This document shows positions 1-44,330 of a stretch of DNA of 44,330 nt, piece after piece; position 1 is the first letter of the stretch, and each line of letters starts with the position of its first letter. The stretch is taken from the NCBI GenBank assembly GCA_963843375.1, contig CAWJKT010000002.1, positions 1 to 44,330 on the forward strand. Reading direction: 5' to 3'. The notes under the pieces are model-generated. The model ran no database searches, was not told the DNA's origin, and saw only the letters and a list, made by a program, of their open reading frames with translations. The translations under genes and the position numbers were made by a program. This DNA comes from an uncultured Pseudomonadota bacterium. GTDB lineage: Bacteria; Oederibacteriota; Muellerivitia; Muellerivitales; Muellerivitaceae.

Positions 1-1004
1 CTTGCTTGTTCCGCCGTAGCTCCCTTTTTCATATTCACAAGTATTTCATCCACTCCCGATTCGACACCATAAGAAACACCAATACAGCCCGAAGACCGCA
101 TTTCACGCAGAACTTCTTTATCCACATGGTCAACTCGGCTATTGGCCATCCAACGTATTTTTTTATCCAGTCCCCGTTTTTTGAGTTCGGCGCAGACTTC
201 CATCACGAATTTTTTGTTCTGATTAAAAGTATCAGACCACATGGTGAAATTACGAATTGAATGCTTTTCCAGGCACTCCTGCATTTCATCCACAACATTT
301 TCGGCGCTACGCAGCCGAAGTTTTTTTCCGTAATATTGGTGTGCCGTGCAATAAATACAAGAATAAGGACAACCGCGACTGGTAATGATCAGCGTATAGG
401 GTTCATTGATGACGGGGAGGGTGTATTTCGCGTTGTCCAACAAATGCCTAGCTGCAAAGGGTAGATCGTCTAAGTTTTCATTGAATGGTCGGTCCTCGTT
501 ATTAACAATGGTTCCATCAGCCCTTTTATATGAAATTCCCAAAACCTTGATGAGATCCCTTCCCTTTTCAATTGCATCCACCAAATCTTGGGCGGTTAAT
601 TCCGGTTCCCGTCGAATAACCGAGTCCAGGGAGCAGGCCTTCAAAACTTCCTCCGGCAACGAAGTCGCATGGTTTCCAATAACTGTAAAATGAGCCTTGC
701 TTACCTGTCGAATCATATCAATTACCTGAAGATCACTCGAGGAAGTGGCCGTCGACATGTTAAAAAGGATAAAGCCGGGATTGAAATCCTGAATAGCCTT
801 TTTAAGTCCTTCCACATCTATGTCGTTGGCAATACAATCCAGCACCTTCACCTCATGTTTCATGACTTCCAAAGCCCCTGCAATCATGGGCAAAGAGATG
901 GGCACCATCACATATTGAAAGGAATTGAGCCTTTGCTCACAACGTCCTTCCCGGATGTATTTCATACCAGTACAAGTGGGTGGATTCACAATTAATGTTT
1001 TCAT
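1..1004 (-). CDS. B12-binding (cobalamin-dependent) radical SAM protein, partial (runs off the left edge)
   Basis: Not in the ORF track. Hand translation from ATG at 1004 (GAGGTG Shine-Dalgarno upstream) gives MKTLIVNPPTCTGMKYIREGRCEQR..., a B12-binding-type N-terminal region, then SRGCPYSCIYC (CxxxCxxC, nt ~347-380) and YGVESG, typical of class B radical SAM enzymes. Confidence 0.9.
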   Translation of the reverse strand, partial: MKTLIVNPPTCTGMKYIREGRCEQRLNSFQYVMVPISLPMIAGALEVMKHEVKVLDCIANDIDVEGLKKAIQDFNPGFILFNMSTATSSSDLQVIDMIRQVSKAHFTVIGNHATSLPEEVLKACSLDSVIRREPELTAQDLVDAIEKGRDLIKVLGISYKRADGTIVNNEDRPFNENLDDLPFAARHLLDNAKYTLPVINEPYTLIITSRGCPYSCIYCTAHQYYGKKLRLRSAENVVDEMQECLEKHSIRNFTMWSDTFNQNKKFVMEVCAELKKRGLDKKIRWMANSRVDHVDKEVLREMRSSGCIGVSYGVESGVDEILVNMKKGATAEQA

Positions 1005-1144
1005 GGTCACCTCGTAAATTCCGAAATTTTTTAATTTTACTGTTTGGGATCATTGGCTGAAGACGGGCAGGTCTTAATTCGTTACAGTTGAATTATACCT
1101 GAAAAACAAGCCTTTTTCTCAAGCGGCCTTCAAATTTAGTCTAT

Positions 1145-2089
1145 TTAAAGCCGATCCCACTTCCAACATGCGACTTTCCATGGGTTTTCATTGTCAGATA
1201 AGGTTTGTTTTTCGCTTTTGCAACGTTCTTCTACATATGGACACCGGGGGTGAAAAGCACACCCAGTTGGAATATTTGCCGGATTGGATGGTTCCCCCAC
1301 AATTTTGATACCCTTCCCTTCTGTTGCAGCCAACAAAGTCCTCGTGTAGGGATGCCGAGGATTATTGAGCACTTTGTTCGTTTCGCCCGTTTCCACTACT
1401 TTCCCCAGATACATCACTAAAATCCGTTGGCTAAGGTATCCAACCACTTGAAGGTCATGGGAGATGAACAAATAGCTTATTTTCGTATCGCTGTTCAATC
1501 GAGATAACAAGTTCAAAATGGACGCCTGGACCGACACATCTAACGAGGATACCGGTTCGTCCAAAACGATCAAATCAGGTTTACAGGCCATAGCCCTTGC
1601 CAAACCGATTCTTTGCCGTTGTCCCCCGGAAAATTCATGCGGATACTTTTTCAGGTCTCTCTCAGATAAACCAACTCGGCTCAATAATTCTTTTACAAAA
1701 CTTACCCTTTCGGAGGGTTTCAATAGGCCGTGAACTTCCAAGGGCTCCAAAAGGATATCTTGGATTTTTTGTCGCGGATTTAAAGAAGCGAATGGATTCT
1801 GAAAAACCATTTGAAACTTCCGTTGAAATTCGCGTTTTTCTTTCCCCCCCATTTCTTCTCGATTAAGCCCATGCCAAAAAACATGTCCTTTTGTCGGTTC
1901 ATAAAGGCCTGTCACACATCTGCCCAAGGTACTTTTACCGCATCCCGATTCCCCCACCACACCTAGAATTTGACCCGCTTCCATTTCAAATGAGATATCA
2001 TCCACCGCCTTGACGTAGGCCGTTGGATTTCCCAACAAACCACGTTGGACCGGGAAATATTTAGCTATTTTTTGGACGGATAAAAGCAT
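1145..2089 (-). CDS. oppF: Oligopeptide/dipeptide ABC transporter ATP-binding protein (OppF/DppF type)
   Basis: Walker A GESGCGKST, signature FSGGQRQR, Walker B LDEP, HPYT and C-terminal GCAFHPRCP..C (oligo_HPY domain). Confidence 0.9.
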   Translation of the reverse strand: MLLSVQKIAKYFPVQRGLLGNPTAYVKAVDDISFEMEAGQILGVVGESGCGKSTLGRCVTGLYEPTKGHVFWHGLNREEMGGKEKREFQRKFQMVFQNPFASLNPRQKIQDILLEPLEVHGLLKPSERVSFVKELLSRVGLSERDLKKYPHEFSGGQRQRIGLARAMACKPDLIVLDEPVSSLDVSVQASILNLLSRLNSDTKISYLFISHDLQVVGYLSQRILVMYLGKVVETGETNKVLNNPRHPYTRTLLAATEGKGIKIVGEPSNPANIPTGCAFHPRCPYVEERCKSEKQTLSDNENPWKVACWKWDRL

Positions 2090-3042
2090 CGAACTTGATG
2101 TCCTTTGTACAATTCGCTAAGTACTGGGCTTTCCTTACGACATCTCGCTTCCACCCTAGGGCACCTATCTGCAAAGGAACACCCGGTGATTACTTCGAAA
2201 GGAGATGGCACCATCCCTCGGATACTAAAAAGCTCTTTCCCCTTTTGGGAAAATTCCGGAAGGGAAGCCAACAACCCCTCTGTATAAGGATGCTGGGGGT
2301 GTTCGAATAGTTCCCTGGATGTTCCTTCTTCCACTACTTGTCCCAAATATAAAATGGCCACCCGATCCGCACGGTCGCTCACAATACGTAAATCATGGGT
2401 AATAAACAAAATCGCCAAACGATGCTGTTCCGTCATTCGAAACAATAGATCCAAAACTTGTGTTTGGACCGTGACATCCAGTGCGGTCGTTGGCTCATCC
2501 GCGATAAGAAGTGAAGGACTACAGGCGATAGCCATAGCGATCATGACCCGCTGGCACATGCCACCTGATAGCTGGTGGGGATATTGCCGCATGATCCGTT
2601 CCGGATCCGGTAATCCCACTTCGGTTAATAAAACTGCAATTTTATCGTGAATTTCTATACCAGTAAGTCCTAAATGAACTTTTAGGGTTTCGGCCAATTG
2701 TTTCCCGACCGAAATAACCGGGTTCAGGGAGGTGAAGGGTTCCTGAAAAATCATCCCTATTTCCTTCCCCCGTATTCCTCTCCACTCCTCCTCCGAAAGA
2801 CCTCCCAAATCACGGCCTTTAAAATGTATTTGGCCCTCGATCATTTCCATTGGGGGTTGGGGTAATAGATGGAGGATCGAAAGAGCGGTCATACTTTTAC
2901 CGCATCCCGATTCCCCCACCAAAGCGAGCTTTTGCCCTTCTTGAAGGACAAGGTCCAAGCCATTTAAAATACGACCCGCGAATCCCTTTTGGGAGCTTTT
3001 AATGATAACTTTCAAATTTTGGACGGTTAATAAGGGGGACAA
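2065..3042 (-). CDS. oppD: Oligopeptide/dipeptide ABC transporter ATP-binding protein (OppD/DppD type)
   Basis: GESGCGKS, IFQEP, LSGGMCQR, ADEPTTALD, HPYT, GCSFADRC; overlaps the oppF-type gene. Confidence 0.9.
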   Translation of the reverse strand: MSPLLTVQNLKVIIKSSQKGFAGRILNGLDLVLQEGQKLALVGESGCGKSMTALSILHLLPQPPMEMIEGQIHFKGRDLGGLSEEEWRGIRGKEIGMIFQEPFTSLNPVISVGKQLAETLKVHLGLTGIEIHDKIAVLLTEVGLPDPERIMRQYPHQLSGGMCQRVMIAMAIACSPSLLIADEPTTALDVTVQTQVLDLLFRMTEQHRLAILFITHDLRIVSDRADRVAILYLGQVVEEGTSRELFEHPQHPYTEGLLASLPEFSQKGKELFSIRGMVPSPFEVITGCSFADRCPRVEARCRKESPVLSELYKGHQVRCFYPSKK

Positions 3043-3074
3043 GTTTTTTCCGTACTTTTGGGGATTTTTAGCGG

Positions 3075-3857
3075 CTAAAGAGTTTTAACATTCTTAAATT
3101 GGACATTCAGCGAAGGGTAATCAATCACGGCATAATGACCCTCAAAAAAGGGACCCGGGTTCACGACCACCGCCGGCCCCAATTTCACGGTTCCCTGTCC
3201 TGATTTTGCCCGGCCGCACATCACCAGTTTCGGGGAAACCCTTTCAATGAGTTCGTTTATCAGCAAAACGCCACAATGCTCGCCATCGGATAAATCCAAC
3301 CGACAGACGGGTGGTGAATGTAGAAGAAGAATTTTCACGCCTGGAAAATATTCCAACCGTCTCAAAGCGAATTCCACCCATACCCTGGAATATTGAAGAA
3401 CCAGTTCGCGGTTGTCCTCACTTATTGTCATGTCCCCGCCATAACCAGCCACCATGAATTGGTCTTCCTGGTGCATCATTTCGTGAGTGGGCTTCAGGTT
3501 GGGATAAATATGGGCATAATTATAAATGGTTTTAAAATAAGTCGATTCAGGAGCGTCATTATAACCTGGAATGGCATAAACGATTTTTTGGGTATCCGCT
3601 AGGGCCAAAAGTAATTGTTGGAGATATTCGGTATCTTCTTGAATTTCCTGCTGAATATTTGGATTTTCCGCGTCCGGTTTACTATGAAATTTCCTAGCTG
3701 TTTCGTATTCTAAAAGTCGTTTGTCACCCTTCATCGATCCACCGCAATAAAAAATGATATCGGGATCCTCGCTTTGAACCATTCGAGGTATAGCGGGAAG
3801 CAATTCATTTGCTCCGTGGTAGTCGGTCAAACACAAGAACTTCAAGTTTCTCTCCAA
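3075..3857 (-). CDS. Calcineurin-like metallophosphoesterase (TT1561/aq_1956-like, Metallophos_3 type)
   Basis: TDYHG, PGYNDAP, AGYGG, LLHSPP and VVNPG motifs match my recollection of this divergent MPE family. Confidence 0.75.
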   Translation of the reverse strand: MERNLKFLCLTDYHGANELLPAIPRMVQSEDPDIIFYCGGSMKGDKRLLEYETARKFHSKPDAENPNIQQEIQEDTEYLQQLLLALADTQKIVYAIPGYNDAPESTYFKTIYNYAHIYPNLKPTHEMMHQEDQFMVAGYGGDMTISEDNRELVLQYSRVWVEFALRRLEYFPGVKILLLHSPPVCRLDLSDGEHCGVLLINELIERVSPKLVMCGRAKSGQGTVKLGPAVVVNPGPFFEGHYAVIDYPSLNVQFKNVKTL

Positions 3858-3921
3858 AGCACTCGAAATTAAAAACCGACAGGTCTGTCACTAGACTAAT
3901 TTTGTTAAGCAAATAACTTCA

Positions 3922-3951
3922 TTGCGGCCCTGCAAGGCTTTCCGATACAAT
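3922..3951 (+). promoter_or_regulatory. Possible sigma70 promoter for the DUF4921 gene
   Basis: TTGCGG (3922-3927), 18-bp spacer, TACAAT (3946-3951), about 46 nt before the ATG at 3998. Confidence 0.35.
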
Positions 3952-3997
3952 TCTACTCTACTAGGATTGAACTTCAAACAACGAACCCAAAAACGAA

Positions 3998-5320
3998 ATG
4001 CCTAAATATCAAAACCCCTATTTCACCCTGCCGGACGGAACTTTAAAGCACATCCATCCGCTCACCGGAACGGAAGTTTGGACGGTTCCAACGAGGGCTT
4101 ACCGGCCTTTTGTGAATCGTAACTCCATTCCACCCAAACCCCTGACCGGAAGAGATAAAGAAAGTTACTGCGACTTTTGCCAAACGGAGTATTTCCAAAC
4201 TCCCCCTGAAAAATCCAGGTTGGTTTTGAGTTCTGATGGTTCATATCAAAAAATAGACCGATTGAACCCCGACCTGATTCAAGCTTCCTACGCTCAATTT
4301 CGCAGAGTGGCCAATCTTTTTGAGATTGTCACATTTGATTACTGGTTCAAGAACCACGGTTTCCAGTTATCCCCTTCTCAAACCCAATGGAAAGGAAATT
4401 ACACCGGTAATTCCAAGGGTTTAGATCATGTGTTGGGACTCATCGACGCCAAATTGAAGCTTTCCGGAGCACTTCCCGAAAGAATCATGGAGATGTCAAA
4501 CGATGAAAAGCTAAAACTATCGGACGCTTTCTTTGGCGGAACCCATGAAGTGATACCGGCAGGACGTCATTTCCGTTCGGGAGCCCAATGGGATAATGAG
4601 CTTTACTCCTCGGGCGAGATGACGCCCGAAGAACATTACCGCTATATGCGCTTCACCATCGATGCCATGGTTGACATTTACGCCAATAACCGATTCGTTC
4701 GTTATGTCACCATTTTCCAAAACTGGCTCCAGCCTGCAGGGGCTTCTTTCGATCATTTACACAAACAACTGGTGGGCCTGGATGAATGGGGAAACGCCAT
4801 CCAGGAGGAGATCGACATCACTCGGGAAAACCCAAACATTTATAACGAATCGATTGTTAATTTCTCCGCCCATCACAATCTGGTTTTCGCGGAGAATAAC
4901 CACGCGATTGCCTTGTCGGAAATCGGCCACCGTTACCCAACTTTAGGCGTTTACTCCAAAAGCAAAAAAAATCGCCCAGACGAGCATACGGAAGAGGAGT
5001 TAAGGGCTTTTTCCGACCTCCTCCACGCTTGCCATGCCGCCATGGGAAGCCAAATTCCATGCAATGAAGTGTGGTATTACTCACCGCGGGACACCGTCGA
5101 AGTCATGCCTTGGCATGTCCTGATTAAATGGAGAACGGTAAATCCGGCAGGATTTGAAGGCGGCACTAAAATCTTTATCAATCCCGTTTCCCCAATTCAG
5201 TTGAGGGACCAGGTTGTCCCCCGCCTCTATGAATTGCGGGAAAAAGGGAAAATAAAAAACATTCGCATCGCCACGGAATGCGAACTAAAACCTAATCCCC
5301 TGCTTTACGGACAAAAATAA
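3998..5320 (+). CDS. DUF4921-family protein (GalT/HIT-like nucleotidyltransferase fold)
   Basis: N-terminal DGTLKHIHPLTGTEVWTVP.RAYRP, CDFC, and FQNWLQPAGASFDHLHKQL (HxHxQ GalT-type motif); AGFEGGTKIFIN near the C-terminus. Confidence 0.8.
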   Translation: MPKYQNPYFTLPDGTLKHIHPLTGTEVWTVPTRAYRPFVNRNSIPPKPLTGRDKESYCDFCQTEYFQTPPEKSRLVLSSDGSYQKIDRLNPDLIQASYAQFRRVANLFEIVTFDYWFKNHGFQLSPSQTQWKGNYTGNSKGLDHVLGLIDAKLKLSGALPERIMEMSNDEKLKLSDAFFGGTHEVIPAGRHFRSGAQWDNELYSSGEMTPEEHYRYMRFTIDAMVDIYANNRFVRYVTIFQNWLQPAGASFDHLHKQLVGLDEWGNAIQEEIDITRENPNIYNESIVNFSAHHNLVFAENNHAIALSEIGHRYPTLGVYSKSKKNRPDEHTEEELRAFSDLLHACHAAMGSQIPCNEVWYYSPRDTVEVMPWHVLIKWRTVNPAGFEGGTKIFINPVSPIQLRDQVVPRLYELREKGKIKNIRIATECELKPNPLLYGQK

Positions 5321-5327
5321 GTTTATT

Positions 5328-7381
5328 TTACCCACCCACTGGAGAATGCATCACCAACTTTACCCAGTCCTTCTCACCTTCAAAACCTGGCAACAGTTCA
5401 ACCTTCTGTGGTTCTAATCGAGGCTCCAAACGAACCGCAAAGACAAAACTGTTTTCATAAATTCCAACGGGATCCATAAAATACTTCCAAAACCTTACAT
5501 ACTCTGAAACTGGCATTCCCTCGAGTTTGAAGTCTTTTTCTTCATGGGACATGGCTCCCGCTTCCCATTCCTGGTATAAGAAATAACGAACCCCTTCTTT
5601 TTGAAGAACCATTGCCAATTCTTCGGCGGTTTTACAATGGGATGCCCATTGAAAGAAAATAGGCCTTTTCCACTTAAAATCCACAAAGGCAATCCGTTGC
5701 AAGGGATAAGTTTGGAATACTGCAAAAGCAAGCACCTTATCCTTAGAGTCCGAATGGTCTTCGATTCCCTTGTAGGCGGAGTATGTATCCAGGTCATAGG
5801 AGTAATGTCGTTTAAGCCTTAATAGTGGATCTTCAAGTCCTAAGGCTGAAGCGTAGGGAGCCGTTGTCGTCAGTTGAGCTGAGAGGCAAAGCCAAAAAGA
5901 AAGAGCAACGCCCGCTCCGAATAGAATTTTTGCACCGTTCCTTTTTTCCTTAAAACCCTCTCCCCAAGCCATTGCCGCAAGGAGGATCAGTACCACCGCG
6001 CACCCGGAAGCATGGCGAAAACTAGAACTAATAAAAATCCACCCAGCAAAATACAGTACAAAAAAGAACAAAAGAAAAAATCCAAATCTTGTTTTTACTA
6101 TATTCCAAGCCCAGGGGAGGCTCATCGCCACGAGAGGCGTCCATGGGGCATTCACTGCATTGGAAGTGGTGAAAAAGGAATTCCATAAATTCATAAAAAG
6201 ATCGGCAAAACCTCTTGGTAACCCTGTATCGGTTAATAAATCGCTTCCCATTTCCGGACTATATCCGACAGCCGCTCCAAAAATGGAAATCGCCAACGGA
6301 TAAACAGGGTTTCCAAATGCAAGCCAGTTTTTAAACATCCAGGGGAATATGGGCAGAACGAATATCAGAACAGATATCAAATTTAGCTTTAATGGATTTT
6401 TCCGAATTAACTTTTCATAAATCCAAATTAACACCATAGGGATCAAGGCCAAAACAGCCGTATATTTAATCGCAAATGCCGTTCCCAGGAAAAACGTCAT
6501 CATAGGCAACCAAACCCTATCCCTCGGTTTTTGAAGAGCATTCCAAAAACAAAAAAGAGCTATGATTTCGAAAAAAGCCAGAAACCCTTCCACGTATCCC
6601 CAGGAATAAAGGGCAAGGAAAAAAGGGCAAGTCCAAAAGATTAAGGCGGTTAACTTTCCCGTTTGATTCCCTTCACGGGCAAATAGAACGAGCAACCAAT
6701 TCGTGAGGATTGCAGGCAATGCGCTTGAAAGCTTGGCTAGGCTCTCCCCCCCAAGTTCCAAAATCCGGCTAAAACGAGTTCCTCGGCTTTGGGCATATCA
6801 CCCGTGTGGTTAGTCCAATGAAGGAGGATTTGATGAAGCCGAGAGACTTCCCTGGCAAAACGAAAATGGTCCAAGATGGCATCCCAAACCAATGGAGGGG
6901 ATAAATATTCAAATGCCCATATACCCAACGGAAAGATCAACCATAAACCCCAAATTCCAGGCTTTGATCCCGAAAAGAAAAAAGCGAAATCTTTTCGTCC
7001 TTTCCAACCTTCCATTATGGGCGGAATGAAAAACAATGCAGTCAGAGGCCAATAAAGGATTTCATTCACCGATAAACCGAAAATATAAAGCGAGAAAAAA
7101 CCAAGAGCCAGGGAAAACCCCAAAAGAAGCGCCACACTTTTTTCAGTCTTCGGAAAAAAACCGGCCTTAAACCAACGCGCCCAACCCATAAATCCAAAAC
7201 CAATCGGAACTAACCATAAAAACGAGACGCCTCTTTGAATGATCGTAGGAAAAAAGAAATTTCCATTCCATTGCGTATCTTGAAGAAGCTTCAATGAAGG
7301 GAAAAAGGGAGATTTGCCGATGCCATAAATGAAAATGGCAAGAATCAGCAAGGAAGCCAAAGTCTTTTTCAAGAATTCCAC
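5328..7381 (-). CDS. Polytopic membrane glycosyltransferase-like protein (GT-C/ArnT-PMT type), split by one frameshift
   Basis: ORFs 6737..7381 and 5328..6761 join if the G7 run (C7 at 6746-6752 on +) is G8: WNLGG-ESLAKLSS. Many transmembrane segments; WDAILDH, KYTA and PWMFKNWLAFGNPVYP are typical of these proteins. Confidence 0.7.
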
Positions 7382-7396
7382 CTTGGTTTGGCTTGA

Positions 7397-7424
7397 TTGA
7401 CAATCAAAAGTCGAGAGATATAAT
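7397..7424 (+). promoter_or_regulatory. Sigma70 promoter for tRNA-Leu
   Basis: Perfect TTGACA (7397-7402), 16-bp spacer, perfect TATAAT (7419-7424), 45 nt upstream of the tRNA. Confidence 0.85.
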
Positions 7425-7469
7425 ACGCTTCCTTTCAGTTGGAAGGAATCAACCTTCTAATCGATGGAA

Positions 7470-7553
7470 GCCCGGGTGGTGAAATGGCAGACACGTACGC
7501 TTGAGGTGCGTATGGGGAAACCCGTGCGGGTTCGAGTCCCGCCTCGGGCACCA
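7470..7553 (+). tRNA. tRNA-Leu (anticodon GAG)
   Basis: GCCCGGG/CTCGGGC acceptor stem, D-arm GGTGAAATGGCAGACAC, anticodon stem TACGC-TTGAGGT-GCGTA, long variable arm GGG-GAAA-CCC, T-loop GGTTCGAGTCC, encoded CCA. Confidence 0.97.
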
Positions 7554-7640
7554 ATTTTTCCAGGTGAAACTTCGGTTTAGGACGCCAAAATTGGCAATCG
7601 GCGCCCCTTGGGTCCTTTTAATCGATAAAAAGCCCAGTTC

Positions 7641-8297
7641 CTAAACGCACCCATTTTGAGTTTGAATCCCTAGAGAAACGATAAGCTCGTTAAAAGTTTG
7701 AAAACTGTAATCCGCATTGAGGCATTTTCCAAAACCGTATTGGACAAAAGCGAAAGCTATTCCACAATCCCTTGCAGCTTTCTGATCACCCTCGGCATCT
7801 CCTACCATCAAGGGGTTTTTTAGTCCATTTCGTCGAATCAAATCTCCCAAATTATCGGTTTTTGTTCTGCCGGTGTTTCCCCAACATTCAAAATCCCTGA
7901 AAAGCAAGCTAAAGCCTGTCCAATCAAGAAAGGTTTCAATGTATCCTGCCTGGCAGTTGCTCACGATGAATAACGGATAGGCTTGGGCAAGTTTCGGAAG
8001 CTTATCTTTCACACCCAAATATAACTCACCCCCTTTTTCTCCAACCAATCGATTATCTTCTTCCATCGTTTGGGTAAGAATGAGTTGAAGGGTATCTTCG
8101 GGCAACCCAAGAAAAGTTTGCCGAATACAGGTTTCATGAGGTTTTCCGGTAACGGCCCGGACATCCTCGGCTAAAATTTGACGAAATGGAATTTGGTTTC
8201 TTTGGAGGACATTGTTCCAAGCAATCGCACATGTGGAACAGGTATCCCAAAGGGTGCCATCAAGGTCGAACACAATGGAATCAAAAGAGAGCCCCAC
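7641..8297 (-). CDS. HAD-superfamily hydrolase (phosphoglycolate phosphatase-like)
   Basis: Motif [10 protein letters not shown], motif II VSN, Lys in GRTK, motif IV VGDAEGD. Confidence 0.85.
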
Positions 8298-8302
8298 CTG
8301 CG

Positions 8303-9362
8303 CTATTTCAGCTTTTCCTTCAGAGCCAGTGCGTCCGGATTATCGGATTGGAAAGACAAGGCCGTTTTTAAATAAAATTTGGCCTCTTTGCCGCTGCCTT
8401 GATCCGAGAAAGTGGAAGCCACCGCGGCGTAGTAACTTGCCCGCATGCCATTGATATCTTTTCCTGGTACCTTTTCTTTTTGAAGTTCGTTGAAAAAGGC
8501 CTTGGCCTTCTGGCCCAACACCGCGACTTGGTCCTTTTTAATGAGGTTAGGAACCAACTCGGTATTTAATTTAGTCATTGCGGTTTGTGGGTCTAATGGT
8601 TCATCCCACCAACCATTTTTTGACGGATGGCTTTCTTTCACGGGTTTTTCGTTGGAAGCGGCTGGAGCGATGGCTGGCTTATTTTCAGCTACTTCCGCTA
8701 CCGCAATCGATGTTCCCGACCAGCCCGCTGGTCCACCCAAAGCCGCCTTGGATTCCACGAACTGTTTCTTGGCTCCGTCCCAATCCAAAACGTGTTCGGC
8801 GTCATTTCGGTCTTTGACGAAATCCTTGGAAGAACACCACAATTCGGTTCCATCGATTTTCACGAAAACCTGCGGGGCTGAGGCATCCAAGACCTGTTTC
8901 ATTGCGCCATCGATATAAGCGAATCCCTTCAGGTTCTGGCCCCCCTTTAGGTCATCCCGCTGGAAAATCAAAAAAGGCACCTTTTTATCCGGGATCGTCA
9001 CAAACCTCAACCATTGGATGGTTCCACCCTCGTCCTGGAAGCTCTTTTCGTATTTCTTTTGTTCGGCGTTATAAAAACAAATGTTTAAGGTTTGGTTATG
9101 GGGTTTGTCCAGTTCGTTGACAGGGGCCGATTGGCGGTAAATGAGCAGAAGATCCTTTTGTCCGATTCCGCGAAAATCCTCGAAATCGAAAAGCCCCTTA
9201 CTTTCGATTTTTCCGTCGTCATCCATCCAAGGAAGGTTTTCAAGGAGATGGTCCGGCGGAAGGATCGAATCCATCCATTGATTTTGGGCCTTCGCCATGC
9301 CCGGCAAAGCTTGCGAAAATACCCAGAAATAAAAAAATCTTTTTCAAATTGGAAAACTTCAT
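8303..9362 (-). CDS. Hypothetical exported protein; signal peptide separated by a frameshift
   Basis: ORF 8303..9307 has no good start. ATG at 9362 has a GAGGGG Shine-Dalgarno, and removing one base from the C3 run at 9300-9302 gives MKFSNLKKIFLFLGIFASFAGMAKA-QNQW, a Sec signal peptide. The C-terminal helix pair looks TPR-like. Confidence 0.6.
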
Positions 9363-9396
9363 TTTTCCCCTCACGCTAAATAACCGCTGGTTAAAA

Positions 9397-10401
9397 CTAA
9401 GGCTTTAACCATCCGGAGATTAAATAAAATTGAACTGTATTCTTCAACCCTTTTTCAATATCAAATCTCGGTTTAAAGCCAAGCCTTTGACGAATCTTCC
9501 GATTACTGCATACCCAGCCGGGAACCCCCGCTTCCTTCAGCTTATCGGTACTGACAATCGGCGGTAAAAAAGATTTGCCGGTTAACCGGGCCAGCCCATC
9601 TCCTAATAACGCCGCTATTCTAACGATTCCCAGTGGAACATTGAACGATTTATAAGACTTTTTAAGAATTCGTCCGATATGGGCTGATAATTCATTCCAA
9701 TTCAAACTTTTCCCATCGCAAACAAAGAAAATCTGCCCCTTGGCCTTGGGGGAATGTCCGGCCAGAAGGATGGCATCCACCAGATCGGCCACATAAATAA
9801 AGCTAACCCTTTGGGTTCCGTCCCCTCCGTTCACCACCAATCCCTGCCGTACCATCTTAAAATACTCGAAAATATCGGTTTCCCGTGGCCCATAAACCGC
9901 TCCCGGCCGCAAAATAGAAATCTCGAATTTTTCATGATAAGAGAGGACTATTTCCTCCGCCAATCGCTTGGTCTTTCCGTAAAAACTGACGGGGTGGGAG
10001 GGCATGGTTTCATCGATTTCGCCACCCAGGGGTGAAGGCCCTGCGGCTGAAAGCGAACTGACATAAACCAGCCTGCGGAATCCCTTCTCCTCCTGGACCG
10101 CCTGGCAAACATTCCTTGTTCCTTCGGTGTTCACCATTTGATAGGCCGAATAATCCGCTCCCCTTAAAATTCCCGCCAAATGATAAACGATCTTTACGCC
10201 TTTAACCGCTTTCCGGACGGATTCCAAATCCGTCACGTCGCCATAGCACAATTCCATTAGTGGCGTTATGGGAAAGGGCAACCTACTCGTATTCCTGACC
10301 AGCAACTTCACTTTTACTTTTTGTCGAGACAAAGACTCAGCCAAATGGCTCCCGACAAAACCGCTGGCTCCAGTGATTAAAACAGGCGAATTAAATTTCA
10401 T
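9397..10401 (-). CDS. cerR: NAD(P)-dependent epimerase/dehydratase (extended SDR), probable ceramide reductase CerR
   Basis: TGASGFVG, HLAG, SSLSAAGP, YGKTK (YxxxK), LRPGAVYGP. The family call is solid; the CerR call rests on its divergent position next to spt and bcerS. Confidence 0.65.
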   Translation of the reverse strand: MKFNSPVLITGASGFVGSHLAESLSRQKVKVKLLVRNTSRLPFPITPLMELCYGDVTDLESVRKAVKGVKIVYHLAGILRGADYSAYQMVNTEGTRNVCQAVQEEKGFRRLVYVSSLSAAGPSPLGGEIDETMPSHPVSFYGKTKRLAEEIVLSYHEKFEISILRPGAVYGPRETDIFEYFKMVRQGLVVNGGDGTQRVSFIYVADLVDAILLAGHSPKAKGQIFFVCDGKSLNWNELSAHIGRILKKSYKSFNVPLGIVRIAALLGDGLARLTGKSFLPPIVSTDKLKEAGVPGWVCSNRKIRQRLGFKPRFDIEKGLKNTVQFYLISGWLKP

Positions 10402-10458
10402 TCCGACCCTTTACAAAATGAAAATGGGAGCTGGTAAACCCTAAAACCGGCAAAATGT

Positions 10459-10487
10459 TTGATTCAGGGTGGTCCCTATCCTATAAT
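10459..10487 (+). promoter_or_regulatory. Sigma70 promoter for spt-bcerS
   Basis: TTGATT (10459-10464), 17-bp spacer, TATAAT (10482-10487). Confidence 0.65.
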
Positions 10488-10617
10488 GCCCCGTCGCTTT
10501 GACCCAAACCCCTTGACTCTTCGTTGGCTTCAACGAAAAAAGGGATTAACCCCGCAGTTATTATGCTGATTTCGACACTCCCGTGGGGCAAAAACAACTT
10601 TAAATATTAGAGGTATC

Positions 10618-11814
10618 ATGGACATTTTCGATAAGGCGAATATTTGGACTGCCGCGGACGACGTACGGAAACTGGGACTCTATCCCTATTTCCGGGCCAT
10701 CACTTCTGGCCAGGATACCGAGGTCGTAGTCGGCGGGAAAAAGATGATAATGGTGGGTTCCAACAACTACCTGGGGCTGGTCAATCACCCCGAGGTCAAG
10801 GAGGCCATGATCCACGCCATCGAGAAATATGGTTCCAGTTGCACCGGTTCCCGGTTCCTGAACGGGACGCTTGATTTGCATGAGGAGTTGGAGCGGAAAT
10901 TGGCTGCTTTCGTGGGTCAGGAAGCCTGCTTGGTTTATTCTACTGGCTTTCAGGCCAATCTGGGGGTTCTTTCCACCATTGCCACCCGGGGTGATTACAT
11001 CATTTCCGACCGCGAAAACCACGCAAGCATCGTGGACGGACAAAAACTCTCCTTCGCTAAAACCGTCAAGCACGAGCATAGTAATATGGAAGACCTGGAG
11101 AGGGTCCTTGCCAATCATAAGGACGACCCCAAGCTCATTGTAACGGACGGAATCTATAGCATGGGTGGGGATATCTGCAAACTTCCCAAAATCATCGAAT
11201 TGAAAAAGAAATACAACGCCCGGGTGATGGTGGATGAGGCCCATTCCATCGGCGTCCTGGGAAAACACGGTGAAGGCACCGGCTTCCATTTTGGGGTCCA
11301 AAAAGACGTTGATATCGTCATGGCAACTTTCAGTAAGTCTTTCGCGGCTCTGGGAGGTTTTATCGCCTCGACGTACAAGGTGATTGACTTCCTGAGGCAT
11401 AATTCCCGCCCCCTGATCTTTTCGGCTTCCATGCCCCCAACCTCGGTGGCGGGAGTCTTGAAGGCCTTGGAAATTATGCAAAGAGAGCCCCAACGTATCG
11501 AAAAGCTCTGGAAAATTGTTCACCGAATGAAGAAAGCCTACGAGGATATGGGTTATCAGACCGGCGTTACGGAATCCCCTATCATTCCCCTGCATATCGG
11601 CGATGATCTGGTCACTTTCCAAATGACGAAGGAACTGGGCGAAGAAGGGGTTTTTGCCACCCCCATCGTCAGCCCCGCCGTGCCTCCCGGCATGGCCCTG
11701 ATTCGCACCAGTTACAGCGCCACCCATACCGATGCACAATTAGACTTCGTGCTGTCGAAGTTCAAAAAAATAGGTCAAAAAATGGGAGTTATTCCCACGG
11801 GAATTCACGTCTAA
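10618..11814 (+). CDS. spt: Serine palmitoyltransferase (PLP-dependent alpha-oxoamine synthase)
   Basis: LYPYFRAI, GSNNYLGL, GSRFLNGTLDLH, NHASIVDG, DEAH, TFSKS (PLP lysine) and LIFSAS. GSRFLNGT/YPYF/FSAS resemble bacterial SPT more than BioF, KBL or ALAS. GAGGT Shine-Dalgarno. Confidence 0.85.
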   Translation: MDIFDKANIWTAADDVRKLGLYPYFRAITSGQDTEVVVGGKKMIMVGSNNYLGLVNHPEVKEAMIHAIEKYGSSCTGSRFLNGTLDLHEELERKLAAFVGQEACLVYSTGFQANLGVLSTIATRGDYIISDRENHASIVDGQKLSFAKTVKHEHSNMEDLERVLANHKDDPKLIVTDGIYSMGGDICKLPKIIELKKKYNARVMVDEAHSIGVLGKHGEGTGFHFGVQKDVDIVMATFSKSFAALGGFIASTYKVIDFLRHNSRPLIFSASMPPTSVAGVLKALEIMQREPQRIEKLWKIVHRMKKAYEDMGYQTGVTESPIIPLHIGDDLVTFQMTKELGEEGVFATPIVSPAVPPGMALIRTSYSATHTDAQLDFVLSKFKKIGQKMGVIPTGIHV

Positions 11815-11858
11815 AATTAACCCACAATTGAATTGTCTTTTCTTGCAGGAGGGACAAA

Positions 11859-13058
11859 ATGGCTGTCGCAATCGAATCCGTTGATAAAAAAAATGCGGGG
11901 AGTTATCCAATGGCAGTCACCATTAAAACCGTTGACCTGAATAATAAAAAGGAAGTGGAGCAATTCCTCCACCTGCCTTGGAAAATCTATGTAACCCCCG
12001 ACGGTAAAAAGAATCCAAATTGGGTTCCTCCCTTTCTCGATGACCAACGCAGCCTCCTGAACCCGAGCAAAAATCCCTACCACATCCATAGCCAGACCAA
12101 GCTTTTCATGGCCTTCAACGACAAAAACGAATTGGTGGGCCGGATTTCCGCCAGCGTGGACGACAATTTTAATAAGTTCTGGAATGATAAGGTCGGTTTT
12201 TTCGGCTGGTTTGAATGCATCAATGACCCGGCCGTGGCTCAGGCCCTTTTCCAGGCTGGGGAGAAGTTTTTTAAGGATGGAGGAATGACCAGTGTCCGCG
12301 GCCCCGCCAGTTTCTCTTCCAACGACGACTATTTCGGTTTTCTCCTTGAAGGCTACGACTCCCCTGCCCGCATCGCCATGACCTATAACCCTCCCTATTA
12401 CATCGAATTGGCCGAGAAATCGGGTTATACCAAAGCCAAAGATCTTTATGCCTGGTACCTTTCGGCGGAGATCGACCTGCCGGAACGTATCGTCAAGATC
12501 GCCGAACGCACCATGAAAAGGGAAAGAATCACCATCCGTCCCCTTAACATGAAAAGGCTCTATCAGGACGCCGCCATCCTCAAGGATCTTTACAACAAGA
12601 TTTGGGAAAAAAACTGGGGCTTCGTTCCCATGACCGACGCGGAATTTAACTATCAAGTCAAGAAGCTCAAGGATATCGTCTGGCCCGATTTCGTGGTTTT
12701 CGCCGAGGTGGAGGGTCGAGCCATCGGTTTCAACCTGGTCGTTCCCGATGTGAACCAGGCGCTCATCAAGATGGACGGCGAGCTTTTTTCATTACACGAT
12801 CCTTTCGCGCTAGTGAAATTCCTCACTTGTAAATTTGATGACACCCGCGAGATGGCCATGGGAGTTCTTCCCGAATACCGCAAGAAGGGTCTGGAAGCCA
12901 TTCTTTACCTAGAAGCCCTGAAAACCGGCAAAAAACGCAAAATCAAGGGCGGCGAGTTGTCATGGACCCTGGAAGATAACGAAGGAATCAATAACGGTAT
13001 CGCAGCCATGGGCGGGAAAATTATCAAGAAGTACAGGATCTACAGTAAAACCTTGTAA
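11859..13058 (+). CDS. bcerS: GNAT-fold N-acyltransferase, bacterial ceramide synthase (bCerS/YghO-like)
   Basis: LPWKIY..PNWVPP, KNP, VGRISA, GFFGWFECIND, VRGP, YNPPYY, NWGFVPMT, MGVLPEYRKKG, ELSWTLEDN; lies directly downstream of spt. Alternative in-frame start at 11910. Confidence 0.8.
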   Translation: MAVAIESVDKKNAGSYPMAVTIKTVDLNNKKEVEQFLHLPWKIYVTPDGKKNPNWVPPFLDDQRSLLNPSKNPYHIHSQTKLFMAFNDKNELVGRISASVDDNFNKFWNDKVGFFGWFECINDPAVAQALFQAGEKFFKDGGMTSVRGPASFSSNDDYFGFLLEGYDSPARIAMTYNPPYYIELAEKSGYTKAKDLYAWYLSAEIDLPERIVKIAERTMKRERITIRPLNMKRLYQDAAILKDLYNKIWEKNWGFVPMTDAEFNYQVKKLKDIVWPDFVVFAEVEGRAIGFNLVVPDVNQALIKMDGELFSLHDPFALVKFLTCKFDDTREMAMGVLPEYRKKGLEAILYLEALKTGKKRKIKGGELSWTLEDNEGINNGIAAMGGKIIKKYRIYSKTL

Positions 13059-13190
13059 AGATTTCAATCTTTGATCAAAAAGTTGACACTAAAAGAGAAA
13101 TAATTTTACGGTCATTTATTTAATTTATTCTTTTGATGGTCTTGGTTCCCATTATGCCCTTCCTGGATAAATGGGTTTTTCGTAAAGGAC

Positions 13191-13946
13191 TCAAATTCCG
13201 AATAGCAATCCGATTTCAATCGGCACCACAATATTCGGGCTGTCGGTTGAACCAAAGTTCGCGAAATGGGCCGTGGTGAAATCATAAGTCAGTTTGCCCT
13301 GGAGCAAAACCGCCATTTCCTTATCCAGCCTCATCTCCAATCCCAAGCCACCTTCCGCTAAAAAATCAAATTCAATGGCATCAATAGGGATATATTCATA
13401 GTAGGTTGTGGTATCGACAATAATACCCCCATCGCTTCGGTACTCGTTGTAGGCCAATCCCGGACCCAAAAAAACATAGGGGCTGATATTCGATTCCAGC
13501 AACCGGTAACGGGCCCAAAACACCGCCTCGATGATGTTGAAATTATTGCCGTTGGTCAGTTGGTCGTTCTTTGAATTAAAAAGATCCAAATCCAAATCAA
13601 GCCAGAGGGAAAATTGACTGGTCACCTTGTAGCCAGTCCCTAAATCCAGGTTAAAACCCGTGCCAAAAGCGGTTCGAAGGTTCGGGCTCTTGGGCAAACC
13701 CATCCCCAATCCCGCCGAAGACATGAAAGGCGAGGGTTTCTTTTTCTGCATTTGTTCGGGCACCGGACCCGCCGACTCGGGTGCCCAGGTGGGGGCCAGG
13801 ATAGGAGTGTTCGTGGGCCGGGGGGTAAAAGTTATGGTCGGGGTAGCTGTTTCCGTTGCGGTGACTGTAGGCGTGGGCGTTCCGCCCGCCAAGGCGGTTC
13901 CGGCCCCTGTCACGAATATTAAAACCGAAAGAATTCTGATTTTCAT
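13191..13946 (-). CDS. Outer-membrane beta-barrel protein with signal peptide and Thr/Pro-rich linker
   Basis: Signal peptide ending ALA, TPTPTVTATETATPT linker, amphipathic strands (SPYVFLGPGLAY, EGGLGLEM), aromatic residue near the C-terminus (GLLFGI). Confidence 0.7.
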   Translation of the reverse strand: MKIRILSVLIFVTGAGTALAGGTPTPTVTATETATPTITFTPRPTNTPILAPTWAPESAGPVPEQMQKKKPSPFMSSAGLGMGLPKSPNLRTAFGTGFNLDLGTGYKVTSQFSLWLDLDLDLFNSKNDQLTNGNNFNIIEAVFWARYRLLESNISPYVFLGPGLAYNEYRSDGGIIVDTTTYYEYIPIDAIEFDFLAEGGLGLEMRLDKEMAVLLQGKLTYDFTTAHFANFGSTDSPNIVVPIEIGLLFGI

Positions 13947-14061
13947 CAATACCCTGTTTAGATTCTAATAAATCTTTAGACGATTTTAGAATTCGAAATG
14001 ACCTCTTTACAATTAAATCCTCAATAACTGAAGATAAGATACCAAAAAACAAAGGAACTCT

Positions 14062-14470
14062 ATGCCCTATCCCAAAGCAACTTATGAGGTCTTAATCCTT
14101 GAATCTTATTTGGATTCCTTCGGTCATGTAAACAATGCCGCCTACCTGACCCTTTTCGAGGAAGCCCGGTGGGACTTTATTACCAAGAATGGTTATGGAC
14201 TCAATAAGGTCCTGGAGACTCCAGCAAGGCCCTGTCGTTCTGGAACTGAGCATGAAATTTAAAAAAGAAATCCGATTAAGGGAAAAGATTAAAATCACCT
14301 TTGAGATGCTGGCCCACACGGGAAAGATCAGCCGTTTCCGGCAGGAAATGATCAGGGAAGACGGAAGCGTCGCCACCGAACTGGAACTGACCTTCGGACT
14401 CTTTGATTTTAAGACCCGCCGCTTAGTCGACCCTTCCCCCGAGTGGAAGAAGGCCATTGGACTCGAATAA
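14062..14470 (+). CDS. Acyl-CoA thioesterase (4HBT/YbgC hot-dog fold), one frameshift near 14221
   Basis: LDSFGHVNNAAYLTLFEEAR motif. One extra base near 14220-14222 joins ...NKVLET to QQGPVVLELSMKFKKE.... Confidence 0.8.
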
Positions 14471-14527
14471 GGGATTACCCCATCTTGTTACAGTCACTAG
14501 GAGCCCAGTGTCTCTCGTGGAATTTTT

Positions 14528-17500
14528 TTAAAACCCCAGGTTCAACCCTGCGGAAAGGCCGTCGGAACTATATCCCGTCATTCCAACATTGCTTTGGTAC
14601 TGCGCTTGGGCGGAAAGCCCATTGCCGAATTGGGCGTTCAGACCCGCGACGATGACGGCCGCATTGGCACCCAATGCCGGACCATCCACCGTAAAGGCGT
14701 TGGTGGAATTTCCTAAATCAGCCTGCAGTTGATTCAAACTGCCTTGATAAACATGTTCCCAGGCCAAACTTAAATTGGGTCCCAAGGAAAAACCTCCTAT
14801 ATCCCAGACGCGGGTGGCCTTAACCCCCAACTGACTCGTGAGGTCTCCTTGACCCTGATTGGGAAAAAAGAGGGGTGTCGTGGAACCCGTTTCTTGGAAG
14901 GCGTTCGCTTGAACATAGGTGTATTGGCCCGTTACCAGGGGGCCCACTTTCATCTGGTCCACTTTCCAATCGTATCCCGCACCCAATTGGAAGCTATATT
15001 GCATTCCCCGGGTGGTCCCATCAGCCGGCCCACCATAACTGGTCCTAATCGTTGTGTAATTGTTCACTCCACCGTCCACCAAGCCATCTAGGTAAAAACC
15101 ACTTGACTTCCATCCGCCATAAAGGCCCACCTGCCCGCCCGAACTATCCACCGTACTGTTGGATTGGGACGTACCCGAGGAGGTAAAACCCAGCAAAAGA
15201 CCCCCCACGAGGTCACGGTCAAAGCGATAGTCCATTCCAGCGGCCATCCCGCCAATGGAGAAATTGTATCCGGAGGCGTTAGAATCCCCGGTTACGGTTC
15301 CGAACTCACCTAAGCCATTCATGAAAACATTCCACTGATTGGAAGAGGGGCTATTGTCCATCGCCGCTTCTTGAGAAGGGCTCATCGTCGAAGCGAACAT
15401 CCGACCCTGGCCATTATTAGCCACCATGGGCCGGGATTGGGAATTCCACTGGTCCCAAAGGTCCGCGAGTCTTTTAGTCACCAAGGCCCCGCGGCTTTCT
15501 TCAGAAGCGAAGCCCATTTGGAAGAGAGGCGTGATACCCGCGGGTGATATCAATTCATAGGCTTTCACCAATGAGGAAGCCTGTTGGGTACCCAGATTAA
15601 GCATCAAAGCCTGATCGTTCGGGTTGAGATAAAGATTATCCAAGGCCGATCCAACCGCCCTTTCGTTAAAGGTCTGCCCCAACGCCTCGAAGGAGGGTTG
15701 AATGGCTACGATATTTACCTGAGCGGGAAAATAGATTGGCAGGAACCGGAAACCACTTATCGAATTAACCACGGAGGTGAAGTTCCCTGAAAGTCCATTC
15801 GCAGTCATGACTAAATAGATACTCCCCAAGCTGGGGGTGAAGCCAGAATAGGAAAAAACCATTAGCGTACCGTTCAAACTCGCTGTCCCAGCAATGCCGA
15901 ACGTATCATATTGCCCATAACCGGAACCCGCCAAACCCATTTGAAGCGTTCCTCCAGTAGATTGAGTGTAGTTGGCTCCCATATAAACGTATAAAGGACC
16001 TCCACTGGTATCGAGGATTCCGTTTTTTAGAAAAACTGAACTATACCCAAGAGAACCAGCATTGCCGACGGAAAGGGTACCTCCCAATATGGTGGTACTC
16101 CCGATATAGTAATTGGTATTGGTAAGGGTAAGGGTGCCTGTACCTAATTTGGTGAGGGAACCACCAAGACCGGCATCAGTAATCTGGCTTAAAATCGTCG
16201 TTGAAAGATTATTGATTCCCGTAGTCAAATCGTTGGCACCAAGGTTGATGGAGCTTCCAAGCGCGCCGTCAATAGAAGCGAACGTCACGCTACCTGCCGT
16301 ACTGGAAGCAATGCTGAGGTTACCCCCATTGAGCATTAACTGGGCCGTGCCCCCCTGGGCGTTTCCCGAAAAACTAATTTGTCCGTTGTTGTTCGTAATT
16401 TGGGCGCTTCCGGCGTTGGAATCGGATCCAAATTGGACTAAGCCAGTGTTGATCAGTTGGGCATTCCCGGCACTGGCCACGGTCGTAGCCGAGTCCCCGG
16501 CAAAGAAAATATCCCCACTATTGCTAATGAGAGCGTTTCCCGCCGTGGAATTGTCCGAAAAACTCATCAGGCTATTATTCACTATGGTTGCGTTGGCTGC
16601 CGTCGAACTATTGGCAAATGTGACGGTAGCGTTATTGGTAATGTTGGCGATACCCGCTGAAGAGGAATTATTGAAATTAATTAAACCGGAATTGGTAATC
16701 GAGGAGGGACCAGCGCTGGAGGAATTATTAAAATTAATGTTGCCGTTGTTATTGATACCATTGGCCGCGATGGACAAGTCGGAATAATCAAGGATCGCGG
16801 TAGAAAATACATTAACCGTTCCACTTCCCAGGGTTCCGTCATCCACGACCAAGGTACCGGCAATCACGGAAGTACCCCCGGTATAGGTGTTTCGCGCCCG
16901 TCAGGGTGAGGGTACCGAGTCCGTCTTTGGAGAGAGAACCACCCAGGCCGCCGTCCTGAATAATCCCTGAAACTGTCGTGGAAAGACCATTGGTGCCGGT
17001 ATATAGGTCATTGGCACCCAAGTTGAAATTACCTCCCCCGGCAATGGAACCCAAGGTCACGCTACCGGTCTCGCCGCTGATATCCAACAGGCCCCCTGAA
17101 TTGACCGTAAACTGGGCTTGGACGCCTTGGGCGTTGCCAGTAAAACTCACGGCTCCCCCGCTATTGGTGGAAATCTCGGCGGTGCCGGCATTGGCATTGC
17201 CGGTTAGATTTAATAAACCATTGTTATAAACAGTGGAGTTTCCGACCGATGAATTATCCTGAAAAGTAATGGTTGAACCGGCGGCATTGGTCAATAAAAC
17301 GCCGATCGCCTGGGAGGTGTTTTCAAAAAGAACATTTCCACCGTTATTAATCAAGGTCTGTTGGACACCAGAGACGTTATTGATGCCAGATCCTGCGAGG
17401 GCCATTGAATTACCGTCGGTCAAGATTCCGAACGAGGAAGTGCCATTAAATAAAAGGGTATCGAGGGTAACGGCGGCGCTTAAGGAAAGACTTGTCACGG

Positions 17501-17693
17501 AAGAAGTGCCAAAAGTCGCGGTAGCGCTAGTGCTGTTGGGCACGGTTCCCGTGTCCCAATCGCCGGAGGTATTCCAGTCGGTCGTTACGGGGCTGGAAAG
17601 CCACGTTTGGGCCCGGACACCGGAAGCGCCAAAATATAGGGCGATACTTACCAGCAAAGACCTTTTGAGAAAACCACCGATTTGGAACTTCAT
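14528..17693 (-). CDS. Type Va autotransporter (Asn/Ser/Gly/Thr-rich beta-helical passenger with PATR repeats), one frameshift
   Basis: ATG 17693 with GAGGAGG Shine-Dalgarno and signal peptide (VRA-Q). Removing one base of TTT 16890-16892 restores GTLTLTGANTYTGGTSVIAGTL; a second repeat reads GSLTKLGTGTLTLT. C-terminal barrel ends LNLGF. Confidence 0.88.
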
Positions 17694-17719
17694 ATACCTT
17701 CCCTCCTCACTCAAATAAA

Positions 17720-19337
17720 TTAATTATTGCCGCGCCTTAATACCTGCCCCGGATATCGTCCTGAAAAACCATTTTTAGCATCATAGACCCACTGGCCGTT
17801 CACAAGCACCAATTCTACCCCAGTCGGCGGCACCCAGGGATTAACCGCGGTGGCATTATCTCCGATGGTCCGGGGATCAAATACCACAACGTCCCCCCAA
17901 TAGCCCTCTTTTAAAAGCCCGCGATCTTTAAGACCCATCAACTTGGCGGGTTCATAGGTAAGGCGGTTGATGGCTTCCGACAGCCGGATTACCCTTTTTT
18001 CACGCACGTAAGTCCCCAAAAGGCGGGCAAATGCCCCCACATCCCGGGGATGTGGGATGGCGCTGGTGGAATCGGAACCGAAAAGGATAAAGGGCGCTTG
18101 AATTTTCTTAATCAGCCCTTCTTCCGAAAGTCCGTGATAGCAAATCTTGACGTATGGCCCGTTCTCGATCAACAGGGCCAGCACCGCCTGCTCTTCGGTG
18201 ATTTTTCGTTGTTTGGCCATATCGGCGATGGTATCACCCAGGAAGCTTTTAAAGGCCCTGGACCTGACCCGGGTAATTTCCACCTTGTCCCCTCCCCCAT
18301 ATTCCTGGAGCCGTTTATGAATGAGGGCCAAAGTGGCGGCCGTGCGGTCGTCATTGCGGTAATAAGCCCATTGCGCGGCCTCGGGTTTTAAGTAGAGGAA
18401 CTGGATAAAGGGGAATCTGAACTTCGTTGCCCCAAAAGTCATAGGGATAAACCGTGGCGTAAACCGGATGACCATCCTGGTCGGCTTCTTCCAATAAGAC
18501 GAAGACCGCTTTCGGTCTGGTCCCAATTGCTGGGAAGCTTGAAAAGAAGGTGCTGGATGACGACCGGCACTTGATCTATTCACCCAGGTGGATGGCTTCT
18601 TTCATCGCCTCCAAAACATTCGAACGGTAATTTCGGATATGGCTGTAATAGACCGCGTGGGGATACTTGGTCAGGACCGAAGCCAGGTCTTCCAACTCCG
18701 CGGGTTGGCACCATTCCCCCGGTTCATAACCCAACCCGCTGGATAGTCCGAAGGCTCCGGCTTCCAATGCCCCTTGGAGGAAAAGTTTCATGATGGCCAT
18801 TTCCTGCGGAGTTGCCGGTTTTTGCTTGTTGGTTTTTACGAACCAATCACGAAGCGTGCCTTGGCCGATCAGGGTGCCCAGGTTCAGGATTCCGGGATAC
18901 TTTTCAAGTTTTGCGAGGTTCTTCTGCACGTCCAGGACGGAGAAGCCACAGTTGCCAGCAAGCCCGGCAGTGACCCCCTCGCGAATGGCCCGCTGTTGCT
19001 CGGCAAGGGTCCAGAGAAGGTCGTTATGGCAGAGGATGTCGATAAAGCCGGGGGAAACCACTAGCCCTGTGGCATCCACCACCTTATCAGCTTTGCTATT
19101 GGCCAAATCGCCAATTTGTACGATTTTGCCGGCTTCAATGGCCATATCCGCCTTGTAGGGCGGAAGGCCCGAACCATCCACGATCAGGCCATTTTTGAGG
19201 ATGATGTCATAATGGTCATCGGCATGGATCGCCATGGGCAAAAGAAGATGAAGAAAAGCAAACCAATAAAATTTCAAACAAAACTCCGGATGACGGGGCA
19301 TTAAGACTTTGAAAGTATAAGAGAGGCGGGAAGTCAC
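17720..19337 (-). CDS. Amidohydrolase, N-acyl-D-amino-acid deacylase family, with at least 3 frameshifts at ~18400-18580
   Basis: DIILKNGLIVDGSG, PGFID, GNCGFS, GAFGLSSGLGYEPG, SHIR. Hand-read middle pieces VPVVIQH and VYPYDF. C-terminal GSD, HPR.VGAFAR, DRGLLKEGYWGDVVVFDP. Start may be ATG 19301; possible signal peptide. Confidence 0.8.
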
Positions 19338-19445
19338 TTCAACAAAGCAAAATTACCACTAGGGCCGCCACATCGCAAAACTCGCCAAACGGCGCCGTTC
19401 CTCGCGATGAAAGCAAAAACTCAAATCATGAAATGACGACTATTT

Positions 19446-21428
19446 TTAAACCCTTTGGAGAATTGAAAAAAAACCGCCATCATGTTCGGGGGTAGGTAGG
19501 AAAATCACGCCCAACTCGTCTTTCATTATCTCAGGATGGCCTGCCCCGAGCCCCGTCGAGTGGTCCCCTGGCATGGGGGGAATAAACAAACTCCACTCAG
19601 GATGATCCTTCAAGAAAGACTCAATCACTTCCTGGTTTTCTTCTTTCTCCAAGGAACAGGTGCTATAGACTAAATAGCCCGTGGGGTAAAGATGACCCTG
19701 AGCTTCCTCCAGCAAATCCTTTTGCGGTTGGACATGCTCCAAAACATTCCGGGGTTCAATCTTCCACCGCAAATCCGCTCGTCGGGACAAAACCCCCGTC
19801 CCGCTGCAGGGCGCGTCCACCCAAATCAAATCGAACTTCTGGGAAGGCGGCATTTTTTTCAATTCCCCGTCATAAACCATCACTTGCTTCAAGCCGGTGC
19901 GTTTGAGGTTTTCGGCTAATCGCTTGCGGCGTTCGGAGGAGGCATCGGTGGCGATCACTTGGCCCTTTTCCCCTAGTTTCCAGGCCAGGGCAACGGTTTT
20001 TCCACCGGGCGCGGCACACATATCCCAGGCCCTCTGGCCTTCGGAAAGCGGAAGCATTTCCAGCATAGCCTGGGGCACCCAATCCTGGACGATCCAATCC
20101 CCTTTTTGAAAACTCTCTCCGCTGAATAAACCACCCTCATGGCTTTTCAAACTGAGTGTCCGGTCGGGCCAATCCACCTTGGCTACACGAACATTTTGTT
20201 TACCCAGGTCCTCTTCCACTTTTTCAACGGTACCCGGCCTCACATGGAGATAAACCGGATGGGGTTTATTATCGGCTTTCAGGACTTCTTCTAATTGTTC
20301 GGGATTTAGGAACTTGGCCCACTTTTTCACCAGCCAAGTCGGATGGGAGTAGCGAATAGAGAGGGTATCCACATCGCTATCGCCCTTGATCTCAAAAGCG
20401 CTTTTTTTGGCTTCGGCGTTTCTTAAAACCGCATTCACGAAGCCGCTCAAGGCTTCTTGTCCGCCCTTTTTGGCGATATTAACCGATTCATGCACCGCCG
20501 CGTGGGCGGGAACCCGGTCCAGGAAAAGAAGCTGGTAGAGTCCAAGCCTCAGGGCAATCTTCACTTCGACGGGCAACTTTTCAAAGGGGGACTGGCAGAG
20601 TGAATTCAAATGGTAATCCAAAATCCGTTTTTGACGGGTACAGCCATAAACCAATTCCCGCAAAAGGGCTTCGTCTTCAGGTTTTAGTCCTTGGAAGTTT
20701 GAGAGGACGTCCGCAACCTTGGCTCCTTTTTCGATGCTATAGAGGGACTTTGCCGCGGCTAAACGGGAAGGGGAAATGAAAACCTCTTCTAGACGGGAAA
20801 CCGCTGGCCGGTCGGGTCTTGGGCTCGGGTGACCTCCGGACCGGTCGGACCGAAAGGGTGGACGGCCACCGGGCTTATGGGAACGAAAAGATGAACGGTC
20901 CCCGGGCCCTTTTCGAAAGATGGGCCTGCCAGCGGGACGTTCTGGACGATATGGAGGACGTTCGGGAGAAGGGCTTGGCGAGTTTGAAAAGACTTCACCC
21001 TCTTTCGGAGGAGTTTGGGACTGGGGTGGACGGAAATCCGGACGGTTCGATTGGAACGGAGGGCGTCCACCTGGTTTATTGGAACGAAAAGTTGGACGTC
21101 CGCCCGGCCGGTTTGATCGAACCGGCGGACGATCCCCTGGCCCTTTGCGAAAAGGCGGCCCGCCCAAGGGTCGGTCCTCGTTACCAGGACGATGTGAAGG
21201 TTTGCCAGAGTCAAAATGGCGGGGCCTCGATTCATGGGAACCCGCACCTCTTGAAGAATCTGATTTAGGCCGAAAGGGACGTGGCGGCCTTCCTGAGGAA
21301 GAACGACCCGAGGGGGGGCGGCCCGAACTTCCGGATGGCCGAGGGGGCCTGACAGAAGAAGGACGGCGCGGCCCGGAACGGCGGGGAGGCTTTGAACCGG
21401 AAGGTGGCAGACCAGAGGGCGTTTCCAT
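19446..21428 (-). CDS. rsmB: 16S rRNA m5C967 methyltransferase RsmB/Sun with a long low-complexity N-terminal extension
   Basis: NusB-like domain (LRLGLYQL, FVNAVLR), YSHPTWLV, DMCAAPGGKT, DAPCSGTG, YSTCSL, HDGGF; downstream of fmt as usual. Confidence 0.92.
   Translation of the reverse strand: METPSGLPPSGSKPPRRSGPRRPSSVRPPRPSGSSGRPPSGRSSSGRPPRPFRPKSDSSRGAGSHESRPRHFDSGKPSHRPGNEDRPLGGPPFRKGPGDRPPVRSNRPGGRPTFRSNKPGGRPPFQSNRPDFRPPQSQTPPKEGEVFSNSPSPSPERPPYRPERPAGRPIFRKGPGDRSSFRSHKPGGRPPFRSDRSGGHPSPRPDRPAVSRLEEVFISPSRLAAAKSLYSIEKGAKVADVLSNFQGLKPEDEALLRELVYGCTRQKRILDYHLNSLCQSPFEKLPVEVKIALRLGLYQLLFLDRVPAHAAVHESVNIAKKGGQEALSGFVNAVLRNAEAKKSAFEIKGDSDVDTLSIRYSHPTWLVKKWAKFLNPEQLEEVLKADNKPHPVYLHVRPGTVEKVEEDLGKQNVRVAKVDWPDRTLSLKSHEGGLFSGESFQKGDWIVQDWVPQAMLEMLPLSEGQRAWDMCAAPGGKTVALAWKLGEKGQVIATDASSERRKRLAENLKRTGLKQVMVYDGELKKMPPSQKFDLIWVDAPCSGTGVLSRRADLRWKIEPRNVLEHVQPQKDLLEEAQGHLYPTGYLVYSTCSLEKEENQEVIESFLKDHPEWSLFIPPMPGDHSTGLGAGHPEIMKDELGVIFLPTPEHDGGFFSILQRV
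19540..19563. repeat. Short REP-like palindromic element inside the rsmB coding sequence
   Basis: CCTGCCCCGAGCCCCGTCGAGTGG (24 nt, encodes HSTGLGAG on the - strand) resembles the CCTG..GAGC...GTCGA.GG short repeats that insert in frame into genes. Confidence 0.45.
20820..21180 (-). repeat. Degenerate ~30-nt (10-aa) tandem coding repeats in the RsmB tail
   Basis: GGPPFRKGPG / DRPPVRSNRP / GGRPTFRSNKP / GGRPPFQSNRP ... GRPIFRKGPG / DRSSFRSHKP / GGRPPFRSDRS. Confidence 0.8.
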
Positions 21429-21458
21429 GTGGCTTACTTTCTTGCTTGTTAGATTTAT

Positions 21459-21552
21459 CTGTCATTGTGAAGAGGCAGCATTGTCTCACGTGGAGGAACC
21501 AATCCAAAGCAAACAAAAAAACTAAAGTTTTTCAAATGTTTTAAATTGCCAC
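21459..21552. repeat. Degenerate GTCATTGCGAG-type intergenic palindromic element
   Basis: CTGTCATTGTGAAGAGG...CAATCC...ATTGCCACG between fmt and rsmB. A possible second-half remnant (...CCTCGCGATGA) lies at ~19400, just downstream of rsmB. Confidence 0.35.
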
Positions 21553-21588
21553 GTTGAAAAGTCGGCGGATTGAAATTGGAGATTAAAC

Positions 21589-22529
21589 CTAAGAAAGCGT
21601 CTCCCCGACTTTAAAATCCCGATGGCCCAAGATGAAATCGTAAGCGCTCATTTTTTTCTTCCCCGGTGGTTGTATCTCCAGCAGTTTCACCGAGTCAATC
21701 CCCGCGGCAACAACCACCCCTTCCTTGGAAATATCCAGCACTTCCCCCGGTTTACCCTTCCGGTTATCCAAAGCCGCCTTGTATATCTTCATCTCCATTC
21801 CGTTCCAGGACGTCTCCGCCAGCGGCCAGGGGTTCAAGCCCCTCACCCGGTTATGAATCCTGGTCGCGGGCGAATGCCAATCTAACCGGCAGAATTCCCT
21901 TTTGATGGATGGGGCGTAAGTGGCTTTTTGGGCATTCCTGGGGCATCCGTGGAGGCTTTCCCCTGCCCCAATAGCTTGAGGGCTTCCAAAAGCCCTTGGG
22001 AACCCAGTTTGGCCAGCCGGTCGTGGACTTCCCCGGTGGTTTCTTCAGGCCCAATAGGTGTGGTTTTGGCAAGAAGGATATCCCCTTCATCCATCTTCTC
22101 ATTCATGTAGATGAGGGTGACGCCCGTTTCCTTTTCCCCGGCCATGACCGCATAATGGATAGGCGCCGCTCCGCGGTACTTGGGCAGAATGGAACCGTGG
22201 ATGTTCAGGCAGGCTACCTTCGGGATTTGAAGGACGGCGGAAGGCAATATCTGTCCATAGGCGGCAACCACCGCGATGTCCGCTTGCGTTTTTTGGAGTA
22301 TTTCAATGACTTCAGGAGTCCTGATCTTTTCGGGTTGGAATAAGGGCAAACCCAATTGAGCCGCCTTTTTCTTCACGGGGGACTCTTTGAGTTCCAATCC
22401 CCTGCCAGCGGGCTTATCCGGCTGGGTCACCACCAAGACGACTGGATGTCCGGCAAAATGAAGGGCTTCCAGCGAGGGAACGGCAAAATCCGACGTGCCC
22501 ATGAAAAGAATACGAAATGGATTTTCCAA
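21589..22529 (-). CDS. fmt: Methionyl-tRNA formyltransferase, two frameshifts at ~21930-21955
   Basis: FMGTSDFA, VTQPDKPAGRG, AAYGQIL, NIHGSILPKYRGAAPI, MDEGD. Hand-restored KATYAPSIKREFCRLDW...HNRVRGLNPWP; C-terminal QPPGKKKM. Confidence 0.93.
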
Positions 22530-22616
22530 GAAACGCCTTTCAATTTGTCAACTATTCCCACAGTTTAATCATCCCTTATTTCAAAAGAAAGGCGAAGAAA
22601 GAATTTATCCTCAAAA

Positions 22617-23186
22617 TTAAGGACTGGATGGAACATCCGAATAGGGATAGGTCTGGGGATTAGAGGGAACCGGGGAAGATAGGGACTCGGGATAGGATAT
22701 GTTGTCCGACGGGATCACCATTTCAACCTGGGTTGCCAGCAAAAGCCCCGGAACCAGCGGGCTGCCATCCGACGCACACTTCCAAACTCGAACTACAACC
22801 TGGCGGGCCTGGGGAATGCTACTCACTGGACTGACTTGAACCTGGCGCAAATATCGCCAATGGCCGTTAGACAATCGGTTCCCGCTTAAAGGGTTCCCGG
22901 GATCATTCACCTGCTTATCAGTGGTCAATTCCAAATTGAATTGCGAACCATCACTATAGCCGTCTAATATCGCCGGCCCGTTCTGGGGATTGTTGCTGGA
23001 CTGGGCCAAGAGCTCATTGATCATTTGCTGCGCCTTCATTGAGGCGTAACCTTTGTCTTCCAAATTCACCGTTCTTTCGGTAAACACTTTCCAAAACTGA
23101 ACAGTAGCCTGGGCGGTAAGTCCAAGAATCACGATGGCAATGCACATTTCGATGAGGCTGATACCTTTGGAATCAAGTTCTCTCAT
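22617..23186 (-). CDS. Prepilin-type N-terminal cleavage/methylation protein (minor pilin or pseudopilin)
   Basis: Class III signal KG|ISLIEMCIAIVILGL, with Glu at +5 followed by a hydrophobic helix. Confidence 0.75.
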   Translation of the reverse strand: MRELDSKGISLIEMCIAIVILGLTAQATVQFWKVFTERTVNLEDKGYASMKAQQMINELLAQSSNNPQNGPAILDGYSDGSQFNLELTTDKQVNDPGNPLSGNRLSNGHWRYLRQVQVSPVSSIPQARQVVVRVWKCASDGSPLVPGLLLATQVEMVIPSDNISYPESLSSPVPSNPQTYPYSDVPSSP

Positions 23187-23280
23187 TCATTACCCGTTTT
23201 TACATGATCCAAAAGAAACCCAAAAGGCCATCCTCCACCGATTTCGTTCAACACGATGGGATCGCTTTGATTTTTATATT

Positions 23281-23805
23281 TTAAAGCCGGACGGTTTCTT
23301 GGAAATTCTTTTTAAGCTGGTCGAGCTGTTTCTTCAGAAACAGGCGTTTAACGGCGGGAACCTTTTGAATGAAAAGCTGGCCATTCATGTGGTCGATCTC
23401 ATGCAAGACACAACGGGCCAAGAGGCCCTCATATCGGGAAACCTTCTGCTGCCCTTCCAAATCCTGATACTTCACCTTGACCACGAGGGATCTTTCAACG
23501 TCCTCCCGAACATCGGGAATGGATAGGCACCCTTCCTCAATGGTTTCGGCGCCCTCCTCTTCAAGAATTTCAGGGTTAAAAATCACAGTGGACTCACCCT
23601 TGTCTTCCTGGTCGTAATGTTCGTCCATGACCATCATCCGAATGGCTTCCCCAATTTGAATGGCGGCCAAGCCAACGCCGTTGGCGTTGCGCATGGTTTC
23701 AGTCATATCGGCGGCCAATTCCTTCAATTCAGGCCCGAATTCAGTGACGGGTTTGCTCTTTAGTTTGAGCCGGGGATCCGGATAAAGAACGATGGGAAGA
23801 AGCAT
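23281..23805 (-). CDS. def: Peptide deformylase
   Basis: GVGLAAIQIG, EGCLSIP, HEIDHMNG; GAGGT Shine-Dalgarno. Confidence 0.96.
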   Translation of the reverse strand: MLLPIVLYPDPRLKLKSKPVTEFGPELKELAADMTETMRNANGVGLAAIQIGEAIRMMVMDEHYDQEDKGESTVIFNPEILEEEGAETIEEGCLSIPDVREDVERSLVVKVKYQDLEGQQKVSRYEGLLARCVLHEIDHMNGQLFIQKVPAVKRLFLKKQLDQLKKNFQETVRL

Positions 23806-23836
23806 GTTGACCTCGTTAAATGGGTGTTACGAGGTA

Positions 23837-23866
23837 ATTATAAGTTCAATGGGCTGGCAAACTCAA
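23837..23866 (-). promoter_or_regulatory. Possible sigma70 promoter for def
   Basis: On the - strand: TTGAGT, 18-bp spacer, TATAAT, about 30 nt before the def ATG. Confidence 0.4.
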
Positions 23867-24525
23867 GGCCGTGAGGCCTTTGCGGAGCGCTTATCCAAGG
23901 CTTTTTGGAGCTCCTCGGCTGCGGTTTTGGGATTCTTAGCCTCCGTAATAGCCCTCACCACGGCCAAGCGCGTCGCGCCAGCGCGAAGCACTTCCTCAAT
24001 GTTGGTAAGGTTGATCCCGCCGATGGCAAAAAAAGGAATGGGCGGATGAATCTCGGCGACTTGCCGCACATAGTCCACTCCCACCGCCGGACGTCCCCGC
24101 TTGGTGGGTGTCGGATAAACCGGACCCACTCCCATATAATTCGCCCCGTCCAAGATGGCCTTTCGAGCTTCTTCCAAGCTGTGGGTGGAAACACCAACAA
24201 CTTTTCCTTCCCCTATAATCTCCCGGACTTCTTTTACGGATAAATCCTCTTGACCCACATGAACGCCGTCGGCATCGACTAGTCGTGCGATATCGGGCCG
24301 GTTATTGACGATAAAGAGGATCCGATAGCGGCGAGTCAAGGCGCGGAACTTATGGGCTAGGGATAAAAGTTCGGCATCCTTCAAGGAATAATCCCTGAGT
24401 TGAAGAATGTCTACTCCGCCTTCCACGGCCTCTTCCACCGCCTTGAAATCTTGGTGATCCAGGAGGCTTCCAGCGCCGGCGACCAAGTAAAGGCGGGACC
24501 TTTCGAGTTTACTGATGGTTCCCAT
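23863..24525 (-). CDS. thiE: Thiamine-phosphate synthase
   Basis: QLRD, VNNRPDIA, DGVHVGQEDL, GVSTHS, GPVYPTPTK, AIGGI; ATG 24525 has a GGAGGT Shine-Dalgarno. Confidence 0.95.
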   Translation of the reverse strand: MGTISKLERSRLYLVAGAGSLLDHQDFKAVEEAVEGGVDILQLRDYSLKDAELLSLAHKFRALTRRYRILFIVNNRPDIARLVDADGVHVGQEDLSVKEVREIIGEGKVVGVSTHSLEEARKAILDGANYMGVGPVYPTPTKRGRPAVGVDYVRQVAEIHPPIPFFAIGGINLTNIEEVLRAGATRLAVVRAITEAKNPKTAAEELQKALDKRSAKASRP

Positions 24526-24634
24526 GTTTACCTCCGGTTCCATACCATGCTATTGGGGTTTAATCCATGTGAACGAATGATGAAATCCTCGAAAACAAAC
24601 GGCTTGAAACCGTTTCTATCCGGGAGAGACTCAA

Positions 24635-25429
24635 TTAAAAGTCTTTATTCGGAGTGGAGGCCTGGGCGTAAAGCTTTTTCGGGATTCGGCCCGCCAGATA
24701 AGACAGGCGGCCCGCTTCGGTTGCGTGACGCATAGCATGGGCCATCTTAAGGGGATCCTTGGCGTGGGCGATGGCGGTATTGAGCAATACCGCCATGACT
24801 CCCAGTTCCATCGCGACCGCCACATCGGAAGCGGAGCCGACCCCGGCGTCAATCAGGACGGGGCATTTCAATTTCTCCAGGATGATGCGGATGTTGTTGG
24901 GATTTAAAACACCCTGGCCCGAGCCAATGGGAGATCCCGCAGGCATGACGGCGTGCGCGCCGACCTGTTCTAGTTTTTGAGCCATGACCGGATCGTCCGA
25001 GGTGTAAGTCATGACCGTAAAGCCTTCCTTGACCAGGATCTGGGTGGCTTCCAAGGTTGCGATGGGATCAGGAAGAAGTGTTTTTTCATCATAAAGGACT
25101 TCCAACTTGACGAAATCCGAAATACCCGAGGCCCTCGCCAAATGCGCTACCCGGATGGCCTCTTCCGCACTGTAACAACCAGCGGTGTTGGGCAGGAGGG
25201 TGTATTTCTTGGGATCAACAAAATCTAAAAGAGTCTTCTCTCCCTTATTATCTAAATTGACCCGGCGAAGGGCGATGGTGACGATCTCGGTGCCCGAAGC
25301 CTCAAGGCATTGGGCCATTAGTTCGTTGGTAGCGTACTTTCCCGTGCCCACCAACAGCCTAGAGTGGAAAACTTTTCCGTTGATTTGATAGGTATCTTCG
25401 AATTTGACCTGATCCATGGTTGCCATCAT
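24635..25429 (-). CDS. thiG: Thiazole synthase
   Basis: [44 protein letters not shown]. Start overlaps the thiS stop (TGATG) at 25429, or is at 25426. Confidence 0.96.
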
Positions 25430-25629
25430 CAGCCGCCTCCGACAAATTGAATGAGTTCGACTTGATCGCCTTCCGTAAGTTTGCAATCCGCACGTTGCCC
25501 GGTTTGGATGATCCTGCGGTTTACTTCCGCCACCACCGTTTCTTTGCGGACGCCTAACCGTTTAATGAGTTCTTCCAGGGAAATACCGTCGCCTAATTCC
25601 TTAAGTTCCCCATTAATGAGCAATTTCAA
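25429..25629 (-). CDS. thiS: Sulfur carrier protein ThiS
   Basis: 66 aa from TTG 25629 (GAGG Shine-Dalgarno); ING, EVN, C-terminal [14 protein letters not shown]. Confidence 0.93.
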
Positions 25630-25709
25630 GCCAAACCTCATTCTTTGTGTAAATGAAAGATAAATAAAATTCAAAGGACAACTATCTTTATTTAATTCGA
25701 GGAGGGTTT

Positions 25710-26124
25710 TCAAGGCCTGCTTTTGAGTTGCCTCAAAATTTCATTCAACCGGGCTTCGAAGTCATTCTCTTCGTGAAGTATTGTCCAAGCCCAGAAGGCG
25801 GTTCAGGGCGATTCGAGTGATGAGACTACCCTTGAGGCGGTGGTCTTGAGCCAAAACCTCCTCCAAAAGACGTATTTGGGTGAAAGTTAATTTTGAGCTT
25901 TTTTGTTTCCCGTCGATTTTAACTCGCCTTCCGGTGCCAACCGGTTTCATTGATTGTTTTCTCAGATCCGTCAATCTTTCGGTCGTCCTCTGAGCTTGGG
26001 TTTTGGAGGGGAAATTCGATTTTTCGGCTGAGACTCGTACTTGCTCTTCACGGTCCTGCCGAAGGGCTTGGAGTCGTCTTATCTGCTTTTCGGCCTCAGT
26101 TAAGTGCTTCTCTTGCTCGCTCAC
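25710..26124 (-). CDS. Hypothetical coiled-coil protein with a ribbon-helix-helix-like C-terminal part; probable frameshift near 25773
   Basis: GTG 26124 with AAGGA upstream gives MSEQEKHLTEAEKQIRRLQ.... Removing one base extends the protein with EENDFEARLNEILRQLKSRP to a stop at 25710. Confidence 0.5.
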
Positions 26125-27043
26125 GGACCAGTCCTTCTTCATCAAATATGAAAGGCCACTTTCTTTCGAGCCAGGGTGCAAAGAAATAACACGACAACCC
26201 TACCCCCAAACCCGCCACAACATCAACGAAATAATGATACCGTCCATAAATGGTGCCCGCGAACATCGCCATGGTCATAAAAAGCACAACAAACCGCCAT
26301 TTTCCAAAATACCGGTAAGCCATAAAACAAATGATGGATGCGGCAATGTGGGAACTGGGAAAAGACCCCCCAGGAAACGCGTTATTTTCAACCGCCGCTT
26401 GGAGCCAATCGGAAACCCAATAACCCTGGAGGGATTCCCGGAGTCCCGGCATATAAAAACGGGGGCTTTCCGCCGGAAGGAAAATGAAAAGGATGTAATG
26501 GAGGTAATAAGTAAAGCTAAGAGAAAACATGAACTCGCGGAATCGAGTCCGTGGCGCTCGGAAATAAAGCACTAACGCCGAAAGGGGCATCAGAACGAAA
26601 TAAAAACTGTAACCGATGCTAAAAAACTCGTTTAAAAGCCGAGCGGGGGGATAAAACTTTTGAAAGTTCCAGACCCTGAATCCAATTTTCCCCATCTCGT
26701 TATCCACGCTTAATAGCCATTCATCAAGCGTCCAATCAAAATATTGGTGGATCAAAAGCCCTACTTCTTTATAGAAAAATAACATCGCCACAAGGGGATA
26801 GAAATCGCAGATAAAACGAACGGGGGGAGCGGTAACATTTCGCAGATTCCATAAGGCCACCATCAACGCCACAAAAATCAAAACGTGATATCCAATGAGC
26901 CGGAATTTGTCCTCAAAGGAAAGATTCCCGGCCAATATTAATCCCGCCATGAAGAACTGATATAAAAGCACCAATGAATCCACTGGTTTAATCCAGGGCT
27001 CAGGAGCACGTTCAATTTTGATTGTGTATAAGTTCTTGGGCAT
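26096..27043 (-). CDS. PAP2-superfamily membrane phosphotransferase/phosphatase, Aur1/IPC-synthase-like (PAP2_3 type)
   Basis: Multiple transmembrane segments; YFSFY, LPAESPR, SFPSSH and GRYHYFVDVVAG (the His/His/Asp triad motifs of Aur1-like proteins). Confidence 0.8.
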   Translation of the reverse strand: MPKNLYTIKIERAPEPWIKPVDSLVLLYQFFMAGLILAGNLSFEDKFRLIGYHVLIFVALMVALWNLRNVTAPPVRFICDFYPLVAMLFFYKEVGLLIHQYFDWTLDEWLLSVDNEMGKIGFRVWNFQKFYPPARLLNEFFSIGYSFYFVLMPLSALVLYFRAPRTRFREFMFSLSFTYYLHYILFIFLPAESPRFYMPGLRESLQGYWVSDWLQAAVENNAFPGGSFPSSHIAASIICFMAYRYFGKWRFVVLFMTMAMFAGTIYGRYHYFVDVVAGLGVGLSCYFFAPWLERKWPFIFDEEGLVRERAREALN

Positions 27044-27047
27044 GGGC

Positions 27048-29348
27048 CTACCAGGGCTTCAAGAGAGATGTTTGTGGTTCTTTTCCGTCCCGAGCCATTT
27101 TAAGGGTATAAACCAAAGCTTCTCCAGGGGTACGGTCACCCTTCATCTTTAAACGAATGATTGAATATGATGGAATTTCAAAATCATACCGTTGGTCCAA
27201 CCCCGCGTCCACCATCAAGTCGGTCGCTTTGCCGTTTAAAAGGATGTTGGGCCTCCAATAACGGTCCCCCTTGTTGATGATCATTAGGGTTACGTCTTTG
27301 GCTTTCGGGTCCTGGGTGGCGTAAACCGAAATATCCGATTTTTGTACGACCGCTGTGATGACTTTTCCCCGGTTCATTAAACTCCAAAGTTTCAATGCCC
27401 AATAGGATGGATTGGGCTGAAAAGAAGCAGCGGATAAATCCCTAAGTTCAGGCCAAGAGGAAGAAATATCCATTGACAAACCCTGTTTTAAATCAATTCC
27501 CTTCTTATCCGCTTCCCATAAGGCGCACCAAAAATCCAGGGCGATGGCGTCCTCTTTCGTTTTGGCGGTCACTCCCTCGGAACAAGCCTTCCCTCCCGTA
27601 ACCAACAAGGGGATATTCAAATCCGAGTTCTCGGAAATCTTGTCCTTGACGACTTGGAGCACTTCCGCCTCATGGCGTAAATCCGCCAAAAGAGACTGCG
27701 ACGTCAATGATACGGATTTTGAAAGCGCGAAGCGGTGAATGGAAACCCCATTCACAATATCGCCGCTATATTGGAGAAAAGGCGTAACCCAATCATCTTC
27801 CGCCTCGGTATATTTCGAGGAAAGTTCAGGGCCCAATATGAAAACCGAAGAGTCTTCCTTCTTCATGGCGTTATAAACTTCACGATAGTTGTTGATGTAA
27901 TCATAAACATTGTATTTCCCCGGTTCCAAATTATTGCCCAAATCGGGTTCATTCCCAATTGCCCAATACCGGACTTTGTATTTCCTGTCTACATTACAAT
28001 AGTGAATCCAATCAGCCCCCATTGTTAGGTTCTGGGAATCCAATGGAACCGTCACCATTGGTTCAGCTCCGAGTTGACGGGCGTATGCAATAAATTGATC
28101 CAATACCATGCCGCATTCTTGCGGTGTCAAAAGGGAAACGGGAGCCTGTAAACGGATCAATCCCAGATTCATTGGCTTCATCCATTCTTGAGAAGCCGAT
28201 AGTGCCGAATCAAACGCTTGCGGAGAACCAAACGGTAATGTCAGACCGAGAAAAAAGGGACTGACATGATCCTTCAAGGGCGTGAGTTCGGCAGGCAGGG
28301 GAGACAAAGAGAGGGTGACTGGATTTTTTTTGGGGGGGCACTCCGCAAAGGAACTGACATAACCGTTCTTCGAAGCATAAAAAACCGTCTGGTCATAGAT
28401 TTTTATTTTTTTCGTCTCAAAATGACCATGAATATCCGAGAAAGACTCCTGGGTTTTGGGCCAGGTGGTCACCTTGGCTCCCGCCAAGGGGTTACCTTGG
28501 CCATCCAACACATTTCCTTCCACCACCCGATATCCGGAATAAGTGGCGCCCTTGGTTCCATCGGAAACCAATCCGGCATACAAATCCTGAGGCTGCTCAA
28601 GGGGAACGGATTGTTCGATTTTTCCTATCCATTGGAGTTTAGACCAGGAGGAAGGATTTTCCCGATTGGAAGCGTCTCCGGTATAGTCTAATTGAACGAT
28701 ACGGTTTCCACTGACTTCCCCGCCCTCATCCAGGACCAGATCAAATCCCGCCGTATTTCCCTGGGCCAAATCCAATCCCTCGAAAAAAACGAGGGGAACA
28801 CAAATCTCCATCAAATAGCCTTTCAAGGTGCTCCTCGCGTTGATCCGACCTCCGGGGATGGGGGTATCCTTATTGAGGCAATACATCTGTGGATTTCTGC
28901 AGTCATTTCCGGGTGAAAAAGCAATCTGGTAATCCCCCCGGCTCAACCTCGATTGTCGGTCGAATTGGGAATGGGTGGAAAGAAACAGTTCCAGGCAGTC
29001 CCCATTGGGAAGCGAAAGCTTTTCGTTGTCATTAACGACTTTTTTTCCGCTTTTTTGGACGATAGCTGCGACATAGAGATATTGCTCGTCATAGGTGAGA
29101 AAAACCCTGCAACTGAAATCCAACTCTCCTTTCCAGTAAGCCTTCCCGTAGGTCACCTGGTTTTTGCGGTTCAACAGAATCATGCGAGCGGAGGGCCAAT
29201 CGTTTAAATGCCCGTCCACCCTGATGGGGACATCGGCTTCGTCGATAGTGATGGCCGTGGGAACGGGCGTCTGGGCGAAAAGGAAATCGGGGCACAAACA
29301 ACTCCCCAACAACGCTATAATCCAAAAACAAAAGAAAGGGATTGTCAT
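27048..29348 (-). CDS. Secreted multidomain protein: CBM9/DOMON-like sugar-binding domain, carboxypeptidase-regulatory-like domain and clan GH-A (GH44/51/39-like) TIM barrel
   Basis: Signal peptide; IRVDGHLNDW, YDEQYLYVA, GDCLELF, GYLMEICVP (CBM9-like); GNVLDGQGNPLAGAKV; YWAIGNEPD, AMKKEDSSVFILGP, VSIHRF. Confidence 0.7.
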   Translation of the reverse strand: MTIPFFCFWIIALLGSCLCPDFLFAQTPVPTAITIDEADVPIRVDGHLNDWPSARMILLNRKNQVTYGKAYWKGELDFSCRVFLTYDEQYLYVAAIVQKSGKKVVNDNEKLSLPNGDCLELFLSTHSQFDRQSRLSRGDYQIAFSPGNDCRNPQMYCLNKDTPIPGGRINARSTLKGYLMEICVPLVFFEGLDLAQGNTAGFDLVLDEGGEVSGNRIVQLDYTGDASNRENPSSWSKLQWIGKIEQSVPLEQPQDLYAGLVSDGTKGATYSGYRVVEGNVLDGQGNPLAGAKVTTWPKTQESFSDIHGHFETKKIKIYDQTVFYASKNGYVSSFAECPPKKNPVTLSLSPLPAELTPLKDHVSPFFLGLTLPFGSPQAFDSALSASQEWMKPMNLGLIRLQAPVSLLTPQECGMVLDQFIAYARQLGAEPMVTVPLDSQNLTMGADWIHYCNVDRKYKVRYWAIGNEPDLGNNLEPGKYNVYDYINNYREVYNAMKKEDSSVFILGPELSSKYTEAEDDWVTPFLQYSGDIVNGVSIHRFALSKSVSLTSQSLLADLRHEAEVLQVVKDKISENSDLNIPLLVTGGKACSEGVTAKTKEDAIALDFWCALWEADKKGIDLKQGLSMDISSSWPELRDLSAASFQPNPSYWALKLWSLMNRGKVITAVVQKSDISVYATQDPKAKDVTLMIINKGDRYWRPNILLNGKATDLMVDAGLDQRYDFEIPSYSIIRLKMKGDRTPGEALVYTLKMARDGKEPQTSLLKPW

Positions 29349-29360
29349 GAACCCCGCCGC

Positions 29361-29795
29361 TTAATGACCATATCCTTGATATTGATATTCGTTTTCCTGC
29401 CACCATTTCAGCCACAAGCGGCCGGGATTTTCATCAGTGTTAATCCACTTTCTGTTCCCGGCGTATTGATAGATGTCCACCCCTGTTATATCCCGCATCA
29501 GTTCGCTCCAAACAAATTGTTTATCCGTCTGGAGTTTCAAAACCAGGAAAGGCAAATATTTTTTTCCGCCCTGTAAGATTTCATTGTACACGTCGATATC
29601 AACCGCGAAAGCGTCGTCCACTCTAACGTTCTTATCGATGGATTTGGACTCTATATTTCCGGTGAAAAGATGGCGGCTCAAATAGCCAAACCGCATCCTG
29701 TCCTGGTTCGAAAGGAAATAAAGGACCAACAAAAAAATCAATACCCAAAGATGCGGATATTTTTTTTCCCCTGTCGTATCGAGTTCTGGATTCAT
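29361..29795 (-). CDS. Hypothetical membrane-anchored protein
   Basis: ATG 29795 preferred because the longer ORF start overlaps the upstream terminator. Single transmembrane segment LWVLIFLLVLYFL; C-terminal WLKWWQEN. Confidence 0.55.
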   Translation of the reverse strand: MNPELDTTGEKKYPHLWVLIFLLVLYFLSNQDRMRFGYLSRHLFTGNIESKSIDKNVRVDDAFAVDIDVYNEILQGGKKYLPFLVLKLQTDKQFVWSELMRDITGVDIYQYAGNRKWINTDENPGRLWLKWWQENEYQYQGYGH

Positions 29796-29821
29796 CGGTT
29801 TATTGACCCTTTCCGAAAAAT

Positions 29822-29850
29822 AAAAAGGGCGGACACTTGGGTCCACCCCT
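29822..29850 (-). terminator. Intrinsic terminator after gltD (REP-like hairpin)
   Basis: On the - strand: GGGTGGAC-CCAAGT-GTCCGCCC followed by TTTTT, about 40 nt after the gltD stop. Confidence 0.7.
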
Positions 29851-29890
29851 TCATTAACTCAAAAACCACCAAATCGTTTCTTCTCATCTC

Positions 29891-31340
29891 TTACAAAGGA
29901 GAAGCCAAAGTGGTTTCCTCCATCAAATACTGGTCCACGCCCCGGGCTGCGGCCCGACCTTCAGCGATGGCCCAGACGATCAAGGATTGACCGCGGGTCA
30001 TGTCCCCCGCCACGAAGACTCCGGGCACATTGGTCATTTTGTTGGCGTCGGCTTTGACATTGGACCTCTGATCCAATTCGATACCTAGCTTTTCGAACAG
30101 CGGATTCTTTTCAGGGCCTAAAAAACCCATGGCCAAAAACACCAAATCCGCAGGTAGCTCCATTTCGCTCCCGGCGATTTCTTGCAATTTCGGCGGGCCA
30201 GCCGGTCCTGGGGAACCCAATCCACCTTGATCAGCTGGAGTTTTTTCAAAACGCCGTTTTCCCCCAAAAATTGCTTAGTTGAAACACTATAGAGGATTTC
30301 TCCGCCCTCCTCGTGGGCCGGGGCTAGTCCGCAAAATGCGGGCCCATTGGGGCCAGGGATTGTCCGCGGGCGCGTTCGGCCGGGGGTTTGGGTAAAAGTT
30401 CCAAGGATGTCACGCTTTTGGCTCCCTGTCGGTGGGCTGTTCCGATGCAGTCAGCACCCGTATCGCCCCCTCCCAGGATAATGACATGTTTATCTTTCGC
30501 ATTTATCTGATTTTCAACCTTGTCACCTTCTTGCACCTTGTTGGACTGGGGAAGGTATTCCATGGCGAAATAAACGCCCTTCAAGTCGCGACCCGGAACC
30601 GGCAGGTTGCGGGCCTGGGTGGCTCCACCCGCCAGCACGATCGCGTCAAAATTCTTCTGTAAATCCTCAATGGGAACATTATGGCCAATGTTGGAGTTGG
30701 TCTTAAATTCCACTCCCTCGGCCTTCATTTGATCCATGCGGCGATTCAAATGACGTTTTTCCATTTTAAATTCCGGGATTCCATAGCGAAGTAATCCACC
30801 AATGCGGTCCGCGCGCTCAAATACCGTTACCTTGTGCCCCACCCGGGCCAATTGCTGAGCGCAAGCGAGGCCTGCGGGTCCCGATCCAATTACCGCCACC
30901 TTTTTACCCGTGAGGGTTTGAGGCGGCATCGGTTTGACCCAACCCTGCTTCCAAGCGTAATCAATGATGGAAACTTCAATCTGTTTGATGGTAACCGGTT
31001 GTTTATAAACATCCAGACCCAGCGTACAGGAATTCTCACAGGGTGCCGGACAAAGGCGCCCGGTGAATTCAGGGAAATTGTTGGTGGCGTGAAGCCGTTC
31101 AATGGCTTCCTGCCAGCGATCGCGATAAACCAGGTCATTCCAATCCGGTATGATATTGCCGAGGGGGCAGCCCTGATGGCAGAAAGGGATGCCACAATCC
31201 ATGCAGCGACCCGCCTGGTCCTTCAGGTGGGAGGGCTCCATCGGGAGCATATATTCTTTCCAGTCCTTCACGCGCTCGGGAATGGGCCGTTTGTGGGGAG
31301 CTTCCCGCCCCGATTCCATAAATCCAGTTGGTTTTCCCAT
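29891..31340 (-). CDS. gltD: Glutamate synthase small subunit, frameshifts near 30368 and 30200-30215
   Basis: [49 protein letters not shown]. Hand-restored DNPWPQW..RTSPAHEEGG; C-terminal [19 protein letters not shown]. Confidence 0.95.
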
Positions 31341-31351
31341 TTTCTCTTTCC

Positions 31352-34300
31352 TTAAGCGACAGCCACGGGCGTGGCCGCGGCGTCTTTTTGGGCCTGAAGG
31401 GCCTTTTTATACTCCACCGGCATAACTTTGATGAATTGTTTGGATACTTTATCCCAAGCTTTCAGGATATTTTCAGCCACGTTGCTACCGGTGTAATCCT
31501 TGTGCTTCCTTAATATGTCTTGGATGAATTTTTCATCCGCCGGTTCCAGTTCCTCGAAAGCAACCATTTCCTTGTTGCAACGGACTTCAAAATCGCCGGC
31601 TTTGTCCCAAACATAAGCGATCCCACCCGACATACCGGCTCCGAAATTACGGCCCGTATCCCCTATGACGATCACCCGGCCCCCGGTCATGTATTCGCAC
31701 CCATGATCTCCTACGCCTTCCACGACCGCCTCGACACCCGAATTACGTACTCCAAAACGCTCGCCCGCCCGGCCTCGAATATAAACTTCCCCGCTGGTAG
31801 CCCCGTAAAGGAGGACGTTTCCGACGATAATATTTTCTTCGGGAACCAAGGTGGAATCCTTGGATGGATAAACCATGATTTTTCCGCCGCAAAGCCCTTT
31901 GCCCAAATAATCGTTGGCGTCGCCTTCCAGGCGCATCGTCATTCCCCTTGGCACGAAAGCCGCGAAACTATTGCCCGCCGAGCCTTTAAAGGTAATCTGA
32001 ATTGTGTCGTCCGGCAGACCCTTGGCACCATGTTTTCGAGAGATTTCCGCCCCCACCATAGTTCCAACGGTTCGATTGATGTTGCGAATTGGCAGTTCAA
32101 ACTTTACAGGCTTTTTTTCCTCCAAAGCGGGTTTGCAACGCTCCAAGAGAACTTCGTTGTCCAAAGCTTTGTCCAATGCGTGATCCTGTTTTTGAACACA
32201 GTAAACCGGACCCAGGTTCGATTCTATCGGCCTGTAGAAGATTGCTGAAAGGTCCAATCCCTTGGATTTCCAATGGGAGATGGCCTCGTTCATTTCCAAA
32301 AGTTCCGAATGACCAACCATCTCATTAATGTTCTTGAAACCTAATTCAGCCATGATCTCCCGCAGTTCCTCGGCGATGAACATCATGAAGTTGACCACGT
32401 ACTCGGGCTTCCCGGTGAACTTCTTGCGAAGTTCGGGATTTTGCGTGGCGATTCCGACCGGACAGGTATCCAAGTGGCAGACGCGCATCATGATGCAACC
32501 TTCCGCCACAAGAGCGGCGGTGGCAAACCCAAATTCCTCCGCACCTAAAAGGCAGGCAATAGCCACATCCCTGCCGGTTTTGAGCTGGCCGTCGGTTTGG
32601 ACCGTGATTCGGTCCCGAAGCCGGTTTTTCACCAGAATTTGGTGCGTTTCCGCCAGTCCTAACTCCCAAGGAGCCCCGGCGAATTTGATGGAGGTCAGGG
32701 GCGAAGCGCCCGTCCCGCCGTCATGGCCGCTGATCAAAACATGGTCAGCATGGGCCTTGCAAACCCCGGCGGCGACCGTGCCCACGCCCATTTCCGCGAC
32801 TAGCTTCACGGAAATGCGGGCGTACTTGTTGGCGTTCTTGAGGTCATGGATCAATTGGGCCAGGTCTTCAATGGAATAAATATCATGGTGCGGGGGGGGG
32901 GAAATGAGCCCCACGAAAGGAGTCGCGAACCGGGTCTTGGCGATCCAAGGGTAAACTTTCTTAGCAGGCAACTGCCCGCCCTCGCCCGGCTTGGCCCCCT
33001 GGGCCATCTTGATCTGGAGTTCCTTGGCGTTCACCATGTAATGACTGGTCACGCCGAAACGGCCCGAGGCCACTTGCTTGATGGCGGAATTACGCGAATC
33101 CCCGTTGGGATCCGGGATATAGCGGTCGTCATCCTCGCCGCCCTCGCCCGTGTTCGACTTGCCCCCGATGCGGTTCATGGCAATCGCCAAAGTCTGATGG
33201 GCTTCCTTGCTGATGGAACCGTAAGACATTGCTCCGGTTGCGAAACGCTTCACGATTTCCGTGACGGGCTCCACTTGATCAATGGGAATGGGATTTCCCT
33301 TCTTGAATTTAAAAAGCCCCCTTAAGGTGGCCAGCGCCCTCGACTGTTCGTTGACATCGGCGGAATAGAGCTTGAAAGACTTATAATTGTTCGTGCGAAC
33401 GGCGTTTTGGAGCTTATGCACCGTGTCGGGATTGAAAAGGTGCTTTTCCCCGTCACGACGCCACTGATATTTGCCGCCCCAGTCCAAATCCAATTCTCGC
33501 GAAGGCCTTTCGGGAAATGCTCCCCGATGACGTTTTTCGGATTCCAAGGCCACTTCGATAATACCGATCCCTTGAATACGGGTTGCGGTCCAGGTGAAAT
33601 ACTTGTCAATGAATTCAGCGTTGAGCCCCACCGCTTCGAAGATCTGGGCGCCCCTATAACTTTGAATGGTTGAAATGCCCATCTTGGACATGACCTTCAC
33701 GATTCCCTTATTAGCGGCCTTAATATATTTTTTGACGGCGGTTTTATGGTCGATTTCCGCCGGAAGGATCTTGCGGCGGATCATGTCATCCAACGTCTCG
33801 AAAGCCAAATAAGGGTTAATGGCATTGGCGCCGTACCCCAAAAGCAGGGCGAAATGGTGCACTTCGCGTGGCTCGCCCGATTCGACGATCAATCCCACTT
33901 TGGTGCGCTCCCCATTCTTAATTAAATGATGGTGGACTCCCGCAGTGGCCAAGAGGCTGGGAATGGGGGCGTTATCGTGATCCAACCCGCGATCAGATAG
34001 GATGATGATTTGATAACCGTTTTTAACCGCCTGGCTGGCTTTTTCCCGGACTTCCTCAATGGCCTTGGCCAATCCCTTGCCGCCCTCCGAAACCTTGTAA
34101 AGAATAGGAAGGGTAATCGCTTTGAAATTTTTATATTGAATGTGGGTAAACTTCGCCAATTCGTCATTATCTAAGACCGGGCTTTTGAGCTCGATTTGTC
34201 GACAGGATTCAGCCGTCGGCTTTAAAAGATTGCCTTCCGGCCCCACGGAAGTATTTACCGTCGTCACCAGTTCTTCACGGATGGCGTCTAGAGGGGGATT

Positions 34301-35899
34301 CGTGACTTGGGCGAACAATTGGCGGAAATAGTTAAAGAGGGGCTGGGATTGATTGGAAAGAATCGCCAGGGGGGTGTCGTCGCCCATGGAACCGATGGCT
34401 TCTTCCCCATTGGTTGCCATGGGGGCCATCAGGATTCGAACATCCTCATGGGTATAGCCGAAGGCTTTTTGTCGTTTTAAAACCGTGTCGTGGTCCGGCT
34501 CGGGCACGTGGGGGGCATGAGGCAATTTTTCCAAGCTGGTCAGGTTGTCCTTGAGCCATTCGCCGTAAGGTTGGGCTTTGGCGATTTTTTCTTTGAGTTC
34601 GGTATCGTCAATAATGCGGCCTTCGGTCATGTCGATGAGGAACATTTTGCCTGGTTCCAGGCGACCCTTCTTGGCCACACGGACGGGTTCAATTTCCAAA
34701 ACACCCACCTCGGATGCCATGATGACCAAATCATCCTTAGTCACGTAATAGCGGGAGGGCCTTAATCCGTTACGGTCCAAAACCGCGCCGATCACCTTTC
34801 CGTCAGTAAAGGCGATGGAAGCAGGTCCATCCCAAGGTTCCATTAAACAGGAATGATAATGGTAAAAGTCCTTCTTATATTGAGGCATGGTCGCGTGGCC
34901 AGTCCAAGCTTCGGGGATCATCATCATCATGGCATGGGGCAGTCCCCGGCCTGCCATAACTAGGATTTCCAAAGCATTGTCGAAAGTCGCCGAATCAGAT
35001 TGTCCTTCCCGGACAATGGGCAAAAGGCTTTTCATTTCCTTCGAGGTGTAATGATCGCTATCAAAGAGGGCTTCCCTGGCGTGCATCCAGTTGATATTTC
35101 CCCGCAACGTGTTGATTTCGCCGTTGTGGGCGATATAGCGAAAAGGATGCGCCAAATCCCAGGAAGGAAAGGTATTGGTGGAGAAACGGGAATGGACCAG
35201 AGCTAAAGCCGATTCCACTTCCGGATCCCTCAAGTCCCTGAAATAAGGGGCCACTTGGCCCGGAGTCAGCATTCCCTTATAAACCAGAGTCCTGCAGGAG
35301 AGGCTGGCCACGTAAAAAAGATGCTTTTCGGTGAGGATAGAAGAAGCAATCGCGTTTTCAACCCGCTTACGGATGAGAAAGAGTTTTCGTTCAAAGGCGT
35401 CCGTGTCATTAATTTCCTTGGATTTGCCGATGAAAATTTGTTTCATGATGGGTTCGGAGGCTCGGGCCGTCGGGCCAATTTCGGAGTTGTCGGTAGGCAC
35501 CAGGCGCCAGCCCAGGAGGACTTGGCCTTCTTCTTGGACGATCTTGGTGAAGATATCCTCGCAAAACTTGATATGGTCGGTCAGTTTCGGCAAAAAAATC
35601 GCCCCGACTCCATATTCGCCCTCCGGGGGCAAGGTCAGGTTGAAAGTGGCGGCGTTCTTGCGGAAAAACTTATCCGGAATTTGGATGAGTATTCCAGCCC
35701 CGTCGCCGGTATTCGTTTCACAACCGCAAGCGCCGCGGTGAGAAAGGTTGATAAGAATTTCCACCCCTTGCTGGACGATTTCATGGGACTTCTTGTTTTT
35801 CATGTTGGCCACAAAACCCACACCGCAGGAATCTTTTCCCGCGTCGAAGGGCGCCAAAAGATTTTCGGTGGGTTTCAGGGGAGTGGGTTGTTCGGACAT
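31352..35899 (-). CDS. gltB: Glutamate synthase large subunit
   Basis: CGVGF (catalytic Cys), [60 protein letters not shown] Shine-Dalgarno. Confidence 0.98.
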
Positions 35900-36007
35900 T
35901 TGATACTCCTTAAGCTCTCGAGCTCTTCTTTAGTAAAATTCGCCTTAGGGTGTAACCCGGAAATTGAACTTTCTTCGCGGGTTCTCACTGAACTGTTTTT
36001 TGGGGTT

Positions 36008-36034
36008 AAAAAAAGCGGCCTTTTGGGGGGCCGC
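36008..36034 (-). terminator. Intrinsic terminator-like hairpin upstream of gltB
   Basis: On the - strand: GCGGCC-CCCCAAAA-GGCCGC-TTTTTTT. Confidence 0.7.
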
Positions 36035-36325
36035 CGTCATCCGTCCTCATCGATTGGCTTGTTAAATTACAATATATAATACGCTTTTTCAAGCAAACTT
36101 CATACCAACCAGCAAAAGGTCCTGAAATCGTTAAGTTAAGCAAAACTTTTGATTTACGCCCTGTAAATCTTCATTCATTAATGCTGATTAGCAAATGTTT
36201 TTCGGGAGATTAAGACAAAACTGTTTCGAATCAACCAAATTTAAGCTTTGTTTGAAACTATTTTTATTCCTCAAAACCAAAAAAAATTCCCTAACAAATG
36301 CGCCAACCATTTTAAGCGGGGTGCC

Positions 36326-38542
36326 TTAAGGGGCCTCAAACCACACCACGGCGAGAGGGGGTAAAGAAATCAGAACCGAATAGGGCTGGCCATGGCATGG
36401 GATGAATTGGGCTTCCACACCGCCGCCGTTTCCGAAGTTACTTCCGCCATAAAGATGGGAATCGGTATTTAGTATCTCGCGGTAGAAACCTGCTTTGGGC
36501 ACACCCACCCGATAGCCACTCCGGATAACAGGTGAGAAATTACCCGTGACAAGAACTTGACTTCCAGTCCCCACCGACTTGCGAAGAAAAGCGACTGCGT
36601 TGTCATCGGCGTTGTTGGCATCAATCCATTGGAACCCCGCCGGATCCACATCCGCATCATACAGGGCCGGGTGGCTTTTATAAATCTTGTTTAAATCGAC
36701 GATTAGATTTTGCATCCGCCAATGGTCCGCCCACTGGGTTAAATGCCAGTCCAGGCTTTGGTTGTGGTTCCATTCGGAAAACTGCGCGAATTCACAGCCC
36801 ATAAAAAGCAGTTTTTTCCCCGGATGGGCCCACATGTAACCGTAAAGGGACCTCAGGTTCGCGAATTTCTGCCAACGATCACCCGGCATTTTATCGATCA
36901 TGGAGCATTTGCCGTGCACCACTTCGTCGTGGGAGATGGGAAGGACAAAATTTTCACTCCAAGCGTAGAGAAAGCCAAAAGTCAGGTTATTGTGGTCGTA
37001 ACGCCTATAAATGGAATCCCGGCTAAAGTAAAAAAGGGTGTCATGCATCCACCCCATGTTCCACTTAAATCCAAAACCCAACCCTCCCGTATAAGTGGGA
37101 CGGCTCACCCCAGGCCAAGCGGTCGATTCTTCGGCCACCATCAGAACGCCCGGGTGCTGGGCATAGACCACTTCATTGAGTTTTTTCAGGAAACTGATGG
37201 CCTCTAAATTTTCGTTACCACCAAACTGGTTGGGAACCCATTCCCCTTCCTTGCGGCTGTAATCCAGGTAAAGCATGGAAGCGACTGCGTCCAGTCGGAG
37301 CCCGTCCACGTGATACTCGGAAAGCCAAAAGAGGGCGTTGGAAAGCAGGAAGTTTCTCACTTCATTTCGGCCGAAGTTGAATACATAAGTGCCCCAGTCC
37401 GGGTGTTCTCCCTGCCGGGGATCGAGATGTTCGTAAAGGGCCGTGCCGTCGAACCGGCCAAGGGCGAATTCATCTTTGGGAAAATGGGCTGGAACCCAAT
37501 CCAGGATGACACCGATTCCCTTCTGGTGCAGGGTATCCACCAAATATTTGAAATCGTCCGGAGTGCCGAACCGGGAAGTCGGCGCGAAATAGGAGGACAC
37601 TTGGTAACCCCAGGATCCACCAAAAGGGTGCTCCATCACCGGCATGAATTCCACATGGGTAAAACCCATTTCCAAGATGTAATCGGTTAATTGCACCGCC
37701 ATTTCCCGGTAGGTCAAGGGTCGATTGCCTTCTCCGGGAACCTTTCGCCAGGATTCCGGATGTATTTCATAGATGGAAAGGGGCTTGTGAAGGGCATCCG
37801 TTTTTTTCCGGTTCTCCATCCATTCCAAATCGTTGAATCGGTATTTCGATTTGAATACGACGGAAGCGGTCAAAGGGGGCTTTTCGGTGGCAAAGGCGTA
37901 AGGGTCGGCCTTTAAAAGCCGCCTTCCGTCGTGTGTTCGAATCTCGAATTTATAGTTCATGCCCTCCGAGATTTCGGGGATGAAGATTTCCCATATACCC
38001 GACGAACCCATACGGCGCATGGGGTGAAGGCGCCCATCCCATCCATTGAAATCACCCACCACGCTGATACCCTTGGCGCCCGGCGCCCAAACCGCGAAGG
38101 AAACCCCCTCGACTCCTTGATGATGGATAAAATGGGCTCCCATCTTTTCATGGAGTTTCTCGTGATTTCCCTCGCCTAAAAGGTAGACATCCATGTCCCC
38201 CAAAGTGGGCCAAAAAGCATAGGGATCCCAATAGGTAAAAACTTTTTTTCCGGGATATTCGACTTTGACTTGATAAGGATTCGCCTCTTTTTTGCCTTCC
38301 AATAGGATTTCGAAGAAACCCGACGGCTCACAGGCAACCAAGGGGATTTCCTCCTTCCCTTCCGCAAGGATGGAAACCGCCAAGGCATCCGGGCGGTAAA
38401 CCCGAATCCTAAGTCCCTTTTTATCGGAATGAATTCCCAGAACCGAATGGGGATCGCCGTGACAAAGGGAAAGCAGAGGATGAAGATCATTGTCCGAAAT
38501 TGAAACTTTCGGGAGGAGGTTCTTTTTCTTTGCAGGAGGCAT
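36326..38542 (-). CDS. glgB: 1,4-alpha-glucan branching enzyme (GH13)
   Basis: [54 protein letters not shown]. Start placed at ATG 38542 (AAGGA Shine-Dalgarno). Confidence 0.96.
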
Positions 38543-38603
38543 GGCTTTTATCCTTTTCAAAAGGGGCTTGGCGGAATCACCATCGGTTGCAAAGGGTACG
38601 GGT

Positions 38604-41069
38604 TTACGCAACTTCAATGTCATCGCTACGGAGTGATTTTCGAAGCTTATCGTTCTCGTCTAAAAGAAGGTCGGTTTTAAGATCCAGCATCTCGGATAGT
38701 TCCACCATCTTGTCGAATTGCAGCGATTTCCCCGCCGCCTCAAATACCGCTTCCTGGGCAAGGTAGAGATTATATTCCAACCCCAGTTTTTTAGTGAGTT
38801 GGACCACGGCGATGGCGGAACGGATATTTTCATTGGTTGGTTTTCCTACCGCGATTTCAACAATTTCGGTGATCAGGTTCCTAAACGTGTGTTCCGCCAC
38901 GAATCGGTCGATTCGGTATCCGTGTTTGGTGACCTCATCGGCAAGGGAAATCAGGTTCCGGTAGGCGTCCGGGTCTTTGAACCATTCCCTTTTTTGGATT
39001 TCCTCCTCAAAGAGTTTGCCAAAGGTGAATTCCGCTGCGGCGCGGATTTCCCGGGGAAGCTCAAATCCGACGGATTGGAGCATTTCCAGGTTGCGGCGGT
39101 TGTCCTCATATAAGCGAACATATTGCTCTGAAAAGCGCTCTACGAGCGTCCCGAAGACTTCCTTGAATATCTTTTGGCGGCTCTCGGGGAGCAATTGTTC
39201 GACTCCGAATTCCTCAGGGCCGAATTCCTCCTGCATCAGCCGCAGAAGCTTGGGGAGGGAAACAAGGTAAAACTGGGACCAAAGCCGCTTAGCGGACTTA
39301 TCGAAATTTTCCTGCCGCAGATAGGGCCGAATGGCCCCATAAAAATCGATGCCCCCCAAATGCAGCCCCGCGAAGGCGAATTGAAAATGTTGGCGGGTCA
39401 TGGCTTCCTGGAGCGAGACATGGCCCGTCATGAGGGTGAAGCGACCATGTTCCTCTTTGCGTTCATTTTTCAATTCATAAAGGAATCCTCCCGCCTCCCC
39501 CTTTTCGGTCACAGGGTTAACCAGAGAAGCGATGGCCAAATGGGCGACCACGCCCTGGGGCGTGACCCGAGTGGGCTCGGCAAAACGACGGTATACATCG
39601 GCGCCATTGCCGTATTCGGGAACGTTGCTTTTCGCTTCCGAAAGAATTTCCAAAAAAGCCGTTTCGAAGGACGGATGCCCCAATGTTTCCATGAGGTCAA
39701 AGATGCGAGCCGCGTATTTCAACACTTGGACGGTTTCAATCCCCGAGATTTCGGTGAAAAACCAGCCGCAGCTTGTATACATCAGCATGGCGTTGCGTTG
39801 GATTTCCAGATGGGTCAGGGCCTTCACTTGATCTAAATCCGAAAGCTCCCGTCCAGCGTGTCTTTCGAGGAATTTATTCCTCGGGGCCGCCGGGTCCAGC
39901 ACTAAATGGATATATTCATTTCGGGTAACCCAGGGGTCAACGAAGAGTTTTCCCCTTTCCTGTTCAAAATAGCCCTGCACCTGGTCTCTCAAGAAATCGA
40001 AGGCTTTTCGCAAAGGCCCGCGCCAGGCTTGGTTCCACCCTTCTTTTCCGCCGGTTTGGCAGCCGCAATCACGATACCACCGGCCCACCCCATGGGCGCA
40101 GCTCCAGGAAGTGCCGTTCCCGTCGGGTCCGGCTTTGATCTCCGCTTCCCACGTGGGAGGATGTTTTTCGAGGAAAGCGGCATAGTTGGTTACCCAATAG
40201 TCCCCTTGGGCCGCTTCCACTTTGAGGGCATAGGCCAAGCTCCGATCCCCGAATTTAGTGTGATGACCGTAACTTTCCCCGTCCGTTGCGGTTTGAACGA
40301 TCCGGCCTTCGCCCTTTCCCACCCGACCGATACGGTCAATAACAGCTTGGCTTGAGATGAGGGCTCCCTCAAAGGCGATCCCGCGGGCAATACCCATGTC
40401 ATAAAAGAAAATGTCGATGAATCTTTTGGAACCATCTCGGTGGAAATAACGGTAAGCCATGGAGGGATCAACTCGATTATTGGAAACATCCGTCCAGTCC
40501 CCTCCACCCAAGGGACGGACTCTTTCCGCTTGTTCGGGTGAAAGAATGACGTATCGAAGACCTTCTTCGATCAATACGGACATCGTGGCGTCATTGCAGG
40601 CGGTTTCAGGCAGCCATAAGGATTCGGGTTGGCGTTTGAACCGGTATTTGAAATCGGCGACGCCCCATTTGACCTGGGTTATCCGGTCTGCGTCATTGCA
40701 TAACGGAAGAATGGTGTGGTTATAGCCTTGCGCGATAGCGTTCCCATGGCCGCCGTTCTTCTTGAGGCTTTTCTTGTCCGCTTCCAGAACCTTCTGATAA
40801 GTCCCCGGATGGTATTTTTCCATCCAGGAAAGAAGTGTAGGGCCGAAATTAAAACTCATGGATTCGTAATTGTTGATAATGCTTTCAATGCGGCCGCTTT
40901 TGAGGTCGAAAATGCGAGCAAATGCATTGGGACGGTAACATTCGTAGTAAACGCGGTCGTTCCAATTGGGAAAGGGCTGGGCGCTGGGCTGGTCGTCAAT
41001 GACCCCAGTCCAGGGATTTTCCCGTGGTGGCTGGTAGAAATGTCCATGGATAACCAGTGCGGTTGACAT
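38604..41069 (-). CDS. GH57-family glycoside hydrolase with DUF3536
   Basis: [60 protein letters not shown]. Confidence 0.9.
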
Positions 41070-41140
41070 AAAACCTCGGCGTTTCAGGGCTTTTGGAAAA
41101 GATGGCTAGATTTTAATGTAAAAAGGCCTCTGAGGGTAAC

Positions 41141-42655
41141 TTAACTTTGTGCCCTGTTAGGAACCAACCATAGACGTCCATATTTATGGATACTCACGTG
41201 GTAGTCTTTCATGATTTCCTCCACAACCCGCTCCGGCAAAAGATATTGCCGGGGAATATCATAAAGCTCGATGGTGGAATATTTTTTCGCGCGAATTTCT
41301 GCCAAAAGGGGGTCCGCGCTCCAAAGTCCCTTTGCCACCATGGCCGTGTATTCCGCCGGTTGAACCCAAAGCCGCTTTTCCGCCATGAGGGGCAAATCCA
41401 AATCGAGGGCCAAATGTTCTCCGGGCCGGGTGTAGATTTCAACGGCAGCGTCATATTTCATGTTAATCTCGCTGCCCGAAGGTAGGTTGGGCCATCGCAT
41501 TCGCGATAAGGAAGCGTAAAGAACCCCTAAAAGTAAAAAACAAAGCAACGTTACCGGGAATAATTTCCTGAAGCTCATCGTCTCTTTTGAATCCTCCCGG
41601 CTGGGGGCGATCAGTCCTTCGCCGATAAAAAATATCCCGTACAAGAGAAATTCCATGAAGTAATTTTCCGCGCTCATTGCCCGCGCCAGGAGGAAAAGCG
41701 AAAAAATGGAAAAAAAAGCCTGCAGTTGAAGCAGCCCGCGGATTTGTTTAAAGAATAAAAGGATCGCCACCATCATCAAAACGATTCCACCCTCCCTTAA
41801 AAAAGGGTGAAAAAGGTAATAGTCCAAGTTTCCCCAATTAATACCCGTGTCCAGCCAAAGAAAGATGTGTTTATAAAAAAAACCTCCGCTTTCCCAATCT
41901 TCCAACCCATAGACCGCTCCCGCGGGTAAAAAACCAAAAAGAAAAAAAACGGAAAGTTTTCTCCAATATTTATTCAGCACGCAATGGATTCCATAAACCC
42001 CCAGCAAGGTCAGGGCGTTTTGTTTAACCAAAATGGCGAACGCTAGCAGGACTCCCGCCAGCGCAATCCCCCCCCATCCCCGGTGATTCCCCGCCTTGTC
42101 CTTGGAATCCTGATTGTCATCTTGGTAAAGCAATAAAAAGGCGGAAAAATTTAACAAAAGATAAAAGGCGTCGCAGCGGTCCATTGTTCCCCATAGGGCC
42201 CAGGTCGGAAACAGACAGAAGAGACTGGAGAGAAGCATCGCCAAAGGCCATCCCCAGTACCGTTTTCCCCAAAAGAAAATCAGTAACCCACAGCCGGCAT
42301 AACCGAGAAAAGCCAATAGCCTGCCGGGAAGCCAGACATTGGAAATAAATTTCAATAAGAGGGATTGGAGCCAGGGATAAAGAGGCGGGTAAGCCGGATA
42401 AAGGTAAGGGGCTTGGGAAGGATCATGATAAAGGGCTTGGCCACGCAACAATGTGAGTGCGAACTCGACATTGATCGCCTCTCCCTGACCGATTTGGATT
42501 GGAAACTTTATCCGCATGATCAGAAGTGGAAAACCCATGAGAAAGGAAAAGAAAGCGAACCCGGCCAAAATTTTGAAGGATATTCCATTCAAATTAAAAA
42601 ACTTGTCCAAGCCGGAAAATGCCCCCGAAGAGGGGTTGGGCTGGTTAGCCAACAA
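41141..42655 (-). CDS. Membrane glycosyltransferase-like protein (GT-C/ArnT type)
   Basis: Many transmembrane segments; GE..., YPPLY, GRLL, R.D and KQ motifs typical of ArnT/PMT-like proteins; overlaps the cysN stop. Confidence 0.65.
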   Translation of the reverse strand: MLANQPNPSSGAFSGLDKFFNLNGISFKILAGFAFFSFLMGFPLLIMRIKFPIQIGQGEAINVEFALTLLRGQALYHDPSQAPYLYPAYPPLYPWLQSLLLKFISNVWLPGRLLAFLGYAGCGLLIFFWGKRYWGWPLAMLLSSLFCLFPTWALWGTMDRCDAFYLLLNFSAFLLLYQDDNQDSKDKAGNHRGWGGIALAGVLLAFAILVKQNALTLLGVYGIHCVLNKYWRKLSVFFLFGFLPAGAVYGLEDWESGGFFYKHIFLWLDTGINWGNLDYYLFHPFLREGGIVLMMVAILLFFKQIRGLLQLQAFFSIFSLFLLARAMSAENYFMEFLLYGIFFIGEGLIAPSREDSKETMSFRKLFPVTLLCFLLLGVLYASLSRMRWPNLPSGSEINMKYDAAVEIYTRPGEHLALDLDLPLMAEKRLWVQPAEYTAMVAKGLWSADPLLAEIRAKKYSTIELYDIPRQYLLPERVVEEIMKDYHVSIHKYGRLWLVPNRAQS

Positions 42656-43937
42656 TCATTCCAGCGGCGACCGTATTGTTGTTGAGTTCATCAATAAGGA
42701 TAAAACTTCCAGTCGTCCGGTTTTGGGCGTAAAAGTCGAAGCAAATGGGTTTAAGGGTTTGGATTTCGACTCGCGCGATATCGTTCAAATTCAACTGCGG
42801 GGCGGAGTTTTTATCCAAAGTTTTCATGTCCCGAACCCAAAGAATTTGAGCCACCATGGCCTTGACTTCTCCCGTGGCCAGTTTCAGGACGTATTTTTTC
42901 TTTAAAACCAGAGGTTCTTTCACCATCCAGCAAAGATGGGCTTGGAACTGTTTGTCGCATTTGGGTTCATTGCCGGGAATCGCCAGCATATCGCCCCGGG
43001 AGATGTCGATTTCATCATGGAGCCGCAAAGTGACGCTCATGGGTGGATAGGCCTCGTCCAATTCTCCCTCATAAGAATCAATAGACCTAATAGTGGAAGT
43101 CGCGCCCGAAGGCAGTGAGATGACCTTTTGGCCCTTGTGAACTATGCCAGAAGCGATTTTCCCCGCAAATCCCCGGTAATCCAGGTTAGGCCTCAGCACG
43201 AGTTGGACCGGGAACCTAAAATCATCAAAATTCCGGTCTTTTGCGATTTCGACCCTTTCCAAATGTTCCAACAGCGAAGGGCCTTTGTACCAGGGCATGG
43301 CGGGGCTTTTCACGGTAACGTTGTCGCCTTTGAGGGCCGACAGGGGAATGAAAACGAGCTCTTTCAAGACGGGGCGTGAAGGATGTTCAACGGAAAGTTT
43401 TTGGAAGAAATCCTCATAATCCTTTTTGATTTTTGCGTAAACGTCTTCATTAAAATCCACCAGATCCATCTTGTTGACCGCCACGACAATGTGCGGAATA
43501 CCCAACAACTTGGCGATATAGCCATGCCGCTTGGACTGGACCATGACCCCATTGCGGGCGTCAATGAGGATGATTGCCAGGTCCGCCGTGGAAGCGCCGG
43601 TGACCATGTTGCGAGTGTATTGCTCATGTCCCGGGGTATCGGCGATGATGAATTTTCGTTTGGAAGTGGCGAAATAGCGATAGGCTACGTCAATTGTGAT
43701 TCCCTGTTCCCGCTCTGCCGAAAGTCCATCTGTTATCAAAGCAAAATCGATGTCGTCCCCACCCTTCTTTTGGGTGGTCTTTCGAATAGCTTCTAATTGG
43801 TCCTCGAAAACACCCTTTGAATCGAAAAGAAGGCGGCCAATTAAGGTGGATTTTCCGTCATCCACGCTCCCTGCGGTCGAAAAGCGCAGCATGTCCATTT
43901 TTTCGTAATTGAGAAGTGTTTTGGCGTCCAGGCTCAA
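42645..43937 (-). CDS. cysN: Sulfate adenylyltransferase subunit 1 (GTPase), with no fused APS kinase
   Basis: GSVDDGKSTLIGRLL, EREQGITIDVAYRYF, DTPGHEQYTRNM, NKMD, C-terminal NNTVAAGMI. Confidence 0.96.
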   Translation of the reverse strand: MSLDAKTLLNYEKMDMLRFSTAGSVDDGKSTLIGRLLFDSKGVFEDQLEAIRKTTQKKGGDDIDFALITDGLSAEREQGITIDVAYRYFATSKRKFIIADTPGHEQYTRNMVTGASTADLAIILIDARNGVMVQSKRHGYIAKLLGIPHIVVAVNKMDLVDFNEDVYAKIKKDYEDFFQKLSVEHPSRPVLKELVFIPLSALKGDNVTVKSPAMPWYKGPSLLEHLERVEIAKDRNFDDFRFPVQLVLRPNLDYRGFAGKIASGIVHKGQKVISLPSGATSTIRSIDSYEGELDEAYPPMSVTLRLHDEIDISRGDMLAIPGNEPKCDKQFQAHLCWMVKEPLVLKKKYVLKLATGEVKAMVAQILWVRDMKTLDKNSAPQLNLNDIARVEIQTLKPICFDFYAQNRTTGSFILIDELNNNTVAAGMIVG

Positions 43938-44330
43938 AAGTAGCCTTCCTTCTTTTTCTGTTCCATCGAGCTGTCCGACCCATGGTCAATGATGCGGTTT
44001 TCCCTCTCGCTTTTGCGGGTGGTAATCAAATCCTCAATGATTCCCCGCAGGTCATGGACTTCCGTTTTGGACTCGATGGCTCCCGTGCAGGACATGCAAC
44101 CCAGCGAACGAAAACGGACCCTCATATCCTTCACCTCGTCCTCCGGCAGGATGGGGATATGGGAAACCCAGGGAATAAGGAGGTTCTTGCGCTTGATGAT
44201 CTTGCGGGTATGGGTGAAATAAATGGGGACGACCGGAATCTTCTCCATTTCGATGTAAAGCCAGATGTCCAACTCGGTCCAATTGGAAAGGGGGAAAACC
44301 CGGATGGATTCGCCCTCGTTCACTTTGGAA
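43934..44330 (-). CDS. cysD: Sulfate adenylyltransferase subunit 2, partial (C-terminal end)
   Basis: RVFPLSNWTELDIW, RFRSLGC, SMEQKKKEGYF. Confidence 0.95.
   Translation of the reverse strand, partial: SKVNEGESIRVFPLSNWTELDIWLYIEMEKIPVVPIYFTHTRKIIKRKNLLIPWVSHIPILPEDEVKDMRVRFRSLGCMSCTGAIESKTEVHDLRGIIEDLITTRKSERENRIIDHGSDSSMEQKKKEGYF

Follow-up and report, generated by a model that had tools for sequence, protein, structure and literature searches.

Three adjacent genes of an uncultured bacterium assigned to candidate division FCPU426, a lineage of soil and fresh water, likely direct the synthesis of dihydroceramide, a sphingolipid membrane lipid, as judged from their predicted products. The genes lie in the window (the whole 44,330-nucleotide stretch of DNA that was analysed) and encode a CerR-like SDR, a PLP-dependent Spt, and a bCerS-like GNAT protein. 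The host genome is 80% complete and yielded no 16S rRNA, so taxonomic placement relied on RpoB, a fragment of which is 87–91% identical to three genomes with FCPU426-titled records and 56% identical to E. coli, putting the host in FCPU426. The trio extends to one further lineage a trait for which predictions already cover about 40 bacterial phyla, and it leaves the view of the pathway as widespread unchanged; it would provide an envelope trait for a barely described candidate lineage and a probable bacterial ceramide source in soils and lakes.

Organization of the locus

The cerR-like gene encodes an extended SDR on the reverse strand (9397..10401, 334 aa; PF01370, E 2.9e-40; predicted 3-oxo-ceramide reductase). 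Divergent from it on the forward strand are spt, encoding an alpha-oxoamine synthase of the Bacteroidota/deltaproteobacterial Spt type (10618..11814, 398 aa; predicted serine palmitoyltransferase), and the bcerS-like gene, encoding a tandem GNAT protein (11859..13058, 399 aa; predicted long-chain N-acyltransferase, i.e., ceramide synthase). ORF calls in the window bore out the original prediction on these positions, on the divergent SDR, and on the 44 nt between the spt stop and the first GNAT ATG. The trio was also said to be intact despite nearby frameshifts, and indeed all three ORFs are intact and no indel was listed inside the trio, which is covered in pieces. The frameshifts at 6745, 9300, and 14218 are missing from the contigs of two, three, and four of four sequencing runs, respectively, and are thus probably assembly errors. 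A Shine-Dalgarno-like GGAGGG precedes the first GNAT start (11848..11853, forward strand); a second in-frame ATG at 11910 corresponds to the start position in most relatives, and GNAT residues 1–16 have a pLDDT below 50 in the structure model.

Upstream of spt are a sigma-70-type promoter-like site (TTGATT-17-TATAAT, 10459..10487, forward strand; 10 of 12 consensus matches) and a Shine-Dalgarno-like GAGG (10610..10613, forward strand). A promoter scan alone performed at chance level (five sites found versus 4.3 ± 2.0 in shuffles); TTTGA and TATAAT of this site are invariant in all 10 aligned spacers, as is GAGG. The promoter style is not special as an argument for novelty. The divergent SDR/spt-GNAT order is kept in 20 of 25 loci fetched by their GNAT; of the other five, four lie on contigs whose start falls within the GNAT gene and one is a 39% Bdellovibrionota match.

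No ACP gene was found in the locus, either among the window ORFs or by domain search, in agreement with the claimed absence of a dedicated one. A second ACP, on contig C28 and divergent from an AMP-binding enzyme, was detected in only two of the 99 genomes surveyed in the phylum and does not track spt, so a remote dedicated ACP pair was rejected. Genes for a secreted protein (8303–9362) and a GT-C glycosyltransferase (5328–7381) adjoin the SDR gene, co-oriented with it, in the family and its sister family. Of the 99 genomes, 31 were found to contain the secreted protein, all in one order; a PDB search with it gave no match at E ≤ 0.001, and its atlas hits were TPR-like and no more than weak. 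On these grounds, a larger sphingolipid operon containing both genes was rejected. In families f4–f7, the SDR gene is still divergent from spt, though both extra genes are absent from the locus.

Identity and distribution of the three proteins

Among PDB sequences, the PLP enzyme matches Sphingobacterium Spt best (3a2b/8guh, 440 bits), with the next enzyme at 320, Kbl at 272, cysteate acyltransferase at 268, and BioF at 193–195 bits; it is also closer to Spt than to HemA or CqsA. The protein contains PF00155, and its best NCBIfam model is NF047600 (SerpalmtaseCFB, 556.9 bits; next model 416), with the BioF and Kbl models at least 150 bits lower. Since this score falls below the equivalog cut-off of 640 bits, the protein was not filed under NF047600; among the comparison proteins, that of Parabacteroides passes at 683.8 bits and that of Aureispira fails at 487.1. 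Within E. coli BL21, its best match is Kbl (5e-81), ahead of Spt (6.5e-76), and it is 37% identical to the E. coli B Spt. A separate BioF in the genome passes TIGR00858 and adjoins a BioD-like gene. In a quick tree with long branches, Spt-like proteins split from BioF and Kbl with a support of 92 (unstarred), and the window enzyme groups with the former.

Both motifs named in the original prediction are present: the substrate loop GSRFLNGT at residues 77–84 (10846..10869, forward strand), with the canonical Arg79, accompanied by His88, and the PLP-binding TFSKS at residues 237–241 (11326..11340, forward strand), which aligns to Thr241–Lys244 of Sphingobacterium Spt, Lys240 falling on Lys244. 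PMC10196870 describes the loop as shaping the substrate pocket and names active-site and pocket residues, 22 of which were mapped; 17 are identical to Sphingobacterium Spt. The five that differ are A26P, P30A, S53N, A79T, and M271I, and the equivalents of Asn52, Gly80, Ser81, His138, and Ser243, which hold serine, are retained. The 22 do not include Asp210, His213, Arg82, or Arg357.

For the other two proteins, YghO and Epi of E. coli B (BL21) served as stand-in references for Caulobacter bCerS and CerR. The GNAT protein is the sole YghO match in the genome (33% over 389 aa, E 1e-60, in a one-way search of YghO against the genome); it has no PDB sequence match, and its structure model (pLDDT 85) matches tandem GNAT folds (E 6e-14). 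The SDR, with motifs TGASGFVG (residues 10–17) and YGKTK (residues 141–145), matches only sugar epimerase among domain and family models, but is the reciprocal best hit of Epi (ECD_02852; 26% over 321 aa, 26–28% overall). It clusters with spt-adjacent SDRs, including those of three other phyla, apart from eight other SDRs of the genome, with a support of 92 (unstarred) in a quick tree with long branches; together with the reciprocal hit, this supports grouping with CerR at moderate strength. Caulobacter CerR is periplasmic, whereas in the window SDR the Rossmann motif already begins at residue 10 and neither a signal peptide nor a transmembrane stretch was seen, an observation that does not by itself give a location. 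Overall, the identities first proposed as Spt, bCerS, and CerR agreed with all sequence tests but two, namely the NF047600 cut-off and the best BL21 match of the PLP enzyme.

Across 99 genomes of the phylum, many of them kin and not independent, Spt was found in 53, the GNAT in 60, the SDR in 49, and all three in 48. The SDR was never found without Spt and was not found in four of the 53 Spt-positive genomes; none of the three was found, at the thresholds used, in any of the 34 genomes of families f10–f23. Eight genomes, five of them at least 96% complete, have a member of the GNAT family but not this Spt, so the GNAT family is not specific alone. Single-ORF Spt-bCerS fusions occur in five of the 99 genomes and make up 74 of 120 proteins among the matches listed. 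LpxC, the lipid A marker searched, is present in the host genome and in 96 of the 99.

Comparison with known systems

The three families are those of the Caulobacter crescentus Spt-bCerS-CerR system (CC_1162, CC_1154, CC_1164) and of E. coli BL21(DE3) (ECD_02854, yghO ECD_02850, ECD_02852), likewise clustered, and no other proteins of the genome match the E. coli B orthologues of this Caulobacter-type pathway as well as the window GNAT and SDR do. However, the window Spt belongs to another subgroup, the SDR gene is divergent from spt, acpR and aasR are absent from the locus, and the window system is a predicted one. According to PMC9386255, AcpR and AasR go together with the Spt subgroup of alpha-, beta-, and gammaproteobacteria. 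Unlike the rhodobacterial five-gene system (spt, acpR, aasR, epi, aca), the window locus is devoid of ACP, and the AasR match in the genome is weak (E 1e-6), with no clear orthologue. In relation to Sphingobacterium multivorum Spt (3a2b, 8guh) and NF047600, the PLP lysine motif, His138, the Ser81 loop, and the acyl-wall aromatics are conserved, set against the sub-threshold model score and the five differing residues.

In Bacteroides and Parabacteroides records, spt adjoins a diacylglycerol-kinase-family gene, not bcerS. The window layout, with the SDR divergent from spt-bcerS, is shared by Aureispira anguillae (NZ_AP026868), whereas Rubrobacter radiotolerans (NZ_CP007515) and Streptomyces sp. 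NBC_01001 (NZ_CP108712) carry the three genes consecutively as spt-bcerS-SDR; none of these loci has an ACP annotated within 5 kb, and all are from other phyla, 43–47% identical to the window in Spt, and themselves predicted only. PMC11334938 describes Black Sea metagenome clade B "Spt-like" proteins as Spt homologs with nearby bCerS and CerR in many uncultured phyla, with Spt-like genes predicted in 38 phyla for clade B and 40 in all. FCPU426 is unnamed in its main text, although the supplement may list the lineage, and a literature search found no sphingolipid report for FCPU426. The claim of a lineage without described sphingolipids thus stands as to reports, but the reasons offered for novelty, promoter style and missing ACP, are weak, because Spt-like genes span 40 phyla, AcpR/AasR is tied to another Spt subgroup, and ACP-less trios exist in Aureispira, Rubrobacter, and Streptomyces. 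Statements on Stankeviciute et al. (2022) follow PMC11087976, PMC11334938, and PMC9386255.

Proposed pathway, alternatives, and Spt alleles

By analogy with work on Caulobacter, E. coli B, and Sphingobacterium, the proposed steps are condensation of L-serine with a long-chain acyl thioester by Spt, attachment of a fatty acid in amide linkage by the GNAT protein (bCerS), and reduction of the 3-keto group by the SDR (CerR). The acyl donor would be acyl-CoA or a housekeeping acyl-ACP, as the searches turned up no dedicated ACP that is conserved. Acylation probably precedes reduction, because Spt and bCerS, and not the SDR, are co-oriented and are fused in relatives; the natural fusions in the phylum bear on the disputed order of these two steps. 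The ceramide would sit beside LPS, since the cell encodes LpxC; replacement of LPS by sphingolipid, as in the Sphingomonas-type glycosphingolipid envelope, was rejected because LpxC is present.

It is unlikely, but the best of the alternatives, that the product of the trio is not a serine ceramide but a sphingolipid-like lipid built on a different amino acid or acyl chain, such as a 1-deoxy base derived from alanine or glycine, or a base derived from homoserine. Sphingobacterium Spt is reported to bind and use amino acids other than serine (PMC10196870), and 1-deoxysphingolipids are reported from anoxic water (PMC11334938); the five differing pocket residues and the changed substrate loop of most family members point the same way, whereas the window allele keeps the canonical loop and the serine-holding residues, and cysteate acyltransferase scores far lower. 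Still less probable is a role of Spt and the GNAT in forming an N-acylated aminoketone, whether oxo-ceramide, a small signal, or a secondary metabolite, while the SDR would be a sugar-nucleotide enzyme unrelated to them that acts with the membrane glycosyltransferase encoded downstream. The epimerase-only models, the co-orientation of the SDR gene with the secreted-protein and GT-C genes, and its absence from four Spt-positive genomes would fit this; against it stand the divergent arrangement persisting in f4–f7, the lack of any SDR without Spt, the reciprocal hit to Epi, and the clustering with spt-adjacent SDRs of three other phyla. That the PLP enzyme is BioF or Kbl with coincidental neighbors, as the public name of its relatives (8-amino-7-oxononanoate synthase) and the BL21 match to Kbl might suggest, was rejected as highly improbable given the far higher Spt scores in PDB and NCBIfam, the separate BioF, the conserved gene order and co-occurrence, and the Spt-bCerS fusions.

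Alongside the favored dihydroceramide pathway, variation was seen in Spt itself. Of 30 relatives checked from the family and order, 26 carry Pro for Arg79 in the substrate loop, together with Arg for His88. The canonical window allele conflicts with the flanking-gene tree (AU p < 0.001), which suggests that the spt allele was exchanged in place. A tentative and rather doubtful extension is that two exchangeable Spt alleles exist at one FCPU426 locus, a family-wide Pro/Arg variant making a different long-chain base and a canonical allele swapped back between unchanged cerR and bcerS; if so, the family would offer a natural experiment on the specificity of Spt and, in soils and fresh waters, a source of unusual sphingolipids that has gone unrecognized. 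The two alleles are 73% identical and, differing in the substrate loop, provide test material.

Structure and integrity of the gene trio

The trio comprises a cerR-like gene for an extended SDR (9397-10401, minus strand), spt, encoding a PLP enzyme of 398 aa (10618-11814, plus strand), and a bcerS-like gene encoding a GNAT-like protein of 399 aa (11859-13058, plus strand). All three were open and uninterrupted at the positions of the original prediction. The gap between spt and the GNAT gene measures 44 nt to the first GNAT ATG; most relatives start at the position of another in-frame ATG, at 11910. The GNAT start at 11859-11930 looks duplicated (MAVAIESV... then MAVTIKTV), and the N-terminal extension is common to loci L001 (there out of frame), L011, L014, and L016. 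Frameshifts in neighboring genes at 6745, 9300, and 14218 were absent from contigs of two, three, and four of four public runs, respectively, and are therefore probably errors of assembly GCA_963843375.1. No indel within the trio was listed in this comparison, in which the runs covered the trio in pieces, and the prediction that the three genes are intact despite the nearby frameshifts held. The motif-scan count for a promoter-like site at 10459-10487 was not above chance; both of its boxes, and a GAGG before spt, were nevertheless conserved without change in all 10 spacers aligned. The ceramide locus is real and intact and, judged from sequence, most likely functional.

Identity of the encoded proteins

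Genes of E. coli BL21(DE3), listed as orthologues of ceramide genes in PMC9386255, were used as queries in place of Caulobacter bCerS and CerR. With YghO, the only match in the host genome was the window GNAT, at 33% over 389 aa (E 1e-60). The structure model of this GNAT (pLDDT 85) resembled tandem GNAT acyltransferases. With Epi, the window SDR ranked first (E 2e-34; next match 1e-6), and in the reverse search its top match in BL21 was Epi. In a 38-row tree, the window SDR joined Epi and the SDRs encoded next to spt in Aureispira, Rubrobacter, and Streptomyces, with eight other SDRs of the host genome set apart (support 92).

Comparison with PDB sequences placed the PLP enzyme closest, by a wide margin, to Sphingobacterium multivorum Spt, at 440 bits. 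The next alpha-oxoamine synthase reached 320 bits, and scores were 265-287 for Sphingomonas-type Spt, 272 for Kbl, 268 for cysteate acyltransferase, and 193-195 for BioF. The top NCBIfam model was NF047600 (557 bits; next model 416), although this score is below the cut-off of 640, which the Parabacteroides enzyme passes and the Aureispira enzyme misses. Of 22 Spt residues mapped from PMC10196870, 17 were identical, including Asn52, Gly80, Ser81, Phe83, His138, Thr241, Ser243, and Lys244, and five differed. The top match in E. coli BL21, Kbl rather than Spt, counts against this assignment but would be expected if the two Spt subgroups are distant from each other (PMC9386255). A 91-row quick tree placed the enzyme among Spt-like rows from Bacteroidota and elsewhere and separated it from BioF and Kbl with support 92. 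The sole other alpha-oxoamine synthase of the host genome passed the BioF cut-off and adjoins a BioD-like gene. PMC8895605 warns that the activity can be missing from an Spt-like gene. At 49% identity, an Spt-like gene also occurs on a Priestia megaterium plasmid (NZ_CP137804.1), where neither a bcerS nor a cerR homologue lies within 5 kb of it.

Distribution, lineage, and proposed exchange of spt

Among 25 loci fetched by the GNAT, trio order was conserved in 20, and 11 were in records titled candidate division FCPU426; the remainder were unclassified or labeled proteobacterium (73-95%), with one from Bdellovibrionota (39%). An RpoB fragment shared 87-91% identity with three genomes that have FCPU426-titled records, against 56% with E. 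coli. Metagenomes containing the stretch came from soil and lake water, and one of these runs possibly represents the sample of origin. With thresholds set after the scores were seen (E ≤ 1e-100 for Spt, 1e-10 for GNAT, and 1e-30 for SDR), 53, 60, and 49 of 99 genomes of the phylum contained Spt, GNAT, and SDR, respectively, and 48 contained all three, including 28 of 31 in the host's own family and 0 of 34 in families f10-f23. The SDR never occurred without Spt, and the GNAT did so in eight genomes. In families f4-f7, the SDR is still divergent from spt and bcerS is located elsewhere. Spt-linked GNATs of f1, f2, and f4-f9 formed one starred group (19 of 29 tree rows), which fits long vertical inheritance. 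Family f9 also has bCerS-family GNAT paralogues away from spt (L076:4480-6902, L077:4807-5958) that branch apart from the Spt-linked copies; in genome G023 they are in tandem and beside a classical SDR.

Spt and bCerS form a single ORF of about 780-810 aa in five f8/f9 genomes (G019, G023, G025, G032, and G033; loci L028-L032), and a partial fusion was seen in L033. A protein search with one fusion yielded 74 full-length fusions, Spt first, among the 120 matches listed; such proteins often carry the name 8-amino-7-oxononanoate synthase. A literature search found no printed Spt-GNAT fusion.

The original prediction took the missing dedicated ACP as a sign of novelty; this did not hold, since Aureispira, Rubrobacter, and Streptomyces records show the same compact ACP-less trio, and ACP absence is normal outside the alpha/beta/gamma-proteobacterial Spt subgroup. 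The suggestion of an undescribed lineage stood in part: the pathway itself is already known, being predicted in 38 Black Sea phyla and 40 in all (PMC11334938), but the lineage is not yet named for ceramide in the literature searched. FCPU426, Goldbacteria, or Firestonebacteria with sphingolipid was not found in the main text of PMC11334938 or its preprint, in passages of PMC12619533, or in literature searches.

Thirty Spt rows of the own and sister families were compared, a frameshifted Pro/Arg copy (L058) having been dropped by a length filter. Four (the window, L001, L016, and a sister-family genome) have GSRFLNGT and His nine residues later, as Arg/His was found in every other family of the phylum that was checked; the other 26 (L002-L015, L017, L018, L020, L021, and L059-L066) have GSPFLNGT and Arg, that is, Pro for Arg and Arg for His at window positions 10846-10883. 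This loop shapes the substrate pocket of Sphingobacterium Spt (PMC10196870); an altered product of the variant allele is a guess. The window was nested deep within Pro/Arg carriers in the flanking-gene tree, whereas in a quick tree its spt lay outside all of them. Both constraint tests, made on quick trees with groups chosen after a first look, rejected agreement (AU p 1.6e-4 and 2.8e-6). Forty allele-separating columns are spread along spt, and the sister-family enzyme matches the window at 23 and the Pro/Arg variant at 10. In-place replacement of spt is the simplest reading of this conflict.

Predicted pathway and neighboring genes

In the proposed pathway, Spt would form 3-ketosphinganine by condensing serine and a long-chain acyl thioester, bCerS would add the amide-linked chain, CerR would reduce the ketone, and the dihydroceramide would enter a membrane also containing LPS; LpxC was found in 96 of the 99 genomes, the host's among them. 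The order of the last two steps is disputed, with two versions given in PMC11087976; that Spt and bCerS are co-oriented, and fused in some genomes, fits acylation before reduction. Acyl-CoA or the housekeeping acyl-ACP probably serves as acyl donor: the host encodes several AMP-binding enzymes, an ACP in a fab cluster, and a second ACP that was found in only two of the 99 genomes, both of the host's genus. That second ACP, on host contig C28 (L079:8268-10514), is divergent from an AMP-binding enzyme, with a nitroreductase gene following.

On the minus strand, 34 nt behind the SDR, lies a gene for a secreted protein (8303-9362) with a signal peptide, beta-rich domain, Pro/Ala linker, and TPR-like helices. 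It was found in 31 of the 99 genomes, each belonging to the same order, and the probable one-base assembly error near 9300 truncates its start. A GT-C (PMT_2/DUF8201-like) membrane glycosyltransferase gene (5328-7381, minus strand), split by the probable error at 6745, is a single ORF of ~680 aa in relatives and stays near the trio throughout the order; tRNA-Leu(GAG) (7470-7553, plus strand) lies between it and a HAD gene. A 4HBT-type acyl thioesterase gene (14062-14470, plus strand), is split by the probable error at 14218; many loci of the family have it downstream of bcerS at a distance of up to about 6 kb, and in several it follows bcerS directly. A PAP2_3-family membrane protein is encoded 13 kb from the trio (26096-27043, minus strand). 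PAP2_3 and diacylglycerol-kinase-family proteins are candidates for headgroup transfer or phosphorylation; another PAP2_3-family gene adjoins spt in genome G018 (L044:8033-8920) and a diacylglycerol-kinase-family gene does so in G004 (L036:4714-5715).
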